64,000 bases of DNA from contig CBDDPY010000002.1 of assembly GCA_965232515.1 (NCBI GenBank), positions 1,248,001-1,312,000 of the forward strand, given 5' to 3'. The DNA comes from Alphaproteobacteria bacterium. GTDB lineage: Bacteria > Pseudomonadota > Alphaproteobacteria > GCA-2731375. Of this stretch, positions 1 to 64,000 are shown one piece after another. The position numbers and the translations under genes are program-made. The notes beneath the pieces are model-generated. The model worked only from the letters and a program-made list of their open reading frames with translations. It did not search any database and had not been told where the DNA came from. Position 1 is the first letter of the stretch, and each line of letters opens with the position of its first letter.

Positions 1-1322
1 ATGCTGAGCTGGAAGCCGCCGTCGCCGACCAGACAGAAGGTCTTGCGGCCCTTGGCGGCGAGCGCCGCACCGATGCCCATGGGCAGGCACTGGCCGATGC
101 CGCCGCCGAGCGCGTGCACGCCGTCGCGCGGGCCGGAGATGCGCAAGGCCCGGTTGCCCCAGGTCGAGTTCGAGATGGTGACATCGCGCACCCAGACGAA
201 GCTGCGGCCCGCGACGCCTTGCAGCGCATCGACGAGCTGGGCGTAGGGGCCGAGGGTTTCGCGCAGGCCCTGCTCGGCCTGGCGGCGGGCGGCGGCGAGA
301 TCGTCGCCGAATGCGGGATCGACATCGAGCCGGCCGGCGAGGCGGTCAGCGAGGCCGTTCAGCGCCAGCACGCTGTCGCCGTGCACGAACTGGGCGTTCG
401 GATAGCAGCGGCCGTCGGAACGCGGATCGGCGTCGATCTGATAGAGCGGCTGCGGCAGTTTGAGGGTGTATTTCAGCGTTTCGTTGCCGCGCAGCCGCGA
501 GCCCGCGACCAGCATGGCATCCGCCGTCCGGTAGAAGGCTTCGATGGGCGGGGCCATGGTGAAGGCGCCGAGGCTGCGCGGATGGTCTTCCGGCAGGATG
601 CCGCGGCCCTGCGTGCTGGTAACGATGCCGAAGCCCATATCGGCGAGGCGCGCCGCGGCACTGCCGGCATGCCGGCTGCCGCCACCGAGCCAGAGCAGGG
701 GGCGCCTCGCCTGTGCAAGGTTGTCGGCCAAGCGGTCGAGCGCGGCCGACGTGGGCGCCGGCGCTTCGACACCGTGCGGGTCCAGATCCTGGGGCCAGGA
801 GATTTTCGCTTCCTGGATGTCGATGGGGATTTCGACGCTGACCGGACCAGTTGGCGCCGCGAAGGCGGTGCGCACGGCGTCCTTCAGCGTGCCCAACGCT
901 GTTTCGGCCGAGCGAACGCGGAAGGCCGCTTTCGAGACCGACGTCAGCATGCCGAGCTGGTCGCGCGCCTCGTGGATGTAGGCGCGGTCGCGGTCGAGAT
1001 GAGCGGTCTCGATCTGGCCGGTGAGATGCAGGAGCGGCGTGCCCGCGGTCTGGGCCTCGACCATGGCGCCGGCCGCATTGCCGGCGCCGGTGCCGGTGCT
1101 GGTGACGAAGACGCCGAGGCCGCCGCCGACGCGGGCATGGGCGTCGGCCATGTTGCCGGCGCCGGCCTCGCCGCGGGCCGGCACGAAGCGAATGTTGCCG
1201 CGCCGGCCGATGGCGTCGAGGATCGGCATGTTGTGGATCGAGATCACGCCGAAGGCGGTCTCGACGCCGCAGCGCTCGAGGAAAGCGGCGACGATATCGC
1301 CGACGGCGGCTTGATCAGACAT
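1..1322 (-). CDS. Thiamine pyrophosphate-binding enzyme (acetolactate synthase-like), 3' end runs off the window
   Basis: Not in the ORF track. Read by hand from ATG at 1322: MSDQAAVGDIVAAFLERCGVETAFGVISIHNMPILD...PARGEAGAGNMAD...TSTGTGAGNA, and near position 1 the TPP motif GDGGFQLS. Overlaps the stop of the upstream SDR. Confidence 0.85.
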   Translation of the reverse strand, partial: MSDQAAVGDIVAAFLERCGVETAFGVISIHNMPILDAIGRRGNIRFVPARGEAGAGNMADAHARVGGGLGVFVTSTGTGAGNAAGAMVEAQTAGTPLLHLTGQIETAHLDRDRAYIHEARDQLGMLTSVSKAAFRVRSAETALGTLKDAVRTAFAAPTGPVSVEIPIDIQEAKISWPQDLDPHGVEAPAPTSAALDRLADNLAQARRPLLWLGGGSRHAGSAAARLADMGFGIVTSTQGRGILPEDHPRSLGAFTMAPPIEAFYRTADAMLVAGSRLRGNETLKYTLKLPQPLYQIDADPRSDGRCYPNAQFVHGDSVLALNGLADRLAGRLDVDPAFGDDLAAARRQAEQGLRETLGPYAQLVDALQGVAGRSFVWVRDVTISNSTWGNRALRISGPRDGVHALGGGIGQCLPMGIGAALAAKGRKTFCLVGDGGFQLS

Positions 1323-2106
1323 GGCGTGACAATCCTCCGGAAACGTCGATGGCGGCGCCCGTGATGTAGGACGCGCAGGGCGAGGCCAGGAACACGATGG
1401 CGCGGGCCGGCTCATCCGGCCGGCCGAGCCGGCCAAGCGGGATCTTCTTCTGACGCGCCAGTTCGGCGGTCCAATCCTCGTAGCTTTGGCCCGCCTCGGC
1501 ATGGGCTTCGTAGCGGCGGCGCCACTGGCCCGAGTCGATCAGGCCCAGCAGGATCGAATTGACGCGGATGCTCTGTGGCGCCAGTTCGGTGGCGAGCGAG
1601 CGCACGAAGTTCAGCAATCCGGCGCGGGCGGCCGAGGTCGCGACCATGTGCGGTTCCGGCTGTTTCGCCAGCAGCGAGTTGACGCAGACGATAGACGCCG
1701 CGTCGGCCTCGGCCAGCATGTCCTGGAAGGCACGCACGGGGTGGATCACGGAAAAGAACTTGAGATCGAGTTCCTCGCGCCAGGCCGTATCCGTCGTGTC
1801 GGCAAAGGTCGATGTGCGGCCCTGGCCGGCATTGCAGATCAGCATGTCAAGGCGGCCGAAGCGGTCGCGCACCGCACGGCCGAACGTCGCGACCTGGGCC
1901 GCGTCGAGGACGTCGCAGGTCTCGGCCAGCAGACGGTCGGCGGCGACATCGGCCAGCGACGCCGTCGCCGCCGACAGCCGGTCGGCGTCGCGGCCGCAGA
2001 TGGCAACCTCGGCGCCGGTCTCCAGCAGCAGGCGGGCGGTCTCGAGGCCGATGCCGGAGCTGCCGCCGGTGACGACGGCGACCATGCCGGTATGGTCAAT
2101 CTGCAT
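1315..2106 (-). CDS. SDR family oxidoreductase
   Basis: TGGSSGIG Rossmann motif, CNAG, C-terminal G..IDVSGG; the usual YxxxK reads TSAAR (atypical SDR). Confidence 0.9.
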   Translation of the reverse strand: MQIDHTGMVAVVTGGSSGIGLETARLLLETGAEVAICGRDADRLSAATASLADVAADRLLAETCDVLDAAQVATFGRAVRDRFGRLDMLICNAGQGRTSTFADTTDTAWREELDLKFFSVIHPVRAFQDMLAEADAASIVCVNSLLAKQPEPHMVATSAARAGLLNFVRSLATELAPQSIRVNSILLGLIDSGQWRRRYEAHAEAGQSYEDWTAELARQKKIPLGRLGRPDEPARAIVFLASPCASYITGAAIDVSGGLSRHV

Positions 2107-2113
2107 GCCGGGC

Positions 2114-2908
2114 CTACAGTCCCGCGGCCGCCGCAGCCGGCCGATAGTGCAGCGCGCGGGAGATCCGGTCCGCCGTGCTGCAAACGGCGTTGATAACGTC
2201 CGTCCCGATATCGTCGCCGCCGGCCACCGTCACGTTGATTGCCGCGACGGCGCGGCCGGTATGGTCGCGGACCGGCGCCGCCACCGACGAAATGCCGCTT
2301 TCGAAGAAGGCGTTGCTGACGGCGTGGCCGCGGGCGCGGTCCTGGGCCAGGAGATTCGTCAGATCGGACATCGTTCGTGGTGTCTGGTCGGAAAACCGCG
2401 GCAGCTTGGCGTCGCCATAGAGCTGCCAGATCTCGATATCGTCGAGGTCAATGAGGAGCATGCGGCCGAGCACCGTGGCATGCGCCGGCAGCCTCGTGCC
2501 GACGTTCAGGCTGCCGGAAAACGCCGAGCGGCCCGAGACCTTCAGCACCACCACCACGTCCGTGCCGTCGCGCACGACCATGTGCACCGAACAGCCCGTG
2601 GTCTCGCGCAACGCTTCCAGCTCGGCCCGGCCGATCTCGGTGACGTCGAGGCTGGCGATGTATTCGAAACCGAGGCCCAGCAGGCCGGCGCCGAGACGAT
2701 AAGCCGTGCCGCCGTCATCGCGGGCCAGCAGGTTCAGGTGCTCGAGCGTCTGCGCGATGCGGAACACGGTGGTGCGCGGGATGCCGAGCTCGCGCGCCAT
2801 CTCCGGCGCCGTGATGGCGCGGCGTTCGGCGTTGAACAGACGCAGGATCTCGATACCCCGCGCCAGGCCGGGGACGAGATAGCGCTCGATGTCCTTGGGC
2901 TCGCTCAT
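2114..2908 (-). CDS. IclR family transcriptional regulator
   Basis: N-terminal HTH (VPGLARGIEIL...LGIPRTTVFR) and IclR effector domain (GTRLPAHATVLGR, SVAAPVRD). Confidence 0.92.
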   Translation of the reverse strand: MSEPKDIERYLVPGLARGIEILRLFNAERRAITAPEMARELGIPRTTVFRIAQTLEHLNLLARDDGGTAYRLGAGLLGLGFEYIASLDVTEIGRAELEALRETTGCSVHMVVRDGTDVVVVLKVSGRSAFSGSLNVGTRLPAHATVLGRMLLIDLDDIEIWQLYGDAKLPRFSDQTPRTMSDLTNLLAQDRARGHAVSNAFFESGISSVAAPVRDHTGRAVAAINVTVAGGDDIGTDVINAVCSTADRISRALHYRPAAAAAGL

Positions 2909-3753
2909 GACAGGGTGTCGATGAAATCAATGAGGTGCTGGTTGAACAGATCGGGCGCCTCGACATGTGGCAGATGTCCGGCCGCCGGGATCTCCACATA
3001 TTGCCGGCCGCCGGGAAACGCGACGGCCACCTGCCGAGCGCCCTCGGGCGGCGTCGTCGTGTCCTCGGCGCCGCAGAAGACCACGGCGGGATGGTCGAGC
3101 CGCGCCACGTCGGTCAACAGATCGCCGTCGGCCAGCAGATCGGCGGCGGCGGCAAAACCTTCGAGCCGCAACTGACTCAAATTGCGTTGGACCAGCGCGC
3201 GCTGCGCCTCGCTTGGATGCGGGCCGAGCAGCCGCGGCGCGCGTTCGGCCGCGTAGGCTTCGGCGCCGAGTGTCCGGAACGGATCGAGCCGGCCGGAACG
3301 GCGCTCGGCTCGCTCATCGGCCGTCAGCCGGGCATGGCCCTGTGCCGGATCGGCCAGCACCAGCGCCCGCACGCGATTGGGCCGGCGGCATGCGAACTGC
3401 GCCGCCATCAGGGCGCCCAGAGAATTGCCGACAAGCACCGGCCGCTCGATCGACAGCGCGTCGAGCAGGGCGGCCAGCGCGTCGACATAGGCGTCGGCGG
3501 TGGGCGCGGACACCGGGTCCGAGCCGCCGTAGCCCGGCGCGTCCCAGGCGCTGAGCCGGTAGGCGCCGGCCAGCGCGTCGAGCTGATAGGACCAGGAGCC
3601 GGAGCCCGAACCGATGCCGTGCAACAACACGACATCCGGACCGTCACCGGCGCGGCGGCAGGTAATCGTGCCGGCAGCGGTGGAAACCGGTTCCGCCGGA
3701 TGCGCCGACAGAACCGTTTCCCAGGGCCAGGACATGCGCTCGGGCGCCAGCAT
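2905..3753 (-). CDS. Alpha/beta fold hydrolase
   Basis: LLHGIG, WDAPGYG, GNSLG nucleophile elbow, AGHL; start placed at ATG 3753, which overlaps the cupin stop. Confidence 0.88.
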   Translation of the reverse strand: MLAPERMSWPWETVLSAHPAEPVSTAAGTITCRRAGDGPDVVLLHGIGSGSGSWSYQLDALAGAYRLSAWDAPGYGGSDPVSAPTADAYVDALAALLDALSIERPVLVGNSLGALMAAQFACRRPNRVRALVLADPAQGHARLTADERAERRSGRLDPFRTLGAEAYAAERAPRLLGPHPSEAQRALVQRNLSQLRLEGFAAAADLLADGDLLTDVARLDHPAVVFCGAEDTTTPPEGARQVAVAFPGGRQYVEIPAAGHLPHVEAPDLFNQHLIDFIDTLS

Positions 3754-4307
3754 CAGTCGCGCTTGATCTTGGCCAGCGGATGGTCCGGCGGATAGGTCGG
3801 CAGCTTCGGCTTCGGCGTGCCGAGCATGACGCACATCAGGGACTCCTCCTGGCCGATGTTCAAGAGCCCGCGATAGATGCCGGGCGGCACGGAGACGACG
3901 TCGCGCTCCTCCAGAATGGTCTCGGCGGTCTCGCCGTTATGCTCGAGGAACAGCTTGATGCGGCCGCGCAGCATGAAGAAGACTTCCTCGACGTCGTCAT
4001 GGACGTGGATCGGACCCTCGCAACCGGCCGGCAGCACCATGGTCGAGAAGGTGAAGTGCTCGGACGGAATGACGTTCGCGTCGGACTTGGCGCCGGCGGC
4101 GCCGAGGCCCATGTAGCGCATCTGCGCGCGCTTGTATTTCGGATCGAAGTCGGCCTGGAACTTCAGCGCGTTCCAGTCGTAGGTACGGCTTTCGAAGCGA
4201 GCGATGCGCTCGCTCTCGATCCATTCGCCGAGCGACTTGTCCGCCGGCTTTTGCCAGGTCGGCACGTCCTCGCGCTCACTCTCATGCAGTCTTGCGGTTT
4301 CCGCCAT
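3753..4307 (-). CDS. Cupin domain protein
   Basis: Cupin motifs PIHVHDDVEEVFF and SVPPGIYRG. Confidence 0.85.
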   Translation of the reverse strand: MAETARLHESEREDVPTWQKPADKSLGEWIESERIARFESRTYDWNALKFQADFDPKYKRAQMRYMGLGAAGAKSDANVIPSEHFTFSTMVLPAGCEGPIHVHDDVEEVFFMLRGRIKLFLEHNGETAETILEERDVVSVPPGIYRGLLNIGQEESLMCVMLGTPKPKLPTYPPDHPLAKIKRD

Positions 4308-4325
4308 CCTCAGGGTCCCTCCAGG

Positions 4326-5078
4326 TTAGTTCAGGGTAAATCCGCCATTCACCGGCAGCGTCTGGCCGGTGACGAAATCGGCCGCGTCCGAGGCCAGGAA
4401 CAGCACCGCGCCGACGACATCGTCGGGGTGCTGCGACCGCGGCATGGCGCGGCCGTCGACGTAAAGCTCCTTGCGGTCCTCGGGCACGTATTCGGTTGCT
4501 TCGACCAAGGTCAGGCCCGGCGCCACGGCGTTGACGGCAATGCCGTCTGGGCCGAGCTCGCGCGCCATGGATTTGGTCATGGCGATCACGGCGCCCTTGG
4601 AGGCGACGTAGTGCATCAGGCGCGGCGCGCCCCAGAGCGCGGTGTCGGAAGCGATGTTCACGACCTTGCCGTTGCCGGCGGCGCGGAGCGCCGGCAGACA
4701 CGCCCGCGTCATCAGCCAGGTGCCGCGCACGTTTACGGTCATCACTCGATCCCAGGTCTCGACCTCGATCTCTTCCATGGTCTTGCCGCCGATGCCGGTG
4801 GCGATGGCGCCGTTGTTGACCAGACCGTCGATGCCGCCCATCTCCGTGCCGGCGGCCACGGCGCAAGCCGCCACCGACTCCGGATCGGCGAGGTCGAGCG
4901 GCAGGGCATTGGCCGATGGCAGCCGCGCGGCGGTCCGTTCCGCTTCGTCGGCCAGCACGTCGGCGACGATGACCCGCGCGCCGGCGGCGCAGGCCGCCTC
5001 GGCAAAGGCCGCGCCCAGACCGCGGGCGCCGCCCGTGATCAGCAGGCGCTTGCCATCGAGACGTACGGGCGAGGTCAT
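4326..5078 (-). CDS. SDR family oxidoreductase
   Basis: TGGARGLG, NNGA, YVASK. Confidence 0.92.
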   Translation of the reverse strand: MTSPVRLDGKRLLITGGARGLGAAFAEAACAAGARVIVADVLADEAERTAARLPSANALPLDLADPESVAACAVAAGTEMGGIDGLVNNGAIATGIGGKTMEEIEVETWDRVMTVNVRGTWLMTRACLPALRAAGNGKVVNIASDTALWGAPRLMHYVASKGAVIAMTKSMARELGPDGIAVNAVAPGLTLVEATEYVPEDRKELYVDGRAMPRSQHPDDVVGAVLFLASDAADFVTGQTLPVNGGFTLN

Positions 5079-5087
5079 GGCGCCTGA

Positions 5088-6125
5088 CTACTCCGCCGCC
5101 TGGGCCGTGGATTTCGCTTGCGCCTCGACCTGCGCCCGGGCCTTCTTTTCGAGCAGGCGGCGGACGCGGCTGAGGCCGACATCGTGCTGGTAGAGATACT
5201 CGTGCTCGCGGGCATCGGGCGCCATCTGCTCCAGCACCACGCGGTCCTGCTCCAGCACGTTCCAATGCAGCTGTTCCAGCCGCGTGCGGTAGAGGAAGCG
5301 CCAGACATCGCGCTGCCAGCCAGTGACCTTGCGCACGCGCCAGAAGAAGACCTGCGTGTGCTTGTCGTCGATGGGCGTCGCGAAGCCGACGATGAAGAAC
5401 TCGCCGCCCGGGCCGTATTTTTGCTGATAGGGGATCGACAGGCGCATCCACAGCGCGTTGGTCTCGCCCCATTCGACCCAGTCGAAATTGACGCCCTGCT
5501 GGCCGGTCTTCTCCCAGATGAAGCCGTGCTCGGTCTTGCGCGCGCGCATCTCGGCGGCGCGGTCGCCCTCGGCCATGGAATGCGAGGTGGCGTGCAGATA
5601 GGCGCCGTGCATGGGGTCCATGACGTTATCGACGGCGTAGCGGTAGTTGCAGGCCCAGTGCGCGGTGCAGAGGAAGCTGGAATAGGCGTCGCTCGTCAGC
5701 TCCTCCGGCAGCGCCAGCGGTTCCGGCGTTTCGCCGGCTTCGGCGAAGTAGAGGAAGATCGCGCCGTTGCGTTCCTCGACCGGGTAGCTGCGCACCTGGC
5801 GCTCGTCCTTCATCGGGCAGTCGGTGACGGCCGGCACGTCGACGACCTTGCCGCCGCCGTCGACCTCGACGCCGTGATACCAGCAGGCGACCCGGTCGCC
5901 CAGGTTCCAGCCCAGCGACAGGCGGGCGCCGCGGTGCGGACAGCGGTCTTCCAGCGCCTGGACGTCGCCGTCGGCATCGCGCCAGAGCACGATGTTCTGA
6001 CCGAGCCGGGTGATGCCGGTCGGCGCGTCCGACAACGACCAGCTCGGCAGCACCGGATACCAGTAGCCCAGCAGGCCCAGGTTGAGACGCGACGTCACCG
6101 CGTTGTCGATCTCGGTTGCGGTCAT
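5088..6125 (-). CDS. Rieske non-heme iron oxygenase, catalytic (alpha) subunit, VanA/TsaM-like
   Basis: Rieske CPH...CWYH motif; mononuclear Fe site DNVMDPMHGAYLH...EQD. Confidence 0.92.
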   Translation of the reverse strand: MTATEIDNAVTSRLNLGLLGYWYPVLPSWSLSDAPTGITRLGQNIVLWRDADGDVQALEDRCPHRGARLSLGWNLGDRVACWYHGVEVDGGGKVVDVPAVTDCPMKDERQVRSYPVEERNGAIFLYFAEAGETPEPLALPEELTSDAYSSFLCTAHWACNYRYAVDNVMDPMHGAYLHATSHSMAEGDRAAEMRARKTEHGFIWEKTGQQGVNFDWVEWGETNALWMRLSIPYQQKYGPGGEFFIVGFATPIDDKHTQVFFWRVRKVTGWQRDVWRFLYRTRLEQLHWNVLEQDRVVLEQMAPDAREHEYLYQHDVGLSRVRRLLEKKARAQVEAQAKSTAQAAE

Positions 6126-6146
6126 GTCCAGGTCCTCTTCAATGCG

Positions 6147-6932
6147 CTAGGCCGCATGCGTGGCGCTGCGCGGCAGGTAGTGCAGCACGCGGGCCTCCAA
6201 CAGCACGACCAGCAAATAGGCGACGATGCCGATCACGGTCAGCATGATGATGGCGACAAAGACCAGCGCCGTGTTGCCAGCGCCCTCGCCGAAAGTGAGC
6301 AGATAACCGAGGCCGACATTGCCGCCGACAAGCTCGCCGACGACGACGCCGATCACCGCCAGCGTCGCGCCGATACGCAGGCCCGAGAACAACGGCGGCA
6401 TGGCGGCATGCGCCTCGATCATGCGGAAGATCTGCCAGCGCGAGGCCGAAAACGAGCGCGCCAAGTTGATCATATCCGGATCGACCGTGCGGATCGCCGC
6501 CATGACGTTGACCAGCACGGGGAAGAACACGATCAGGATCGCGACCAAGATCTTCGGATAGACGGTGTAGCCGAACCAGAGCACGAACAGCGGCGCGAAG
6601 GCGACCTTGGGCGCGATCTGCAGCGCCAGAATGTACGGCGACAGCATGACCTCGGCCGTGCGCGACACGCCCAGCACATAGCCAACGAAAATGCCCAACA
6701 GCGAGCCGAGCAGGAAGCCGACGCCGACGGACCAAGCCGTCATGCCGGTGTGATAGAACAGCCGCTCGCGCTCGACGGCAATCACGAACTCGGCCGCCAC
6801 GGCGGAGACGGGGGGCACGATAAAGGGCGGGATACCGAGCGCTGCCGGGCCCCATTCCCAGGCCGCGAGGAAGATTACCAGCAGCGCGAGACTGCCGGCG
6901 ATCTCCCTCGGTCCGAACTGGCTGACCCCCAT
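6147..6932 (-). CDS. ABC transporter permease (SsuC/TauC/NitT family)
   Basis: Multiple TM segments, EAA-like loop ARSFSASRWQIF, GELVGGNVGLG. Confidence 0.9.
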   Translation of the reverse strand: MGVSQFGPREIAGSLALLVIFLAAWEWGPAALGIPPFIVPPVSAVAAEFVIAVERERLFYHTGMTAWSVGVGFLLGSLLGIFVGYVLGVSRTAEVMLSPYILALQIAPKVAFAPLFVLWFGYTVYPKILVAILIVFFPVLVNVMAAIRTVDPDMINLARSFSASRWQIFRMIEAHAAMPPLFSGLRIGATLAVIGVVVGELVGGNVGLGYLLTFGEGAGNTALVFVAIIMLTVIGIVAYLLVVLLEARVLHYLPRSATHAA

Positions 6933-6957
6933 GGCGTCGTCCTTTCGCTATCGCGAC

Positions 6958-7947
6958 CTACTGGGTCACGAAGGCGTTGGTGTAGAGATCGTCGAGCGGC
7001 GCGGCCTGCCGCACGGCGCCCTGCGCCAGATAGAAATCCTGCACCGTCTTCAGCCGGTCCGGGTCCATGGCGCCGAGCGTGGCCTGGCCGGGATAGACAT
7101 ATTCGTTGTAGAGCTTGAACACCGCTTCCATGGCCTTTTCCTTGCCCTGGTGCTGCGGCACGGCCTTGACGTAATCGGCGGCGGCGCCGGCGGGATCGTC
7201 CATGATGTCGCGCATGCCCTTCAGCGTCGCGCGCACCAACTTGCCGATCAGCTCGGGCTGCTCAGCGATGGTCTTGTCGGAGGCGAGGATCGCCTGGGCC
7301 ATGGACGGGAAGTAATCCTCGACCGGCATGATGCGCAGCTTCTTGCCCTGGGCCCGGGTCAGACCGATCCAGTCCGGCACCGCGGCCATGGCGTCGGCCT
7401 CGCCGGCGGCGAACAGCTTCCAGACGCCGGCCGGGCCGGCGGCCTGGATGTTGAGGTCGTTCTTGGTCAGGTCGGCCGTCGAGAGCGCGCCGAGCAGCGC
7501 ATAGAACGTGGTGTCCTGATACGACATGGTGGTGACGGTCTTGCCCTTGAGGTCTGCCGGACCCTTGATGTCGCTGTCTTCCATGGCGACCAACTGGGTC
7601 AGCGCCCGGCCGCCGAGCACGGCGACGGCCTTAACCGGAATGCCGTTCGCGCGCACGATGATCGGCGTATCGCCGATGCCGCCGCCGATCACGGCGTTGC
7701 CGGCGCCGACCTGCTTAGCGACGTCGACGCCGCCCTTGGCCGACTGGAAGGTCACGTCGAGGCCCTCGTCGGCGTAATAACCGCGCGCCTGCGCCAGCAT
7801 CCAGGGCCCGAAGGCCGGCAGGAAGGTGGGCGCCGGCAGCAGGTAGGTCACCTTCTGCATATCGGCGGCAGGCGCCGCGGTTGGCGCGGCCAAAGCGAGG
7901 GCAACGGCCGTTGCCGCCGCTGCGTTGCGAATTGTCCGTCCCAGCAT
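6958..7947 (-). CDS. ABC transporter substrate-binding protein (NMT1/THI5/SsuA-like)
   Basis: Signal peptide, GYYADEGLDV, DLKGK motifs. Confidence 0.88.
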   Translation of the reverse strand: MLGRTIRNAAAATAVALALAAPTAAPAADMQKVTYLLPAPTFLPAFGPWMLAQARGYYADEGLDVTFQSAKGGVDVAKQVGAGNAVIGGGIGDTPIIVRANGIPVKAVAVLGGRALTQLVAMEDSDIKGPADLKGKTVTTMSYQDTTFYALLGALSTADLTKNDLNIQAAGPAGVWKLFAAGEADAMAAVPDWIGLTRAQGKKLRIMPVEDYFPSMAQAILASDKTIAEQPELIGKLVRATLKGMRDIMDDPAGAAADYVKAVPQHQGKEKAMEAVFKLYNEYVYPGQATLGAMDPDRLKTVQDFYLAQGAVRQAAPLDDLYTNAFVTQ

Positions 7948-8005
7948 TCTTAGCCTCCAGTTGTCATGCCCGGTTTTTCCCGGGCGGTTGGTTCAGGTCC
8001 GTTCG

Positions 8006-8839
8006 TCAGATCAGCTCGTCGGCCGCGTGCTCGCTGACATGCAGGAGCGACATCAGGTGCGCGACATAGTCGCCGACCCGGCGGTGTTTACGCCGGTTGA
8101 TGGGATCGTCGCGGTGCGCGATGTCGACGACGATCTCCTCGATAATGGTGCCGGGCCGCTCGCTCATCACCAGGATGCGGTCGGAAAGCGCGATCGACTC
8201 GACGAGGTCATGGGTGATGAAGACGGCGGTGCGGCCGTCGGCGGCGAGCGTCTGGGCCAGATCCTGCTGCAGGATCATCTTGGTCTGGGCGTCAAGCGCC
8301 GAGAACGGCTCGTCCATCAGCAGCACCGCCGGATCGACGGCGAGGGTGCGGGCGAGCGCCGCGCGCTGGCGCATGCCGCCCGACAATTGATGCGGATAGT
8401 GATCGGCAAACTGCGTGAGACGACAGCGGGCGAGCAGCGCGAGTGCACGTTCCTTGCGATTGCCAGCCGAAAGGCCCTGGATCTCGAGGCCGAATTCGAC
8501 GTTGCGCCGGATCGTGCGCCAAGGCAGCAACAGGTCCTTCTGCAGCATGAAGACGACATGCCGGTTCGGCCCGGTGACGCGCACGCCATCGACGAAGACC
8601 TCGCCGGCACTGGGCGCATAGAGGCCGGAGCCCATGTTCAACAGCGTGCTCTTGCCGCAGCCGGACGGGCCGATCAGCGAGACGACCTCGCCGTCGGCGA
8701 CCTCGAGGTCGACGGCGCGCACGGCCTCGATGGCCGCATCCTTGCCGGGCTGCCGAAACTGCTTGGAGACATTGCGAAAGGCGATGCGCGCCGTTCCGGC
8801 GGCGGCATTGGGCGCGTCGACTGTCGCCGCCATCGCCAT
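8006..8839 (-). CDS. ABC transporter ATP-binding protein (NitT/TauT family)
   Basis: GPSGCGKST, LSGGMRQR, LLMDEPF. Confidence 0.93.
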   Translation of the reverse strand: MAMAATVDAPNAAAGTARIAFRNVSKQFRQPGKDAAIEAVRAVDLEVADGEVVSLIGPSGCGKSTLLNMGSGLYAPSAGEVFVDGVRVTGPNRHVVFMLQKDLLLPWRTIRRNVEFGLEIQGLSAGNRKERALALLARCRLTQFADHYPHQLSGGMRQRAALARTLAVDPAVLLMDEPFSALDAQTKMILQQDLAQTLAADGRTAVFITHDLVESIALSDRILVMSERPGTIIEEIVVDIAHRDDPINRRKHRRVGDYVAHLMSLLHVSEHAADELI

Positions 8840-8843
8840 GCGC

Positions 8844-9140
8844 TCAGAGACCCAGCCGGGCGATCTCGCGCCCGAACGACTCCTCGGTCCAGGCCGTGCC
8901 GTCGGGCGCCAGCACGCCCCGGTCGTTCAGCGCCGCGACCAGCGCCGGCAGCTCGTCGATGCCGGTCTCGAAGCATGAGATCAGCGCATCGGCGAGGTCG
9001 TTCTCGTACGACGTCGGCGCGGCGGCGCGGTTCTGCCAGACGATGTTCTCGGCGACATCGGGCGCCTCGATGCGGCCCTTGCCGGCAACCGCATTCGGCT
9101 GCGGCCGGCGCCAGTTCTTCAGGAACGGGTTGTGGTCCAT
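8844..9140 (-). CDS. Small recombinase-like helix-turn-helix protein of unknown function
   Basis: 98 aa from ATG 9140; YENDLADAL...LVAALNDRGVLAPDGTAWTEESF resembles the small HTH proteins found beside Rieske oxygenases. Confidence 0.7.
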   Translation of the reverse strand: MDHNPFLKNWRRPQPNAVAGKGRIEAPDVAENIVWQNRAAAPTSYENDLADALISCFETGIDELPALVAALNDRGVLAPDGTAWTEESFGREIARLGL

Positions 9141-9166
9141 GGCGATCCGCCTTGTCCGGGTCGGTG

Positions 9167-9475
9167 TCAGAGGCGCACGTAGACGTCGCCGTCTTCGACC
9201 TTGACCTCGTAGGTCTTGAGGTCGCGGTCGGCGGGCTCGCGCAGGCATTTGCCGGTGGGGATGTGGAAGAGCGCCTCGTGCAGCGGGCATTCGACCTGAT
9301 CGCCCTCGACGAAGCCCTCGCTCAACAATGCATAAGCGTGCGGGCAGATGTCTTCCATGGCGTAGAGCTTGCCGTCGACCCGGAAGACGCCGATCTGCGC
9401 CTCCGCGATCTTGGCGGTTGCCGGCTCATCCTCGGTCACATCGGCATCCGCCGCCACTTTGTGCCAGTTGCCCAT
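9167..9475 (-). CDS. Rieske-type [2Fe-2S] ferredoxin
   Basis: CPH...CPLH motif, 102 aa from ATG 9475. Confidence 0.92.
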   Translation of the reverse strand: MGNWHKVAADADVTEDEPATAKIAEAQIGVFRVDGKLYAMEDICPHAYALLSEGFVEGDQVECPLHEALFHIPTGKCLREPADRDLKTYEVKVEDGDVYVRL

Positions 9476-9496
9476 CCCACTCCGCGCGCCCACACT

Positions 9497-9558
9497 GTTC
9501 CATATTTGGAACGTTGATCTTTATATGGATCATAGGAAACGAGTATCTGTATTGTCAA
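9497..9558 (-). promoter_or_regulatory. Sigma70-type promoter with two adjacent palindromic operator-like sites
   Basis: Minus-strand TTGACA (9558-9553), 18-nt spacer, TATGAT (9534-9529); palindromes GTTCCA-TATT-TGGAAC (9497-9512) and TGATC-N8-GATCA (9515-9532). Confidence 0.7.
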
Positions 9559-9918
9559 GCCGCGCCGGACGCCGTCAGCCAGGGTTCATGCGCATCGTCC
9601 CGACCGATCGTCTTGCCCGAGTGCCCGCCCCTACCTGCCAAAAACCCAGAAACGGCCATCTCGCCGCAATCCGTCGGCTTCAACCCAATCACCACGACAT
9701 GGTCAACGAATTGCAGCGCCATAATGATCGAAAAATGAGGCATGACAGGCACCCGGCGCATAAAAACAGGTCCTTTTGGCAGCCATGCTCATCAAAAGTT
9801 GTATTTTGCTACCCTGAGGTGGATACAACGCAATTCATAAATACCATTATTTAGTATTTTGGCTGCACTACAGGTCAGTGGCTTTATCTGACTGAGGGGG
9901 TCAGAATTTGGATATGGG

Positions 9919-10365
9919 ATGCCGAATGACACTGCTGACGCGAATTCCGTCCTGCAAATGCAGGTTTGCGAACGCTTGAAGGTCGACTTCGTCGGATCGC
10001 CCGCAGAAAACATGATCGGGCTCGGCGAACCATTCGACGCCGCATGCGGTTCGGTTCACGGATTGCGGCGGCAGATCAATGCAAATGAAACGGGCTGGTA
10101 CATCTGGACAGGCGATTACGTCCAGGAGGATGTCGGATTCTTCTACTTCGTTCGCGTGGAAGAATTCAGCTCGCTCTGTCCCGCCGCCGTGCCTTATCTC
10201 GGATTGGCGCCGGGTTGGCGCTTCACCATCAAACCCGGGAAACTGGATGTGAGGTTCGACCGCACATTGGTCAGCGGCGGCGATGCGAGTGCCAGCGACG
10301 GCCAACAGTCAGCCCTTGCGAACCAGAGCAACGCCCCGGCAGGACGCAGCCAAGCGACGACCTGA
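9919..10365 (+). CDS. Imm33-like immunity-domain protein (orphan)
   Basis: HGLR...TGWYIWTG...CP...PYLGLAPGWRF pattern recalled from Imm33-type proteins; AT-rich upstream region. Confidence 0.55.
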   Translation: MPNDTADANSVLQMQVCERLKVDFVGSPAENMIGLGEPFDAACGSVHGLRRQINANETGWYIWTGDYVQEDVGFFYFVRVEEFSSLCPAAVPYLGLAPGWRFTIKPGKLDVRFDRTLVSGGDASASDGQQSALANQSNAPAGRSQATT

Positions 10366-10367
10366 CA

Positions 10368-11015
10368 TCAGGCCCGAGGTTCGGGGAACCGCGGCCTGGT
10401 CTCGATGAATGCCGGTCGCGCTGAGATCGCCGTCCACCAGGTATTCAGCCGCTGGCGTTGCGCCAGCAGCGCCATGCCGCCGTCGTCGGTGGTGAAATAG
10501 GACATCATTGGCGCGAGGTGGATATCGGCGAGGGTGAGGGTGTCGCCGACCAGAAAATCACTGCCGCCGGCGAGGCGGTCGAGGGCGTCGAGGACGCGTG
10601 GGGCGGCGGCGAGGCCGTTTTCGTATTCGGCCCGGTCGGCGGGTTCGCCCATGCGGGCGGCGAAGACGCCGTGGGAGAAGACCTGTCGGACCAGCGGCCA
10701 ATAGACGTAGCTGTCGACGATCGAGAGGATCTGGCTGACGCGGGCTCTCGCTTCGGGCGCGGCCGGTTGCAGCGCCAGGCCGTCGAACTTGTCGTCGAGA
10801 TAGCGGGTGATGGCGCCGGTCTCGTAAAGCACGAAATCTCCATCGACCAGCGTCGGCACGCGACAGAAGGGGTGCAGGGCGAGATAGGCCGCCGGCACAT
10901 CTTCGGCGAACGGGTTCACCTCGACCCAGGCATAGTCGACGCCCTTTTCGCGAAGCGCGAAGCGGGCGATCCAGGCGTAGACGCTGTACTTGAAGCCGTG
11001 GAGTTCGAGCGGCAT
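10368..11015 (-). CDS. Glutathione S-transferase family protein
   Basis: HPFCRVPTLVDGDFVLYETGAI, FLVGDTLTLADI; start at MPLELHG (11015). Confidence 0.9.
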   Translation of the reverse strand: MPLELHGFKYSVYAWIARFALREKGVDYAWVEVNPFAEDVPAAYLALHPFCRVPTLVDGDFVLYETGAITRYLDDKFDGLALQPAAPEARARVSQILSIVDSYVYWPLVRQVFSHGVFAARMGEPADRAEYENGLAAAPRVLDALDRLAGGSDFLVGDTLTLADIHLAPMMSYFTTDDGGMALLAQRQRLNTWWTAISARPAFIETRPRFPEPRA

Positions 11016-11046
11016 GGCGCGGCTCCTTCCTGTCGTGCGGTCGAGG

Positions 11047-12564
11047 TCAATCGCTCGGGATACGCCGGCCTTCCTGGTCGAGGACGGCGATGGTCTTGTC
11101 GTAGAGCTGTTTCGCCGCGTCAACGGAATCGGCGACACACAGCACGCCGAGCTTGCCGAACTCGGACAGCGCGCCGATCAGGTGGAAGACCACGCCCTGC
11201 TGGCTGGCGCCGTGGAAATGCAGCCGGTTCTCGACCGCGATGTCGATCAGGTCTTCCGGGGTCAGGCCCTCGTAGTGCGGCGCTTCCAGGTTGTCGGACG
11301 CATAGTAGAAGCAGGGCCGGCCGGCCGGCGTGTAATAGAGGCCGGTGGCCGGATCGTAGCGGCCGTCGGTCAGGAACTGCAGCATCAGGAAGGGATGCGT
11401 CGTGCCGCCCTTGCGCAAGTTGACCTCGAGCGCGTAGTGGCGCCAGCGATCCTGCTCGCGCACGGAGACGAAGTCGATGGCGAAGCGGCCGAGCACGCCG
11501 CGCTGGCGCAGCACCTCGGCCGCCTTCATGCCCTCGGCCTGGATCTCGAGGCGATAGGCCGCGTCGGCGGGGAAACGGCAGCCGAGGAAGATCTGGCCGG
11601 AATTGCCGCCGGTGACCTGATCGTGGGTCGAGATCACCTCGAGACCGCCCAGCGGATCGATGCGGAACTGCGCCGACGGCGACTGCTTGTCGGCGCCTTC
11701 GACGAAACTCTCGACGATGCCGCCCATCTCGCCGATCTTGGCCTCAAAGGCGGGCCAGGTCATGTCACGCGCCTCGAAGGCGAGCTTGGGCAGGCGCGCG
11801 GCGATCCAGGACTTGAGCCCGGCGCCCGTGGGCGCGTCGTCATCAAATGCGAAGATCGCGTTGCCCTCGCCGGAGAACCCCTCGTTCAGCTTGACGACGG
11901 CGCGCCGCAATGCCGGCGTCCGGCCTTTCAGCTCGGCCAGCGCGTCGGCGATCTGATTGGCGTCGGCGAGATTTTCGTAGCCTTCCGGCATGGCGACGCC
12001 GGCCTCGCGGAAAATTTCGCGCGAGCCGCTCTTCGAGCCGAGCGGCAGCAGGTCGGGATCGCAGCCATAGATCGGGATGCCAAGGCGAACGGCCAGGCGG
12101 CGTTCCAGGTCCGAGACATTGAAGCAGGTGATGTGCGCGCTGTCGGGATCGCCGATGGCCTCGCGAATGCGCGCGATCAGGCGCGGCCGGGCGAGGATCT
12201 TCGCCGTCAGCGGCGCGGGCCCGCCGTCATGGCAACACAGCAGGGTCAGGCGGCGACGGGCATGGTCGCGCGGGATGCCCGGCAGCAGGTGCAGGTAATA
12301 ATCGACAATGGCCTCGGGGATCGGCGCGCTGCTGACATAGACGATGCGGGTGCGCGGCATGCGCAACAGCATCAGCAGGCAGAGCATGCGTTCCTCGTAA
12401 TGGGTGACGCCGGAGATCTTGGCCATGACCTCCTGGTCGAGCGTCAGGCTCGGCAGAATCACCACCGTGCGCGGCGCGGCTTCGTCGGGAAAGACGCGGC
12501 GAAACTGTTCCGCCAGGCGCGCTTGCAACTGCCGGAAACGTTCGGCTTCGGCCGCGGGGATCAT
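11047..12564 (-). CDS. ATP-grasp peptide ligase PGM1-related protein
   Basis: HYEERMLCLL, LGSKSGSR, VVKLNEGFSGEGNA, EVNLRKGGTTHP, YYASDNL motifs. Confidence 0.8.
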   Translation of the reverse strand: MIPAAEAERFRQLQARLAEQFRRVFPDEAAPRTVVILPSLTLDQEVMAKISGVTHYEERMLCLLMLLRMPRTRIVYVSSAPIPEAIVDYYLHLLPGIPRDHARRRLTLLCCHDGGPAPLTAKILARPRLIARIREAIGDPDSAHITCFNVSDLERRLAVRLGIPIYGCDPDLLPLGSKSGSREIFREAGVAMPEGYENLADANQIADALAELKGRTPALRRAVVKLNEGFSGEGNAIFAFDDDAPTGAGLKSWIAARLPKLAFEARDMTWPAFEAKIGEMGGIVESFVEGADKQSPSAQFRIDPLGGLEVISTHDQVTGGNSGQIFLGCRFPADAAYRLEIQAEGMKAAEVLRQRGVLGRFAIDFVSVREQDRWRHYALEVNLRKGGTTHPFLMLQFLTDGRYDPATGLYYTPAGRPCFYYASDNLEAPHYEGLTPEDLIDIAVENRLHFHGASQQGVVFHLIGALSEFGKLGVLCVADSVDAAKQLYDKTIAVLDQEGRRIPSD

Positions 12565-14174
12565 TCCTTCAGGCCGGCTTTGCGCAGGCCGTCCAGGATG
12601 TGTTCGAGATCATCGGGCGCGGCGTTCCATTTCCGCAATTCGTCGCGGGCGGAGAATTCGGGCTTGAGTTCGTAGATCCGGGCGAACGAGACGCCGGCCT
12701 CGGGCCGTCCGAGCTGGCCAAGCGCGGCCGCCTCCAAAAGGCGGGTCCAATAGAAGTTCGGCAGGCTGATCCGCTGCAGGTCGGCCAGCGTGGCTTCGTA
12801 GTCGCGGGCGTTGAAGTGATAGCGGGCGAAGCTGAAATGGTACCAGCCGGGGTGCAGCGGGTTCAGTTGTTGCGCCCGCCGGGACAGCTCGACGCCGCGT
12901 TCGAACTCGCCCATGAAGGCCAGGTAGTGACCGATGTCGGCGAGCGTTTCGGGATCGTTGGGATTGAGGGCGAGGGCGCGCTCGGCCTCGACCTCGAACT
13001 TGTCGTTTTCGCCGCGAAAGAAATGCACGATCGCCAGCCAGCAATGGGCATAGGCGTTCTGCGGATCGAGCCGGATGGCGGCCTGGGCCATGTTCAAGGC
13101 GCGGCCGATCGGATCGGGACGCGGATTCATATCGAAGCGGTGCTCGGCCAGATAGACATTGGCCAAAAGCGCATGCGCATCGGCATAGTTGGGATCGAGC
13201 TTGACGGCCTGCTCGAGCAGGTCCCGCGCCTCGGCGTGCATCTCGGCGCTGAGCAGCGCGGTGTAGGGCCGCGCGCGCAGCACGCAATCATAGGCGTCGA
13301 GCTCGGCCGGCCGCTTCCTGAGCGCCCGCGACAGCCCGGCATCCTGCAACTTCACGCCAAGCGTCGCCGCGATGGTCTGGGTCACCTCGTCCTGGAGCGC
13401 GAAGATATCCTCCATCTCGCGGTCGTAGTGCTCGGCCCACAGGGACACGCCCGTCGCCGCGTCGGTCAGCTGCGCGGTGATCCGCACGCGGCCGCCGGCG
13501 CGCCGCACGCTGCCTTCGACGACATATCCGGCATTCAGGTCGGTCGCGAGCTGCGGCGCCGCGACGGCGCGGCCCTTGTACCGGAACGTCGAGCGGCGGC
13601 CGATGACATGCAGGTCGCGGAACCGCGACAGGTTGGTGATGATGTCCTCGCTCAAACCGTCGGCGAAATACTCGTCGACATCGGCGCTGAGATTCTCGAA
13701 CGGCAGAACCGCCAAGACGGGTTTCTCGGACACGGCCGCGCGCTGCCCGGAAGCGGCCGGCCGCCGCCTGGCATCGAGCGGGACGACGGTGGCACCGGCG
13801 TCGTCATCGTCATCGTTTGCCGCAATTCTGGGACGGGCCGGCCGATCGTCCGGCGCCGGCTCGTCCGCCATCGACACATCGCCGACAAACCTGAAGCCGC
13901 GGCGTTGCACGGTGCGGATCACGGACTGGGCCTCGCCGGTGTCGCCGACCGCGCGCCGGGCCGCGGACACCCGGCTGCTCAAGGTTGCCTCCGAGACGAT
14001 GCGGCCCTGCCAGACGGCGGCGATCAGATCGTCTTTTGAGACGACCTGGTCGCGATGCTCGATCAGATACTGCAGCAGGCTGAACACCTGGGGCTCGATC
14101 GCCACGGCGTCACCGTCGCGCCGCAACTCGTAAACCGTGGTGTCGAGCGTGAAGCTGCCGAAGCGATAGATCAT
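12561..14174 (-). CDS. Winged-helix (Trans_reg_C/CadC-like) regulator with TolB-like and TPR domains
   Basis: YRFGSFTLD...IRTVQRRGFRF wHTH, LAVLPFENLS domain, TPR repeats (LDPNYADAHA, LNPNDP). Confidence 0.88.
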   Translation of the reverse strand: MIYRFGSFTLDTTVYELRRDGDAVAIEPQVFSLLQYLIEHRDQVVSKDDLIAAVWQGRIVSEATLSSRVSAARRAVGDTGEAQSVIRTVQRRGFRFVGDVSMADEPAPDDRPARPRIAANDDDDDAGATVVPLDARRRPAASGQRAAVSEKPVLAVLPFENLSADVDEYFADGLSEDIITNLSRFRDLHVIGRRSTFRYKGRAVAAPQLATDLNAGYVVEGSVRRAGGRVRITAQLTDAATGVSLWAEHYDREMEDIFALQDEVTQTIAATLGVKLQDAGLSRALRKRPAELDAYDCVLRARPYTALLSAEMHAEARDLLEQAVKLDPNYADAHALLANVYLAEHRFDMNPRPDPIGRALNMAQAAIRLDPQNAYAHCWLAIVHFFRGENDKFEVEAERALALNPNDPETLADIGHYLAFMGEFERGVELSRRAQQLNPLHPGWYHFSFARYHFNARDYEATLADLQRISLPNFYWTRLLEAAALGQLGRPEAGVSFARIYELKPEFSARDELRKWNAAPDDLEHILDGLRKAGLKE

Positions 14175-14200
14175 TCAAGCCTACTCAGATGCCGGCCAAT

Positions 14201-14244
14201 CCCAGCGGAAACTCCAGGTCATCTCAAGCTGACCTCCAAGCAAT
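14201..14244. promoter_or_regulatory. Tandem direct repeats at 11-bp spacing, candidate wHTH binding site
   Basis: CTCCAG (14212), CTCAAG (14223), CTCCAA (14234), with weaker CCCAG (14201), between the divergent regulator and DUF1326 genes. Confidence 0.45.
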
Positions 14245-14410
14245 GCCGATCCGGCTCCCCTACAATCGCGAATACTAATCGGCGATGCGGGCGTTGGAAC
14301 AGTCAATCCTGAGGCCCGCCATGTCGGACGGCCGGCCGCCAACGCGGCGGATCGGGCCGAGGCCGCGTTTTTCAGGCCGTGGAACGAAGCAATCAGACGA
14401 GGAGACGGAT

Positions 14411-15010
14411 ATGTCGTGGCGCCTGAAGGGAACCTATTTCGAGAGCTGCAACTGCGATGTCGCCTGTCCTTGCGTGTTTCTCAGCCCGCCGACGGACGGC
14501 GACTGCACGGTGCTGGTCGGCTGGCATATCGATGAGGGCGCGGACGGCGAGGTCGCGCTGAACGACCTGAATGTCGCCCTGGCGGTGCATTCGCCCGGCC
14601 ATATGATGACGACGAAATGGACGGCCGCCGCCTATGTCGATGCCCGCGCGAGCGGGGACCAGCAGAACGCCCTGTTGAAGATCTTCGGCGGCCAGGCCGG
14701 CGGGCACCCGGCGAGACTGGCGAGCCATATCGGCGAACTGGTCGGCGCGCGGCCGGCGCCGATCACGTTCGAGGCCGACGGCGGCACCTACAGCCTGAAG
14801 ATCGACGATGTCGCCGAGGTTAAAGTCACTCAGATGGCCGGGCAGGGGGAGGGGCCGATTACCGTCACCGGCCACCCGTTGTGCATCTCGACCGGATTCC
14901 CGGCGACCGTCGCGAAGTCGACATCGCTGACCTACAACGATCACGGCATGTCCTGGAACCTGTCGGACAAGACCGGCTTTTTCGCGCCGTTCGCCTATGC
15001 CAGCGACTAA
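14411..15010 (+). CDS. DUF1326 domain protein
   Basis: WRLKGTYFESCNCDVACPC signature; RBS GAGGAG before ATG 14411. Confidence 0.85.
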   Translation: MSWRLKGTYFESCNCDVACPCVFLSPPTDGDCTVLVGWHIDEGADGEVALNDLNVALAVHSPGHMMTTKWTAAAYVDARASGDQQNALLKIFGGQAGGHPARLASHIGELVGARPAPITFEADGGTYSLKIDDVAEVKVTQMAGQGEGPITVTGHPLCISTGFPATVAKSTSLTYNDHGMSWNLSDKTGFFAPFAYASD

Positions 15011-15034
15011 TTGGGCCATTCGGGGACCGGCGCG

Positions 15035-15799
15035 ATGACGATCGCCTTCGCCGACCGGCGGCTGTCCGTTCCGGAACGGCTGGCGCTCTATGCCGGGCTC
15101 GGCACCGTCGGCCTCGGCGCGTGGGGTTATCTGGCATTGATGATGCGGGACATGTCGGCGATGGCCGGCATGCCGCCGATGGCGGTCAGCCCCGCTTACG
15201 TCGCCGGCCTGTTCGTGATGTGGCTGGTGATGCAGGCGGCGATGATGTTGCCGTCGGCCGTGCCGATGATCCAGACCTATGGCCGCATGCAGGCGGCGGG
15301 CGCGACCGGCCCGCGTCTGGCGCTCCACGTCGCATTGTTCAGCGGCGGCTATCTCGCGGCCTGGTCGGCGTTCAGCCTTGGCGCGGCACTGCTGCAGGCC
15401 GGATTGGTCGCGACCGATCTGCTGGGGCATATGGGCATGCGGGTGACGTCAGGGCCGCTGGCCGGCGGCATCCTGATCGGCGCCGGCCTGTATCAGTGGC
15501 TGCCGCTGAAACATGCCTGCCTGCGCCGCTGCCGGACGCCGATCGGTTTCCTGATGACCGAATGGCGCGACGGGCCTTTGGGCGCGTTCAACATGGGCGT
15601 CCGGCACGGCCTGTTCTGCATCGGCTGCTGCTGGGCGCTGATGTGCCTGCTGTTCGCGTTCGGCGTCATGAACGCCATCTGGATCGCGGTCATCACGGTC
15701 TACGTCATCGTCGAAAAGATCGCGCCGTTCGGCGAGGTCCTGACCAGACTGGTCGGTGCTGGACTGGTGCTTTGGGGCGCGGTGCTGTTGTTTGCCTGA
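15035..15799 (+). CDS. DUF2182 predicted metal-binding membrane protein
   Basis: MWLVMQAAMMLPS, YQWLPLKHACLRRCR, CIGCCWALM motifs. Confidence 0.88.
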   Translation: MTIAFADRRLSVPERLALYAGLGTVGLGAWGYLALMMRDMSAMAGMPPMAVSPAYVAGLFVMWLVMQAAMMLPSAVPMIQTYGRMQAAGATGPRLALHVALFSGGYLAAWSAFSLGAALLQAGLVATDLLGHMGMRVTSGPLAGGILIGAGLYQWLPLKHACLRRCRTPIGFLMTEWRDGPLGAFNMGVRHGLFCIGCCWALMCLLFAFGVMNAIWIAVITVYVIVEKIAPFGEVLTRLVGAGLVLWGAVLLFA

Positions 15800-15883
15800 C
15801 CGGCGGCTGGTCCAAGAGGCCATAATGTCGCCGCGATCCGCGTGCAGAACCATCCGCATCGTAAACGTCGAGCGGTGACGCGA

Positions 15884-16885
15884 ATGGCGATGCTGAACAG
15901 GCTCGCGGCCGGATGCCTGATCCTTGCCGGCCTCCACCTGACGCCGGCGGCCGGCAACGCCCAAACCGACGCGGTCGCCGGCCTGGCGGATGGCCGGGTC
16001 GGCGCGATCGCGTTTCGCAGTCTGGCCCGCGACGGGGCCACGGTAACGGGCACGCTGACCCTGCCCGCAGGCGCGGCCGGCCCGGTCGCCGCCATGCTGA
16101 TTGTGCACGGCAGCGCCGGCGTTCGCGACGTCCGGGAGGGCCGCTATGCGCGCCGGCTGGGCGATGCCGGCTATGCGACTTTCGTACTCGACAGCTTCGG
16201 CCCGCGGCGGGTGCGCTCGACGACCGAGGACCAGACCCGGGTGTCGACCAGCACGATGATCGGCGACGCCTTCGCGGCCCTCGACCTGCTGGCGACGCAT
16301 CCCGCCCTCGATACCGCGCGCATCGGCGTGATCGGGTTTTCCAAGGGCGGCACCGTCGCGCTGAACGCCAGCTTCGGCCCTTACCGGCGCCGGTTCTCCG
16401 GCGACGGCGACCGCCGGTTCGCCGTCCATGTCGCGGTCTATCCCTGGTGCAATCTGCAGTTCCGGCGGATCGATTCCAGCGGCGCGCCGCTGCTGTTCCT
16501 ACTCGGCGCCGACGACAACTACACGCCGGCGCAGCCATGTCTGGACTATGCCGATCGGCTGCGAAGCGCGGGCGGCGACATCACGGTCGAGGTCTACCCC
16601 AACGCCCACCACGGCTTCGACGGTCCGGACGGCCGCCCGCCGCGCCGGCTGAGTCGGGCGATGAACTACGGCGCCTGCTTCGCCGGGCTGGCCGACGATA
16701 CCCGGCTGATCCACCCGGACACCGGCGCCGTCATGCAGACCGCGGCCGAGACACGGGCGCATTTCAAACGATGCGTCAGCCGCGGCGCCACGGTCGGCGT
16801 CAACCCGGCCGCCAAGCGACAGTCCATGCACGACCTGCTGGCCTATCTGGCGCGTGTCATGCCGTCGACGCCGAACGCGCGCTGA
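15884..16885 (+). CDS. Secreted dienelactone hydrolase family protein
   Basis: Signal peptide, VHGSAG, GFSKGG, ADDNYTP, HHGFD; exact start uncertain. Confidence 0.82.
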   Translation: MAMLNRLAAGCLILAGLHLTPAAGNAQTDAVAGLADGRVGAIAFRSLARDGATVTGTLTLPAGAAGPVAAMLIVHGSAGVRDVREGRYARRLGDAGYATFVLDSFGPRRVRSTTEDQTRVSTSTMIGDAFAALDLLATHPALDTARIGVIGFSKGGTVALNASFGPYRRRFSGDGDRRFAVHVAVYPWCNLQFRRIDSSGAPLLFLLGADDNYTPAQPCLDYADRLRSAGGDITVEVYPNAHHGFDGPDGRPPRRLSRAMNYGACFAGLADDTRLIHPDTGAVMQTAAETRAHFKRCVSRGATVGVNPAAKRQSMHDLLAYLARVMPSTPNAR

Positions 16886-16899
16886 AGCTGGCCGGTCGG

Positions 16900-17457
16900 T
16901 CAGCCGTCGGCGGGCGACTGACCGATCTGCTGGGCGAGGAAGAGCGTTCGCGCCTCTTTGGTCTTCAGCAGCTGCAGATAGGCCGGATCCTGTTGCATCG
17001 CCTGTTCGTCGAGCATCGCGCGCGGCCGTTCCAGGGCGTTGTACTGTCGTTGCGTGAGGGCGGTGGAGGATATGACCACCTCGCCGCCGAGCGATCGGGC
17101 AATTAGTGCCGCCCGCGCCTGCGCCAGAACCGGCCCGGTCTGGCCATCGATCATGCCGGGCAGCGTGTTGCCGATCTGCGAAGCCAGCGCGTTCGACATG
17201 CTGGCAAAGCCGTTGTTGTCGATCTCGGCGACCGTCTTGCCGTCGACCTGCACGGTGGCGAAATTCGCGTAGGCGGGATTCCCCGATGTGTCGGCCGGCT
17301 GCGAGTGCCGGAGTTTGAGAAACGCCTCCTGGGACTGGACGAACCGCCGGTAAACACCTTCCGGCGCCTCATGAATGCCGATCATCTTCAGCTTGTTGCT
17401 GTCGATCGGCGTCACGCCGGGATGATTGAGCGGAATGCCGGCTGCGATGGACGTCAT
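16900..17457 (-). CDS. Hypothetical protein
   Basis: 185 aa from ATG 17457 (MTSIAAG...), protein-like composition (FATVQVDGKTVAEIDNNG); the track's longer ORF overlaps the HNH gene. Confidence 0.65.
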   Translation of the reverse strand: MTSIAAGIPLNHPGVTPIDSNKLKMIGIHEAPEGVYRRFVQSQEAFLKLRHSQPADTSGNPAYANFATVQVDGKTVAEIDNNGFASMSNALASQIGNTLPGMIDGQTGPVLAQARAALIARSLGGEVVISSTALTQRQYNALERPRAMLDEQAMQQDPAYLQLLKTKEARTLFLAQQIGQSPADG

Positions 17458-17574
17458 CTGACTACCCCCAATTTGAAAAGCGTACGATCGACGAAGCAAG
17501 CCGCGTACCAGTTGAGTGCAGTTAGGCCTTGTCAAGACTATCGGCAGGTGTCCCGGAACGGTATCGTCCCGGCC

Positions 17575-18474
17575 ATGGCCCATGGGGTTTTCATTCACCG
17601 CCCGGACTCGATCTATGACGACGTTCCGTCGGAGCGGTACCAGTTCCCGCCGCAGTATCTGAAGCGCGCCCAGACTTTCGTGGGAGACTGGATCGTTTAT
17701 TACGAGCCCCGCAAGGTCGCCGCCACGCGGGGTTACTTCGCGGTGGCCAAGGTTCAGGACATTATCCCCGATCCGACCATTCCTAAGATGTTCCTCGCCA
17801 TTATCGAGCCGGGAAGCTATCTGGATTTCGGAAGCCCGGTTCCGCTTCGAGGCCCCGATGGTGTCCGCGAACGTGGCATCTTGACAAGTGACGGCCGTAT
17901 GTCTGGACGCGCGCAGGCCGCAGTGCGACCGCTTTCTGGTGATGACTTCGACCGGATTCTGGCGCTTGGCCTTCTGACGGAAGACCCGACGTTCCCGCGG
18001 ACGGAAGTGCCGAAGCTCGCCCCGGGCTTCGAGGAGCCGCAAGCGCCGCTCCAATTGTCAGACGAGCGACGCCGGGCCGAGTATCTCGGTTCACGCCTCG
18101 TGCGTGATCGCAACTTCAGAGGGATCGTTCTCAAGGCTTATGGCAAACGCTGTGCCGTTACTGGACTGAGATTGATCAACGGTAGCGGGCGTGCCGAGGT
18201 GGAGGCGGCGCATATCCAGCCGGTTGAAGCAAAGGGACCAGACCTGCTTGCGAATGGTATGGCGCTTTCGGGCACGGCACACTGGATGTTCGACCGCGGC
18301 CTGATCAGCGTTGCCGACGATCTGAAAATCCTCGTCTCACGGCAGGTAAACGACCCTGACGCCGTTCATTCCATGATGAACGACAGCGGCTACATCATCG
18401 CGCCGCAACGGCCCACCGATCATCCGCATCCGCGTTTTCTTCGCTGGCACAGAGAGAACTGCTTCAAGTGCTGA
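17575..18474 (+). CDS. HNH endonuclease (putative restriction endonuclease) with separate N-terminal domain
   Basis: RDRNFR...AYGKRCAVTG...VEAAHI...NGMALSGTAHWMFDRG...FLRWHRE (HNH_2-type). Confidence 0.85.
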   Translation: MAHGVFIHRPDSIYDDVPSERYQFPPQYLKRAQTFVGDWIVYYEPRKVAATRGYFAVAKVQDIIPDPTIPKMFLAIIEPGSYLDFGSPVPLRGPDGVRERGILTSDGRMSGRAQAAVRPLSGDDFDRILALGLLTEDPTFPRTEVPKLAPGFEEPQAPLQLSDERRRAEYLGSRLVRDRNFRGIVLKAYGKRCAVTGLRLINGSGRAEVEAAHIQPVEAKGPDLLANGMALSGTAHWMFDRGLISVADDLKILVSRQVNDPDAVHSMMNDSGYIIAPQRPTDHPHPRFLRWHRENCFKC

Positions 18475-18565
18475 GCGCGAACTCTCTTTTTATGCGTTCG
18501 CGCCGTCCCCAAGCTCCGCCACACGCTCAAGCCACCTACCAGTTGGCCGGGGGCAATCCGTCCCG

Positions 18566-19420
18566 TTACGACTTGCAGATCGGCACGTAGATGTCGATTT
18601 CGCCGCGCATGGTCGCGGGGTCGAAGCGGTCGTCGTAGTACTCGAAGTCGGGCGTGCGGGCGAAGCTGTAGCCGGAGGCCGGCAGCCAGGTTCGCCAGAT
18701 GTAGCGGTTGGCGCGGCCGAGCTCCTGGCCGATCGGCGCCTTGCCGGTGATCGGCACGGTGAAGACGGCATAGGTCTGCGGGGCGATGTCGTAGCCGCTC
18801 AAGCCATCGGGCACGGTCTCGAGATTTTCGACCTCCACGGCGGCGGCGTAGGTGAAGCTGTCGTCCTCCATGCCGATGCAGAGGCCGAAACTGTGATCGC
18901 CGACAACCGATGCGATCTCGCTGTAGCGCGGTCGGAACGCGCGCCACAGATCCGGGATGCGGTCGTTGTTGGATTCATTGAATTCGCCGGCCAGGCCGAC
19001 GGCCTTGAAGCCGGGTTTCTCGATGATGCGTGGTTCCATGTCGCGTACGGTCTCCTCCAATTGCAGGTCATCCGCCGTGATGGCGGGGCGGTAGGCCCAT
19101 TGCCGCGCACGGCGGGATTTGCGGTAGGCGCCGGGCGGCACGCCGAACTGGCGCTTGAAGGCGCGTGAGAAGGCGGCCTGGCTGTCGAAGCCGTAGGTCA
19201 CCGCCAGCTCGATCACCCGGTCGTCGCGGTGCAGCAGGCGCCGGGCGGCTTCGGTCAGACGGCGACGGCGGATATAGGTCGTCACCGTCTCGCCGGTGAG
19301 CGCGCGGAACATGCGGCTGAAGTGATAGCTCGACAGGCCGGCGGCGCGGGCGACCAGCGACAGCGATAACTCGTCCGTCAGCCGCGCCTCAATGAAATCG
19401 ATCGCCCGCAACAGCTTCAT
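18566..19420 (-). CDS. AraC family regulator with GyrI-like effector domain
   Basis: AraC HTH (GFDSQAAFSRAFKRQFG) plus C-terminal WLPASGY...DFEYYD...IYVPI. Confidence 0.92.
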   Translation of the reverse strand: MKLLRAIDFIEARLTDELSLSLVARAAGLSSYHFSRMFRALTGETVTTYIRRRRLTEAARRLLHRDDRVIELAVTYGFDSQAAFSRAFKRQFGVPPGAYRKSRRARQWAYRPAITADDLQLEETVRDMEPRIIEKPGFKAVGLAGEFNESNNDRIPDLWRAFRPRYSEIASVVGDHSFGLCIGMEDDSFTYAAAVEVENLETVPDGLSGYDIAPQTYAVFTVPITGKAPIGQELGRANRYIWRTWLPASGYSFARTPDFEYYDDRFDPATMRGEIDIYVPICKS

Positions 19421-19584
19421 CCACCGCCTCCTTGGAGCCGCAGATTAGCAATTGCACTCGCGGTGGTTTTGATCCGGTTTGCGGCCGGGATGGCGGGTCG
19501 CTTGTGGCCGACTTCACAGGCCGTGCCGCGGATCGGATGCAGGCTTATGCTGGTCATCTTTCGATCAAATGGGAGCGTTGAACG

Positions 19585-20181
19585 ATGGCGTTCATCGATA
19601 CCGTCGACGAGGCCGACGCGACCGGACCGGTCAAGGCCATGTACGACCAGATGCGGGCGACGTTCGGCTACCTGCCGAACATGACACGCGTGTTCAGCCA
19701 CCGGCCCGAGGTGAACGCGGCCTGGGTGCAACTGCTGACGCGGGTGCGCGGCGCCTCGTTGGACGCGCGCCGGTATGAGCTGGCGACCATGGCGGCGGCC
19801 CGCGCACTGGGCAGCTCCTATTGCATGCTGGCGCACGGCTCGGTGCTGCTGAACGGGATTTACGATGCCGGGCAGGTTCGGGCGATCGCCGAGGACTACC
19901 GCGACGCCGGGCTGGATGCGGCCGATGTTGCCATGATGGCCTTCGCCGAAAAGATTGCCCGCGACGCCACCTCGGTCTCCGCGTCCGATATCGCGGGCCT
20001 GCGCGAAAACGGCTTCAGCGATCCCGAGATCTTCGACATCGCCGCCACGGCCGCCGCGCGCTGCTTCTTCGGCAAGCTGCTGGACGCACTCGGTGCCGAA
20101 CCGGACATGCAATACGGCGAGCTCGACGATGACTTGCAGCGCGTCCTGACCGTCGGGCGGCCGATCAGCCAGTCGCCCTAA
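19585..20181 (+). CDS. Carboxymuconolactone decarboxylase / peroxidase-related (AhpD-like) protein
   Basis: FGYLPN, YELAT...SSYCMLAH motif. Confidence 0.85.
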   Translation: MAFIDTVDEADATGPVKAMYDQMRATFGYLPNMTRVFSHRPEVNAAWVQLLTRVRGASLDARRYELATMAAARALGSSYCMLAHGSVLLNGIYDAGQVRAIAEDYRDAGLDAADVAMMAFAEKIARDATSVSASDIAGLRENGFSDPEIFDIAATAAARCFFGKLLDALGAEPDMQYGELDDDLQRVLTVGRPISQSP

Positions 20182-20327
20182 GCGACGCAATCAGACCGGA
20201 CGACCGGCGGATTAGCCATTTCGTTGGCGCAAGGCAGCCATGCGTCTGGGCGGGGGCGCTGTATTTGGCCGCGGCCGATACAACCGCTAGACTCCTCGAA
20301 ACGAAGAACAACGACGGAGGAGACGGG

Positions 20328-21155
20328 ATGGGCCAGGCGATCGAGGTTCAGCCGCTGACGCCGGTCATCGGGGCGGAAGTGTCGGGGGTCGACCTTGGCG
20401 ATCTCGACGACGATGCGTTCGCGGCGCTGCGACGGGCCTTTCAGGACCACCAAGTACTGTTCTTCCGCGACCAGGACATCACGGTCGAGCAGCACAAGGC
20501 CTTCGGCCGCCGGCTGGGCGAGTTGCATGTCCATCCCGGCGTCACCAGACACGGCGTGCCGGAGCATCCCGAGATCCTGGTGATCCACGCCGACGACAAG
20601 ACCACCCGAACGGCCGGCGACAGCTGGCATTCCGACGTGAGCTGCGAGCCGGCGCCGCCGATGGCCAGCATCCTGAAGCTGCACGTCGTGCCGGAGACCG
20701 GCGGCGATACGCTGTTCTCGAGCATGTACGCGGCTTACGACGCGCTGTCGGACGCCATGAAACGTTATCTGGACGGGATGACGGCAACCCACGACGGCGG
20801 GCCGAACTATCGCGACCGCGCCGCGCGCACGGGCCACAACGATCCGGAGCGCGCCTATCCGCATGCCTCGCATCCCGTCGTGCGAACGCATCCCGAGACC
20901 GGCCGCAAGGCGCTGTTCGTGAACCAGGCCTTTACCACCCACATCGACGGCGTCGCCAAGGACGAGAGCGAGGCTGTTTTACGTTACCTGTTCGCGCATA
21001 TCGCCAAGCCGCAGTTCCAGTGCCGGTTCCGCTGGCGGCAGAACTCGGTGGCGATGTGGGACAACCGCTGCACGCAACATCACGCCATGTGGGACTACTA
21101 CCCCCAGACCCGCAGCGGCTATCGCGTCACCATATGCGGCGACCAACCCTATTGA
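20328..21155 (+). CDS. TauD/TfdA family Fe(II)/2-oxoglutarate dioxygenase
   Basis: WHSDVS, GGDTLF, HPVVRTHPETGRKALF, WDNRCTQH; RBS GGAGAG before ATG 20328. Confidence 0.93.
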   Translation: MGQAIEVQPLTPVIGAEVSGVDLGDLDDDAFAALRRAFQDHQVLFFRDQDITVEQHKAFGRRLGELHVHPGVTRHGVPEHPEILVIHADDKTTRTAGDSWHSDVSCEPAPPMASILKLHVVPETGGDTLFSSMYAAYDALSDAMKRYLDGMTATHDGGPNYRDRAARTGHNDPERAYPHASHPVVRTHPETGRKALFVNQAFTTHIDGVAKDESEAVLRYLFAHIAKPQFQCRFRWRQNSVAMWDNRCTQHHAMWDYYPQTRSGYRVTICGDQPY

Positions 21156-21177
21156 AGCAGCAGCGAGGGCGGCGGCG

Positions 21178-22029
21178 ATGAACCAGCAAGCCAGCGATCG
21201 AAACATTCACGTGCAGAAGGTGACGCCGGTGCTGGGCGCCGAGGTCCGCGGCGTCGATCTGGCCAAGGGCCTGAGCGAACGCGAGTTCACCGAGGTGCAC
21301 CGGGCGTTCCTGGACAACCAGGTGCTGTTCTTCAAGGAGCAGTCGCCGATGACGCCGGAGCGGCAGATCGAGATCGGCCGCATGTTCGGCGGCCTGCACG
21401 TGCATCCGGCGGCGCCGCATCTGGACGGCCATCCCGAAATCTTCGTGATCCATGCCCACAAGGACTCGAAGATCGCCAACGGCACGGGCTGGCATTCCGA
21501 CGTGAGCTGCGACGAGACGCCGCCGGCGGCGACGATGCTGCAGCTGCACCTGCTGCCGTCGAGCGGCGGCGACACCATGTTCGCCAGCATGTACGCGGCC
21601 TATGAGGCGCTGTCGGCGCCGATGCGGACGTTCCTGGAAGGCCTGACGGCGCAGCACGAGTCGGAGCATATCTATCGCGGCCGCTACGCCGACCGCGGCG
21701 TCGACGATTCCGGCCGGGTCTATCCGTCGGCCGTGCATCCGGTAATCCGCACGCACCCCGAGACCGGCCGCAAGGCGCTCTACGTCAACAGCGCCTTCAC
21801 CATGCGCATCAACGAATTGGCGCCGGACGAGAGCCGGGCGCTCTTGGACTATCTGTTCCGCCATGTCGAGCGGCCGCAATTCATGATCCGCTTCCGCTGG
21901 TCGGTGAACGACGTGGCGCTGTGGGACAACCGCTGCGTCCAGCACCAGGCGATCTGGGACTACTGGCCGGAGGAGCGCAAGGGGCACCGGGTGACGATCG
22001 AGGGCGACAGGCCGTATCTCGACGCCTGA
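21178..22029 (+). CDS. TauD/TfdA family dioxygenase (second tandem copy)
   Basis: WHSDVS, GGDTMF, WDNRCVQH. Confidence 0.93.
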   Translation: MNQQASDRNIHVQKVTPVLGAEVRGVDLAKGLSEREFTEVHRAFLDNQVLFFKEQSPMTPERQIEIGRMFGGLHVHPAAPHLDGHPEIFVIHAHKDSKIANGTGWHSDVSCDETPPAATMLQLHLLPSSGGDTMFASMYAAYEALSAPMRTFLEGLTAQHESEHIYRGRYADRGVDDSGRVYPSAVHPVIRTHPETGRKALYVNSAFTMRINELAPDESRALLDYLFRHVERPQFMIRFRWSVNDVALWDNRCVQHQAIWDYWPEERKGHRVTIEGDRPYLDA

Positions 22030-22086
22030 CTCAGGCCGCAACACAACAAGCAATCAAAAGAACGTCCAGAATGGGGAGGATCTGAC

Positions 22087-23091
22087 ATGCTGAGATCGAT
22101 GGCGCTGGCGGCCGCGGCTGCCGTGGGCGTGACGCTGGCCGCGAGCGGGTACGCGGCCGCCGAAACGGTGGCGCGGCTGTCGTTTCACTGGGGGCCGACG
22201 CATCCATCGGCCGTGCATGCGACCAAGTTCGCCGAGCGGGTGAACGAACGCCTGGAAGGCAAGCTGAAAATCGAGCTGTTCCCGGCCGGCCAGTTGTTCG
22301 GCATTCGCGAGATCATGGGCGCGGTCGCCGCCGGATCGGTCGAGATGGGCGGCGTCGTCGGCATCGTCAGCTTTCCGCCGATAAACCGGAACTACAACGT
22401 CACCGCCTTTCCCGGCTATTTTGAGAGCTTCGCGCAGCAGCGCGCCTTCTTCGAGAAAGACGCCGTCGGCAACAAGGTCTGGTCGAATATCCTCACCAAG
22501 ACCCGTTCGACGCTGATCGCCTACAACCCGGTCGGGCCGACGGCGATCTACAGCGCCGGCAGCGATTTGAAAACCGTGGAGTCGATGGCCGGGCTGAAGA
22601 CCCGCGTGCTGGTGAAGTCCGACCGGGCACGCTGGACCGCGCTCGATGTCGGCAAAATGGTCTCGCTGCCGACGCGCGAGGTCTATACCTCACTGCAGAA
22701 CGGCACCATCGACACCGTATCGACCGTACCGGCGGCGCTCAGGGCCTATTCCTGGTGGGAGTTCCTGAAAGCCGGGCAGCTGCCGTGGCTGACCTTCGCC
22801 GACGCCTACCTGATGGCCAACCAGTCCTGGTTCGACGGCCTGCCGGCCGATGTGCAGGCGGTGCTGCTGGAAGAGGGCGCACGGACCAGCCAGGAAGCGA
22901 CGGACTCGATCATGGCCGCGTCCATGGAGGCGAACGAACAGTTCAAGGCGCGCGGCGGCACGATTACGACTCTCGCCGGCGACGAACTCGCCAAGCTGCG
23001 CAAGCTGGAAGACGAGAAGGTCGAGCCGGCATTGGCCGAGCTGGTCGACACAGACGTCCTGGACGCCGTCAAGCGCCACGTCGGCCGCTAG
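22087..23091 (+). CDS. dctP: TRAP transporter substrate-binding protein
   Basis: Signal peptide, FPAGQL, GLKTR, EVYTSLQNGTID. Confidence 0.88.
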   Translation: MLRSMALAAAAAVGVTLAASGYAAAETVARLSFHWGPTHPSAVHATKFAERVNERLEGKLKIELFPAGQLFGIREIMGAVAAGSVEMGGVVGIVSFPPINRNYNVTAFPGYFESFAQQRAFFEKDAVGNKVWSNILTKTRSTLIAYNPVGPTAIYSAGSDLKTVESMAGLKTRVLVKSDRARWTALDVGKMVSLPTREVYTSLQNGTIDTVSTVPAALRAYSWWEFLKAGQLPWLTFADAYLMANQSWFDGLPADVQAVLLEEGARTSQEATDSIMAASMEANEQFKARGGTITTLAGDELAKLRKLEDEKVEPALAELVDTDVLDAVKRHVGR

Positions 23092-23116
23092 CCGAACGCC
23101 CGCCGGGGCAACCGCC

Positions 23117-23623
23117 GTGCTGGGCGCGGTGCACGACGCGCTGCGGCGCGTCAACGACGTCATCGCGGTCGTGGCGATGGCGATCGCCATGACGGTGGTG
23201 GGCTTCGCCGTGCTGGCCGTGCTGGCCGGCGCCATCGAGCGGCACACCACCGGCATGGGCTATGCCTGGATGAACGACCTGCCGCCGTTCCTGATGCCGT
23301 GGTGTGTGTTTCCGCTGCTGGGCGTGCTGCTGCGGCGCGAGCGGCATATCGTCGTCGAGGTGGCGCCGTCGCTGCTGACGGGCGGGCGGCTGCGGCTGCT
23401 GCGGATCGTGGTGGCGACGATCTGCCTGCTGACCGGCATCGCCTTCTGCATCGCCGGCATCGAAGCCGTGAGCTTCTTCCAGATGCTGGGCGAGATCACC
23501 GAGACCGAGATCGAGATCCCGTTCTGGTGGCTCTATGCCGCGTTTCCCGTCGGCTTCGGCCTGTTCGCCCTGTTCGCGCTGGAGATGCTGCTGCGCGAGC
23601 TGACCCGGGACGCGATGCCGTGA
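23117..23623 (+). CDS. dctQ: TRAP transporter small permease
   Basis: Four TM segments, RHIVVE, IPFWWLYAAFPVG; GTG start approximate. Confidence 0.8.
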   Translation: MLGAVHDALRRVNDVIAVVAMAIAMTVVGFAVLAVLAGAIERHTTGMGYAWMNDLPPFLMPWCVFPLLGVLLRRERHIVVEVAPSLLTGGRLRLLRIVVATICLLTGIAFCIAGIEAVSFFQMLGEITETEIEIPFWWLYAAFPVGFGLFALFALEMLLRELTRDAMP

Positions 23624-24885
23624 TCTGGCCGGCCAGCCTGCTGTCGCTGATCCTGCTGCTGCTGGCGGTGCCGATCTTCCTTGTGTTCGGCATCGGCAGC
23701 AGCCTGGTCGCGACGGTCGGCCTGAACCTGCCGTGGAGCACGCTGTTGCAGGTCTCGTTCGGCGCCATCACCAAGCATGTGCTGCTGGCGATCCCGCTGT
23801 TCATCTTCGCCGGCCTGGTGATGCTGCGGGCCGGCGTCGCCCGGCGCCTGGTCGACTTCTGCATCACGCTGGTCGGCCATTGGCCCGGCGGGCTCGGCAT
23901 CGCCATGGTCCTGGCCATGGGCTTCTTCGCCGCCTTCTGCGGCTCGATCCTGGCGGCGATCACGGCGGTCGGCTCGATCCTGATGCCGACCATGGTCGAG
24001 CGCGGCTATCCGAAGCCGTTCGTGGTCGTGCTGGCGGCGACGGCGGGGCTGCTGGAAGGCCTGATCCCGCCCAGCAACGCGGCCATCATCTTCTCGGCCC
24101 TAACCCAGGTGCCGGTGTCGAAAACCTTCGCGGCCGGCATGCTGCCGGGCTTGGTGTTCATGGCGCTGCTGATCGTTTTCGTGCTGTGGTCGTGCCGGCA
24201 CATGCCGCGCGACCGGAGGGCCGGCTGGGCCGAGCGCTGGCGCGCCTTCGTGGTCGCGATCCCGGGCCTGCTGACGCCGGTGATCATCCTGGGCGGCATC
24301 TATGCCGGCCTGTTGACGCCGTCGGAGGCGGCGAGCGTGGCGTCGGCCTGGGCTGTCCTCTTGGGCTTTTTCGTCTACCGCGAGCTGACCTGGCGCGGCC
24401 TGCTGGAGGCCCTGCAGGCGACCGCGGTGACGACGACGGTGATCTTCGCAATCATCGCCATGGCGACCTTCCTGTCGGTGATCCTGACCTATACGCGGGC
24501 GCCGCAGGGCATCGTCGAATACTTCACCGAATTCGGCGTGACGCCGCTGACCTTCCTGCTGATGGTCGGCGTGATCTGCCTAATCCTCGGCACCTTCATC
24601 GAGGCAGTGCCAGTGTTCTACCTGACGATCCCAGTGTTCTACGGCGTCGTCATCGCGCTCGATATCGAGATGACGCACTTCTATATCGTCTTCGGCGCCT
24701 TCGTCGGCCTGGGCCTGCTGACGCCGCCGGTCTGCGTCGGGGTCTACACGGCCGCCGCCGTGATCAAGGAAGCGCCCGAACGCGCCTTCCGCGCCGTCCC
24801 CGGCTTCTTCGCCGTCGGCCTGGTCTACGCCGCCATCATGATCGCCTTCCCCTGGTTCGCCACCTGGCTGCCGAGCAAGTTGTAG
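23620..24885 (+). CDS. dctM: TRAP transporter large permease
   Basis: LLAIPLFIFAG, LIPPS, TPSEA, GLLTPPV; GTG start overlaps the dctQ stop. Confidence 0.9.
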   Translation: MIWPASLLSLILLLLAVPIFLVFGIGSSLVATVGLNLPWSTLLQVSFGAITKHVLLAIPLFIFAGLVMLRAGVARRLVDFCITLVGHWPGGLGIAMVLAMGFFAAFCGSILAAITAVGSILMPTMVERGYPKPFVVVLAATAGLLEGLIPPSNAAIIFSALTQVPVSKTFAAGMLPGLVFMALLIVFVLWSCRHMPRDRRAGWAERWRAFVVAIPGLLTPVIILGGIYAGLLTPSEAASVASAWAVLLGFFVYRELTWRGLLEALQATAVTTTVIFAIIAMATFLSVILTYTRAPQGIVEYFTEFGVTPLTFLLMVGVICLILGTFIEAVPVFYLTIPVFYGVVIALDIEMTHFYIVFGAFVGLGLLTPPVCVGVYTAAAVIKEAPERAFRAVPGFFAVGLVYAAIMIAFPWFATWLPSKL

Positions 24886-24910
24886 CGGCTTATGGTTCGA
24901 CGGGGACAGC

Positions 24911-24952
24911 GAGCCCGACAGGGATCGAACCCGTGGCGACCCGGAATAGAGT
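24911..24952 (-). repeat. Partial copy of the tRNA-Lys 3' half (att-like remnant)
   Basis: GAGCCCGACAGGGATCGAACC (24911-24931) is identical to 30447-30467, then degenerate similarity up to the anticodon arm. Confidence 0.85.
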
Positions 24953-24960
24953 GACCAGAC

Positions 24961-25009
24961 TACGGGGACAGTACATTGAACGCGCAATTTAGTGCACTGT
25001 CACCGTAAT
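24961..25009. repeat. REP-like hairpin (TACGG-GACAGT-CA-T ... AGTGCACTGTCACCGTAAT family)
   Basis: Imperfect inverted repeat TACGGGGACAGTACATT / AGTGCACTGTCACCGTA; related arms at 27593 and 29371. Confidence 0.7.
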
Positions 25010-25485
25010 GCCACGCGATGCGTTGGAGGATCAGTAGACCTTGGCGCGGCGGCTACGGTCGCCGTTTTGCTTTCGGCTTGTGAGCCAGCGCGACGCACCG
25101 GGTTTGCCCTCGCTACTACTATCGCAACCGTCGTGCCGGCGGTCCGCGAACACGTCGACCAACTGCGCCCGGGTCGGCAGCAATTGGCCGACGAATACCT
25201 GAACCGCGTCGACCAACTGCAAAGATTCCTACTTACAGAGGCTGACCGCGTCGGCGATCTGCGATGCAACGTGTCCTATCGCGCGTTGGCGCGCTGGTGC
25301 CTAGCAAAGCCGGCGCATGCCGAAATTTGCAACCGTGCCTGCTGCCTGTCAGTCACGCCCGGCGCGACTACGAAAATCCCGCAGCGGCTGCCGCCTGATA
25401 GCTAGTGTCGCTAGTCAGAATTGACTTTCTCGCGCACCGGGTGTGGCATAGTGACGAGCGCAATTATCAACGGCCTTAAAAGACC

Positions 25486-26324
25486 ATGGAGAATCATCAC
25501 AATTGTTCAGCAGACGACCGTCACTGCGGCAACAAGCCGCCGGAAGATCGATCGAAACGCGCCGTAATTGTTGACGTGTTCAATATCGTCGCATCCAACT
25601 TCGTTTAAATTTTGTCAAGCAAGTTTCTAATAATTACAGGAAGCGGAATTTTTTTCTCTTTTATTTATTATTTTTGTTTTAATATTTACTGCTGAGTGTA
25701 TTCAAAATAGACTTTATCGATTATGCCAGTTCGGGGTTTTTTATCTTCATTTGGTGCAATCGCCTCCATACTGAAGAGCTGGTTACTTACTATATTTATA
25801 TTGTCATATTTTTTTGGGTTATTATTAGGCTCAGTAGCGATAAGTATTGTGGATTCTGTCATACAACGTGATTTAAAGAATCTTGATCCTGAAGACGAGA
25901 ATGAAAAAGCCGATTTAATTTCGAAGCAAAAAGATTTTGCAAAAAAAGAACCACTATTTATGCTCTGTCAATTATGTTATTCCTAGTTATTACGTTCTGT
26001 TTGAATGTGGCAGCACGCAACGCTTCAAGTGAAATTATCTGTAGTTCGGACAGTGTTCAAATGAGTTTAATAAGTCCAAATTCCGACATTGGTGATTTAA
26101 ATGGTATCTGGAAAGAAGATCAAAAACTTGAATATACGCTACATTATATAAGTCGAACTGGCTCGACGTATTTTCTAGCAAAGGTAGCTCGACTCCCAGA
26201 TGCGCCCTGCGAGGAATTTTCTTTTCAGGGCCGCTTAGTGCCTGCTCAATGGGTTGTTATTGAAACTTCAGTACAGAATTCGGCCCCAGGCGTGCCATTA
26301 CAACTTAATCCACTATTCGACTGA
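25486..26324 (+). pseudogene. Decayed low-GC membrane protein gene
   Basis: ATG 25486 is in frame with track ORF 25723 but interrupted by TAA, TGA and TAG; probable frameshift near 25975 into ORF 25974-26324; hydrophobic segments; AT-rich. Confidence 0.55.
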
Positions 26325-26795
26325 AAATCTTCTTTCGCCCGGAGTTTCAGTGGAATGATCTCTTGTTGGCACGTAGAACCGCATTGCGAAGGCTGGCACC
26401 TATCAGACTATCGTCTCGGGAGTCACGTACCCGCATGTGGTGCGGACCGACTGCGTAAAGTCATCGGTCGTCGATGACGGTTCTTGAAAAGCCCGACCCG
26501 GGCGGGCCATTGGGCGCCTCAACGCAGCACTCAGATGTCTCAGCTCAGGCACAACTAGAACCCAGCAGCTCGATGGCTGGATCAAGTGCGGATGGTCGGT
26601 GAAGGAATCTGCCGCGAATTAAGAACAACTCCGTGCAACTCACGACATATGCGCATCCGAGTAGGCCCCTGTATCCTGGGCTGTAGGCTTGGCGCACCTT
26701 TCGGCTGTAAATCCACCCACTTCAGCACGCTAGCGAGGCGTGCATTTCTATGCATAATGACACTATCTCTATCATAGTTATTAAGGAGCGCAAAT

Positions 26796-27251
26796 ATGAG
26801 TACTCCAAAGGGTATTGTTGAACTGGACGCAGATGATCTAAAGCCTCTCGCATTTAGACCGGAAGACTTTGAAATTCCCCAAGGAGTGATAAAGGGTTGG
26901 GGGCGAATAGGCAATAATACTGGAGAGAAGTTGGCCGTGTATGGCCCTAAACACCCAAACGACAGTTCAAGTTTCGATAACAGTCTATACTTGCTACCAA
27001 ATGGTTATTGGACGCCAGATAATTGGGATTGTGATGGATTCTATGTGCCTAACGATAGAATCGCCGACCAACGACTAAGTGACGTAAACGGCCCACTTGC
27101 AATTAAGTATACGGATGCGCACCCACCTGTCTTAATACAAAAATCTTCGTCGAATGCCTATAGGTGCCACGACAATTTCGGGGCATTCCGGCCAGGCCAA
27201 ATAAACTGGCCTATCCCCAACGTCCCACAGTCCGTCATAGAGAATCAGTAG
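26796..27251 (+). CDS. Hypothetical low-GC protein
   Basis: Intact 151-aa ORF with strong RBS TAAGGAG; DNSLYLLPNGYWTPDNWDCDGF motif; no family recognised. Confidence 0.75.
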   Translation: MSTPKGIVELDADDLKPLAFRPEDFEIPQGVIKGWGRIGNNTGEKLAVYGPKHPNDSSSFDNSLYLLPNGYWTPDNWDCDGFYVPNDRIADQRLSDVNGPLAIKYTDAHPPVLIQKSSSNAYRCHDNFGAFRPGQINWPIPNVPQSVIENQ

Positions 27252-27391
27252 CCGTAGAATTCTTGAGCAGTGGGGGTCGCTCAGGAACTACGTGCTGATC
27301 GCCTGTTACAGAATTGACTTTCCGTGAAAGGCAACGAGGGTAAGTGGGGACTGGAGAGTCAGAAATCCAACTTCGGATCTAGAGCGGGAAT

Positions 27392-27580
27392 CTAGATGCT
27401 ACCCGAGCATCGTTGAGAACATAGGCCTTTGTTCGACACTATCTTCCCGCGATAGGTCACGGTCACATCGCAGCCGTGGCCACCGCAGGTCTTGCAGTCG
27501 ACGTAGCGATCAACCTGGTTGATGGCCATATTGCCGCCTAGCCGCTTGATCAGTGCCTCTCGATCGAGGAACGGCATCAT
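27392..27580 (-). pseudogene. Small Zn-ribbon protein remnant
   Basis: LDREALIKRLG...CKTCGGHG; a possible first Cys pair (SVHCH..C) lies upstream across a frameshift. Confidence 0.35.
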
Positions 27581-27592
27581 GTTGAGGCACGT

Positions 27593-27613
27593 TTACGATG
27601 ACAGTGCACTGAA
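27593..27613. repeat. REP-like left arm
   Basis: TTACGATGACAGTGCACT is a 17/18 reverse-complement match to 24991-25008. Confidence 0.65.
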
Positions 27614-27645
27614 TATTGGCGCACCATAATTCGGCGAGAAGCCGG

Positions 27646-27721
27646 TGGTGAGCCCGGCAGGGGCCGAACCTGTGGCGACCCGCTCAACAGTCGGGTGCTC
27701 TGCCAACTGAGCCATGGCTTG
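27646..27721 (-). pseudogene. Near full-length degenerate copy of tRNA-Lys
   Basis: Ungapped 59/76 identity to 30443-30518; retains CCA, D-arm and most of T-arm; acceptor stem unpaired; anticodon reads GTT. Confidence 0.85.
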
Positions 27722-27822
27722 ACTTGCGTATTTTCTGCATGGGAGCCTTGACGGCAGGCGTCGTCGGAAAGCGGCTCCACGAAGACGGGTCGTCCCCGAG
27801 CGACGCATCGGGGAGGAGAACC

Positions 27823-28377
27823 GTGAAAACGTCACGCGCGATCGGCGTGCTCTGCGCCGTCGTATTGCTTGGCCTGACCGTTGCCGGACCGGCCGATGCG
27901 ATGTTCCTCACGCGCTTCAAGGCGAACAGCGCGGATCTGAGTTTCTCGGGAAAAATCGAGTTCAGCGGCCCCACCACGGCCACCGGCCAGGTGACGTCGT
28001 TCGACGTAAGCGGCATGACATTCGGTCACGAATGGACGTGCTCGGGTCTGAATTGCCTACAGTTAGCGGAATGGGAAATTCTGCCGGGCGGGGAACTCGA
28101 CCAGCTATTCTTCCGCACAATCGAGTTTCCGACCCAAACGGTGGGCGTGGATGTCGATCTGCTGTTCGATTTGTTTGGCTCATCGATAAGCGAGTGCGAA
28201 GACTTCCTGTCTTCTCGTTGTCCAATCACCGACCTCATTTTGTTTCGTAGCCAGGCATTCGCCCCGCGTTCGTTTGCGACCGTGCCCGAGCCGACCGGGC
28301 TCGTCCTGTTCACAACCGGGATGGTGGGTCTGCTGGTGTTTGGCGGGCGACGCCGCAAAGGATTGGCAACGCGCTAG
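27823..28377 (+). CDS. PEP-CTERM sorting domain protein
   Basis: RBS GGAGGAG + GTG 27823, signal peptide ending ADA, C-terminal VPEPTGLVLFTTGMVGLLVFGGRRRK. Confidence 0.88.
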   Translation: MKTSRAIGVLCAVVLLGLTVAGPADAMFLTRFKANSADLSFSGKIEFSGPTTATGQVTSFDVSGMTFGHEWTCSGLNCLQLAEWEILPGGELDQLFFRTIEFPTQTVGVDVDLLFDLFGSSISECEDFLSSRCPITDLILFRSQAFAPRSFATVPEPTGLVLFTTGMVGLLVFGGRRRKGLATR

Positions 28378-29370
28378 GTCGTGTACTCATTAAGGGCGAA
28401 GTTTGCTCTCAATCGGTCACCGGACATATGTGGCGCGGCGGGCGACGTCTCGGTTGCGGACAAGGCGGCTGGTCAAGGTGGGGATCCGCTGGCGGATAGG
28501 TTTGTGCAGGCCGGAAGCGTTTGGTTGTCATGAAGACCAGCCCAATCATAAAGACCGATCGTCTTCTTCTGCGCGCGCCCATACTCGGAGACTGGCCCAG
28601 TTTCGCAGCGGTGATGACATCAGATCGGGCAAAGTACATGGGCGGACCGTTTTCAATCGGGCACGCGTGGGGCGCCTTTTGCCATGGGGTCGCGCAATGG
28701 CAGCTTTTTGGCGTTGGTAATCTGTCAATTGAGCTTCGAGAGACCAAACAATGCCTGGGGCAAATTGAGATCAACCAAGGCCCACTTTTTCCGGAACCAG
28801 AACTTGGTTGGCAGCTGACATCTGAGGCCGAAGGCAAAGGGTATGCGTTCGAGGCCGCCATGGCGCTGCGCGATTGGGCCTTTCAAGATCGCAAACTGAA
28901 AACGCTGGTGAGTTACATCGATCCGGACAACGCGCGCTCGATCCGTCTCGCTGAACGCCTTGGTGCGACGATTGACGACCATGCTCGTAAGCAGGACCCG
29001 GATGATCTGGTCTATCGACATGTTTCGGGAAGTCTGCAAGGGGCTCATTTGAGACGATCGGCCTGCTGAGCGAAGGTCGGGTTCTAACGGGGAAGCGGAT
29101 GGCCGACCAGGCATATGACGCGGATGCAATCAGGAAGCTCGTATCGTCACAAGGGTCTGGGCGAACATCCCGTCGCGACGCAACCGCCGAAACCCGATCT
29201 GCTTCAGCGCGTATCTCTATCGGGATCGCAACCCGGTCGAACGGTTCTTCAACACGATCAAGCACTGCCGCCGCATCGCAACGCGGTATGATAAGCGGGC
29301 GGCCAACTTCCTCGCCTTCATCAAGCTCGCAGCGATCCGGTTGTGGCTCAGCGCTTATGAGTCCACGGCC
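28377..29370. mobile_element. Non-autonomous IS5-family (IS427-like) derivative carrying a GNAT gene
   Basis: Terminal IRs GGTCGTGTACTCAT (28377-28390) and ATGAGTCCACGGCC (29357-29370), 12/14 match; flanks TA and TG; transposase C-terminal remnant inside. Confidence 0.75.
28530..29069 (+). CDS. GNAT family N-acetyltransferase (RimJ/RimL-like)
   Basis: IKTDRLLLR, PELGWQL...EGKGYAFEAA, YIDPDNARSIRLAERLG. Confidence 0.9.
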   Translation: MKTSPIIKTDRLLLRAPILGDWPSFAAVMTSDRAKYMGGPFSIGHAWGAFCHGVAQWQLFGVGNLSIELRETKQCLGQIEINQGPLFPEPELGWQLTSEAEGKGYAFEAAMALRDWAFQDRKLKTLVSYIDPDNARSIRLAERLGATIDDHARKQDPDDLVYRHVSGSLQGAHLRRSAC

Positions 29371-29373
29371 TGG
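29090..29373 (+). pseudogene. IS5-family transposase C-terminal fragment, frameshifted
   Basis: ADQAYDADAIR then, after a frameshift, WANIPSRRNRRNPICFSAYLYRDRNPVERFFNTIKHCRRIATRYDK...RLWLSAYESTA. Confidence 0.88.
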
Positions 29374-29390
29374 TCCACTGTCACCGTAAT
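29371..29390. repeat. REP-like right arm abutting the IS end
   Basis: CACTGTCACCGTAAT (29376-29390) is identical to 24995-25009. Confidence 0.7.
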
Positions 29391-29422
29391 CAGTTTTTCT
29401 GAGTGGCGAGGCGTCGGGGAAT

Positions 29423-29453
29423 AACGCTATAACAATTGTAATGTTATAACGTT
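29423..29453. promoter_or_regulatory. AT-rich inverted repeat upstream of the second sorting-signal gene
   Basis: AACGCTATAACA-N7-TGTTATAACGTT, 11/12 symmetric, ending 17 nt before ATG 29471. Confidence 0.5.
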
Positions 29454-29470
29454 TTAGGGGTCGAACTCAG

Positions 29471-30295
29471 ATGTTGGTGCGCCTTGCCTTCCTTCTTGCC
29501 TTGATCACTCTCACGCCGGCCGCGGCCGGCGCGGTCGTCTTAACCAGTGGATCGAGCGAGCTGACCATCCAGGAGAGTAACGGCATCGTCACGGTGTGGC
29601 GCATCGAGCCCGGCGGCTCAGACAACGTCTTCCTGTCGTCGTACTACCTGCGCCTCGATGGGCAGAGCGGCGAGAGTTCCTTTCAGGATATCTTCGGCGA
29701 TCCGGTCGTCTCGCAACTCTCCCCTGACCGCCTGAGCCTGAGCTATAGCAACGGCTCGATCGAAGGACGCTTGGACTATGCGATCTTTGGCGGCCTGCCG
29801 TCCGGACGCTCGACGATGGCGCGCTCGGCGACCATCGTCAATCGGGGAACCGACCCACTGAGCTTCACGCTGTTCGACTATACCGATCTCGATATCCGCT
29901 TCGATCCGACCAACCAACGCGACACGGCGGCGCTGACGCAACCTGGCGTGATCGAGACGAACAGCGCATCGGCGCCCATATCGATCGTTACAACGGTGAC
30001 GCCGACGCCCGATCAGTACCAGATCAGCGATTTCATCACGCTGTACCTGGCATTTTTCCTCGACACCGATGGCGCGACGACGTTGCCGAACACACCGGCG
30101 CTCGGGGTGCCGTTCCCCGCTACGCCGGGGGACAATGCCTTTGCCTTCGGATGGGAGGTCTCGCTCGCACCGGGCGAGAGCTTCACGGCGTCTCACAGCA
30201 GCAGGCTCACCACCATTCCCATTCCGGCCACCGTCCTGCTGATGCTGACCGGTCTTGCCGCGCTCGCGTTCGGCCGGCGACGCCTGACGACTTGA
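29471..30295 (+). CDS. VPLPA-/PEP-CTERM-type exosortase-target surface protein
   Basis: Signal peptide, Ser/Thr-rich beta-type body, C-terminal IPIPATVLLMLTGLAALAFGRRR. Confidence 0.85.
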   Translation: MLVRLAFLLALITLTPAAAGAVVLTSGSSELTIQESNGIVTVWRIEPGGSDNVFLSSYYLRLDGQSGESSFQDIFGDPVVSQLSPDRLSLSYSNGSIEGRLDYAIFGGLPSGRSTMARSATIVNRGTDPLSFTLFDYTDLDIRFDPTNQRDTAALTQPGVIETNSASAPISIVTTVTPTPDQYQISDFITLYLAFFLDTDGATTLPNTPALGVPFPATPGDNAFAFGWEVSLAPGESFTASHSSRLTTIPIPATVLLMLTGLAALAFGRRRLTT

Positions 30296-30442
30296 TGGGA
30301 AATGAAATGCGATGGTTGGCCTATGCGCCGCGCGCTCCGTCGCGCCGCAGCTAGATTTCGACCAAATCGACGATTCTGCTACGCTGGTTGCTACCCCAGC
30401 GGTCGCTAAAACCGCGCTTCGTCATCTAAGTCATTGAAAATG

Positions 30443-30518
30443 TGGTGAGCCCGACAGGGATCGAACCTGTGACAACCTGATTAAAAGTCAGGTGCTCTAC
30501 CAACTGAGCTACGGGCCC
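30443..30518 (-). tRNA. tRNA-Lys(TTT)
   Basis: GGGCCCGTAGCTCAGTTGGTAGAGCACCTGACTTTTAATCAGGTTGTCACAGGTTCGATCCCTGTCGGGCTCACCA folds into a full cloverleaf with encoded CCA. Confidence 0.97.
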
Positions 30519-30540
30519 CCAAAGGGAATCGCAGCGGAAA

Positions 30541-31041
30541 CTAGGTCGCCGAGGGGCCGGGGTCAATAGGCCGCGGTACGCCCGTCTCGCGGCGCTGTTG
30601 CAGGTAGGCGCGGACATGCGGGGTCGGGTTGGCGGCGAGCGCGTCGTCGGCTGACATGAATGCCGCCCAGATGACCTCGCGGTTGTCGATGTGGACCGCG
30701 GGGCGGGTCGGCAGCGCCACCTCGAAAATCTCGCAACGGTCCTGGCGGCGGTCCCAGACGACGGTTCGGGCATAGGCGGGGCGGACGTCAGCGGCATCGA
30801 TGCGAACACCGGCCTCCTCGCGGAGCTCGCGCACCGCCGCCACGACGGCGCTCTCGCCCCTGCCGATGTGGCCACCGGGCAGCGTCAGCTGCCGCCGGTA
30901 GGAGTTGCGGATCATCAGCACCGCGCCATCGTGCCAGACCGCGACCGACGCGCCGGACGTCGTCGGCCGGCACACGAGCCACCAGATCCGCAGCAGACGG
31001 AAAGCGAGGCGGTAGGCGAGTTGGTAGAGACGGTCGGTCAT
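30541..31041 (-). CDS. NUDIX hydrolase
   Basis: Nudix box LPGGHIGRGESAVVAAVRELREEAG. Confidence 0.9.
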   Translation of the reverse strand: MTDRLYQLAYRLAFRLLRIWWLVCRPTTSGASVAVWHDGAVLMIRNSYRRQLTLPGGHIGRGESAVVAAVRELREEAGVRIDAADVRPAYARTVVWDRRQDRCEIFEVALPTRPAVHIDNREVIWAAFMSADDALAANPTPHVRAYLQQRRETGVPRPIDPGPSAT

Positions 31042-31080
31042 GGCTTGCAGATCGTCGCGAGTCGCTTCACGGCACCGCCC

Positions 31081-31208
31081 CTGGGTTGCCGGATCAAGTC
31101 CGGCGACGACGACTTCGGTTGTGGCATCGCAACCCCATCGTCATGCCGGCGCAGGCCGGCATCCACGGCTGATTCGGCAGTTGGATCCTGGCCGTCGCCA
31201 GGATGACG
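31081..31208. repeat. Cluster of three REP palindromes
   Basis: CTGGGTTGCCGGATCAAGTCCGGCGACGAC; CGTCATGCCGGCGCAGGCCGGCATCCA; TGGATCCTGGCCGTCGCCAGGATGACG. Confidence 0.85.
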
Positions 31209-31227
31209 ATTGGTGGCGGCGGCGATG

Positions 31228-32937
31228 TCAGTTCCCAAGGAAATCGAAGTCGACGCCGTGGTCGGCCTGGGTGACGTGGTCGGCGTAGAGCTTGGCGTAC
31301 CCGCGGGTGGGGGAGGTGGCGACGAGGGGGGTGTCGGCGCGGCGTTGGGCAAGTTCCGTCTCGTCCACTAAGAGGTCCAGGCGGCGGTCCTTGACGCTGA
31401 GGCGGATGCGGTCGTTGGTGCGTACATAGGCCAGCGGGCCGCCGATGGCGGCTTCGGGGGTGACATGCAGGACGATGGTGCCGAAGGCGGTGCCGGACAT
31501 GCGGGCGTCCGAGATGCGGACCATGTCTTTCAGACCGGTCTGCGCGAGTTTTTTTGGGATCGGCAGGTAGCCGGCCTCGGGCATGGCGGCGGCGCTGCGC
31601 GGGCCGGCGTTCTGCAGGACCATGACGTCGTCGGGTGCGATGTCGAGATCGGAGTCGTCGACGCGGGCGGCGAGGTCTTCGAGCGAGGTGAAGACGACGG
31701 CGCGGGCCTCCTTTTCGAACAGATTGGCGTCGGCGGCGGAGCGTTTCAGGATGGCGCCGCCGGGCGCCAGGCTGCCGAAGAGGGCGACGAGGCCGCCGAC
31801 GGGCTCATACGGTTCGGTCAGCGGGCGGATGACGTCGCGGTCGACCCAGGTGTCGGTCTCGGCCGCGAGGCGCTGTTCCAGGGTCTCGCCGGTGACGGTG
31901 AGGCAGTCGAGGTGCAGGAGCGGCTTCAGCTCGCGCAGGAGCGCGCCCATGCCGCCGGCGACGAAGAAGTCCTCCATGTAGTGGCTGCCCGACGGTTTGA
32001 GGTTGACCAGCACGGGGGTCTCGTCGCTGAGCGTGTTGAGGCGGTCGAGCGAGACGTCGACGCCGACGCGGCGCGCGATGGCGGTCAGGTGGATGATGGC
32101 GTTGGTCGAGCCGCCGACGGCGAGCAGCACGCGCAGCGCGTTCTCGACCGATTTGGCCGTCATGATCCGCGAGGGACGCAGGTCCTGCGCGGCGGCGGCG
32201 AGCGCCTGCATGCCGCTGGCCTCGGCGGCGCGCAGGCGGTCGGCATGCACGGCCGGGATCGCGGCGGTGCCGGGCAGCGCCATGCCCAGCGCCTCGGTGA
32301 TGCAGGCCATGGTGCTGGCCGTGCCCATGACGGCGCAGGTGCCGGCGGTGGTGGCGAGGCCGCCCTCGATCTGCTCGATGCGGGCCTTGTCGATGCGGCC
32401 GCCGCGGTATTCGCCCCACCAGCGCCGGCAATCGGTGCAGGCGCCCAGGCGCTCGCCGTCCTGGCGGTGGGTCAGCATCGGGCCGGCGATCAGGTACACC
32501 GCCGGCAGGTCGGCGGACGCCGCGCCCATGAGCTGGGCCGGCACTGTTTTGTCGCAACCGCCCACCAGGACCACGGCGTCCATGGGCTGGGCCCGGATCA
32601 TCTCCTCGGTGTCCATGGACATGAGGTTGCGGAACATCAGGCTGGTGGGCGAGAGATAGGGCTCGCCCAGCGAGATCGTCGGGAACTCGAGCGGCAGGCC
32701 GCCCGCGGCCAGCACGCCGCGCTTTACCGCCTCGACCAGGTCGGGCAGGTGGCGGTGGCAGTTGTTGAAGCCGCTGTGGGTATTGGTGATGCCGACGACG
32801 GGCCGGTCCAGCATGTCGGTGGAATAGCCCATCGAGCGGGCGAAGGAACGGCGCAGATAGAGCGAGAAGTCGCGGTCGCCGTAATTGGTCAGGCCGCGCC
32901 GCAATCCGCGCGGTTCGTCGTTGTCGTTGCCGGCCAT
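31228..32937 (-). CDS. IlvD/Edd family dehydratase (probably sugar-acid type)
   Basis: FNNCH, GGCDKT, GTCAVMGTASTM, GGSTNA, SDARMSGT; start at MAGNDND (32937). Confidence 0.92.
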   Translation of the reverse strand: MAGNDNDEPRGLRRGLTNYGDRDFSLYLRRSFARSMGYSTDMLDRPVVGITNTHSGFNNCHRHLPDLVEAVKRGVLAAGGLPLEFPTISLGEPYLSPTSLMFRNLMSMDTEEMIRAQPMDAVVLVGGCDKTVPAQLMGAASADLPAVYLIAGPMLTHRQDGERLGACTDCRRWWGEYRGGRIDKARIEQIEGGLATTAGTCAVMGTASTMACITEALGMALPGTAAIPAVHADRLRAAEASGMQALAAAAQDLRPSRIMTAKSVENALRVLLAVGGSTNAIIHLTAIARRVGVDVSLDRLNTLSDETPVLVNLKPSGSHYMEDFFVAGGMGALLRELKPLLHLDCLTVTGETLEQRLAAETDTWVDRDVIRPLTEPYEPVGGLVALFGSLAPGGAILKRSAADANLFEKEARAVVFTSLEDLAARVDDSDLDIAPDDVMVLQNAGPRSAAAMPEAGYLPIPKKLAQTGLKDMVRISDARMSGTAFGTIVLHVTPEAAIGGPLAYVRTNDRIRLSVKDRRLDLLVDETELAQRRADTPLVATSPTRGYAKLYADHVTQADHGVDFDFLGN

Positions 32938-33016
32938 GTCGCTCTCCTCCCGCCCGCTAGGCAGCATCCATGAGCCGTTTATACTATGCGCCGCGCGGGA
33001 CAGGGGAGTGCGGGAC

Positions 33017-35026
33017 ATGCGGGTAGGCGTCGAGGTCGGCGGCACGTTCACGGATCTGGTCGCCATCGAGGGCGGCCGGGTGCGCATCGCCAAGGTGCCG
33101 AGCACGCCCGCCCGGCCGGACGAGGGCGCGCTGGCGGCGTTGACGGCGGGCGATATCGCGCTGGACCAGGTGAGCGACCTGGTACACGGCTCGACCGTCG
33201 CCACCAACGCCATCCTGGAGCGCAAGGGCGCGCCGGTGGCGTTCTTCGTCACAAAAGGCTTTCGCGATCTGCTGCTGCTGCAGCGGCATAACCGGCGGCA
33301 GATCTACGACCTGTTCTACGTCAAGCCGCGGCCGGTGGTGGCGCGGCGCGACAGCTTCGAGATCGACGAGCGGGTTGACGGCGACGGGAACGTCATCACC
33401 GCCATGGACGAGGCGGCGGCGGCCGAGCGAATCGAGGCGGTGCTGGGTTCGGGCCGATACCGCGCAGTGGCGATCTGCCTGCTGAACGCGTTCGCCAACC
33501 CGGCCCACGAGGAGGCGCTGGAACGGTTGATCAACGAACGTTTTCCGGACCTGGCGGTGACGCGTTCGACGCAGGTGACGCGGGAGTTTCGCGAATTCGA
33601 GCGCGCTTCGACGACGACGCTGGCCGCCTATGTACAGCCGGTGATCGACAGCTACCTGACGCGCTTCGAGACGAGCCTGGGCGACGGCGGCTTCGATGGC
33701 CGCTTCTCGGTCATGCAGTCGAACGGCGGCCGGCTTCCGGCGGAAGGCATGTCGAAGAACGCCATCACCTCGCTGTTCTCCGGGCCGGCGGCGGGCGTGA
33801 TCGGCGCGGCGCGGCAGGCCGGCCTGTCGGGGTTCGAGAACATCATCACGCTCGACATGGGCGGCACCAGCACCGATGTCTGCCTGGTGGCGGACGGCAA
33901 GCCGCATCTCGCCGGCGAGACCGAGGTCGACGGTCTGCCGATCCGCACACCGGTGCTGGACATCGTCACGGTGGGCGCCGGCGGCGGCTCCATCGTCTGG
34001 GTCGACGACGGCGGCATGCTGCGGGTCGGCCCGGAAAGCGCCGGGGCCGAGCCGGGTCCGGCCTGCTATGGCCGCGGCGGCGAAGCGCCGACGATCACGG
34101 ACGCGCATATGATCCGCGGCTCGCTCCGGGCGGAGGCGTTTCTGGGCGGACGCATGGCGGTCGACGCCGGGGCCGCGCGCACAGCCTTCGCGCAACTCGC
34201 CGAGCGGTTCGAGATGTCGCCCGAGGAAGCGGCCGACAGCGCGGTACGGATCGCCGATTCCAATATCGTCGGCGCCATTCAGCTGGTCTCGACCGAGCGC
34301 GGGCGGGACCCGCGCGACTATGTGCTGGTGCCGTTCGGCGGGGCGGGGCCGCTGCACGCGGCGCGGGTTGCGGAAGCCCTGGAAATCGCGACGATCTGCG
34401 TGCCGCCGAACGCCGGCGTGCTGTCGGCCTTCGGCCTGCTGGCCGCCGACTATGTGCAGTACGAGACGCGCACGCGGCGGGTGCCGGTCGACGCCGACGC
34501 GCCCGAGACCGTGCGCGCGCAGTTCGCCGAGATGGCGGCCGACGCGCGGCGGAATTTCGCCGCCCTCGGCATCACCGGGGATTTGAAACTCAGCCACACG
34601 CTCGACATGCGCTATGTCGGTCAGGCCTTCGAGGTGCCGGTGGAACTCGATGAGGACGCGCTGGCGGGCCTCACGGCCGACTCGCTGCTGGCGGCGTTCA
34701 ACGCAGCGCACCACCGGGTGTTCGAGTTCGGCGACGCCGGTGGCAACAACGCCGAGATCGTCTCGTTCCGGCTCGGCGTCGCGGCGGCGCCGGGCGACGT
34801 GCCGTCGCTGGCGGAAGAACGTGAAGCTGTCGCGACCGGCGAGACGACCGTGTTCGACGGCGGTGAAGCGCTGAGTTGCCGTTTGATGGCGCGCGGCGAC
34901 TTCGGCGGCGAGACGCTGGCCGGGCCGCTGCTGGTCGAGGACGCGACCTCGACGATCTACGTGCCGAAGGGCTGGCGCGCCGATGTCGACGCCTGCGATA
35001 ATCTGATCATGCGGAGAGAGGAATAA
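33017..35026 (+). CDS. Hydantoinase A / oxoprolinase family protein
   Basis: VEVGGTFTD, HGSTVATN, SGPAAG, DMGGTSTD, GAGGGS. Confidence 0.93.
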   Translation: MRVGVEVGGTFTDLVAIEGGRVRIAKVPSTPARPDEGALAALTAGDIALDQVSDLVHGSTVATNAILERKGAPVAFFVTKGFRDLLLLQRHNRRQIYDLFYVKPRPVVARRDSFEIDERVDGDGNVITAMDEAAAAERIEAVLGSGRYRAVAICLLNAFANPAHEEALERLINERFPDLAVTRSTQVTREFREFERASTTTLAAYVQPVIDSYLTRFETSLGDGGFDGRFSVMQSNGGRLPAEGMSKNAITSLFSGPAAGVIGAARQAGLSGFENIITLDMGGTSTDVCLVADGKPHLAGETEVDGLPIRTPVLDIVTVGAGGGSIVWVDDGGMLRVGPESAGAEPGPACYGRGGEAPTITDAHMIRGSLRAEAFLGGRMAVDAGAARTAFAQLAERFEMSPEEAADSAVRIADSNIVGAIQLVSTERGRDPRDYVLVPFGGAGPLHAARVAEALEIATICVPPNAGVLSAFGLLAADYVQYETRTRRVPVDADAPETVRAQFAEMAADARRNFAALGITGDLKLSHTLDMRYVGQAFEVPVELDEDALAGLTADSLLAAFNAAHHRVFEFGDAGGNNAEIVSFRLGVAAAPGDVPSLAEEREAVATGETTVFDGGEALSCRLMARGDFGGETLAGPLLVEDATSTIYVPKGWRADVDACDNLIMRREE

Positions 35027-35030
35027 CGCC

Positions 35031-36686
35031 ATGGCCGTGAACCCGGTCGACCAGGCCGTGATCGCGCAAGGGCTGATCGCGGCGGCGCGCGAGATGGGCG
35101 TGAAGCTGGTGCGCTCGGCCTATTCGCCCGTCGTGCGCGAGGCGAACGATTGCTCGGCGGCGCTGCTCGACCGGCACGGCAACGTGGTGGCGCAGGCCGA
35201 GCTGATCCCCATGCAGCTCGGGCCGATCGGCACGACGTTCGCGCCTTGCGCCGAGCTTTATCCGCCAGAGACGCTGGAAGAGGGCGATTTCTACATCAAC
35301 AACGATCCCTATCACGGCGGCCAGCACATCCCTGATGTGTTCCTGTTCTCGCCGATTTTCGTGGACGGCGCGCTGGTCGGCTTCTCGGCGACGGTGGCGC
35401 ATCACCTCGATCTCGGCGGCGGCGCGCCGGGCCTGAACCCGGAGGCGACCGACATCCACCAGGAAGGCATCGTCTTCCCGCCGAGTAAGTACAACCTGCA
35501 CCGCGACTGGCACGGCGGGCCGTTCGAGCGGCTGGTGCGCGCCAACATCCGCGTTCCGGAGCAGACCATTGGCGACTTCAACGCCCAGTTCGCGGCGAAC
35601 GCCGCCGGCGCCCGGCGCGTGCAGGGGCTCTGCGCCAAGTTCGGAGCCGAGACCGTGATGGCGGCGATGGACGAGTTGCTGGCCTATTCCGAGCGACGCA
35701 TGCGGGCCGCGATCCGCCAGGTGCCAAACGGCGTTTACCACGGCGAGGACGCGCTGGATGACAACGGGGTCAACGACACGCCGCTGCCGGTGCGGGCGAC
35801 GGTGACGGTCGAGGACGAGACCATCGCGGTCGATTTCACCGGCACGTCAGATCAGGTGAAGACCAACCTGAACTGTCCGTTCGCGTCAACCATCGCGGCG
35901 GCACTGTCGTGCGTGAAGTCGGTCGTGACCAGCCCCGACATCCCCTTCAACGAGGGCAGCAAGCGACCGATCACGGTGACGGCGCCCTATGGCAGCCTGC
36001 TCAATCCGAAGCCGCCGGCGCCGGTCAGGGCGCGCATGCTGTCGGGCTATCGCACGTTCAACGCCACCATGAAGGCGCTGGCGCAGGCGGTGCCGGATAA
36101 AGTGATCGCGGCCGGCTTCGACAGCACCGAGGTGGTGTGCCTCAGCCATTTGGGCGACGACGGCTATCGGATTTACTTGGAGATCTTCGGCGGCGGCTAT
36201 GGCGCCAGCGCCCGGGCCGACGGCTGCGACGCGGTCGACAGCCCGCTGTCGAACTGCGGCAACGTGCCGGTGGAAGCAACCGACATGGAATACGACTTCT
36301 TCCGGATCAGCGACTACAGCCTGCGCAACGATTCCGGCGGCGCCGGCAGGTATCGCGGCGGCCTCGGCTTCTGCCGGGAATACGAGATCCTGAAGGACGG
36401 CGTCACCTTCGCCACCTATTCGGACCGTTTCCGGGTGCCGCCCGAAGGGCTGTTCGGCGGCGACGTGGGCGCGCTCGCGTCGACGCACGTGATCCGCGAC
36501 GGCGAGACCATCCCGCTGTCGTCGAAACAGAGCTTCGAATTGCGCCAAGGCGACCGCCTGGTGATGCTGACCGGCGGCGGCGCCGGCTACGGGGATCCGG
36601 CCGAACGCCGGCAGGACCTGATCGACGACGACGTCGACCAGGGCTTCGTCAGCCCGCCCGGCCCCGGCCGCCAGGCCGCGGAGTAG
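35031..36686 (+). CDS. Hydantoinase B / oxoprolinase family protein
   Basis: AYSPVVRE..D, NDPYHGGQHIPD, HHLDLGG, DSGGAG, GGGAGYGDP. Confidence 0.93.
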   Translation: MAVNPVDQAVIAQGLIAAAREMGVKLVRSAYSPVVREANDCSAALLDRHGNVVAQAELIPMQLGPIGTTFAPCAELYPPETLEEGDFYINNDPYHGGQHIPDVFLFSPIFVDGALVGFSATVAHHLDLGGGAPGLNPEATDIHQEGIVFPPSKYNLHRDWHGGPFERLVRANIRVPEQTIGDFNAQFAANAAGARRVQGLCAKFGAETVMAAMDELLAYSERRMRAAIRQVPNGVYHGEDALDDNGVNDTPLPVRATVTVEDETIAVDFTGTSDQVKTNLNCPFASTIAAALSCVKSVVTSPDIPFNEGSKRPITVTAPYGSLLNPKPPAPVRARMLSGYRTFNATMKALAQAVPDKVIAAGFDSTEVVCLSHLGDDGYRIYLEIFGGGYGASARADGCDAVDSPLSNCGNVPVEATDMEYDFFRISDYSLRNDSGGAGRYRGGLGFCREYEILKDGVTFATYSDRFRVPPEGLFGGDVGALASTHVIRDGETIPLSSKQSFELRQGDRLVMLTGGGAGYGDPAERRQDLIDDDVDQGFVSPPGPGRQAAE

Positions 36687-36690
36687 GCGC

Positions 36691-37155
36691 GTGGCCGACA
36701 TCGACGAACCGACGCCGGCGCTGACGCCGAAAGAAGCCGAGCGCACGATCATCGAAAACCTGCCGCCGGTCGACCATCACGGCGAGATCGTCGAGGCGGT
36801 GGGGCCGGATTCGATCCGCGTGCGGCTGCCGTTCGATCCCAAGTTCGTCGGCGCCGAGCCCTGGCAGGACGGCAGCGGCCAGGTGTTCTCCGGCCCCATG
36901 GTCATGGGCTTCGCCGACACGGCAATGTATTGCTGCGTGATGGCGGCGATGGGCCGGGGGGTGATCCCGGTGATGGTGAACTTCAACATCAATTTCGTGC
37001 GCCCGGCCCAGGCCCGCGACCTGATCGCCGAGGCCCGCATCGTCCGCCGCGGTGGCCGGCTGCACTACCTCGAATGCTGGCTGACCTCCGACGGCGACCC
37101 CGACCCCTGCGCCCACATCACCTCCACCTATCGCGTCTCGCGGCGAGATCGGTAG
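36691..37155 (+). CDS. PaaI family (hotdog-fold) thioesterase
   Basis: SGPMVMGFADTA, NINFVRP, HITSTY. Confidence 0.82.
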   Translation: MADIDEPTPALTPKEAERTIIENLPPVDHHGEIVEAVGPDSIRVRLPFDPKFVGAEPWQDGSGQVFSGPMVMGFADTAMYCCVMAAMGRGVIPVMVNFNINFVRPAQARDLIAEARIVRRGGRLHYLECWLTSDGDPDPCAHITSTYRVSRRDR

Positions 37156-37199
37156 GCAGGGCAACGGATGACACGGTCCGCGACCATGCAGCCTGACTG

Positions 37200-37293
37200 G
37201 TCATCCTGGCGAAGGCCAGGATCCAGCGGCACTAACGCCCGCCTTAGTCGCGCACCGGAAAGGCCCATGGATGCTGGCCTGCGCCAGCATGAC
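37200..37293. repeat. REP pair
   Basis: GTCATCCTGGCGAAGGCCAGGATCCA ... TGGATGCTGGCCTGCGCCAGCATGAC. Confidence 0.85.
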
Positions 37294-37374
37294 AAGTTGG
37301 GTTGGGCCGGATGGGCTTCGCCCCCGCACAGTCTTTGAGAAACCAGTAGTCAGTTCACAGCGAGTATTTCGGGC

Positions 37375-39432
37375 ATGACGTCACTTTCCGGTCCCGTGCG
37401 GATCGCCGTCGATATCGGCGGCACGTTTACGGATTTGCAGGTCCTGGAGGAGGCGAGCGGACGGACGTTGGCGTTCAAGACGCCGACGACACCGGCCGAT
37501 CCGTCGGAAGGGTTGATGGCGGGCATTGCCGGTGCGGCGGACGCGTTTGGATTCGGGTTGGATCAGGTGTCGGGGCTGATGCACGGCACGACGATCGCGA
37601 CCAACGCTGTCTTGGAGCGCAAGCTGCCGGTGGGGGCGCTGGTGACGACGTCAGGCTTCGAGGACGTGCTGGAGATCGGCCGGCACGTGCGGAAAGAGGT
37701 CTACGGCATGCGGGCCGAGCCGCGCACGCTGCTGATCGAGCGGGCGAACCGGTTCGGCGTGCCGGAGCGCATGACGGCGCGCGGCACGGTCGAGCGGGCG
37801 CTGGACGAGGCGGACGCCCGGCGCGTGGCGGACGCTATTGCCGCGACCGGGGCGGAGGTGGTGGCGGTCTGTCTGCTGCATGCTTACGCCAATGCGGCGC
37901 ACGAGCAGCGGCTGGGCGAGATCATCGCCGAGCGTTGCGGCAACGTCTTCGTCTCGCTGTCGAGCACGGTGAGCCCGGAGATCCGCGAGTTCGAGCGCAC
38001 CTCGACCACGGTATTGAACGCGCTGCTGATGCCCGTCGTCGGGCGATATCTGGCGCGGCTGCGGGGGCGGATGACGGAGGCCGGCTTCGCGGCCCCGGTC
38101 TATCTGGTGCAGTCGAACGGCGGCGTCACCACGCCCGAGATCGCCGCCGAGCAGCCGGCGCGGCTGCTGCTGTCGGGGCCGAGCGGTGGGGCGCTGGCGG
38201 CCGAGACCATTGCCAAGCATCTGAGCGAGCCGAATTTGATCGCCGTCGACATGGGCGGCACCAGCTTCGACGTCTCGATCGTGCATGACGGCCGCACGCG
38301 GATCGTGACGCAGGGTGAGGTCGACGACTGTCCGGTTCGCCTGCCGATGGTCGAGATCCGCACCATCGGCGCGGGCGGTGGTTCGATCGCCTGGACCGAT
38401 ACCGCCGGCAGCCTGCAGGTCGGGCCGCAGTCGGCCGGCGCCGATCCGGGGCCGGTGACCTATGGCCGCGGCGGGTCCGAGCCGACGGTGACGGACGCCA
38501 ACGTGGCGCTAGGCCGCATCGATCCGGATTACTTCCTGGGCGGCGCCATGCGGCTTGACGCCGAGGCCGCGCGGGCGGCGCTGCAGGCGCGCATCGCCGG
38601 GCCGCTGTCTTTAGGGCTGGAGGAGGCGGCGGAAGGCATTCTCAAGGTGGCGACGGCGCATATGGCGACGGCGATCCGGCTGAGCCTGTTCGAGAAGGGG
38701 CTGGACCCGAAGGACTTCGCGCTGGTCTCGTTCGGCGGCGCCGGCGGCCTGCACGCGGTCGACGTGGCCGTCGAGCTGGGCGCGACACGGGTGATCTTCC
38801 CGCGCGATCCCGGCACGCTCAGCGCCTGGGGCATGCTGTTCGCCGATGTGGCGCACGATCTCGCCGCCGCGAGGCTGCTGCCGGCGGCGCCGGAATCGGT
38901 GCCGGCGCTGGCCGAGATGGCGGCGCGCCTCACGGCCGAGGGCGCGGGCCTGCTGGCGCGCGACGGCGTCGCCGAGGTGCAGCGGGACTATCGTCTCGCC
39001 GCCGACCTGCGCTATCGCGGCCAAGCCTACGAGATCATGGTGCCCTGGCCGGGCGAGGCGGTCGACGTGGACGGGCTTGCCGGCGCCGTACGCGACTTCC
39101 ACGCGCTGCATATGGCGCAATACGCGCACGCCGACGCGGACGCCGTGCCGGAAATCGTGGCGCTGCGGCTGACGGCCTTGGGCCGGCTCGCGAAGCCGGT
39201 GGAGCGGCCGTTCGATGCGGCGGGCGCAGGCGGGCCGAAAGGTCAGCGACGGCTCTACATCGACGGTGCTTGGCAGAAGGCCGCGGTCTACGATCGGGAA
39301 ACCCTGCCGGCGGCGGCCGAGATCGCCGGCCCGGCCATCGTCGAGGAGGCGCACTCAACCATTCTGCTGCCCGCCGGCTGGACGCTCACCGTTGCCAACA
39401 CCGGCGATCTGCTGGCGACAGCCGAGACATAG
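37375..39432 (+). CDS. Hydantoinase A / oxoprolinase family protein (second copy)
   Basis: VDIGGTFTD, HGTTIATN, DMGGTSFD, GAGGGS. Confidence 0.93.
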   Translation: MTSLSGPVRIAVDIGGTFTDLQVLEEASGRTLAFKTPTTPADPSEGLMAGIAGAADAFGFGLDQVSGLMHGTTIATNAVLERKLPVGALVTTSGFEDVLEIGRHVRKEVYGMRAEPRTLLIERANRFGVPERMTARGTVERALDEADARRVADAIAATGAEVVAVCLLHAYANAAHEQRLGEIIAERCGNVFVSLSSTVSPEIREFERTSTTVLNALLMPVVGRYLARLRGRMTEAGFAAPVYLVQSNGGVTTPEIAAEQPARLLLSGPSGGALAAETIAKHLSEPNLIAVDMGGTSFDVSIVHDGRTRIVTQGEVDDCPVRLPMVEIRTIGAGGGSIAWTDTAGSLQVGPQSAGADPGPVTYGRGGSEPTVTDANVALGRIDPDYFLGGAMRLDAEAARAALQARIAGPLSLGLEEAAEGILKVATAHMATAIRLSLFEKGLDPKDFALVSFGGAGGLHAVDVAVELGATRVIFPRDPGTLSAWGMLFADVAHDLAAARLLPAAPESVPALAEMAARLTAEGAGLLARDGVAEVQRDYRLAADLRYRGQAYEIMVPWPGEAVDVDGLAGAVRDFHALHMAQYAHADADAVPEIVALRLTALGRLAKPVERPFDAAGAGGPKGQRRLYIDGAWQKAAVYDRETLPAAAEIAGPAIVEEAHSTILLPAGWTLTVANTGDLLATAET

Positions 39433-39444
39433 CCGCCGATGCCG

Positions 39445-39533
39445 CTGGATGCCCGTGTCAAGCACGGGCATGACGAAAAGGGTGTCGAATGTTGCCTCTC
39501 TTCGTCATTGCCGGACTTGATCCGGCAATCCAG
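39445..39533. repeat. REP pair
   Basis: CTGGATGCCCGTGTCAAGCACGGGCATGACG ... CGTCATTGCCGGACTTGATCCGGCAATCCAG. Confidence 0.85.
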
Positions 39534-39561
39534 GACTTCGAGCGAGGCGCAGTCAGAATCT

Positions 39562-40098
39562 TTAGCCCCCGAGCGGCTTGTCCATGCGGATCGCGGCGAC
39601 GGCGGTGCCGTCGGGCAGGTCGATGTCGAAACGTTCGCGGACCGTGTAGCCGAGCGCCTGGTACAGCGGCTCGCCGGTGACGGTCGCGATCAGCGCCGCC
39701 TGGCGGCTGCCGGCCTCGCGGGCACAGGCCTCGAGGAAGGCCATGATGCGGCTGGCGATGCCGCGGCGGGCCCAGTCGGGATGTACGAAGATGGCGCGCA
39801 TGAGCGCCGCCGTGTCGTCAGACCCCGCGGCCGCTTTGTCGGCCGAGGTGCGAAATCCGGGCGCGCGGCGGGTCCAGCCGCCGCAACCTACGAGCGTGCC
39901 GGCGATTTCGGCAACGAAGTAGCTGCGGTCGGCGATCAGGTTGGGATCGACGGTGACGATGTATCGCAGGCAGGACTCGATTTGCGCGGCCGTGTAATCA
40001 TTGCCGCCAAGCTCGCGCATCGAGCGGTCGTACAGCGCCTGGAGCGCGGCCGTATCGGCCGGTTCGGCGGTGCGGATTTGGATATCGTCGACACGCAT
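39562..40098 (-). CDS. GNAT family N-acetyltransferase
   Basis: LVGCGGW, IFVHPDWARRGIAS, GEPLYQALGY. Confidence 0.88.
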   Translation of the reverse strand: MRVDDIQIRTAEPADTAALQALYDRSMRELGGNDYTAAQIESCLRYIVTVDPNLIADRSYFVAEIAGTLVGCGGWTRRAPGFRTSADKAAAGSDDTAALMRAIFVHPDWARRGIASRIMAFLEACAREAGSRQAALIATVTGEPLYQALGYTVRERFDIDLPDGTAVAAIRMDKPLGG

Positions 40099-40262
40099 GG
40101 TCTCACCCTCTCAACTGCACGGATCGGTCGGGTGCGGCGCGACGCGATACAACAGCCGCTTGAATTAGCGGGCGCGAGCTTCAGGCCGATGTCGCGCCCG
40201 CTGGCGTTTGTAACTATTGTTTCGGGGCCGGCCGGGGCCGGCGGCAAGGAAAGTGGCGTGGC

Positions 40263-41948
40263 ATGACCGATCTGAACCCGATCCAGCTTGAGATCATCCG
40301 CAACGCGCTGGTGGCGGCGGCCGAGGAGATGAGCGTGACGATCTGGCGCACCAGCCGGTCGTCCGTGGTGCGCGAGATCCTGGACTACTCGACCTGCGTG
40401 TTCGACGCGGACGGGTTGAGCGTCGCCCAGGCCGCGCGCATGCCGGTGCATCTGAACTCGATGGCGAGCTGTCTCACCGACGTGATCGCGCATCACCTGC
40501 CGCTCGACCAGTGGGCCGACGGCGACGTGGTCGTGACCAACGATCCCTATTGCGGCGGCCAGCATCTGTCGGACATCCAGACCTTCATGCCGGTGTTCCT
40601 GGACGGAAGGCGTATCGCCATCGCCGGCATCCTGGTGCATCACCTGGACGTCGGCGGCGGCGCGCCCGGCAGCTACGACGCGACCGCGACCGAGATCTAT
40701 CAGGAGGGTTTCCGCATCCCACCGCTGAAGGTGGTGGACGCAGGCCGGCGCAACGAAGCAGTGATCAAGCTGCTCTTGCAGAACACGCGCGAGCCCGAGA
40801 ATGTCGGTGGCGACTTCAATTCGCAGCTCGCGGCCTTGAGCGTGGGCGCGGCGAACCTGCGGCGGGTCGGCGAGCGCTACGGCGCCGACACGCTGGCCGC
40901 CGCCTGCACGGCGATCCAGGCGCAGTCGGAGCGGCGCATGCGGGCGGCCATCGCCGATGTCCCGGACGGGACCTATGACTTCGAGGACTTCGTCGACGAC
41001 GACGGCATCGAGGACAAGCCGATCCGCATCCACGCCAAGCTGGCGGTGACGGGCGAGGCGGTCGAGGTCGACCTGTCGGGCAGCGACCGGCAGGCCAAGG
41101 GACCGGTCAACTGCACGCTCAACATGACCAGCTCGGCCGTGATCTGCGGCGCCATGATGTCGATCGGCCAGGACATCCCGGCGAACGCCGGCTGCTACCG
41201 GCCGATCCGCATCGTCGCACCAGCCGGCACCGCGGTGAACGCGATCTCGCCGGCGCCGGTGGCGAACCGCATGGCCGTCGGTCACCGGGTGGTGAACGCG
41301 GTGATCGGCGCCTTCGCGCAGGCGCTGCCGGGGCGCATCGCGGCGGCGTACTACGGCGTGTCCTACGCCTATTCGCTGAACGCCATCAACGCGGACGGCT
41401 CGCGCCAGCTCTATTTCGATCTTGAGTGCGGCGGCTGGGGCGGTCATCCGGAGGAGGACGGCGCCAGCGCCTTCTCCTGCGGCTTCCACAACATCGCCAA
41501 CTCGCCGATCGAGATGATCGAGAACGATTATCCCGTCACCTTTACGCGTTACGGCCTGGCGCCAGATTCCGGCGGCGCGGGACGGCGGCGCGGCGGCCTC
41601 GGCCTGATCCGCGAATGGCGTGTGGACGCGCCGCAGGGCGAGTTCGCCGCCAACCTCGACCGCTTCCGCTTCCCGCCCACCGGCCTCGCCGACGGTGCGC
41701 CAGGCGGCGCCGGCCGCCTGACCCTCAAACGCGCCGGCGAGGGTCAGGAAGAGCCATTGGGATCAAAGGTTTCTGGCCTGATGCTGAACAAAGGCGACAG
41801 CATCCGGCTACAGACCTCGGGTGGCGGCGGTTACGGCGCCCCCGCCGACCGAGATCCAGCAGACATCGCCCGGGACCTGCGGCACGGCTATGTCAGCCGG
41901 GACGCGGCCCGCCAAGTCTATGGCCATTCGGACGCCGGCGATGACTGA
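40263..41948 (+). CDS. Hydantoinase B / oxoprolinase family protein (second copy)
   Basis: SSVVREILD, NDPYCGGQHLSD, HHLDVGG, GGGGYG. Confidence 0.93.
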   Translation: MTDLNPIQLEIIRNALVAAAEEMSVTIWRTSRSSVVREILDYSTCVFDADGLSVAQAARMPVHLNSMASCLTDVIAHHLPLDQWADGDVVVTNDPYCGGQHLSDIQTFMPVFLDGRRIAIAGILVHHLDVGGGAPGSYDATATEIYQEGFRIPPLKVVDAGRRNEAVIKLLLQNTREPENVGGDFNSQLAALSVGAANLRRVGERYGADTLAAACTAIQAQSERRMRAAIADVPDGTYDFEDFVDDDGIEDKPIRIHAKLAVTGEAVEVDLSGSDRQAKGPVNCTLNMTSSAVICGAMMSIGQDIPANAGCYRPIRIVAPAGTAVNAISPAPVANRMAVGHRVVNAVIGAFAQALPGRIAAAYYGVSYAYSLNAINADGSRQLYFDLECGGWGGHPEEDGASAFSCGFHNIANSPIEMIENDYPVTFTRYGLAPDSGGAGRRRGGLGLIREWRVDAPQGEFAANLDRFRFPPTGLADGAPGGAGRLTLKRAGEGQEEPLGSKVSGLMLNKGDSIRLQTSGGGGYGAPADRDPADIARDLRHGYVSRDAARQVYGHSDAGDD

Positions 41949-41977
41949 GGCCGCCTTTGTGATCGAGGAGTAACGCC

Positions 41978-42571
41978 ATGCCAACGTCCGACACCGTCAT
42001 CGTCGCCAACCATTACCAGAACGAGAACTGCCATCCCGACGGCAAGATCAAGGTGGGGATCGCGGCGGACGCCGAATGGCGCTGGGAGCGGATGGCGAAC
42101 GCGAAGCGGCTTTTCGCCGGCGCGCGCGGGGCCGGGGTGCCGATCGTGCATGTACGGCTGGCCGTACCGCCGGATTACGCGGGCGTGGTCGCGAATACGC
42201 CGCTGATCCGGCAGTGGATCGAGCTCGGCGCGTGGAAGGACGGCACCTGGGGCGTGGAGTTCCTGGAGGGACTGGAGCCGGCGGACGGCGAAGCGGTGGT
42301 CACGCACACGCGAAACAGCGCCTTCCACGGCTCGAACCTGTCGGATGTGCTATTCGCGCTCGGCGCCACCAAGTTGATCTGCTGCGGCGTCTCGACGGCT
42401 TACGTGGTCGAGGGCACGGTCCGACACGCCACCGACATCGGCTATGAGGTGACGGTGGCGGCGGATGCCTGCTCAACCGCGACGCAGCCCCAGCACGAAG
42501 CGGCGCTGGCGGCAATGAAGCTGATCGCCGAGATCAAGACCGTGGACGAGATCCTGACCGAGTTCAGGTAG
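41978..42571 (+). CDS. Isochorismatase/cysteine-hydrolase fold protein with atypical active site
   Basis: HYQNE, GTWG.EF, RNSAF, GVST..VVEGTVRHATDIGY, DACS. Confidence 0.82.
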   Translation: MPTSDTVIVANHYQNENCHPDGKIKVGIAADAEWRWERMANAKRLFAGARGAGVPIVHVRLAVPPDYAGVVANTPLIRQWIELGAWKDGTWGVEFLEGLEPADGEAVVTHTRNSAFHGSNLSDVLFALGATKLICCGVSTAYVVEGTVRHATDIGYEVTVAADACSTATQPQHEAALAAMKLIAEIKTVDEILTEFR

Positions 42572-42751
42572 CTAAGCACAGCAAAAGCACGACGCCATCG
42601 GCTTGATCTCCAGCCGAAAAAGGCGGTTGCTGGCTGCGAGTCTGAGTAGCTGATATAATTTGTTGTTACCGCTTCGCGCGCATGTGTTGTCCATGCTAAC
42701 GCAGGCAATGTGCTTGGCGTCGTTGCCGGAACCGATAAACGAAAAGACGTC

Positions 42752-43030
42752 ATGTTGGAGAGCCTGACCTCGGAGCAGATACGGATCGCTGATCCGACGA
42801 CGCCACCGGATGTGCGGCGCAGCCTTCGACGGCGCCAGCTTAAGCGTTACCTGATCGGCACCGTGGCCGCCTTGGTCATTACGGTGATCGGCTTCTATCT
42901 TGCGGTGGCGATGTACTTCACGTCGCTATACGCCGTCATCACGGTCAATCTGGCCCTCGTCTGGGCCATGATCGGCGTCTTGATCCTGATCACGGTCGGA
43001 CCGTTGGTCGTCGTGTTTCTGCGTCGTTAG
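42752..43030 (+). CDS. Small hypothetical two-TM membrane protein
   Basis: 92 aa, basic segment followed by two hydrophobic helices. Confidence 0.6.
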   Translation: MLESLTSEQIRIADPTTPPDVRRSLRRRQLKRYLIGTVAALVITVIGFYLAVAMYFTSLYAVITVNLALVWAMIGVLILITVGPLVVVFLRR

Positions 43031-43506
43031 CCGCCGGCCTTTTGTTTTTCCTGGAACTGGATGAAGCGGATGGCGTCGGCGGGTTCCAGGCGGCCGATGG
43101 GGCCGGTGCTGTAGGTGGCGGACAGGACCTTGCCGGTGTCGTTCAGCACGAAGTTCGAGGGCTGAATGATCTGACGGCGGTCTTCCCACCAGGAACCGAG
43201 CGTGTCAGCGTCCGCGCGTGTCACGCCGTGCGCGATCGGGAACGAGAGATCGGCCGCGACCTCGGCCGCCTTGTCTTCAGGATCGACGCTGGCCGCGATG
43301 ACCCGGGCGTCCAGTTTTTCCAACTCGTTCAGGTGATCTTCGAAGCCGCCCAACTGACGTCGACAGTAAGGTCACCAGTGTCCGCGATAGAACAGAACCA
43401 CGCTGTAGCTGGAGTTGAGCTGATCGGGCAGGGCAAGCGTGCCGCCGCCGACCAGGTTCAGCGTCAGCGATGGAAAGCTGTCGCCGGCATTCAGTTTCTC
43501 GGCCAT
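43027..43506 (-). CDS. Peroxiredoxin-like (AhpC/TSA, thioredoxin fold) probable selenoprotein, UxxC motif
   Basis: Continuous frame MAEKLNAGDSFPSLTL...VVLFYRGHW-TGA-PYCRRQLGGFEDH...; TGA at 43374-43372 sits at the first Cys of the family's WCPYC motif; hairpin directly downstream; RBS GGGAG. Confidence 0.85.
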
Positions 43507-43994
43507 ACGGATACTCCCACGACGGTGCGTCGCGCCTAGCTCAACAGAATTGCCGCGCCGGCGCAATTGCCGAATGCGTGACCCCGAGACAACGACATCG
43601 CCCCGCCGCATCCGCGCCGGGGCGAGTTCGTGAACCGGTGCAATCCGATCAATCCGTCGGGTGCGGACCGTTCAAGGGGTGCTCGGGATCGTTTTCGATG
43701 GTCACGGTACGTCTCCTAGGGTGTCGTTCGGTCGCTCGCAGCCGCTACGTGGCGATTAGTGCTTTGCGGTACAAGTGACATTGTTACGACAACGGGCGCA
43801 CCGACGCTTTCTTCCCCAAGGTTAATGCCGAGGCGGAAATTTTTTGCTAACCGTGTGGCGCGGAATCCCGGCATTTGCAGGCAGTTAGCCGACTTCGCGC
43901 CATTTGTACGCGACGCCAGGGCGGCAACACGCCAAGCCGGTAAAATGTTGTTACCAACTCTTGCAAATGCCCAAACGGGCAACGCTTCCGGACG

Positions 43995-44396
43995 CTATTT
44001 GTGCTTCGGCTCGCGCGGTTCCGTGGCACCACCTGCCTCGCGCCAGGCGCCGTAGCCACCCTCGAGATGGCAGACCGGCTTGAGGCCCATGTCCTGCACG
44101 GCTTTGGCGGCGAGCGCCGAGCGCAGGCCGCCGGCGCAGAAGAACATGAAGCGCTTGCCGGACTGAAAGACGTCGCGGGCGTATGGACTCTCGGGATCGA
44201 CCCAGAACTCCAGCATGCCACGCGGCGCGTGCACGGCGTCGGGGATCGCGCCCTCGCGCCAGAGCTCGCGGACATCGCGGATGTCGACGAAGACCACGCC
44301 ATCGTCGTCCTTCGCGGCCATGGCCTGCTCGACCGTCCAGGTCTCGATCTCGGCCTCGGCCTCGGCGCAGAGCTGCTTGATGCCTTTGGTAATCAT
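43995..44396 (-). CDS. Rhodanese-like domain protein
   Basis: VDIRDVRE, PRGMLEFW, FCAGGLRSALA, LEGGYGAW; RBS AAGGAG. Confidence 0.9.
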   Translation of the reverse strand: MITKGIKQLCAEAEAEIETWTVEQAMAAKDDDGVVFVDIRDVRELWREGAIPDAVHAPRGMLEFWVDPESPYARDVFQSGKRFMFFCAGGLRSALAAKAVQDMGLKPVCHLEGGYGAWREAGGATEPREPKHK

Positions 44397-44413
44397 GACA
44401 TTCGCTCCTTTGG

Positions 44414-44800
44414 CTAAGCTTTGGCGGCGTTGACCTCGATCTCGACCAGGAAGTCCGGGCTGGCGAGGCCGGCGACGATCAGCAGTGTCGAGGCCGTGCG
44501 GACGTCGCCCATGACCTCGTCGCGGAGGCCCCGGAAGGCGCCGATGTCGGCCGGGTTGGTGAGAAACACGGTGAGCTTGACCACGTCCTCGAGACCCATG
44601 CCGGCGCTGGCGAGCACGCCCTTGATGTTGTCGAAGGCGGTGCGGCACTGGGCCTCGAAGCCCTGCTGGATCGTGCCGTCCGGCGCCATGCCGATCTGGC
44701 CGGACACGAACAAGTGACGCAGGTCGGACGCCGTTTCGACGCCCTGGGCATAGTTGCTGGCCGGCTTGGTGATGTTGTCGGGATTGTGGAGCTTATGCAT
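44414..44800 (-). CDS. RidA/YjgF family protein
   Basis: LFVSGQIG, DVVKLTVFL, LVEIEVNA. Confidence 0.9.
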   Translation of the reverse strand: MHKLHNPDNITKPASNYAQGVETASDLRHLFVSGQIGMAPDGTIQQGFEAQCRTAFDNIKGVLASAGMGLEDVVKLTVFLTNPADIGAFRGLRDEVMGDVRTASTLLIVAGLASPDFLVEIEVNAAKA

Positions 44801-44827
44801 GTCGGAACCCCCAAGGGAATGAGTGGG

Positions 44828-45880
44828 TTAGGGAATGATCTTCATATCGCGGAACTGCTGAAAGATGCGCAGGAACATGTCGTCCGTGCGCAGACAGTCG
44901 TGAAAGCCGTGCAGACGCAGCTTCAGCGTGTCGGTCATGACGTCCCAGTCCGTGTTGAAGACATAATCGCCGAACGGCCAGGCTGCCATTTGATCGTACG
45001 GATAGGATCGGAGACCGTGTTTCTCGACGATCTCGGCCCAGAGCGGCGCTTTGTCGGCCATGAATTCGGTCAGCGGGATCTTCTGCGGCTCGCCATACGG
45101 CATGTCGAAGAAGTCGGCGAAGGCGGGCCAGACATTCTTCCAGCGGAAGAAATCGCCGTTGGTGATGTTGAAGACCTCGTTGGCGCCGCCGGGATCGGTG
45201 CCGCACCAGACCATGGCCTTGGCCAGATGGTCGGCGTCGCAGACCTGGTAGACCGCCTCATAGGCACCTGGCGAGCCGGGGAACCGCAGCGGCAGGCCAA
45301 GATGCTTTGAGATCGCCGCATAGACGGCGATGACCATGGTGATGTTCATCGGGTTGCCGAGCGCGAAGCCGCAGACCGTTTGCGGCCGGAGCGCCGACCA
45401 GGTCCAGTCCTTGCCCGCTTGCGCGCCGCGCAGCCACATTTCCTGGTCGTAGTAGAAGTTCGGCAGCATATGCGGCGGGTCGTCCTCGCGCGCCGGCGTT
45501 TTAAACGGTCCGAGATGGCTGCCGTACCACTTGTTGCCCTCGACCAGATGCACGTGCCGCAGACCCGGCGCGACGGCTTCGATAGCCTCGACCGCGTTCA
45601 CCAGCAGCGCCAGGTTCGGCGCATTGTGCTCGGCCCAGGTCGGGGCGGGCAGGAAGGCGGCATAGAAGATGTGTGTGGCTTCAACCAGGCCGGCGAGCTT
45701 GGCCATGGCCTGGTCGCGCTCCAGCAGGTCGACCGAGATGAATTCCGCCCGCGTATCGAAGTCGGGCGGCCGGCGCGACAGGCCGACGATATCCCAGTCG
45801 TCGCGCGGCTCGAGATAGCTCACCAGGTTACGGCCGATGACGCCGAGCGCCCCGACCACGACCGCCTTCTTGTCTGCCAT
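44828..45880 (-). CDS. PRISE-like SDR (progesterone 5beta-reductase/iridoid synthase-like)
   Basis: VVGALGVIG, GLSRR, GNKWYG, PNFYYDQE, LRFPG, FNITNGDFFRW. Confidence 0.85.
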   Translation of the reverse strand: MADKKAVVVGALGVIGRNLVSYLEPRDDWDIVGLSRRPPDFDTRAEFISVDLLERDQAMAKLAGLVEATHIFYAAFLPAPTWAEHNAPNLALLVNAVEAIEAVAPGLRHVHLVEGNKWYGSHLGPFKTPAREDDPPHMLPNFYYDQEMWLRGAQAGKDWTWSALRPQTVCGFALGNPMNITMVIAVYAAISKHLGLPLRFPGSPGAYEAVYQVCDADHLAKAMVWCGTDPGGANEVFNITNGDFFRWKNVWPAFADFFDMPYGEPQKIPLTEFMADKAPLWAEIVEKHGLRSYPYDQMAAWPFGDYVFNTDWDVMTDTLKLRLHGFHDCLRTDDMFLRIFQQFRDMKIIP

Positions 45881-45899
45881 TTGCTGGACGTCCTACCCG

Positions 45900-46664
45900 C
45901 TAGATGCAGCGGCCGCCGTCGACCTCGAGACAGACGCCGGTGATGAACTCGGCCTCGTCGGAGGCGAGATAAAGGGCGGCGTTGGCGATATCCGCCGGCT
46001 GGCTGAAACGCCCGAGCGGGATGGTGTTGAGGAACTTCTCGCGCATCTCCGGCGTCGCCTCGCCGCCCATGAATTCGGCCAGCATCTGGGTTTCGCCGGC
46101 CACCGGGCAGACCGCGTTGACGCGGATCTTGTCGGCGGCAAGCTCGACCGCCATCGCCTTGGTCAGCGTGCTGACGGCGCCCTTGCTGCCGCAATACCAG
46201 GCGAGTCCGGGCCGCGGGCTGATGGCGGCGGTGGAAGAGGTGTTGATGAAGCAGCCGCCGCCCGATTTGCGCATCTCCGGCACGGCATGCAGCGCCGCCC
46301 AGTAGATGCTCTTCACGTTCACATTGAAGATACGGTCGAACTCGGCCTCGCTGACCTCGGTCATCGGCCCGTTGCGCTGCGGCACGCCCGCGTTGTTGAC
46401 CACGATGTCGAGGCGGCCATAGGCGCCGACGGCTTCGGCGATCATGCCGCCGACCTGGTCGCCGGACGCGACGTCGGCGCCGCTGAACATGGCTTCGCCG
46501 CCGGCCTCGCCGATCGCGCTGGTCACGCGCTGGCCATCCTGGGCATTGAGATCGTTGACCACGACCCTGGCGCCCTCGGCCGCGAAGCGCCGGGCGATGC
46601 CTTCGCCGAAACCGGCGCCCGCGCCCGTCACGATCGCAACCTTGTCCTGAAGCCGCATGTCCAT
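45900..46664 (-). CDS. SDR family oxidoreductase (3-oxoacyl-ACP reductase-like)
   Basis: TGAGAGFG, NNAG, WYCGSK, EVDGGRCI. Confidence 0.92.
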   Translation of the reverse strand: MDMRLQDKVAIVTGAGAGFGEGIARRFAAEGARVVVNDLNAQDGQRVTSAIGEAGGEAMFSGADVASGDQVGGMIAEAVGAYGRLDIVVNNAGVPQRNGPMTEVSEAEFDRIFNVNVKSIYWAALHAVPEMRKSGGGCFINTSSTAAISPRPGLAWYCGSKGAVSTLTKAMAVELAADKIRVNAVCPVAGETQMLAEFMGGEATPEMREKFLNTIPLGRFSQPADIANAALYLASDEAEFITGVCLEVDGGRCI

Positions 46665-46766
46665 GTCCTCCCGTTGATTTGACGCATACGAATGTGCGGC
46701 CGACGGCGCACTGGCGGCACCGACCGAAACCGAAGCGACGATGTTAGCGAACGGCGGCTACCACCG

Positions 46767-47279
46767 CTATTGCTGGGTTTCGCGGAACCCGGTCAGGCCG
46801 GCACGGATCGGTTCCCATTCGGTGGCGCGCCGTTGCGCCTCCTGGATTTCGTCCGGCCGCATCAGCGCCGCGGCCTCGCCGCGCAACAGCAGCGCCTGCT
46901 GACCGAGCGCCGGCTGGCCGTTGTTGGCGGCGACAGTCAGCCACTTATAGGCTTCGATCAAATCCTGACGGACACCGATGCCGCGGACGTGCAGCGAGCC
47001 GAACGCCAATTGCGCATGCGGATTGCCCTTGATCGCCGCCTTGTGGAACCAGATCGCGGCCAGCGCATCGTTGCGCGGCACGCCCTTGCCGTAGAAATAG
47101 ATGGCGCCGAGCATGAACTCGGCCCCGGCATGGCCCTTTTCCGCGAGCGTGCGGAAGGCCTTGTTGGCCTCGTCGAACCGGCCCTGGTCGTAGGCGAGCA
47201 CGCCCGTTTCATAGTCGGCGGCGGCAGGCGATGCGGCCAGCAGGCAGATGGAAACAGCCAGCAGCAGACGCTTGATCAT
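46767..47279 (-). CDS. Secreted Sel1-repeat protein
   Basis: Signal peptide; AEFMLG.IYFYGKGV and AQLAFG.LHVRGIGV repeats. Confidence 0.88.
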   Translation of the reverse strand: MIKRLLLAVSICLLAASPAAADYETGVLAYDQGRFDEANKAFRTLAEKGHAGAEFMLGAIYFYGKGVPRNDALAAIWFHKAAIKGNPHAQLAFGSLHVRGIGVRQDLIEAYKWLTVAANNGQPALGQQALLLRGEAAALMRPDEIQEAQRRATEWEPIRAGLTGFRETQQ

Positions 47280-47360
47280 GACGTTTGGGTTTGCCCTCTA
47301 GCGGTATTCTAGCGTGGGCCGCTCCCTTCCGGCCCACATTGGGCAAGAATACCTGAAGGT

Positions 47361-47861
47361 TCAGCGCTTGTCCCGCGCCGCAAGGGCCGCATTTTCGACG
47401 CGGATGCGATGCCACAGCAGGGCGGCGTTCAAGGCGCTGAACACAAACGCGATTTGCCAGGCGCCGAAGGCCAGCGGCAGCACGGCGATCTCGGCCACGA
47501 CGACCACGTAGTTGGGGTGGCGGAACCAGCGATAGGGGCCGGTCCGCACCAGCGGCGCGTCGGGGACGGTGATGATTCGCGTCGTCCAGTAGGGGCCGAG
47601 GCTGGCGACCACCCAGACACGGCCCGCCTGGAGGACGAGATAGATGGCGAGCAGGGGCCAGCTGACCGGGGCGGCCGGATCGACAAGCACGGCGAGCGCC
47701 AGCAGCCAGCCGCCATGCAGCAGGACAAAAAGCGGATAGTGGCGGGCGCCGATCTCGACGCCGCCGCGCGCCCGCAGACCGGCCTCATTGCGCCGCGCGT
47801 AAACCAGTTCGGCCAGGCGCTGCAGTGCTACCAATGCGACGACGACATAGAGAACGGACAT
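47361..47861 (-). CDS. Isoprenylcysteine carboxyl methyltransferase family protein (BpsB/SrsB-like)
   Basis: QRLAEL, LGPYWTTRI, GPYRWFRHPNY, RIRVEN. Confidence 0.9.
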   Translation of the reverse strand: MSVLYVVVALVALQRLAELVYARRNEAGLRARGGVEIGARHYPLFVLLHGGWLLALAVLVDPAAPVSWPLLAIYLVLQAGRVWVVASLGPYWTTRIITVPDAPLVRTGPYRWFRHPNYVVVVAEIAVLPLAFGAWQIAFVFSALNAALLWHRIRVENAALAARDKR

Positions 47862-47871
47862 AGGCGGCGGA

Positions 47872-48921
47872 TCAGTCCGCTTCCAAAGTGGCGAAGCCGG
47901 CGGTGAAGCCCGGCCCCAGCGCCGACAGCAGGCAGCGCTGCCCCGCCGGCAGCGGCGCGTCGGCCTGCGCCGCGGACAGCGCGAACATCACGGTCACGGC
48001 CGACATGTTGCCGTAGTCGCGCAGCGTGTCGCGCGAATAGGTCATCTCGCCGCGCTCAAGGCCGAAGACGTCTTCCAGCGCATCGACCACCTTGGCGCCG
48101 CCCGGATGGCTGACGAAACGGTCGATGTCGCCGAAGTCGAGGCCGCGCCGGCCGAGATAGTCGAGCGCGACGTCGCGCATGCGGGTGCCGACCAGGGTCG
48201 GAATGTCGCGCGAGAACAGCACCGCCAGGCCGTCGTCGCGCACGTTCCAGCCCATGACCTGGAGCGAGTCCTCCCAGGTATGCTCGCCCCAGTCGGCAAT
48301 GCGCGGCCCGTCGCCGTCACAGGCGACGACGCCGCCGGCGGCGCCATCGCCGAACAGGGCCGTGGCGATGACGTTGCTCTTGCTGCGATCGGCATATCGG
48401 AAAGTCAGGCCGCAGAGCTCGACCACCAGGAACAGGATGCGGCTGTCGGGCGCCGCCCGGGACAGCGCCGCCGCGCGGCCCAGGCCGAGCACGCCACCGG
48501 CACAGCCGAGACCGAAAATCGGCAAGCGTTCGATATCGCGCCGCAGGCCGAGCCGGTCCATCAGCTGCGCATCCAGGCTGGGCGTGGCGATGCCGGAGCT
48601 CGACACCGTAACGATGCTGTCGATCTGGCGCATCGACAGCCCCGCACCGGCGACGGCATCGCGCGCGACGCGTTCCAGCAGCGCGAGCGCATTTTCGACA
48701 TAGAGCCGGTTGCGCTCGGCGAAGCCGTGCGGCGCCAGGTACCAGTCGATCGGCACGCAGGAATAGCGGGTGTCGATGGCGGCGTTGGCGTAGACCGGCG
48801 CCAGACGGCTGAAATCGGCGAAGTCAGCCGCGAACAGCTTGGACGCCTTGGCGGCGACCTCATCCTGGTGCAGCACATGTGGCGGCACGGCCGTGGCAAT
48901 CGAGAGCAGGCGCGGGGTCAA
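47872..48921 (-). CDS. Type III polyketide synthase (BpsA/SrsA-like)
   Basis: Catalytic GLGCAGG, SHPGG, YGNMS; ALFGDG; GPGF; TTG start with RBS GGAGG. Confidence 0.92.
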   Translation of the reverse strand: MTPRLLSIATAVPPHVLHQDEVAAKASKLFAADFADFSRLAPVYANAAIDTRYSCVPIDWYLAPHGFAERNRLYVENALALLERVARDAVAGAGLSMRQIDSIVTVSSSGIATPSLDAQLMDRLGLRRDIERLPIFGLGCAGGVLGLGRAAALSRAAPDSRILFLVVELCGLTFRYADRSKSNVIATALFGDGAAGGVVACDGDGPRIADWGEHTWEDSLQVMGWNVRDDGLAVLFSRDIPTLVGTRMRDVALDYLGRRGLDFGDIDRFVSHPGGAKVVDALEDVFGLERGEMTYSRDTLRDYGNMSAVTVMFALSAAQADAPLPAGQRCLLSALGPGFTAGFATLEAD

Positions 48922-49268
48922 TCGATTGGACCTCCGTTCGGAGCGAAAATGAACGCAACGCGGGTTGTTTTCACCTCTGATAGATAGGGCGCCGTGCGGT
49001 CACGACCCAATCAAGCCTCAGCGATAGACGGCGACCGTCCCGGCGTCGACCAATCCTGCCGTTTACGCCATCTGGTCCAATTTCAGCCCTCAAGGCCGAC
49101 CATGGACGTTAATGAAAGCTGCAAATATTCGTGATAGATGCCTTTTGGCAGGTAATTGCCCGCGGCGTCGACCGGGCGGCAGCGGAACCTTTCGGGGGCT
49201 GGACGAGGCATCACTTCCGTCTTATGTGACAGCTATCATCCGGCAACGGCCGGCTTTATGGTGGATAT

Positions 49269-50033
49269 ATGACGCAGAACGCGACCGATCCGGAAAACAC
49301 GTCCGGCGGGAACGAGCCGCCGCAGATCATTCTGCCGGCCAAGACCAGTCTTCTGGCGCGCCTGCGCACCTATTTCCTGACCGGCATCGTCATTACGGCG
49401 CCGATCAGCATCACGATCTATCTGGCCTGGCTGTTCATCGATTTCGTCGACCAGCAGGTTACGCCGATCATTCCGGCGCAATACAACCCCGAGACCTATC
49501 TGCCGTTCAGCCTGCCAGGCCTTGGCTTGGTCGTGATGTTCGTGTTTCTGACCTTCATCGGCTTCATTACGGCGAATATCTTCGGCCGCACGCTGGTGCA
49601 TTTCGGCGAACGGCTGGTCAACCGGATGCCGGTGATCCGCAGCATCTACGGCGCCCTGAAGCAGATCCTGGAAACGGTGCTGCGGTCGTCGTCGGAGTCG
49701 TTCCGGCAGGTCGTGCTGATCGAGTATCCGCGCAGGGGCATCTGGGTGCTGGCCTTCGTTTCGGGCCGGACCGAGGGCGAGGTAAGGCGGCTCGGCGGCG
49801 AGGAAATGCTGAACGTGTTCGTGCCGACCACACCGAACCCGACCTCGGGCTTTCTGCTGTTCGTGCCGAAGAAGGACGCGATCGTTATGGAAATGACGGT
49901 CGAGGAGGCGGCGAAACTGATCATCTCGGCCGGCGTGATCTCGCCGCCCGATCCGAAGGCCGGTCCCCAGCCGGTCGAGATCGAACCGCCGGACGAACCG
50001 GCACCATTGCCGGAAAAGCAGCCGGCGGAGTAG
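49269..50033 (+). CDS. DUF502 domain membrane protein
   Basis: YFLTG, VLIEYPR, VFVPTTPNPTSGFL. Confidence 0.92.
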   Translation: MTQNATDPENTSGGNEPPQIILPAKTSLLARLRTYFLTGIVITAPISITIYLAWLFIDFVDQQVTPIIPAQYNPETYLPFSLPGLGLVVMFVFLTFIGFITANIFGRTLVHFGERLVNRMPVIRSIYGALKQILETVLRSSSESFRQVVLIEYPRRGIWVLAFVSGRTEGEVRRLGGEEMLNVFVPTTPNPTSGFLLFVPKKDAIVMEMTVEEAAKLIISAGVISPPDPKAGPQPVEIEPPDEPAPLPEKQPAE

Positions 50034-50104
50034 GCCGCTGGCGGCTACTGAGCGACAAAGAAACAGCCTTCGTCGGCGGAGTTCCTGGATTGCCGGGTCA
50101 AGCC

Positions 50105-51366
50105 CACTGTTGTCCGGTTTAGCCATGGGTGAAGTTGATTTTGAGCTGGCCATTGGATTTGGGCTTGTCGGGCGGTGGGTCGAAGAGGTGGGCGAGCGGC
50201 CTGCGCTGGAAGCTCGTCTTGGCGACCAGTCGGGCGATGGCTTGGAGCCCAAGGCTGGTGCCGGTTCTGATCTGGGCCAGACGCAGCAGCAGATAAGCGA
50301 TCAGCGCGGTGAGGATCTGGATGCGCACGGCATTCTCGTTGCTGCCCAGGAAGTGCCGGATCTTCAGGTTCTGCTTGATCCACTTGAAGAACAGCTCGAT
50401 CTGCCAGCGTTGTTTGTAAAGCGTGGCGATCTCGCTGGCCGGCGCCGTCAGATCGTTGCTGACGAGCGTGATCTCGCGGCCGCTGTCGATCACCACGCGG
50501 ACCAGCCGGACCGGCTTGTCGAACGGGTTCCGGCGGTTGCGCGCCAGCCGTTCGGACAATCGCACGACCTGATCAGCCCGCACCGGCCCCTCGGCCGCCA
50601 GCGGCCGGGTCTCGATCAGCCGCACCGGCGAATTGCGCTTTAGCCGGGTGACGAACCGGCAACCGCGAGCATCGAGCGCGGCCCAGAAGCCGAAGTCGTA
50701 GTAGCCCTTGTCGAACACATAGGTGGCGCCGGCCTCAAGCGGGAAGCGCTTGGCCGGCGTGATGTCGTTGACCTGGGCCGAGGTCACGGCAAAACACACC
50801 GGCCCCGCTACCTGCGGGTCGTAGACCACGTGCAGCTTCACACAGCCATCGGCCTGCCAGCTGCTGATCCGCTTGCCGACCACGACCCGGGTCGCATCGA
50901 TCAACCGCAGCATCTCCCGGCGGCAACGCCCCGACACCTGCTGGTCCAACTGCGCCACCAGCGCCTGCAACACAGCCTCGAACAACGCCACAGGCCGCTG
51001 CCGATTGGCATCCGACAAGGTCGACCGCCGCACCGGCTTCAGACCCAGATGTGCATGACTGCCCGGAAACCGCTCCATCGCGCCGACCACCTCGCGCAGA
51101 GACTGCGACCCCGACAGCTGCGCAAACACCATGCTCAGAAACTGCGTCCAGCAGGGCAGACGCCGTACCCGGTGGTCGGCTCCGTGAGCGGTGACAAACT
51201 TTTCAAACCGCCAGCGCGGAAAGGCCTTCATCAAGCCGCCGAAAACCGTATCCTGATAGCGCATGGCTTGGGCTCCTCACCGAGCTTCAATTCAACCGAT
51301 CGTTCCCAAAATCAGTTGAATCCAAGCCATGCAGCCTGTCCACAAATTCTAAACCGGACAACAGTG
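50105..51366 (-). mobile_element. IS4-family insertion sequence, 1262 bp, inserted in a REP
   Basis: Perfect 18-bp IRs CACTGTTGTCCGGTTTAG (50105-50122 and 51349-51366); 9-bp target duplication GGTCAAGCC (50096-50104, 51367-51375). Confidence 0.95.
50119..51264 (-). CDS. IS4 family transposase
   Basis: RSTLSDAN, LIDAT, VFDKGY, YKQRWQIELFFKWIKQ (YREK motif); intact ORF. Confidence 0.95.
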   Translation of the reverse strand: MRYQDTVFGGLMKAFPRWRFEKFVTAHGADHRVRRLPCWTQFLSMVFAQLSGSQSLREVVGAMERFPGSHAHLGLKPVRRSTLSDANRQRPVALFEAVLQALVAQLDQQVSGRCRREMLRLIDATRVVVGKRISSWQADGCVKLHVVYDPQVAGPVCFAVTSAQVNDITPAKRFPLEAGATYVFDKGYYDFGFWAALDARGCRFVTRLKRNSPVRLIETRPLAAEGPVRADQVVRLSERLARNRRNPFDKPVRLVRVVIDSGREITLVSNDLTAPASEIATLYKQRWQIELFFKWIKQNLKIRHFLGSNENAVRIQILTALIAYLLLRLAQIRTGTSLGLQAIARLVAKTSFQRRPLAHLFDPPPDKPKSNGQLKINFTHG

Positions 51367-51413
51367 GGTCAAGCCCGGCAATGACGCGTAGTTTGGGTTT
51401 TCTTTGCGCTTTC

Positions 51414-51444
51414 CGTCATGCCCGGACTTGATCCGGGCATCCAG
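51414..51444. repeat. REP palindrome, partner of the IS-interrupted REP
   Basis: CGTCATGCCCGGACTTGATCCGGGCATCCAG. Confidence 0.85.
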
Positions 51445-51464
51445 AGATACAGACGCCTTCAGCG

Positions 51465-53546
51465 TCACCCAGACCGCAGATATTTGACGGCGGCGTCGCG
51501 TTCGAAGAGGTAGAGCAGAACGCGGAGCGCCTGGCCGCGCGGGCCCTGCAGATCCGGGTCGGTTTCGAGCACCAGCCGGCAGTCGTCGTGGGCCACCTGC
51601 ATGAGGTCGCGATGGGCGTCGAGATCGGCGAGGCGGAAGGACGGCAGGCCGCTCTGGCGGGTGCCGAGCACTTCGCCGGCACCGCGCAGGCGCATATCTT
51701 CCTCGGCGATGACGAAGCCGTCGTCGGTCTCGCGCATGGTGCGGATGCGCGCCCGCGCCGTCTCGGTCAATGGGTCCGTGTAGAGCAGGAGGCAGGTGCC
51801 GGGCCGGCCGCCACGGCCGACGCGGCCGCGCAACTGGTGCAACTGCGCGAGGCCGAAGCGCTCGGCGTGCTCGATCACCATGACGGTGGCTTCGGGAACG
51901 TCGACGCCGACCTCGACGACCGTGGTGGCGACCAGAATGCGGATGTCGCCGGCGGTAAAGGCGTCCATGACCGCGTCCTTTTCCGGCCCTTTCATGCGGC
52001 CGTGCACCAGGCCCACGATCTCACCGAAGACCTGACGAAGGGCGGCGTAGCGGTCCTCGGCGGCGGCGAGGTCGAGGGTGTCGGATTCCTCGACCAGCGG
52101 ACAGACCCAGTAGACGCGGGCGCCGTCGGCCAGCACCCGGCGCAGGCCCTCGACGATTTCGCCCAGCCGCGACAGCGGCATGGAGCGCGTGTCGACGGGC
52201 GCGCGGCCCGGCGGTTTCTCGTCCAACTTCGAGACGTCCATGTCGCCATAGGCCGTCAGCGTCAGCGTGCGCGGGATCGGCGTCGCGGTCATGACCAGCA
52301 CGTCGACAGCCTTGCCCTTGGCGCCGAGCAGCAGGCGCTGGTGCACGCCGAAGCGGTGCTGCTCGTCGATCACGACCATCGCCAGGTCGCGGAATTCGAC
52401 GGCCTCCTGGAACAGCGCATGGGTGCCGACGGCGATCGCGGCCTCGCCATTGGCGATGCGCGCCAGCACTTCCTCGCGCGCCTTGCCCTTCAACCGGCCG
52501 GTCAGCAGCACGATTTCGACGCCGGCGGCGGCGCAGAGCGGCGTCAAGGTCTCGAGATGCTGCCTTGCCAGGATCTCGGTCGGCGCCATCAGGGCGGCCT
52601 GGGCACCGCCTTCGACCGCTATCAGCATGGCCATCAACGCGACCACGGTCTTGCCGCTGCCGACGTCGCCCTGCAAGAGCCGCAGCATGCGCGACGAACC
52701 CGCCATATCGGCCGAAATCTCGGCAAGCGTCCGGGTTTGCGCCGAGGTCAGCGCGTAGGGCAGGGCGGCCGCGACCTTGGCGCGCAGCCGGCCGTCGCCC
52801 TCGATCCTGCGGCCGGCGAGCCGTCGCATCTGCGCCCGCACCAGGGCCAGCGCCAACTGGTTCGCCAGCAGCTCGTCATAGGCCAGGCGCTGCCGCGCGG
52901 CATGGGTCGGCTCCAGATCGGTCTCCGTCTCCGGCGCGTGCGCCCGCCGCAATGCCGTACGCCAGTCGGCCCAGTCCTGCCGCTGCCGCCAGGCCGGGTC
53001 CTGCCACTCCGGCAGTTCGGGCAGCTCGGCCAGCGCGGCCGTGACGGCGCGCGTCAGCGGCTTCGGCGTCAGGCCCTCGGTCAGGCGGTAGACCGGCTCG
53101 ACCAGGGGCAGGCTGGCGAATTCCTCGACCGGCACCACATGGTCGGGGTGCGGCATTTGCGGCCGGTCGTTGAAATAGGCCATGCGGCCACTGACCACCC
53201 GCGTCGCGCCGATGGGCAGCAGCTCGTTGAGGTAGTCCGCCCGGGCATGGAAGAACACAAGCGTCAGCGTGCCGCTGTCGTCGAAACACTCGACCCGGTA
53301 GGGCACGCGGCGGTTCGGCGGCGGCTGGTGCCGGTCGACCCGCACGGTGAGGGTGACCATGGCGCCGTCGGGCGCATTCGCAACCGACGGGCGGAAGCGG
53401 CGGTCGACGATACCGACCGGAAGGTGCCAACAGAGATCGATCAGCCGGGGACCGGCCACCTTTTCGATCAGCTTAGCGATGCGCGGCCCGACACCCTTCA
53501 GCGTCGTGGTCTGGCGGAACAGCGGCGAGAGAATATCGGGGCGCAT
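51465..53546 (-). CDS. recG: ATP-dependent DNA helicase RecG
   Basis: QGDVGSGKT, DEQHRFG, TATPIPR, QLRGRVGR, wedge domain. Confidence 0.97.
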   Translation of the reverse strand: MRPDILSPLFRQTTTLKGVGPRIAKLIEKVAGPRLIDLCWHLPVGIVDRRFRPSVANAPDGAMVTLTVRVDRHQPPPNRRVPYRVECFDDSGTLTLVFFHARADYLNELLPIGATRVVSGRMAYFNDRPQMPHPDHVVPVEEFASLPLVEPVYRLTEGLTPKPLTRAVTAALAELPELPEWQDPAWRQRQDWADWRTALRRAHAPETETDLEPTHAARQRLAYDELLANQLALALVRAQMRRLAGRRIEGDGRLRAKVAAALPYALTSAQTRTLAEISADMAGSSRMLRLLQGDVGSGKTVVALMAMLIAVEGGAQAALMAPTEILARQHLETLTPLCAAAGVEIVLLTGRLKGKAREEVLARIANGEAAIAVGTHALFQEAVEFRDLAMVVIDEQHRFGVHQRLLLGAKGKAVDVLVMTATPIPRTLTLTAYGDMDVSKLDEKPPGRAPVDTRSMPLSRLGEIVEGLRRVLADGARVYWVCPLVEESDTLDLAAAEDRYAALRQVFGEIVGLVHGRMKGPEKDAVMDAFTAGDIRILVATTVVEVGVDVPEATVMVIEHAERFGLAQLHQLRGRVGRGGRPGTCLLLYTDPLTETARARIRTMRETDDGFVIAEEDMRLRGAGEVLGTRQSGLPSFRLADLDAHRDLMQVAHDDCRLVLETDPDLQGPRGQALRVLLYLFERDAAVKYLRSG

Positions 53547-53646
53547 GGCCGTACCGTAGCGGTGTCAAATCGTCTTTGCACCATGCCCGAGGCTGACAGG
53601 CCGGGGGCCGCGGGTTATATGCTGTCGCAGCAAGGGAACTTACCGC

Positions 53647-53919
53647 ATGAACGACGATTCCGAGATCCGGCGCAAGCGCCTGAGATACCGTAGCTGGCAC
53701 CGGGGCACCAAGGAGCTCGACATGTTTTTCGGCGCCTTTGCCGACAAGCATCTCGACGAGCTCACCGACGCGCAGGTCGACCGCTACGAGGCCATCATCG
53801 AGCAGGACGAGCATGCCATTTACGGCTGGCTGGTGCGCCGGCAGCCGGTGCCGCCGGAGCTGGACAACGACGTCATGCGGATGATCCTGAACTTCAAGTT
53901 CGAACCGACGGGAAGTTGA
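53647..53919 (+). CDS. sdhE: Succinate dehydrogenase assembly factor 2 (SdhE)
   Basis: RYRSWHRGTKELD motif; located between recG and mfd. Confidence 0.92.
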   Translation: MNDDSEIRRKRLRYRSWHRGTKELDMFFGAFADKHLDELTDAQVDRYEAIIEQDEHAIYGWLVRRQPVPPELDNDVMRMILNFKFEPTGS

Positions 53920-56900
53920 CGGACATCGACCGCATATTGGCCGGCGCCGGGCGGGTCACGGTCGCGGGCGCGCCGGAGGGGCTCGACGGGCGGATCATCG
54001 CGCGGCTGGCGGCGGATGCGGCCGGCGGCATGCTGCACATCGCGCGCGACGATGCGCGAATGGCGGCGTTGGCGCAGTCCATTGGCTTTTTCGCGCCCGA
54101 TCTCGAGGTTCTGCGCCTGCCGGCCTGGGACTGCCTGCCGTACGACCGCGTGTCGCCGAACGGCGAGGTGTCGGCGCAGCGCATGGACGCGTTGGCGCGC
54201 CTCGCCGCGCGGGCCGAAACCGGTGCGACGGCGCCGTTCGTGCTGCTGACGACGGTCAACGCCGCAGTGCAGCGGGTGCCGGCGCGCGACTTGCTACGCG
54301 ACGCGACCCTGCGGACGCGGGTGGGCGAGACGCTCGACCTCGACGTGCTGCTGAACTTCCTGGTGCGCAACGGCTTCACGCGCACCGGCACGGTCATGGA
54401 GGCGGGCGAGTTCGCGACGCGCGGCGGTATCATCGACATCTTTCCACCGGGCGCGGAATCGCCGTTGCGGCTCGATTTCTTCGGCGACACGCTGGAGACG
54501 ATCCGGGTATTCGATCCGCTGACCCAGCGCACCATCGGCAAACAGAACAGCATCGATCTGGTGCCGGTGTCGGAGGTGCTGCTGACCGAGGAAACCATCA
54601 CGCGTTTCCGCAGCGGCTATCGGGCGTTGTTCGGCGCGGTGACCGACGACGATCCACTCTATACCGCCGTGTCCGAGGGCCGAAAGCATATCGGCATGGA
54701 GCACTGGCTGCCGCTCTACCACGAGCGTCTCGAGAGCGTGTTCGACTATCTGCCGGACGCGATGCTGAGCCAGGACCATCTGGTCGACGAGGCGCGCGAG
54801 GCCAGGCTGACGCAGATCCAGGAGCACTACGACGCCCGCGCCGAGGCGGCCGAGACCCGCAGCTACGGCCAGGCGCCGATCTACAAGCCGGTGCCGCCGG
54901 ACCGGCTCTATCTGCTGGACGAGGAATGGCGCACGACGACCGGCGGCCGGCGCATCGCCGCCTTCACGCCGTTCCAGGTGCCGCCCGGCGACAACGTGGC
55001 TGACGCCGGCGGCCGGCAGGGCCGCAAGTTCACGGCCGAGCGGGCGCAGGACGACGTCAATGTGTTCGACGCGCTGCGCGGCCATATCGAGGCGCAACGC
55101 AAGCAGGGGCGCCGCATCGTCGTCGCCGGCTACAGCACCGGTTCGGCCGACCGCCTGAGCCTGGTGCTGCAGGATCACGGTATCGACCGTCTGACGCCCG
55201 CCGCCGACGGACCGGCCGTCGAGGCCTTGCCGCCCGACGCGATCGGCCTGGTGGTGCTGCCGCTGGAAGACGGCTTCGAGACCGACGACCTGACGGTGAT
55301 CGGCGAGCAGGACATCCTGGGCGACCGGCTGGTCCGGGCCCAGCGCCGCAGCCGCCGCGCCGAGGACATGATCAGCGAGGTCGCCGAGTTGGCGACCGGC
55401 GACCTGGTGGTGCATGTCGAGCACGGCATCGGCCGCTACGAGGGCCTGCAAACGATCGACGTGGGCGGCGCGCCGCACGACTGCCTACACGTCACGTATG
55501 ACGGCGGCGACAAGCTCTACGTGCCGGTCGAGAATATCGAGGTGTTGTCGCGCTACGGTTCGGAGAACCTGAGCGTGCCGCTGGACCGGTTGGGCGGGGC
55601 CGGCTGGCAGGCGCGCAAGTCACGGCTGAAGCAGCGTATCCGGGATATCGCCGAGCAGTTGATCAAGGTGGCGGCTGCCCGCGAGCTGAAATCGGCGATC
55701 AAGATCCAGCCGCCGGACGGCATGTTCGACGAATTCTGCGCCCGCTTTCCCTATGAGGAGACCGAGGACCAGACCAACGCCATCGGCGATGTGTTCGCGG
55801 ACCTCGACCGCGGCCGGCCGATGGACCGGCTGGTCTGCGGCGACGTCGGCTTCGGCAAGACCGAGGTGGCGCTGCGCGCGGCTTTCGCGGCGGTGATGAC
55901 GGGCGGGCAGGTGGCGGTGGTGACGCCGACGACGCTGCTGTCGCGCCAGCACTACCAGACCTTCACGGACCGGTTCGCCGGCATGCCGGTCAAGGTGCGG
56001 CAACTGTCGCGCATGGTGCCGACGAAAGAAGCGAACGAGACCCGCGGCGGGCTCACGAGCGGCGACGTCGATATCGTCATCGGCACGCATGCACTGCTGG
56101 CCAAGTCTGTCAGCTTCAAGAGCCTGACCCTGCTGATCGTCGACGAGGAACAGCATTTCGGCGTCACGCACAAGGAGCGCCTGAAGCAGCTGAAGGCGAA
56201 CGTGCATGTGCTGACGCTGTCGGCGACGCCGATCCCGCGCACGCTGCAGCTCGCCATGAGCGGCGTCAAGGAGTTGAGCCTGATCGCGACGCCACCGGTC
56301 GACCGCCTTGCCGTGCGCACCTTCGTGCTGCCGTTCGACGAGGTGGTGGTGCGGGAGGCGGTGCTGCGGGAGCATTATCGCGGCGGCCAGACCTTCTATG
56401 TCTGCCCGCGCATCAGTGACCTGCCCGAGGCCGAGCAGTTCCTGCGCGAGCACGTGCCGGAAGTGAAATATGTGGTCGCGCACGGCCAGATGCCGCCGAC
56501 GCAGCTGGAAGACGTGATGAGCCGGTTCTACGACGGCGGCTACGATGTGCTGATCTCGACCACGATCATTGAATCCGGGCTGGATATTCCGTCGGCCAAC
56601 ACCATGGTCGTGCACCGCGCCGACATGTTCGGCCTGGCCCAGCTCTATCAGCTGCGGGGCCGCATCGGACGATCCAAGGTGCGGGCCTATGCCTATTTCA
56701 CGCTGCCGCCGCGCAAGACGCCGACGGCGAACGCCGAGAAGCGCCTCAAGGTGCTGCAGTCGCTGGACACGCTGGGCGCCGGGTTCAGCCTGGCGAGCCA
56801 CGATCTCGACATCCGCGGCGCCGGCAACCTGCTGGGCGAGGAGCAGTCCGGGCACATCCGCGAGGTCGGCCTGGAGCTCTATCAGCAGATGCTGGAAGAA

Positions 56901-57422
56901 GCCGTCGCGGTGGCCAAGGGTGGCGAGGCGGCGGACGACGCCGACGTCGGCTGGTCGCCGCAGATCAATATCGGCACCGCGGTGTTGATCCCGGAGCGCT
57001 ATGTCGCAGACCTCAATGTGCGGCTGGGGCTTTACCGCCGGCTCGGCCACCTGGAAGACCAGGCCGAGATCGACGGCTTCGCGGCCGAACTGATCGACCG
57101 GTTCGGGCCGCTGCCGACCGAGGTCGAGCACCTGCTGCAGATCGTCGCCATCAAGCGGCTCTGCCGACAGGCCAATGTCGAAAAGCTGGAGGCCGGGCCG
57201 AAGGGCGCGACGCTGGCCTTCCGCAACGACTCGTTCGCCGATCCCGCCGGGCTCGTCGGCTTCATCAACGAGCAGGCCGGCACGGCGAAGCTACGGCCGG
57301 ACCACCGGCTGGTCTACATGCGGCAATGGGACGAGGCGGACGACCGCCTGAAAGGCGCGCACGATCTGGTGCGGCGGCTGGCCAAGCTGGCTCAGTCGCC
57401 GGCGGCTTCCTCGGCAGCCTGA
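53916..57422 (+). CDS. mfd: Transcription-repair coupling factor Mfd
   Basis: WDCLPYDRVSP, VVHVEHGIG, CGDVGFGKT, DEEQHFG, TRCF C-terminus. Confidence 0.97.
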   Translation: MTDIDRILAGAGRVTVAGAPEGLDGRIIARLAADAAGGMLHIARDDARMAALAQSIGFFAPDLEVLRLPAWDCLPYDRVSPNGEVSAQRMDALARLAARAETGATAPFVLLTTVNAAVQRVPARDLLRDATLRTRVGETLDLDVLLNFLVRNGFTRTGTVMEAGEFATRGGIIDIFPPGAESPLRLDFFGDTLETIRVFDPLTQRTIGKQNSIDLVPVSEVLLTEETITRFRSGYRALFGAVTDDDPLYTAVSEGRKHIGMEHWLPLYHERLESVFDYLPDAMLSQDHLVDEAREARLTQIQEHYDARAEAAETRSYGQAPIYKPVPPDRLYLLDEEWRTTTGGRRIAAFTPFQVPPGDNVADAGGRQGRKFTAERAQDDVNVFDALRGHIEAQRKQGRRIVVAGYSTGSADRLSLVLQDHGIDRLTPAADGPAVEALPPDAIGLVVLPLEDGFETDDLTVIGEQDILGDRLVRAQRRSRRAEDMISEVAELATGDLVVHVEHGIGRYEGLQTIDVGGAPHDCLHVTYDGGDKLYVPVENIEVLSRYGSENLSVPLDRLGGAGWQARKSRLKQRIRDIAEQLIKVAAARELKSAIKIQPPDGMFDEFCARFPYEETEDQTNAIGDVFADLDRGRPMDRLVCGDVGFGKTEVALRAAFAAVMTGGQVAVVTPTTLLSRQHYQTFTDRFAGMPVKVRQLSRMVPTKEANETRGGLTSGDVDIVIGTHALLAKSVSFKSLTLLIVDEEQHFGVTHKERLKQLKANVHVLTLSATPIPRTLQLAMSGVKELSLIATPPVDRLAVRTFVLPFDEVVVREAVLREHYRGGQTFYVCPRISDLPEAEQFLREHVPEVKYVVAHGQMPPTQLEDVMSRFYDGGYDVLISTTIIESGLDIPSANTMVVHRADMFGLAQLYQLRGRIGRSKVRAYAYFTLPPRKTPTANAEKRLKVLQSLDTLGAGFSLASHDLDIRGAGNLLGEEQSGHIREVGLELYQQMLEEAVAVAKGGEAADDADVGWSPQINIGTAVLIPERYVADLNVRLGLYRRLGHLEDQAEIDGFAAELIDRFGPLPTEVEHLLQIVAIKRLCRQANVEKLEAGPKGATLAFRNDSFADPAGLVGFINEQAGTAKLRPDHRLVYMRQWDEADDRLKGAHDLVRRLAKLAQSPAASSAA

Positions 57423-58090
57423 GCCACCGGCGCTGACTGGGCGTCGGATCGGCCCGCGGCCGCCTCGCGGGTGGTCAGATCGAACACGTTGACCAGCACC
57501 GAGGGGTCCTGGGCGCCGGAGACGGCGTATTTCCGGTCGATGATGAAGCAGGGTACGCCGTTGATGCCCATGCGCCGGGCCAGCATTTCCTCGGCCTTGA
57601 CCTGCTCGACATCGACGTCGTTGTCGTAGTTGCTCGCGACCTCGTCGGCCGACATGCCGCAGGCGCCGGCCACCTCGGCCAGCACCGCCCGGTCGCCGAT
57701 ATCGGCGCCCTCGCGGAAATAGCGGGTGAACAGCATCTCGACCACGGCGTCCTGGACGCCCGCCGTCGCGGCCCAGCGGATCAGCCGATGGGAGTCGAAG
57801 GTATTCGGCTGCTGCTGGATGGCGTCGAACTGAAAGTCGAGCTCCTCGCTGCGGCCCGCCGCCTCGACATTGGCGTAGATCTTGGACGCGCGCTCCGGGC
57901 CGCCGAATTTCAGGCTCAGATATTGCGGCCGCGGCATGCCGCCCGACGGCATGTCGGGATTGAGCTGAAACGGCCGCCAGCCGATCTGATAGTCGAACTG
58001 CGGCCGCTGGGCGACCGCCTTCTCGAGCCGGCGCTTGCCGATAAAGCACCAGGGGCAGACCGTGTCGGAAATGATGTCGATCGAGATCAT
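57392..58090 (-). CDS. DsbA family oxidoreductase (FrnE-like)
   Basis: SDTVCPWCFIG, PFQLNP, GINGVPCF, SGAQ; 3' end overlaps mfd by 31 nt. Confidence 0.9.
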   Translation of the reverse strand: MISIDIISDTVCPWCFIGKRRLEKAVAQRPQFDYQIGWRPFQLNPDMPSGGMPRPQYLSLKFGGPERASKIYANVEAAGRSEELDFQFDAIQQQPNTFDSHRLIRWAATAGVQDAVVEMLFTRYFREGADIGDRAVLAEVAGACGMSADEVASNYDNDVDVEQVKAEEMLARRMGINGVPCFIIDRKYAVSGAQDPSVLVNVFDLTTREAAAGRSDAQSAPVAQAAEEAAGD

Positions 58091-58291
58091 CGGATGGACC
58101 ACAAATGGGTTGGCGTTCGGCCCGCGGCTGCCGGCCTCTGGCATAAGATAGGGGCTCAGGCGCTGTGCGTTAAGCCATAATGCGGCCCGCCGTCGATCAC
58201 GCTCGCGCGAGGCATTGGCTTGACCGGACCGGCCTGAAATTCGAGAGTGCGATCATTAGCGTTAACGACTGGTGAAGGGGTCCGCAAAGGC

Positions 58292-59050
58292 ATGACCGCA
58301 TTCGATCTCAACGGCAAGGTGGCGCTGGTCACCGGCGCGTCCAGCGGCCTCGGCCACCGCTTCGCCCTGACACTGGCCCGGGCCGGCGCCCATGTCGCCA
58401 TCGCCGCCCGCCGCACCGAGCGTCTGGCCGACCTGCAGGCCGAGATCGAGGCCTTCGACGGACGGGCGTTGCCGATCAAGCTCGACGTGCGCGACCCCGA
58501 CGATATCGCCGCCACGGTCGACGGGGCCGAGACCGAGCTCGGACCCATCGGCATCCTGGTCAACAATGCCGGCGTCGCCGTGCAGAAGCCGGCCCAGGAC
58601 TTCACGGCCGAGGACTATGACTTCGTCATGGACACCAATCTGAAGGGGTCCTGGTTCCTGGCCCAGTCCGTGGGCAAGCGGATGATCAGCCACGGCCATG
58701 GCGGCAAGATCATCAATATCGCCTCGGTACTGGCGCTCAGGGTGGTAAGCCAGCTCGCGCTCTACGCCATGTCGAAGGCGGCCGTCGCGCAGATGACCAA
58801 GGCGCTGGCGCTGGAATGGTCGCGCTACGACATTCAGGTGAACGCCATCTGCCCCGGTTATATCGAGACCGAGATGAACCGCGACTACTGGCAGACGCCG
58901 GGCGGGCAGGCGCTGATCAACATGCTGCCACGGCGGCGGGTCGGCCAACCGGACGTGCTCGACGGCACGCTTCTGCTGCTGGCCTCCGGCCAGTCCGACT
59001 TCATGACCGGCGCCGTGATCCCGGTCGACGACGCCCAGACGCTGATGTGA
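58292..59050 (+). CDS. SDR family oxidoreductase
   Basis: TGASSGLG, NNAG, YAMSK, ICPGYIET. Confidence 0.92.
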   Translation: MTAFDLNGKVALVTGASSGLGHRFALTLARAGAHVAIAARRTERLADLQAEIEAFDGRALPIKLDVRDPDDIAATVDGAETELGPIGILVNNAGVAVQKPAQDFTAEDYDFVMDTNLKGSWFLAQSVGKRMISHGHGGKIINIASVLALRVVSQLALYAMSKAAVAQMTKALALEWSRYDIQVNAICPGYIETEMNRDYWQTPGGQALINMLPRRRVGQPDVLDGTLLLLASGQSDFMTGAVIPVDDAQTLM

Positions 59051-59096
59051 GAGTTTGAGACCGTATCCGAGATGTCTTCCCCGACCCGCCCCATAT

Positions 59097-59182
59097 CGTC
59101 ATGCTGGCGGAGGCCAGCATCCAGGGGCATCGCAACATGGCGACGGTAAAGCAAGTGGATCCTGGCCTTCGCCAGGATGACG
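59097..59182. repeat. REP pair
   Basis: CGTCATGCTGGCGGAGGCCAGCATCCAG ... TGGATCCTGGCCTTCGCCAGGATGACG. Confidence 0.85.
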
Positions 59183-59264
59183 GCGGTGGCCGGACCGAAC
59201 GCGACGCCTTTGGTCGCGCGCTGGGTCGGATGACACAAACAACACTGGGGAGGGGCGACCGGCG

Positions 59265-60242
59265 ATGACACTTCCGCTCGACAAGGAATTGAAGTTCGGG
59301 TTGCAGACACTGCACCGGCGTACGGAGCCGGCGACAGGGCCGTGGAAGCCCGATGTCGCCGACGCCCGCGAGCTGGTCGGGCTGATCGACCGGCTGGGCT
59401 ACGACTCGCTGTGGGTCGGCGATCACGTGGCGTTTGCCATCCCGATCCTCGATCCGCTGATCCAGCTCGCGCAAGCCGCCGTGTTGAGCGACCGGCTGAT
59501 GCTGGGCACCGGGATCTATCTCTTGCCGCTGCGCCATCCGGGCCCGGTGGCGAAGCAGGTGGCGACGCTCGATCTTCTCTGCGGCGGCCGGCTGATTTTC
59601 GGGGTCGGCGTCGGCGGCGAGTTCAAGACCGACTATGCCGTCTCGGGCGTGCCCATGAACGAGCGCGGCGCGCGGCTGAGCGAGAGTATCGAGGTGCTGC
59701 GCGCGCTCTGGCGCGGCGAGACGGTGAGCCATGCCGGCCGCTTCTTCCCGTTCGCGGACATCACCATGCAGCCGGCGCCGCATCAGCCCGGCGGTCCGCC
59801 GATCTGGTGCGGCGGCCGCTCGGAGGCGGCGCTGGCCCGCGCCGGCCGCATGGCCGACGGCTATATCTCCTACGTGGTCACGCCGGAGATGTTCGCCGAC
59901 TCGATGAGCAAGATCACCGCCGCCGCCGAGGCCGCGAACCGCGAGGTCGCACGCTTCGGCACCGGCCACCTGCTTTTCGCCCGCATCGACGACAGCTACG
60001 AAAAGGCGCTCGACGCCGCGACCGAAACCTTGAGCGTCCGCTACGCCATGGACTTCCGCAAGCCCGCCATGAAGTACTGCGCGCTGGGCCGCCCCGAGGA
60101 CGTCGCCGAAAAGATCGCCCAGTTCCACGCCGCCGGCTGCCGCCACATCGTCATGGACCTGGTCGGCCCCTACGAAGAACGCGACCAGCAAATCGAATGG
60201 TTCGCCAAGGAGGTCCGGCCTTTGGTGGCGGGGCTTAGCTGA
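59265..60242 (+). CDS. LLM class flavin-dependent oxidoreductase
   Basis: GYDSLWVGDH, LPLRHP, GRLIFGVGVG, PPIWCGG. Confidence 0.9.
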   Translation: MTLPLDKELKFGLQTLHRRTEPATGPWKPDVADARELVGLIDRLGYDSLWVGDHVAFAIPILDPLIQLAQAAVLSDRLMLGTGIYLLPLRHPGPVAKQVATLDLLCGGRLIFGVGVGGEFKTDYAVSGVPMNERGARLSESIEVLRALWRGETVSHAGRFFPFADITMQPAPHQPGGPPIWCGGRSEAALARAGRMADGYISYVVTPEMFADSMSKITAAAEAANREVARFGTGHLLFARIDDSYEKALDAATETLSVRYAMDFRKPAMKYCALGRPEDVAEKIAQFHAAGCRHIVMDLVGPYEERDQQIEWFAKEVRPLVAGLS

Positions 60243-60254
60243 GTCGGCGCGGGG

Positions 60255-60695
60255 TTATCCCGTCGCCGCGACGATTTCGACCAGCTCGATGTCGAAGGTG
60301 AGGTCTTCGCCGGCCAGCGGGTGGTTGGCGTCGAGGACGACGGTGGCGTCGGTGACTTCGATGACGGTCAGGATCAGGTTTTCGCCGTTCGACGCCTTTG
60401 CCTGCAGACGGTTGCCGACGCTGAGATCGATGTCGTCCGGCATCATGGTGCGCTCGACGGTTTGAATGGCGTCGGGGCGGTGCGGGCCGTAGGCATTCTC
60501 GGCCGTGATCTCGATCGTGGCGGTGTCGCCGACGGCCATGCCGACGACCGATTCCGCGAGCTGTGGGATGATGCTGTTGTCGCCGATTTCGAATTGCAGC
60601 GGATCGCGGCCCTCGGACGAGTCGAAAACCGTGCCGTCCTTCAACTTGCCGCTGTAGTGAATCCGGACGGTATCGCCGGTGCTGGCCTGGGCCAT
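60255..60695 (-). CDS. FKBP-type peptidyl-prolyl isomerase, SlyD/FkpB-like, no His-rich tail
   Basis: VRIHYSGKLKDGTVFDSS, DANHPLAGEDLTF. Confidence 0.92.
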   Translation of the reverse strand: MAQASTGDTVRIHYSGKLKDGTVFDSSEGRDPLQFEIGDNSIIPQLAESVVGMAVGDTATIEITAENAYGPHRPDAIQTVERTMMPDDIDLSVGNRLQAKASNGENLILTVIEVTDATVVLDANHPLAGEDLTFDIELVEIVAATG

Positions 60696-60865
60696 GGCAT
60701 GTCTCCTTCGCTTCCCAGTGCAAACGCGACCTGGTCAATCTGGCGACATACCGAACCGTGGTCGGCCGACAGTAATCGACCCGGGACTCCCCCGGTGAGC
60801 CTCGATAGCTCGGAGTCAACCTAACAGCGGCGGCTGGGCACCGCAACGCGGGCGAATTGACTCTG

Positions 60866-61711
60866 TCAGTGGAAGGGGCGGTCACCGTCAATGGTGACGC
60901 GGTACATGCGGCGGTGGGCGGGCCAGTAGTCGTTGATGGGATAGTGCTGGGTGCAGCGGTTGTCCCAGAAGGCGATGGAGTGGCGGCGCCAATTGAAGCG
61001 GCAGAGGAATTCGGGCGTTTGGACGTGGGTGTAAAGGAAGTCCAGGAGCGCCTTGCTCTCCTTCTCGCGCATGTCCTTGATGTGGGTGGTGAAGGACGAG
61101 TTGACGAAGATGCCCTTGCGGCCGCTGACGGGATGCGTGCGGATCACCGGGTGCTCGACGGGCGGATACTTTTCCTGGGCCTCGGCGAGCTTGCGCTGGC
61201 CGTCGGGCTGCCGGAGCAGGCGGTTGCGGAAGCCGGTATGGGCGAAGTCGTGGATCGCCGTCAGGCCGGACAGGAACTGCTGCATATGGTCGGACAGCGC
61301 GTCGTAAGCGGCATACATGCTGGACCACATGGTGTCGCCGCCGGCATCGGGCACGGCCTGGGCGTGCAGGATCGAGCCCATGGGCGGCTTCTGCTGGAAG
61401 GTCACGTCGGTGTGCCAGTTATTGATGCGCGACGGCCGCTCGCAGTCGTTCTCGATGACGATGATCTCGGGATGATCGTCCAGATGCGGCGCAAACGGGT
61501 GCACCTGGATCTCGCCGAAGCGGCGGCCGAAGGCCTTGTGCTGATCGGGCGTGATGTCCTGGTCGCGGAAGAAGATCACCTGGTGCGCCATCAGCGCGTC
61601 GTGGATCTCCTGAAACGTCTGATTGCCCAGCTCCCGCGCCAGGTCGACGCCGCCGATTTCCGCACCGATATGGCCGGCAAGCGGGGTCACGTCGATGGTC
61701 TGATGGGTCAT
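60866..61711 (-). CDS. TauD family dioxygenase (third copy)
   Basis: NWHTDVT, GGDTMW, HPVIRTHP, WDNRCTQH. Confidence 0.93.
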   Translation of the reverse strand: MTHQTIDVTPLAGHIGAEIGGVDLARELGNQTFQEIHDALMAHQVIFFRDQDITPDQHKAFGRRFGEIQVHPFAPHLDDHPEIIVIENDCERPSRINNWHTDVTFQQKPPMGSILHAQAVPDAGGDTMWSSMYAAYDALSDHMQQFLSGLTAIHDFAHTGFRNRLLRQPDGQRKLAEAQEKYPPVEHPVIRTHPVSGRKGIFVNSSFTTHIKDMREKESKALLDFLYTHVQTPEFLCRFNWRRHSIAFWDNRCTQHYPINDYWPAHRRMYRVTIDGDRPFH

Positions 61712-61743
61712 GGGCGCAATCCTTCCGTGATCGGCCGCCGGCA

Positions 61744-62748
61744 TCAATGCTGAGTCGGCGGCGGCGTTCCTTCCAGGGGGAAGTGGCAGACCACGCGGTG
61801 GCCCCGTTCGATTTCGGTCAACGGCGGCGCGATCTCGGCGCAGACCGATTTGGCATGCAGGCAGCGCGTCCGGAACGGACAGCCGCTGGGCACGTTCATG
61901 GGCGAGGGCAGTTCGCCGTCCGCCATCTCCAGCCTGGCCGGCGGCCGGTTCGGGTCGGGTTGCGGCACCGCGCGCAGCAGGGCGGCCGTGTAGGGATGAG
62001 CCGGCCGGTTATAGAGGCGCTCGGAGTCGGCGATCTCGCAGAGCTTGCCGAGATACATGACGGCGATGCGGTCGGAGACGTTCTTCACGACGGCGAGGTC
62101 GTGCGAGATGAACAGCATGGTCAGCGCGTAGCGCGCCTTCATGTCCTCCAAAAGATTCAGGATCTGGGCCTGGATCGAGACGTCGAGGGCCGAGACCGGC
62201 TCGTCGCAGATCAGCAACTCGGGCTCCAGGATCAGTGCCCGGGCGATGGAGATGCGCTGGCACTGGCCGCCGGAGAATTCGTGCGGCCGGCGGTCCATGG
62301 CAAGCGCCGGATCGAGCCCGACGGTGGCCAGCAGCGCCTCGACCTTGGCGTTACGCGCCGCCGCGTCCCGCTCGCCGGCGACGACCAGCGGCGCGGCGAC
62401 GATGTCGCGCACGCGCCGGCGTGGGTTCAGCGACGAAATGGGATCCTGGAAGATGGCCTGGAACTTCGGCCTGAGCGCACGCAGCTGCTGCCGCGAGACC
62501 TGCGTCAGATCGTCGCCGTCGAGCCAGACCTGGCCCGCCGTCGGCGGCGGCAGCTGCAGGATCGCCCGCGCGGTCGACGACTTGCCGCAGCCGGACTCGC
62601 CAACGAGCCCCAGGGTCTCGCCGCGCCGCAGCTCGAAACTGACATTGGAGACCGCGTGCACGCGACGGCCTTCGCCGCCGTCGTATTGCACCGACAGATC
62701 CTCGACCCTCAGCATCGCGTCGTTTTCGTTTTGCACCGATATGCTCAT
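61744..62748 (-). CDS. Peptide/opine-type ABC transporter ATP-binding protein (DppF/OppF-like)
   Basis: GESGCGKS, FSGGQCQR, CDEP, C-terminal GCPFRTRC. Confidence 0.92.
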   Translation of the reverse strand: MSISVQNENDAMLRVEDLSVQYDGGEGRRVHAVSNVSFELRRGETLGLVGESGCGKSSTARAILQLPPPTAGQVWLDGDDLTQVSRQQLRALRPKFQAIFQDPISSLNPRRRVRDIVAAPLVVAGERDAAARNAKVEALLATVGLDPALAMDRRPHEFSGGQCQRISIARALILEPELLICDEPVSALDVSIQAQILNLLEDMKARYALTMLFISHDLAVVKNVSDRIAVMYLGKLCEIADSERLYNRPAHPYTAALLRAVPQPDPNRPPARLEMADGELPSPMNVPSGCPFRTRCLHAKSVCAEIAPPLTEIERGHRVVCHFPLEGTPPPTQH

Positions 62749-63755
62749 GACGCGGCTCGTCGCGCCGGCTCGATCGGCCGCCAGCAGGCGTATTCGTGAC
62801 CGCTGGGGTCGTCCGCAACCAGCGCCGGCGTTTCGTGACGGCAACGCTCGCCGACATAGGCACAGCGTGGCGCGAAGCGGCAGCCCGGCGGCGGCATCAC
62901 CAGGTCTGGCGGCCGGCCGGAGATCGCCTGCAACCGCTGATGCGGCGGGTTCTCCATGCGCGGGATGGATTGCAGCAGCGCCTCGGTGTAGGGCATACGG
63001 GCGTTCGCAAACAGATCCATCGTGCCGCCGCGCTCGACGATGCGGCCGGCATACATCACGGCGACCTCGTCGCAGCGACCGGCGACGATGCCGAGATCGT
63101 GGGTGATCAGGATCATCGCCATGTGCCGCTCGCGCTGTTGCTGCTGCAGCAGGTCGAGGATCTCGCTCTGCACGGTGACGTCGAGCGCCGTCGTCGGCTC
63201 GTCCGCGATCAAGAGCTTCGGCTCGCAGGAAATGGCGATGGCGATGGCGACCCGCTGCCGCATGCCGCCTGACAGCTCGTGCGGATACTGCTTCACGCGA
63301 ATGTCGGGCTGCGGGATGCCGACGGACTGCAGCAGCTCGACCGCGCGGGATCTCGCCTGCGTGGTGGACATGCCGAGATGCCGGGTCAGGGCTTCGACGA
63401 TCTGGCGGCCGACGGGCATCACGGGGTTCAGCGAGGTCATCGGGTCCTGGAACACCATGGCGATGTCGCGGCCGCGCACCTGGCGCAGCGCCTTTTCCGA
63501 CAGCGTCCGCAGGTCGCGTCCGTCGAAGGCGATCCGCGCCTCCGGGGCCAGCCGGGCGTTTCCCGGCAGCAGCCCCATCAGCGTGCGCGCCAGTACCGAC
63601 TTGCCGCAGCCGGATTCGCCGACGATGCCGAGCGTCCGTCCTTGAATAAGGTCGAACGAGACGCCGTCGACGGCGCGCAACAGGCCCTTCGCGGTTTCAA
63701 AATGGGTCTGCAGGTCGGCGACGGAGAGAAGGGGGACCGAACTGGCGCTGACCAT
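62745..63755 (-). CDS. Peptide/opine-type ABC transporter ATP-binding protein (DppD/OppD-like)
   Basis: GESGCGKS, LSGGMRQR, ADEPTTALD, GCRFAPRC. Confidence 0.92.
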   Translation of the reverse strand: MVSASSVPLLSVADLQTHFETAKGLLRAVDGVSFDLIQGRTLGIVGESGCGKSVLARTLMGLLPGNARLAPEARIAFDGRDLRTLSEKALRQVRGRDIAMVFQDPMTSLNPVMPVGRQIVEALTRHLGMSTTQARSRAVELLQSVGIPQPDIRVKQYPHELSGGMRQRVAIAIAISCEPKLLIADEPTTALDVTVQSEILDLLQQQQRERHMAMILITHDLGIVAGRCDEVAVMYAGRIVERGGTMDLFANARMPYTEALLQSIPRMENPPHQRLQAISGRPPDLVMPPPGCRFAPRCAYVGERCRHETPALVADDPSGHEYACWRPIEPARRAAS

Positions 63756-63772
63756 GACGTTATCCGGCTCCC

Positions 63773-64000
63773 TTAGATCGCGCTGTCGCGGATGTCGGCG
63801 AGACGGCGGCGCACGACGTCGCCCCCGAGATTGAAGGACAGCACGGTGAAGAACATGACGATGGCCGGGATGACGCTGATATGCGGCGTTTCCTCCAGGT
63901 GCTCGCGGCCCTCGGCGATCATGCCGCCCCAGCTTGGGTTCGGCGACGGCACGCTGAGGCCGAGGAAGCTGAGCGCGCCCTCGACGACGATGGCGATGGG
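63773..64000 (-). CDS. Peptide-type ABC transporter permease (DppC/OppC-like), C-terminal part only
   Basis: Read by hand: ...IVVEGALSFLGLSVPSPNPSWGGMIAEG...SFNLGGDVVRRRLADIRDSAI*. Confidence 0.88.
   Translation of the reverse strand, partial: PIAIVVEGALSFLGLSVPSPNPSWGGMIAEGREHLEETPHISVIPAIVMFFTVLSFNLGGDVVRRRLADIRDSAI

Follow-up and report, generated by a model that had tools for sequence, protein, structure and literature searches.

Selenoproteins of the 'Prx-like protein' family, in which UxxC stands in place of TxxU, are treated as already known in the accessible passages of the Sargasso Sea study, with 22 sequences there (PMC1088965). In those of the GOS study, the table counts for 'Prx-like 1' (pfam00578, UxxC) are 225 selenoprotein sequences against 2,740 homologues with Cys, and UxxU variants are reported among bacterial Prx-like families (PMC2398784). 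The accessible part of another paper describes the Prx-like family as 'predicted with high confidence' only, with no member biochemically characterised (PMC13188914). The accessible part of a 2006 table credited the sequenced Alphaproteobacteria with a single selenoprotein family, FdhA, and the main text of the BSepDB paper makes no mention of peroxiredoxin, AhpC, UxxC or Prx (PMC13326102).

The gene analysed here lies in a 64,000-nucleotide stretch of an alphaproteobacterial genome, which is called the window throughout. Its protein has the same pfam00578 domain and the same Sec-first UxxC motif as the proteins named 'Prx-like', 'Prx-like 1' or 'Prx-like thiol:disulfide oxidoreductase' in the accessible passages of four papers (PMC1088965, PMC2398784, PMC9312934, PMC13188914). 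The motif GHWUPYC occurs 27 times in the GOS supplement (PMC2398784), where the passages shown stand under '#Prx-like 1', and four times in the Sargasso supplement (PMC1088965), where the entries shown are labelled 'Prx-like'; a GHWUPYC Prx-like subfamily was already contained in the metagenome sets. Judged by eye from the accessible parts, the published sequences look homologous over their whole length (for example ...VLFYRGHWuPYCRRQLVAFEEHKDAL...IQPSEF...SSYSSGPLGR...), and the published Prx-like and Prx-like 1 DNA shows, also by eye, the same CAGTTGG or CTGTTAG loop context as the window's gene. Compared with the published Prx-like 1 members nothing essential differs, save that the window's gene is placed in a near-complete 7.4-Mb genome and not in a metagenome read. 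By sequence comparison, the window's gene is a further orthologue of the selenoprotein family published in 2005-2008 and, beyond its annotation and the SECIS model described below, the Prx-like 1 finding is ordinary for the field.

The read-through frame and its annotation

The features of the coding region, in coordinates of the window, are as follows:

43027..43506, minus strand: full read-through CDS, 159 codons plus TAA, predicted to encode a Prx-like (AhpC/TSA fold) selenoprotein on the basis of translation, Pfam, orthologue alignment and predicted structure
43514..43518, minus strand: Shine-Dalgarno-like GGGAG, 7 nt 5' of ATG 43506, read off the sequence
43372..43374, minus strand: UGA codon 45, putatively read as selenocysteine, with TGA in the same column in 25/25 orthologues and in public loci
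43363..43374, minus strand: redox motif U45-P46-Y47-C48 (UxxC), from the translation, with C48 invariant in 50 aligned homologues

Two minus-strand open reading frames, 43372-43611 and 43027-43353, are in the same frame (43374-43353 = 21 nt). The initial annotation had described them as one frame broken by a single TGA, giving FYRGHW-U-PYCRRQL, and translation confirmed it. The gene starts at ATG 43506, ends at the TAA at 43029-43027 and has a single in-frame TGA at 43374-43372, which is codon 45; the translation around it reads ...VVLFYRGHW-U-PYCRRQLGGF... or, in a longer form, MAEKLNAGDSFPSLTLNLVGGGTLALPDQLNSSYSVVLFYRGHW-U-PYCRRQLGGFEDHL.... An ATG was found at the aligned start position in all 25 orthologues, with the alignment spanning residues 1-159, and therefore the longer open reading frame from ATG 43611 was ruled out as the gene.

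The Pfam AhpC-TSA model matched residues 8-127 (E 4.6e-21, 75.5 bits vs. a cut-off of 26) and the Redoxin model residues 7-132; with the AhpC-TSA match covering residues 8-127, the domain spans the TGA. The 159-aa Sec-containing redoxin proposed at the outset is borne out by the frame, by the Pfam domain across the TGA and by the conservation of this codon.

In a large protein collection, the product of the window's own gene is present as a 108-aa fragment (P0002) and many relatives as 'peroxiredoxin' fragments of about 107 aa, while the full-length entries print W at the site. This W, seen in the orthologue predictions P0007, P0016, P0023 and others, is the output expected of a gene caller that reads TGA as W. 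Of the initial expectation that pipelines would call the locus a pseudogene, what held is that gene callers do shorten the gene, to the 108-aa and ~107-aa fragments, or else render it as W forms. The gene should be annotated as a single selenoprotein of 159 residues, with codon 45 entered as a translation exception, and neither as a pseudogene nor as a 'peroxiredoxin' fragment of 108 residues; hundreds of shortened entries in public collections need the same change.

Conservation of the UGA codon and of the downstream hairpin

The protein was searched against 61 genomes, the window's own and 60 relatives, and 29 places were found at E <= 1e-10. At 25 of these there was exactly one stop, a TGA, always in the same column, with identities of 46-65%; they belong to the window's own genome and to 24 relatives from six genera and two families. 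The motif across these 25 orthologues was G-x-W/F-U-P/A-Y/F-C-R/G-R-Q-L, so that UxxC was kept as U-P/A-Y/F-C in every one of them. The remaining four places were weaker (33-35% identity) and had no stop, being Cys paralogues; in a relative of the same genus (G001, 81% complete), only a Cys paralogue was found (33% identical).

Public contigs, taken as one genome per species, contained 239 stretches encoding a relative, of which the best 80 were kept and 79 cover the codon. The comparison of TGA with Cys codons that the initial annotation had proposed gave 51 TGA and 28 TGC/TGT loci (16 TGC and 12 TGT) among these 79 loci from the best 80 of 239. The TGA forms in this set were 47-65% identical to the query and the Cys forms 23-46%. 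The genomes with TGA forms were labelled Alphaproteobacteria/Rhodospirillaceae, Hyphomicrobiaceae, Devosia, Burkholderiales/Betaproteobacteria and Halioglobus/Gammaproteobacteria. The Cys forms came from one gammaproteobacterial MAG (L091), from Chloroflexota (including Ktedonobacter), Actinoallomurus, Gemmatimonadota, Planctomycetota, Paenibacillus and others. True Cys orthologues were found in the protein collection (P0006, P0010 and P0011, 58-60% identity).

The TGA at 43372-43374 was present in contigs of four runs from three studies, with no change there among the differences listed; five further differences in this comparison came without positions. A contig of a strain about 95% identical showed 39 differences over 798 nt, and none of those listed fell between 43334 and 43415. 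This interval comprises the UGA and the hairpin, which are unchanged in that strain among the differences listed. The contigs of the RNA libraries X4 and X5 contain the gene; the presence of a contig is no sign of transcription.

Two RNA features were placed downstream of the UGA:

43345..43361, minus strand: core SECIS hairpin predicted by comparative analysis, with 5' arm 43361-43356, loop AGUUG 43355-43351 and 3' arm 43350-43345
43340..43363, minus strand: possible extended lower stem, in which UCGA 43363-43360 might pair with UCGA 43343-43340

Counted from the UGA, the first stem position comes 11 nt downstream and the apical loop opens at the 17th nt. When the sequences were aligned without gaps from the Trp codon onwards, columns 17-22 were complementary to columns 28-33, leaving a loop of 5 nt; this alignment comprised 76 Sec forms, 70 of them distinct. 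Standard pairs occupied 96.0% of the 420 cells, and changes on both sides were found at four of the six pairs (32 cells). Compensatory examples were pair 21/29 (G-C, A-U, U-A, G-U and U-G), pair 20/30 (G-C to A-U) and pair 18/32 (C-G to G-C). None of 500 shuffles scored as high in pairing or in covariation, and with the partner shifted by 1-3 columns at most 53.8% was paired. The first set of 25 orthologues gave the same picture of covariation. In the 28 Cys forms the same columns were 42.9% paired, no better than their slid controls (22.6-44.0%). The window's copy forms five of the six pairs, with one A.G mismatch at pair 18/32, and an A.G mismatch at one pair was also found in 5 of the 70 distinct Sec sequences. 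The lower UCGA/UCGA pairing, which is an alternative for the lower two stem positions, was not kept as such in the relatives, where other lower pairings occur.

The loop columns G24, T25 and T26 were invariant in 76/76 Sec forms, the loop being A/U-G-U-U-G/A. The Leu codon in the loop was TTG in 57 and TTA in 19 Sec forms, that is, TTR in all 76, whereas TTR was used in 7 of the 28 Cys forms; elsewhere, TTR accounts for 21% of the other 337 Leu codons of 25 Sec genes and for about 9% in a crude long-ORF set of the genome. Constraint thus acts on the RNA sequence and not on the protein alone. In bacterial SECIS loops the GU is the contact with SelB. As in the SECIS of the E. coli fdhF type, the hairpin lies directly 3' of the UGA in the coding region and has a small apical loop with a conserved G; it differs in being unrelated in sequence, with a short 6-bp stem and the loop A/U-G-U-U-R.

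When the window's sequence was folded alone, the minimum free energy was -13.8 kcal/mol, and the shuffles averaged -14.88 (z = +0.40); of the 200 shuffles, 128 were at least as stable. The support for the hairpin is covariation and not folding energy. Thus, the SECIS-like hairpin of the initial annotation exists, with its AGUU loop at the 17th nt and with covariation, but taken singly it is no more stable than shuffled sequences. An Rfam scan of 43250-43450 at E <= 10 returned no SECIS family and only the CC0196 sRNA on the plus strand, at chance level (13 bits vs. 35, E = 1). Close relatives all with Cys and no conserved hairpin had been named as the outcome that would speak against a selenoprotein; what was found is TGA in 25/25 orthologues and a hairpin kept in the Sec forms. 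The comparisons yield a SECIS model that is clean and backed by covariation, along with a series of Sec and Cys forms, and could guide bench work on the family.

Selenocysteine machinery, sister genes and rival readings

The assembly comprises 7.39 Mb in four contigs (96% complete, 65% GC). The genes below were found in it, C2 being one of the contigs:

C2:5883193-5884308: selA, 524 bits
C2, directly downstream of selA: selB, 429 bits, with EF-Tu domains plus SelB beta-barrel and winged-helix domains
C2:5877476-5877571: tRNA-Sec (selC), anticodon tca, the sole tRNA with that anticodon in the genome
C2: selD, 290 bits, the C-terminal half of a 774-aa Pyr_redox_2-AIRS fusion
C2:6733012-6733377: TxxU peroxiredoxin (..DTPGUT..), in-frame TGA
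Same genome: second UxxC Prx-like gene, motif RGAWUPYCNAEL, in-frame TGA
Same genome: UGC-type Prx-like gene, motif WASWUGC, in-frame TGA
Same genome: SelW-like/Rdx gene, in-frame TGA

All four of the sel genes that the initial annotation had proposed to look for are therefore present, and all lie within C2:5873594-5884308. Its proposal of a Sec-utilising alphaproteobacterium is supported by the full set, and its counter-case of a genome without Sec machinery contrasts with the scores obtained for selA, selB and selD and with the tRNA-Sec. Ndh-SelD fusions are described in the accessible part of the GOS study (PMC2398784). A tRNA-Sec within selB is reported for some alphaproteobacteria in the accessible passages of two papers (PMC9312934, PMC13188914); such nesting does not apply here, with selC lying about 3.6 kb downstream of selB.

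At E <= 1e-30, SelA matches came from 22 of the 24 relatives with the TGA orthologue and from 12 of the 36 that lack it, a distribution that is descriptive only, because the relatives are not independent. The two TGA-form relatives in which SelA was not found at this threshold are G013 (96% complete) and G024 (94% complete).

At least four further redox genes with an in-frame TGA were present in the same genome. Its selenoprotein candidates comprise at least four proteins of the Prx fold (TxxU, two UxxC and UGC) and a SelW-like protein; the genome also has the flavoprotein-SelD fusion. Sec-FdhA was considered as the anchor selenoprotein of the sel locus and rejected: an in-frame TGA was found in 0/11 matches to the Molybdopterin domain and in 0/6 matches to the Fe4S4 domain of the genome. 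Judged from its gene content, the Sec system of this genome is evidently in use, for redox proteins. The window's gene is in this respect a well-placed genomic example of 'Prx-like 1': a single near-complete genome has it together with the complete Sec machinery and several sister selenoproteins.

Taken together, codon, protein and hairpin comparisons make it very probable that 43506-43027 on the minus strand is a genuine Sec-encoding gene. A dead gene, in which a Cys codon (TGC/TGT) had mutated to TGA, would agree with the way in which gene callers split or shorten it (the 108-aa P0002 and the many ~107-aa fragments), and at one related locus (L103) the Trp codon just before the site is replaced by another TGA, which could be real decay. 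This explanation is nevertheless extremely unlikely, as the TGA stands in the same column in 25/25 orthologues down to 46% identity and in 51 further loci (from the best 80 of 239) from genomes of alpha-, beta- and gammaproteobacteria, the protein sequence before and after it is conserved, the N-terminal 44 codons show no neutral evolution and the covarying hairpin is found in TGA forms only. An error of sequencing or assembly at the TGA, also raised by the initial annotation, had no finding in its favour and is so improbable that it can practically be set aside, given the codon's presence in the contigs of four runs described above and its conservation across 76 genomes. Contig X1 spans the whole stretch with 0 differences, although it is not independent because X1 may be the source of the assembly; X3 record 6 (43335-43451) also shows 0 differences, and of the differences listed for X4 record 11 and X5 record 15, both of which span the codon, none falls there.

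The two other readings accept the TGA but not its decoding as Sec. That UGA is read as Trp or another standard residue, through an alternative code or leaky termination, might seem favoured by the W printed in several public orthologue predictions (P0007, P0016, P0023 and others). However, the sense codon in this column is always Cys and never Trp (TGC/TGT in 28/28 non-TGA loci from the best 80 of 239), the only tRNA with a tca anticodon is tRNA-Sec, the genome has 7.4 Mb, 65% GC and a complete sel gene set, and a SelB-type hairpin covaries downstream of the TGA, which together leave this reading very unlikely. An equally slim chance is given to a split into a peptide of 44 residues that ends at the TGA and a protein of 108 residues that starts at TTG 43353. 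The frames do appear split under table 11 and in database entries, and termination at UGA-45 would probably occur under selenium limitation; against this, the AhpC-TSA match over residues 8-127 crosses the break, the 108-aa piece would by the structural model be without strands one to three and without any of the redox motif, and conservation as a start codon is seen for the ATG of codon 1 but not for the internal TTG. The gene is treated below as a single Sec-encoding gene.

Redox site, evolution and gene context

The structure predicted by AlphaFold2 from a 50-sequence alignment had a pLDDT of 94.7 and a pTM of 0.90, with U45 directly before helix 46-57. Foldseek with this model retrieved peroxiredoxins at TM 0.85 (6q5v_A, E 2.2e-12; 3hjp_A, TM 0.85/0.85; human Prx1 and others), a TM value that assigns the predicted structure to the peroxiredoxin fold. 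The fold is shared with the canonical peroxiredoxins (AhpC, BCP/PrxQ, Prx6 and the Sec TxxU Prx), and in the alignment to 6q5v C48 falls on the peroxidatic Cys, U45 on the Thr of PxxxTxxC and R41 on its Pro. The canonical PxxxTxxC motif is thus absent, with C48 alone kept. The canonical catalytic Arg before the central strand is also missing, the Arg of 6q5v (..tvRavFIID..) aligning with P116. In comparison with the canonical enzymes, the protein therefore has Arg41 and Sec45 for Pro and Thr and Pro116 for Arg, and its Sec lies three residues before the peroxidatic position. Among the 50 homologues C48, R41, G42 and R139 were invariant, and H43, W44, P46 and Q115-P116 nearly so.

A W-C/U-P-x-C motif at the start of the first helix is shared with the thiol-disulfide oxidoreductases TlpA, ResA and StoA. 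Sequence matches were obtained with StoA (3erw, E 0.0011) and ResA (3c71, E 0.002), and U45 aligns with the first Cys of WCPPC in StoA. Proteins of this type are membrane-anchored or periplasmic, whereas the 159-residue protein, read from its sequence, is without signal peptide or anchor; their NCBIfam models scored far under the cut-offs (StoA 23.3 vs. 210 and ResA 20.4 vs. 170). The initial annotation had ascribed WCPxC at this place to AhpC/TSA-like proteins, which holds for Prx-like and thiol-disulfide oxidoreductase relatives but not for canonical peroxiredoxins, which have TxxC here. SelL (UxxU, aquatic eukaryotes) and the 'SelL-related redox protein' NF040769 likewise combine a Prx-like fold with a redox motif in this position; the window's protein differs from SelL in having UxxC and not UxxU, and its membership of NF040769 was rejected (22.3 bits vs. 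a cut-off of 120). No NCBIfam model scored over its cut-off, the best reaching 27.8 bits vs. 140.

By alignment and model, the protein is a predicted peroxiredoxin scaffold with a thioredoxin-type redox motif, in which three of the four canonical peroxidase residues are missing. With Pro, Thr and Arg missing and a thioredoxin-like UxxC present, it is therefore probably a selenol/thiol oxidoreductase.

From the codon, the hairpin and the fold we infer how Sec would be inserted and cycled in the Prx-like protein, and by what reductant and on what kind of substrate it would act. As the ribosome nears UGA-45, SelB.GTP with Sec-tRNA(Sec) would bind the small hairpin 11 nt downstream, and selenocysteine would be inserted in place of termination to give a 159-residue cytoplasmic protein of the peroxiredoxin/thioredoxin fold. 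Sec45 stands where a CxxC of the thioredoxin type has its nucleophile, at the N-terminus of the first helix, and Cys48 where peroxiredoxins have the peroxidatic Cys. U45 and C48 would most likely cycle between selenol/thiol and an intramolecular selenenylsulfide, the protein acting as a thiol(selenol):disulfide oxidoreductase or as a non-canonical peroxide reductase, and re-reduction might be provided by a thioredoxin- or glutathione-type system.

To place the Sec forms among their Cys relatives, a quick maximum-likelihood tree of 108 distinct rows was rooted at the midpoint. One clade united 72 Sec forms with six Cys forms (L091, L093, P0111, P0006, P0010 and P0011) with an SH-aLRT of 88 on this quick tree, in which one row, L117, carried the Sec label with TGT as its site codon. 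Outside the Sec-rich clade were all-Cys clades of Chloroflexota, Actinomycetota and Gemmatimonadota, together with the Cys paralogues. Tentatively, a change from Cys to Sec may have taken place within Pseudomonadota, with later reversions or transfers; the tree fits this course and is no proof of it.

A wider proposal, which we regard as possible but rather doubtful, is that the UxxC 'Prx-like 1' clade would consist of non-peroxidases in which Pro, Thr and Arg were lost and a Sec nucleophile was acquired where thioredoxins have theirs. In marine alphaproteobacteria with large genomes, the clade would be one arm of a selenoproteome that is without FdhA and devoted entirely to redox functions, and the protein may serve a specific substrate, for example in the repair of a particular oxidised protein or of a small-molecule disulfide.

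The neighbours of the gene are a convergent small membrane protein (4-nt overlap with the stop), an isochorismatase, a hydantoinase B, an upstream rhodanese, a RidA and a PRISE/epimerase. None of six window neighbours recurred beside the orthologues beyond one or two loci, and clustering of the flanking ORFs of the 76 Sec loci gave no family-wide conserved partner. The rhodanese gene upstream (43995-44393) was considered as a functional partner and dropped because this neighbour is not recurrent beside the orthologues. The largest flank cluster that could be recognised as a real gene was an amidase-like ORF (motif by eye), found at 21 loci of closely related genomes.

Additional selenoprotein gene candidates and the sel genes

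Outside the window, four additional selenoprotein gene candidates were detected in the own genome (G000), each with one in-frame TGA.

Candidate selenoprotein genes of G000 outside the window
C2:6733012-6733377, minus strand: candidate TxxU peroxiredoxin (..DTPGUTIEG..), single in-frame TGA
C2:1340287-1340727, plus strand: second UxxC Prx-like candidate (RGAWUPYCNAEL), single in-frame TGA
C2:6784186-6784515, minus strand: UGC-type Prx-like candidate (WASWUGC), single in-frame TGA
C2:4664903-4665109, plus strand: SelW-like/Rdx candidate, single in-frame TGA

None of the 11 molybdopterin (FdhA-type) matches of this genome contained an in-frame TGA. A weak CMD-domain match (25 bits) containing a TGA was also detected at C2:6315276-6315404.

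Regarding the sel genes, selD is encoded as the C-terminal half of a fusion protein, the partner being a pyridine-nucleotide-disulfide oxidoreductase domain.

C2:5873481-5875805 (L129:3481-5805, in the piece of C2 with sel genes), minus strand: 774-aa fusion protein with SelD as its C-terminal half

Ndh-SelD fusions are described in the GOS paper (Zhang and Gladyshev, 2008; PMC2398784), and the fusion found here is of this type. The selC gene lies ~3.6 kb downstream of selB, with a histidine kinase/response regulator pair in between, and in this genome it is not nested inside selB.

Surroundings of the selenoprotein gene in the window

Two stretches flank the gene.

43507-43994: ~490-nt stretch separating the rhodanese gene upstream from the start of the selenoprotein gene
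42710-43030, plus strand: ORF convergent to the selenoprotein gene, encoding a small hydrophobic protein of 106 aa

The upstream stretch is devoid of a long conserved ORF, and the 5' extension of ORF 43372-43611 was not conserved among the orthologues. The convergent ORF overlaps the selenoprotein stop codon by 4 nt; its TctB-like match was weak (20.2 bits, below the cut-off), and next to orthologues of the selenoprotein gene it was not conserved.

Unusual orthologues, relatives and small contigs

In a Betaproteobacteria MAG contig (L103:3128-3133), TGA was also present at the Trp codon preceding the Sec codon (H-TGA-TGA-P-Y-C), and the hairpin was intact; this tandem TGA could have arisen by decay or by error, or be a double UGA. 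A full-length orthologue from a large protein collection (P0005, cluster of 28 sequences, 61% identity) carried Q at the Sec position (HWQPYC), a residue that a gene caller printing W at TGA fails to account for.

Two relatives' genomes, G013 (96% complete) and G024 (94% complete), lacked a SelA match at E <= 1e-30, though the TGA orthologue was present in both, which may be due to assembly gaps or to loss of the machinery.

Finally, the small contigs C3 (5,516 bp) and C4 (10,862 bp) of the own assembly had GC contents of 46% and 42%, respectively, compared to 65% for the main contig; foreign DNA, contamination or a low-GC mobile element may account for them.
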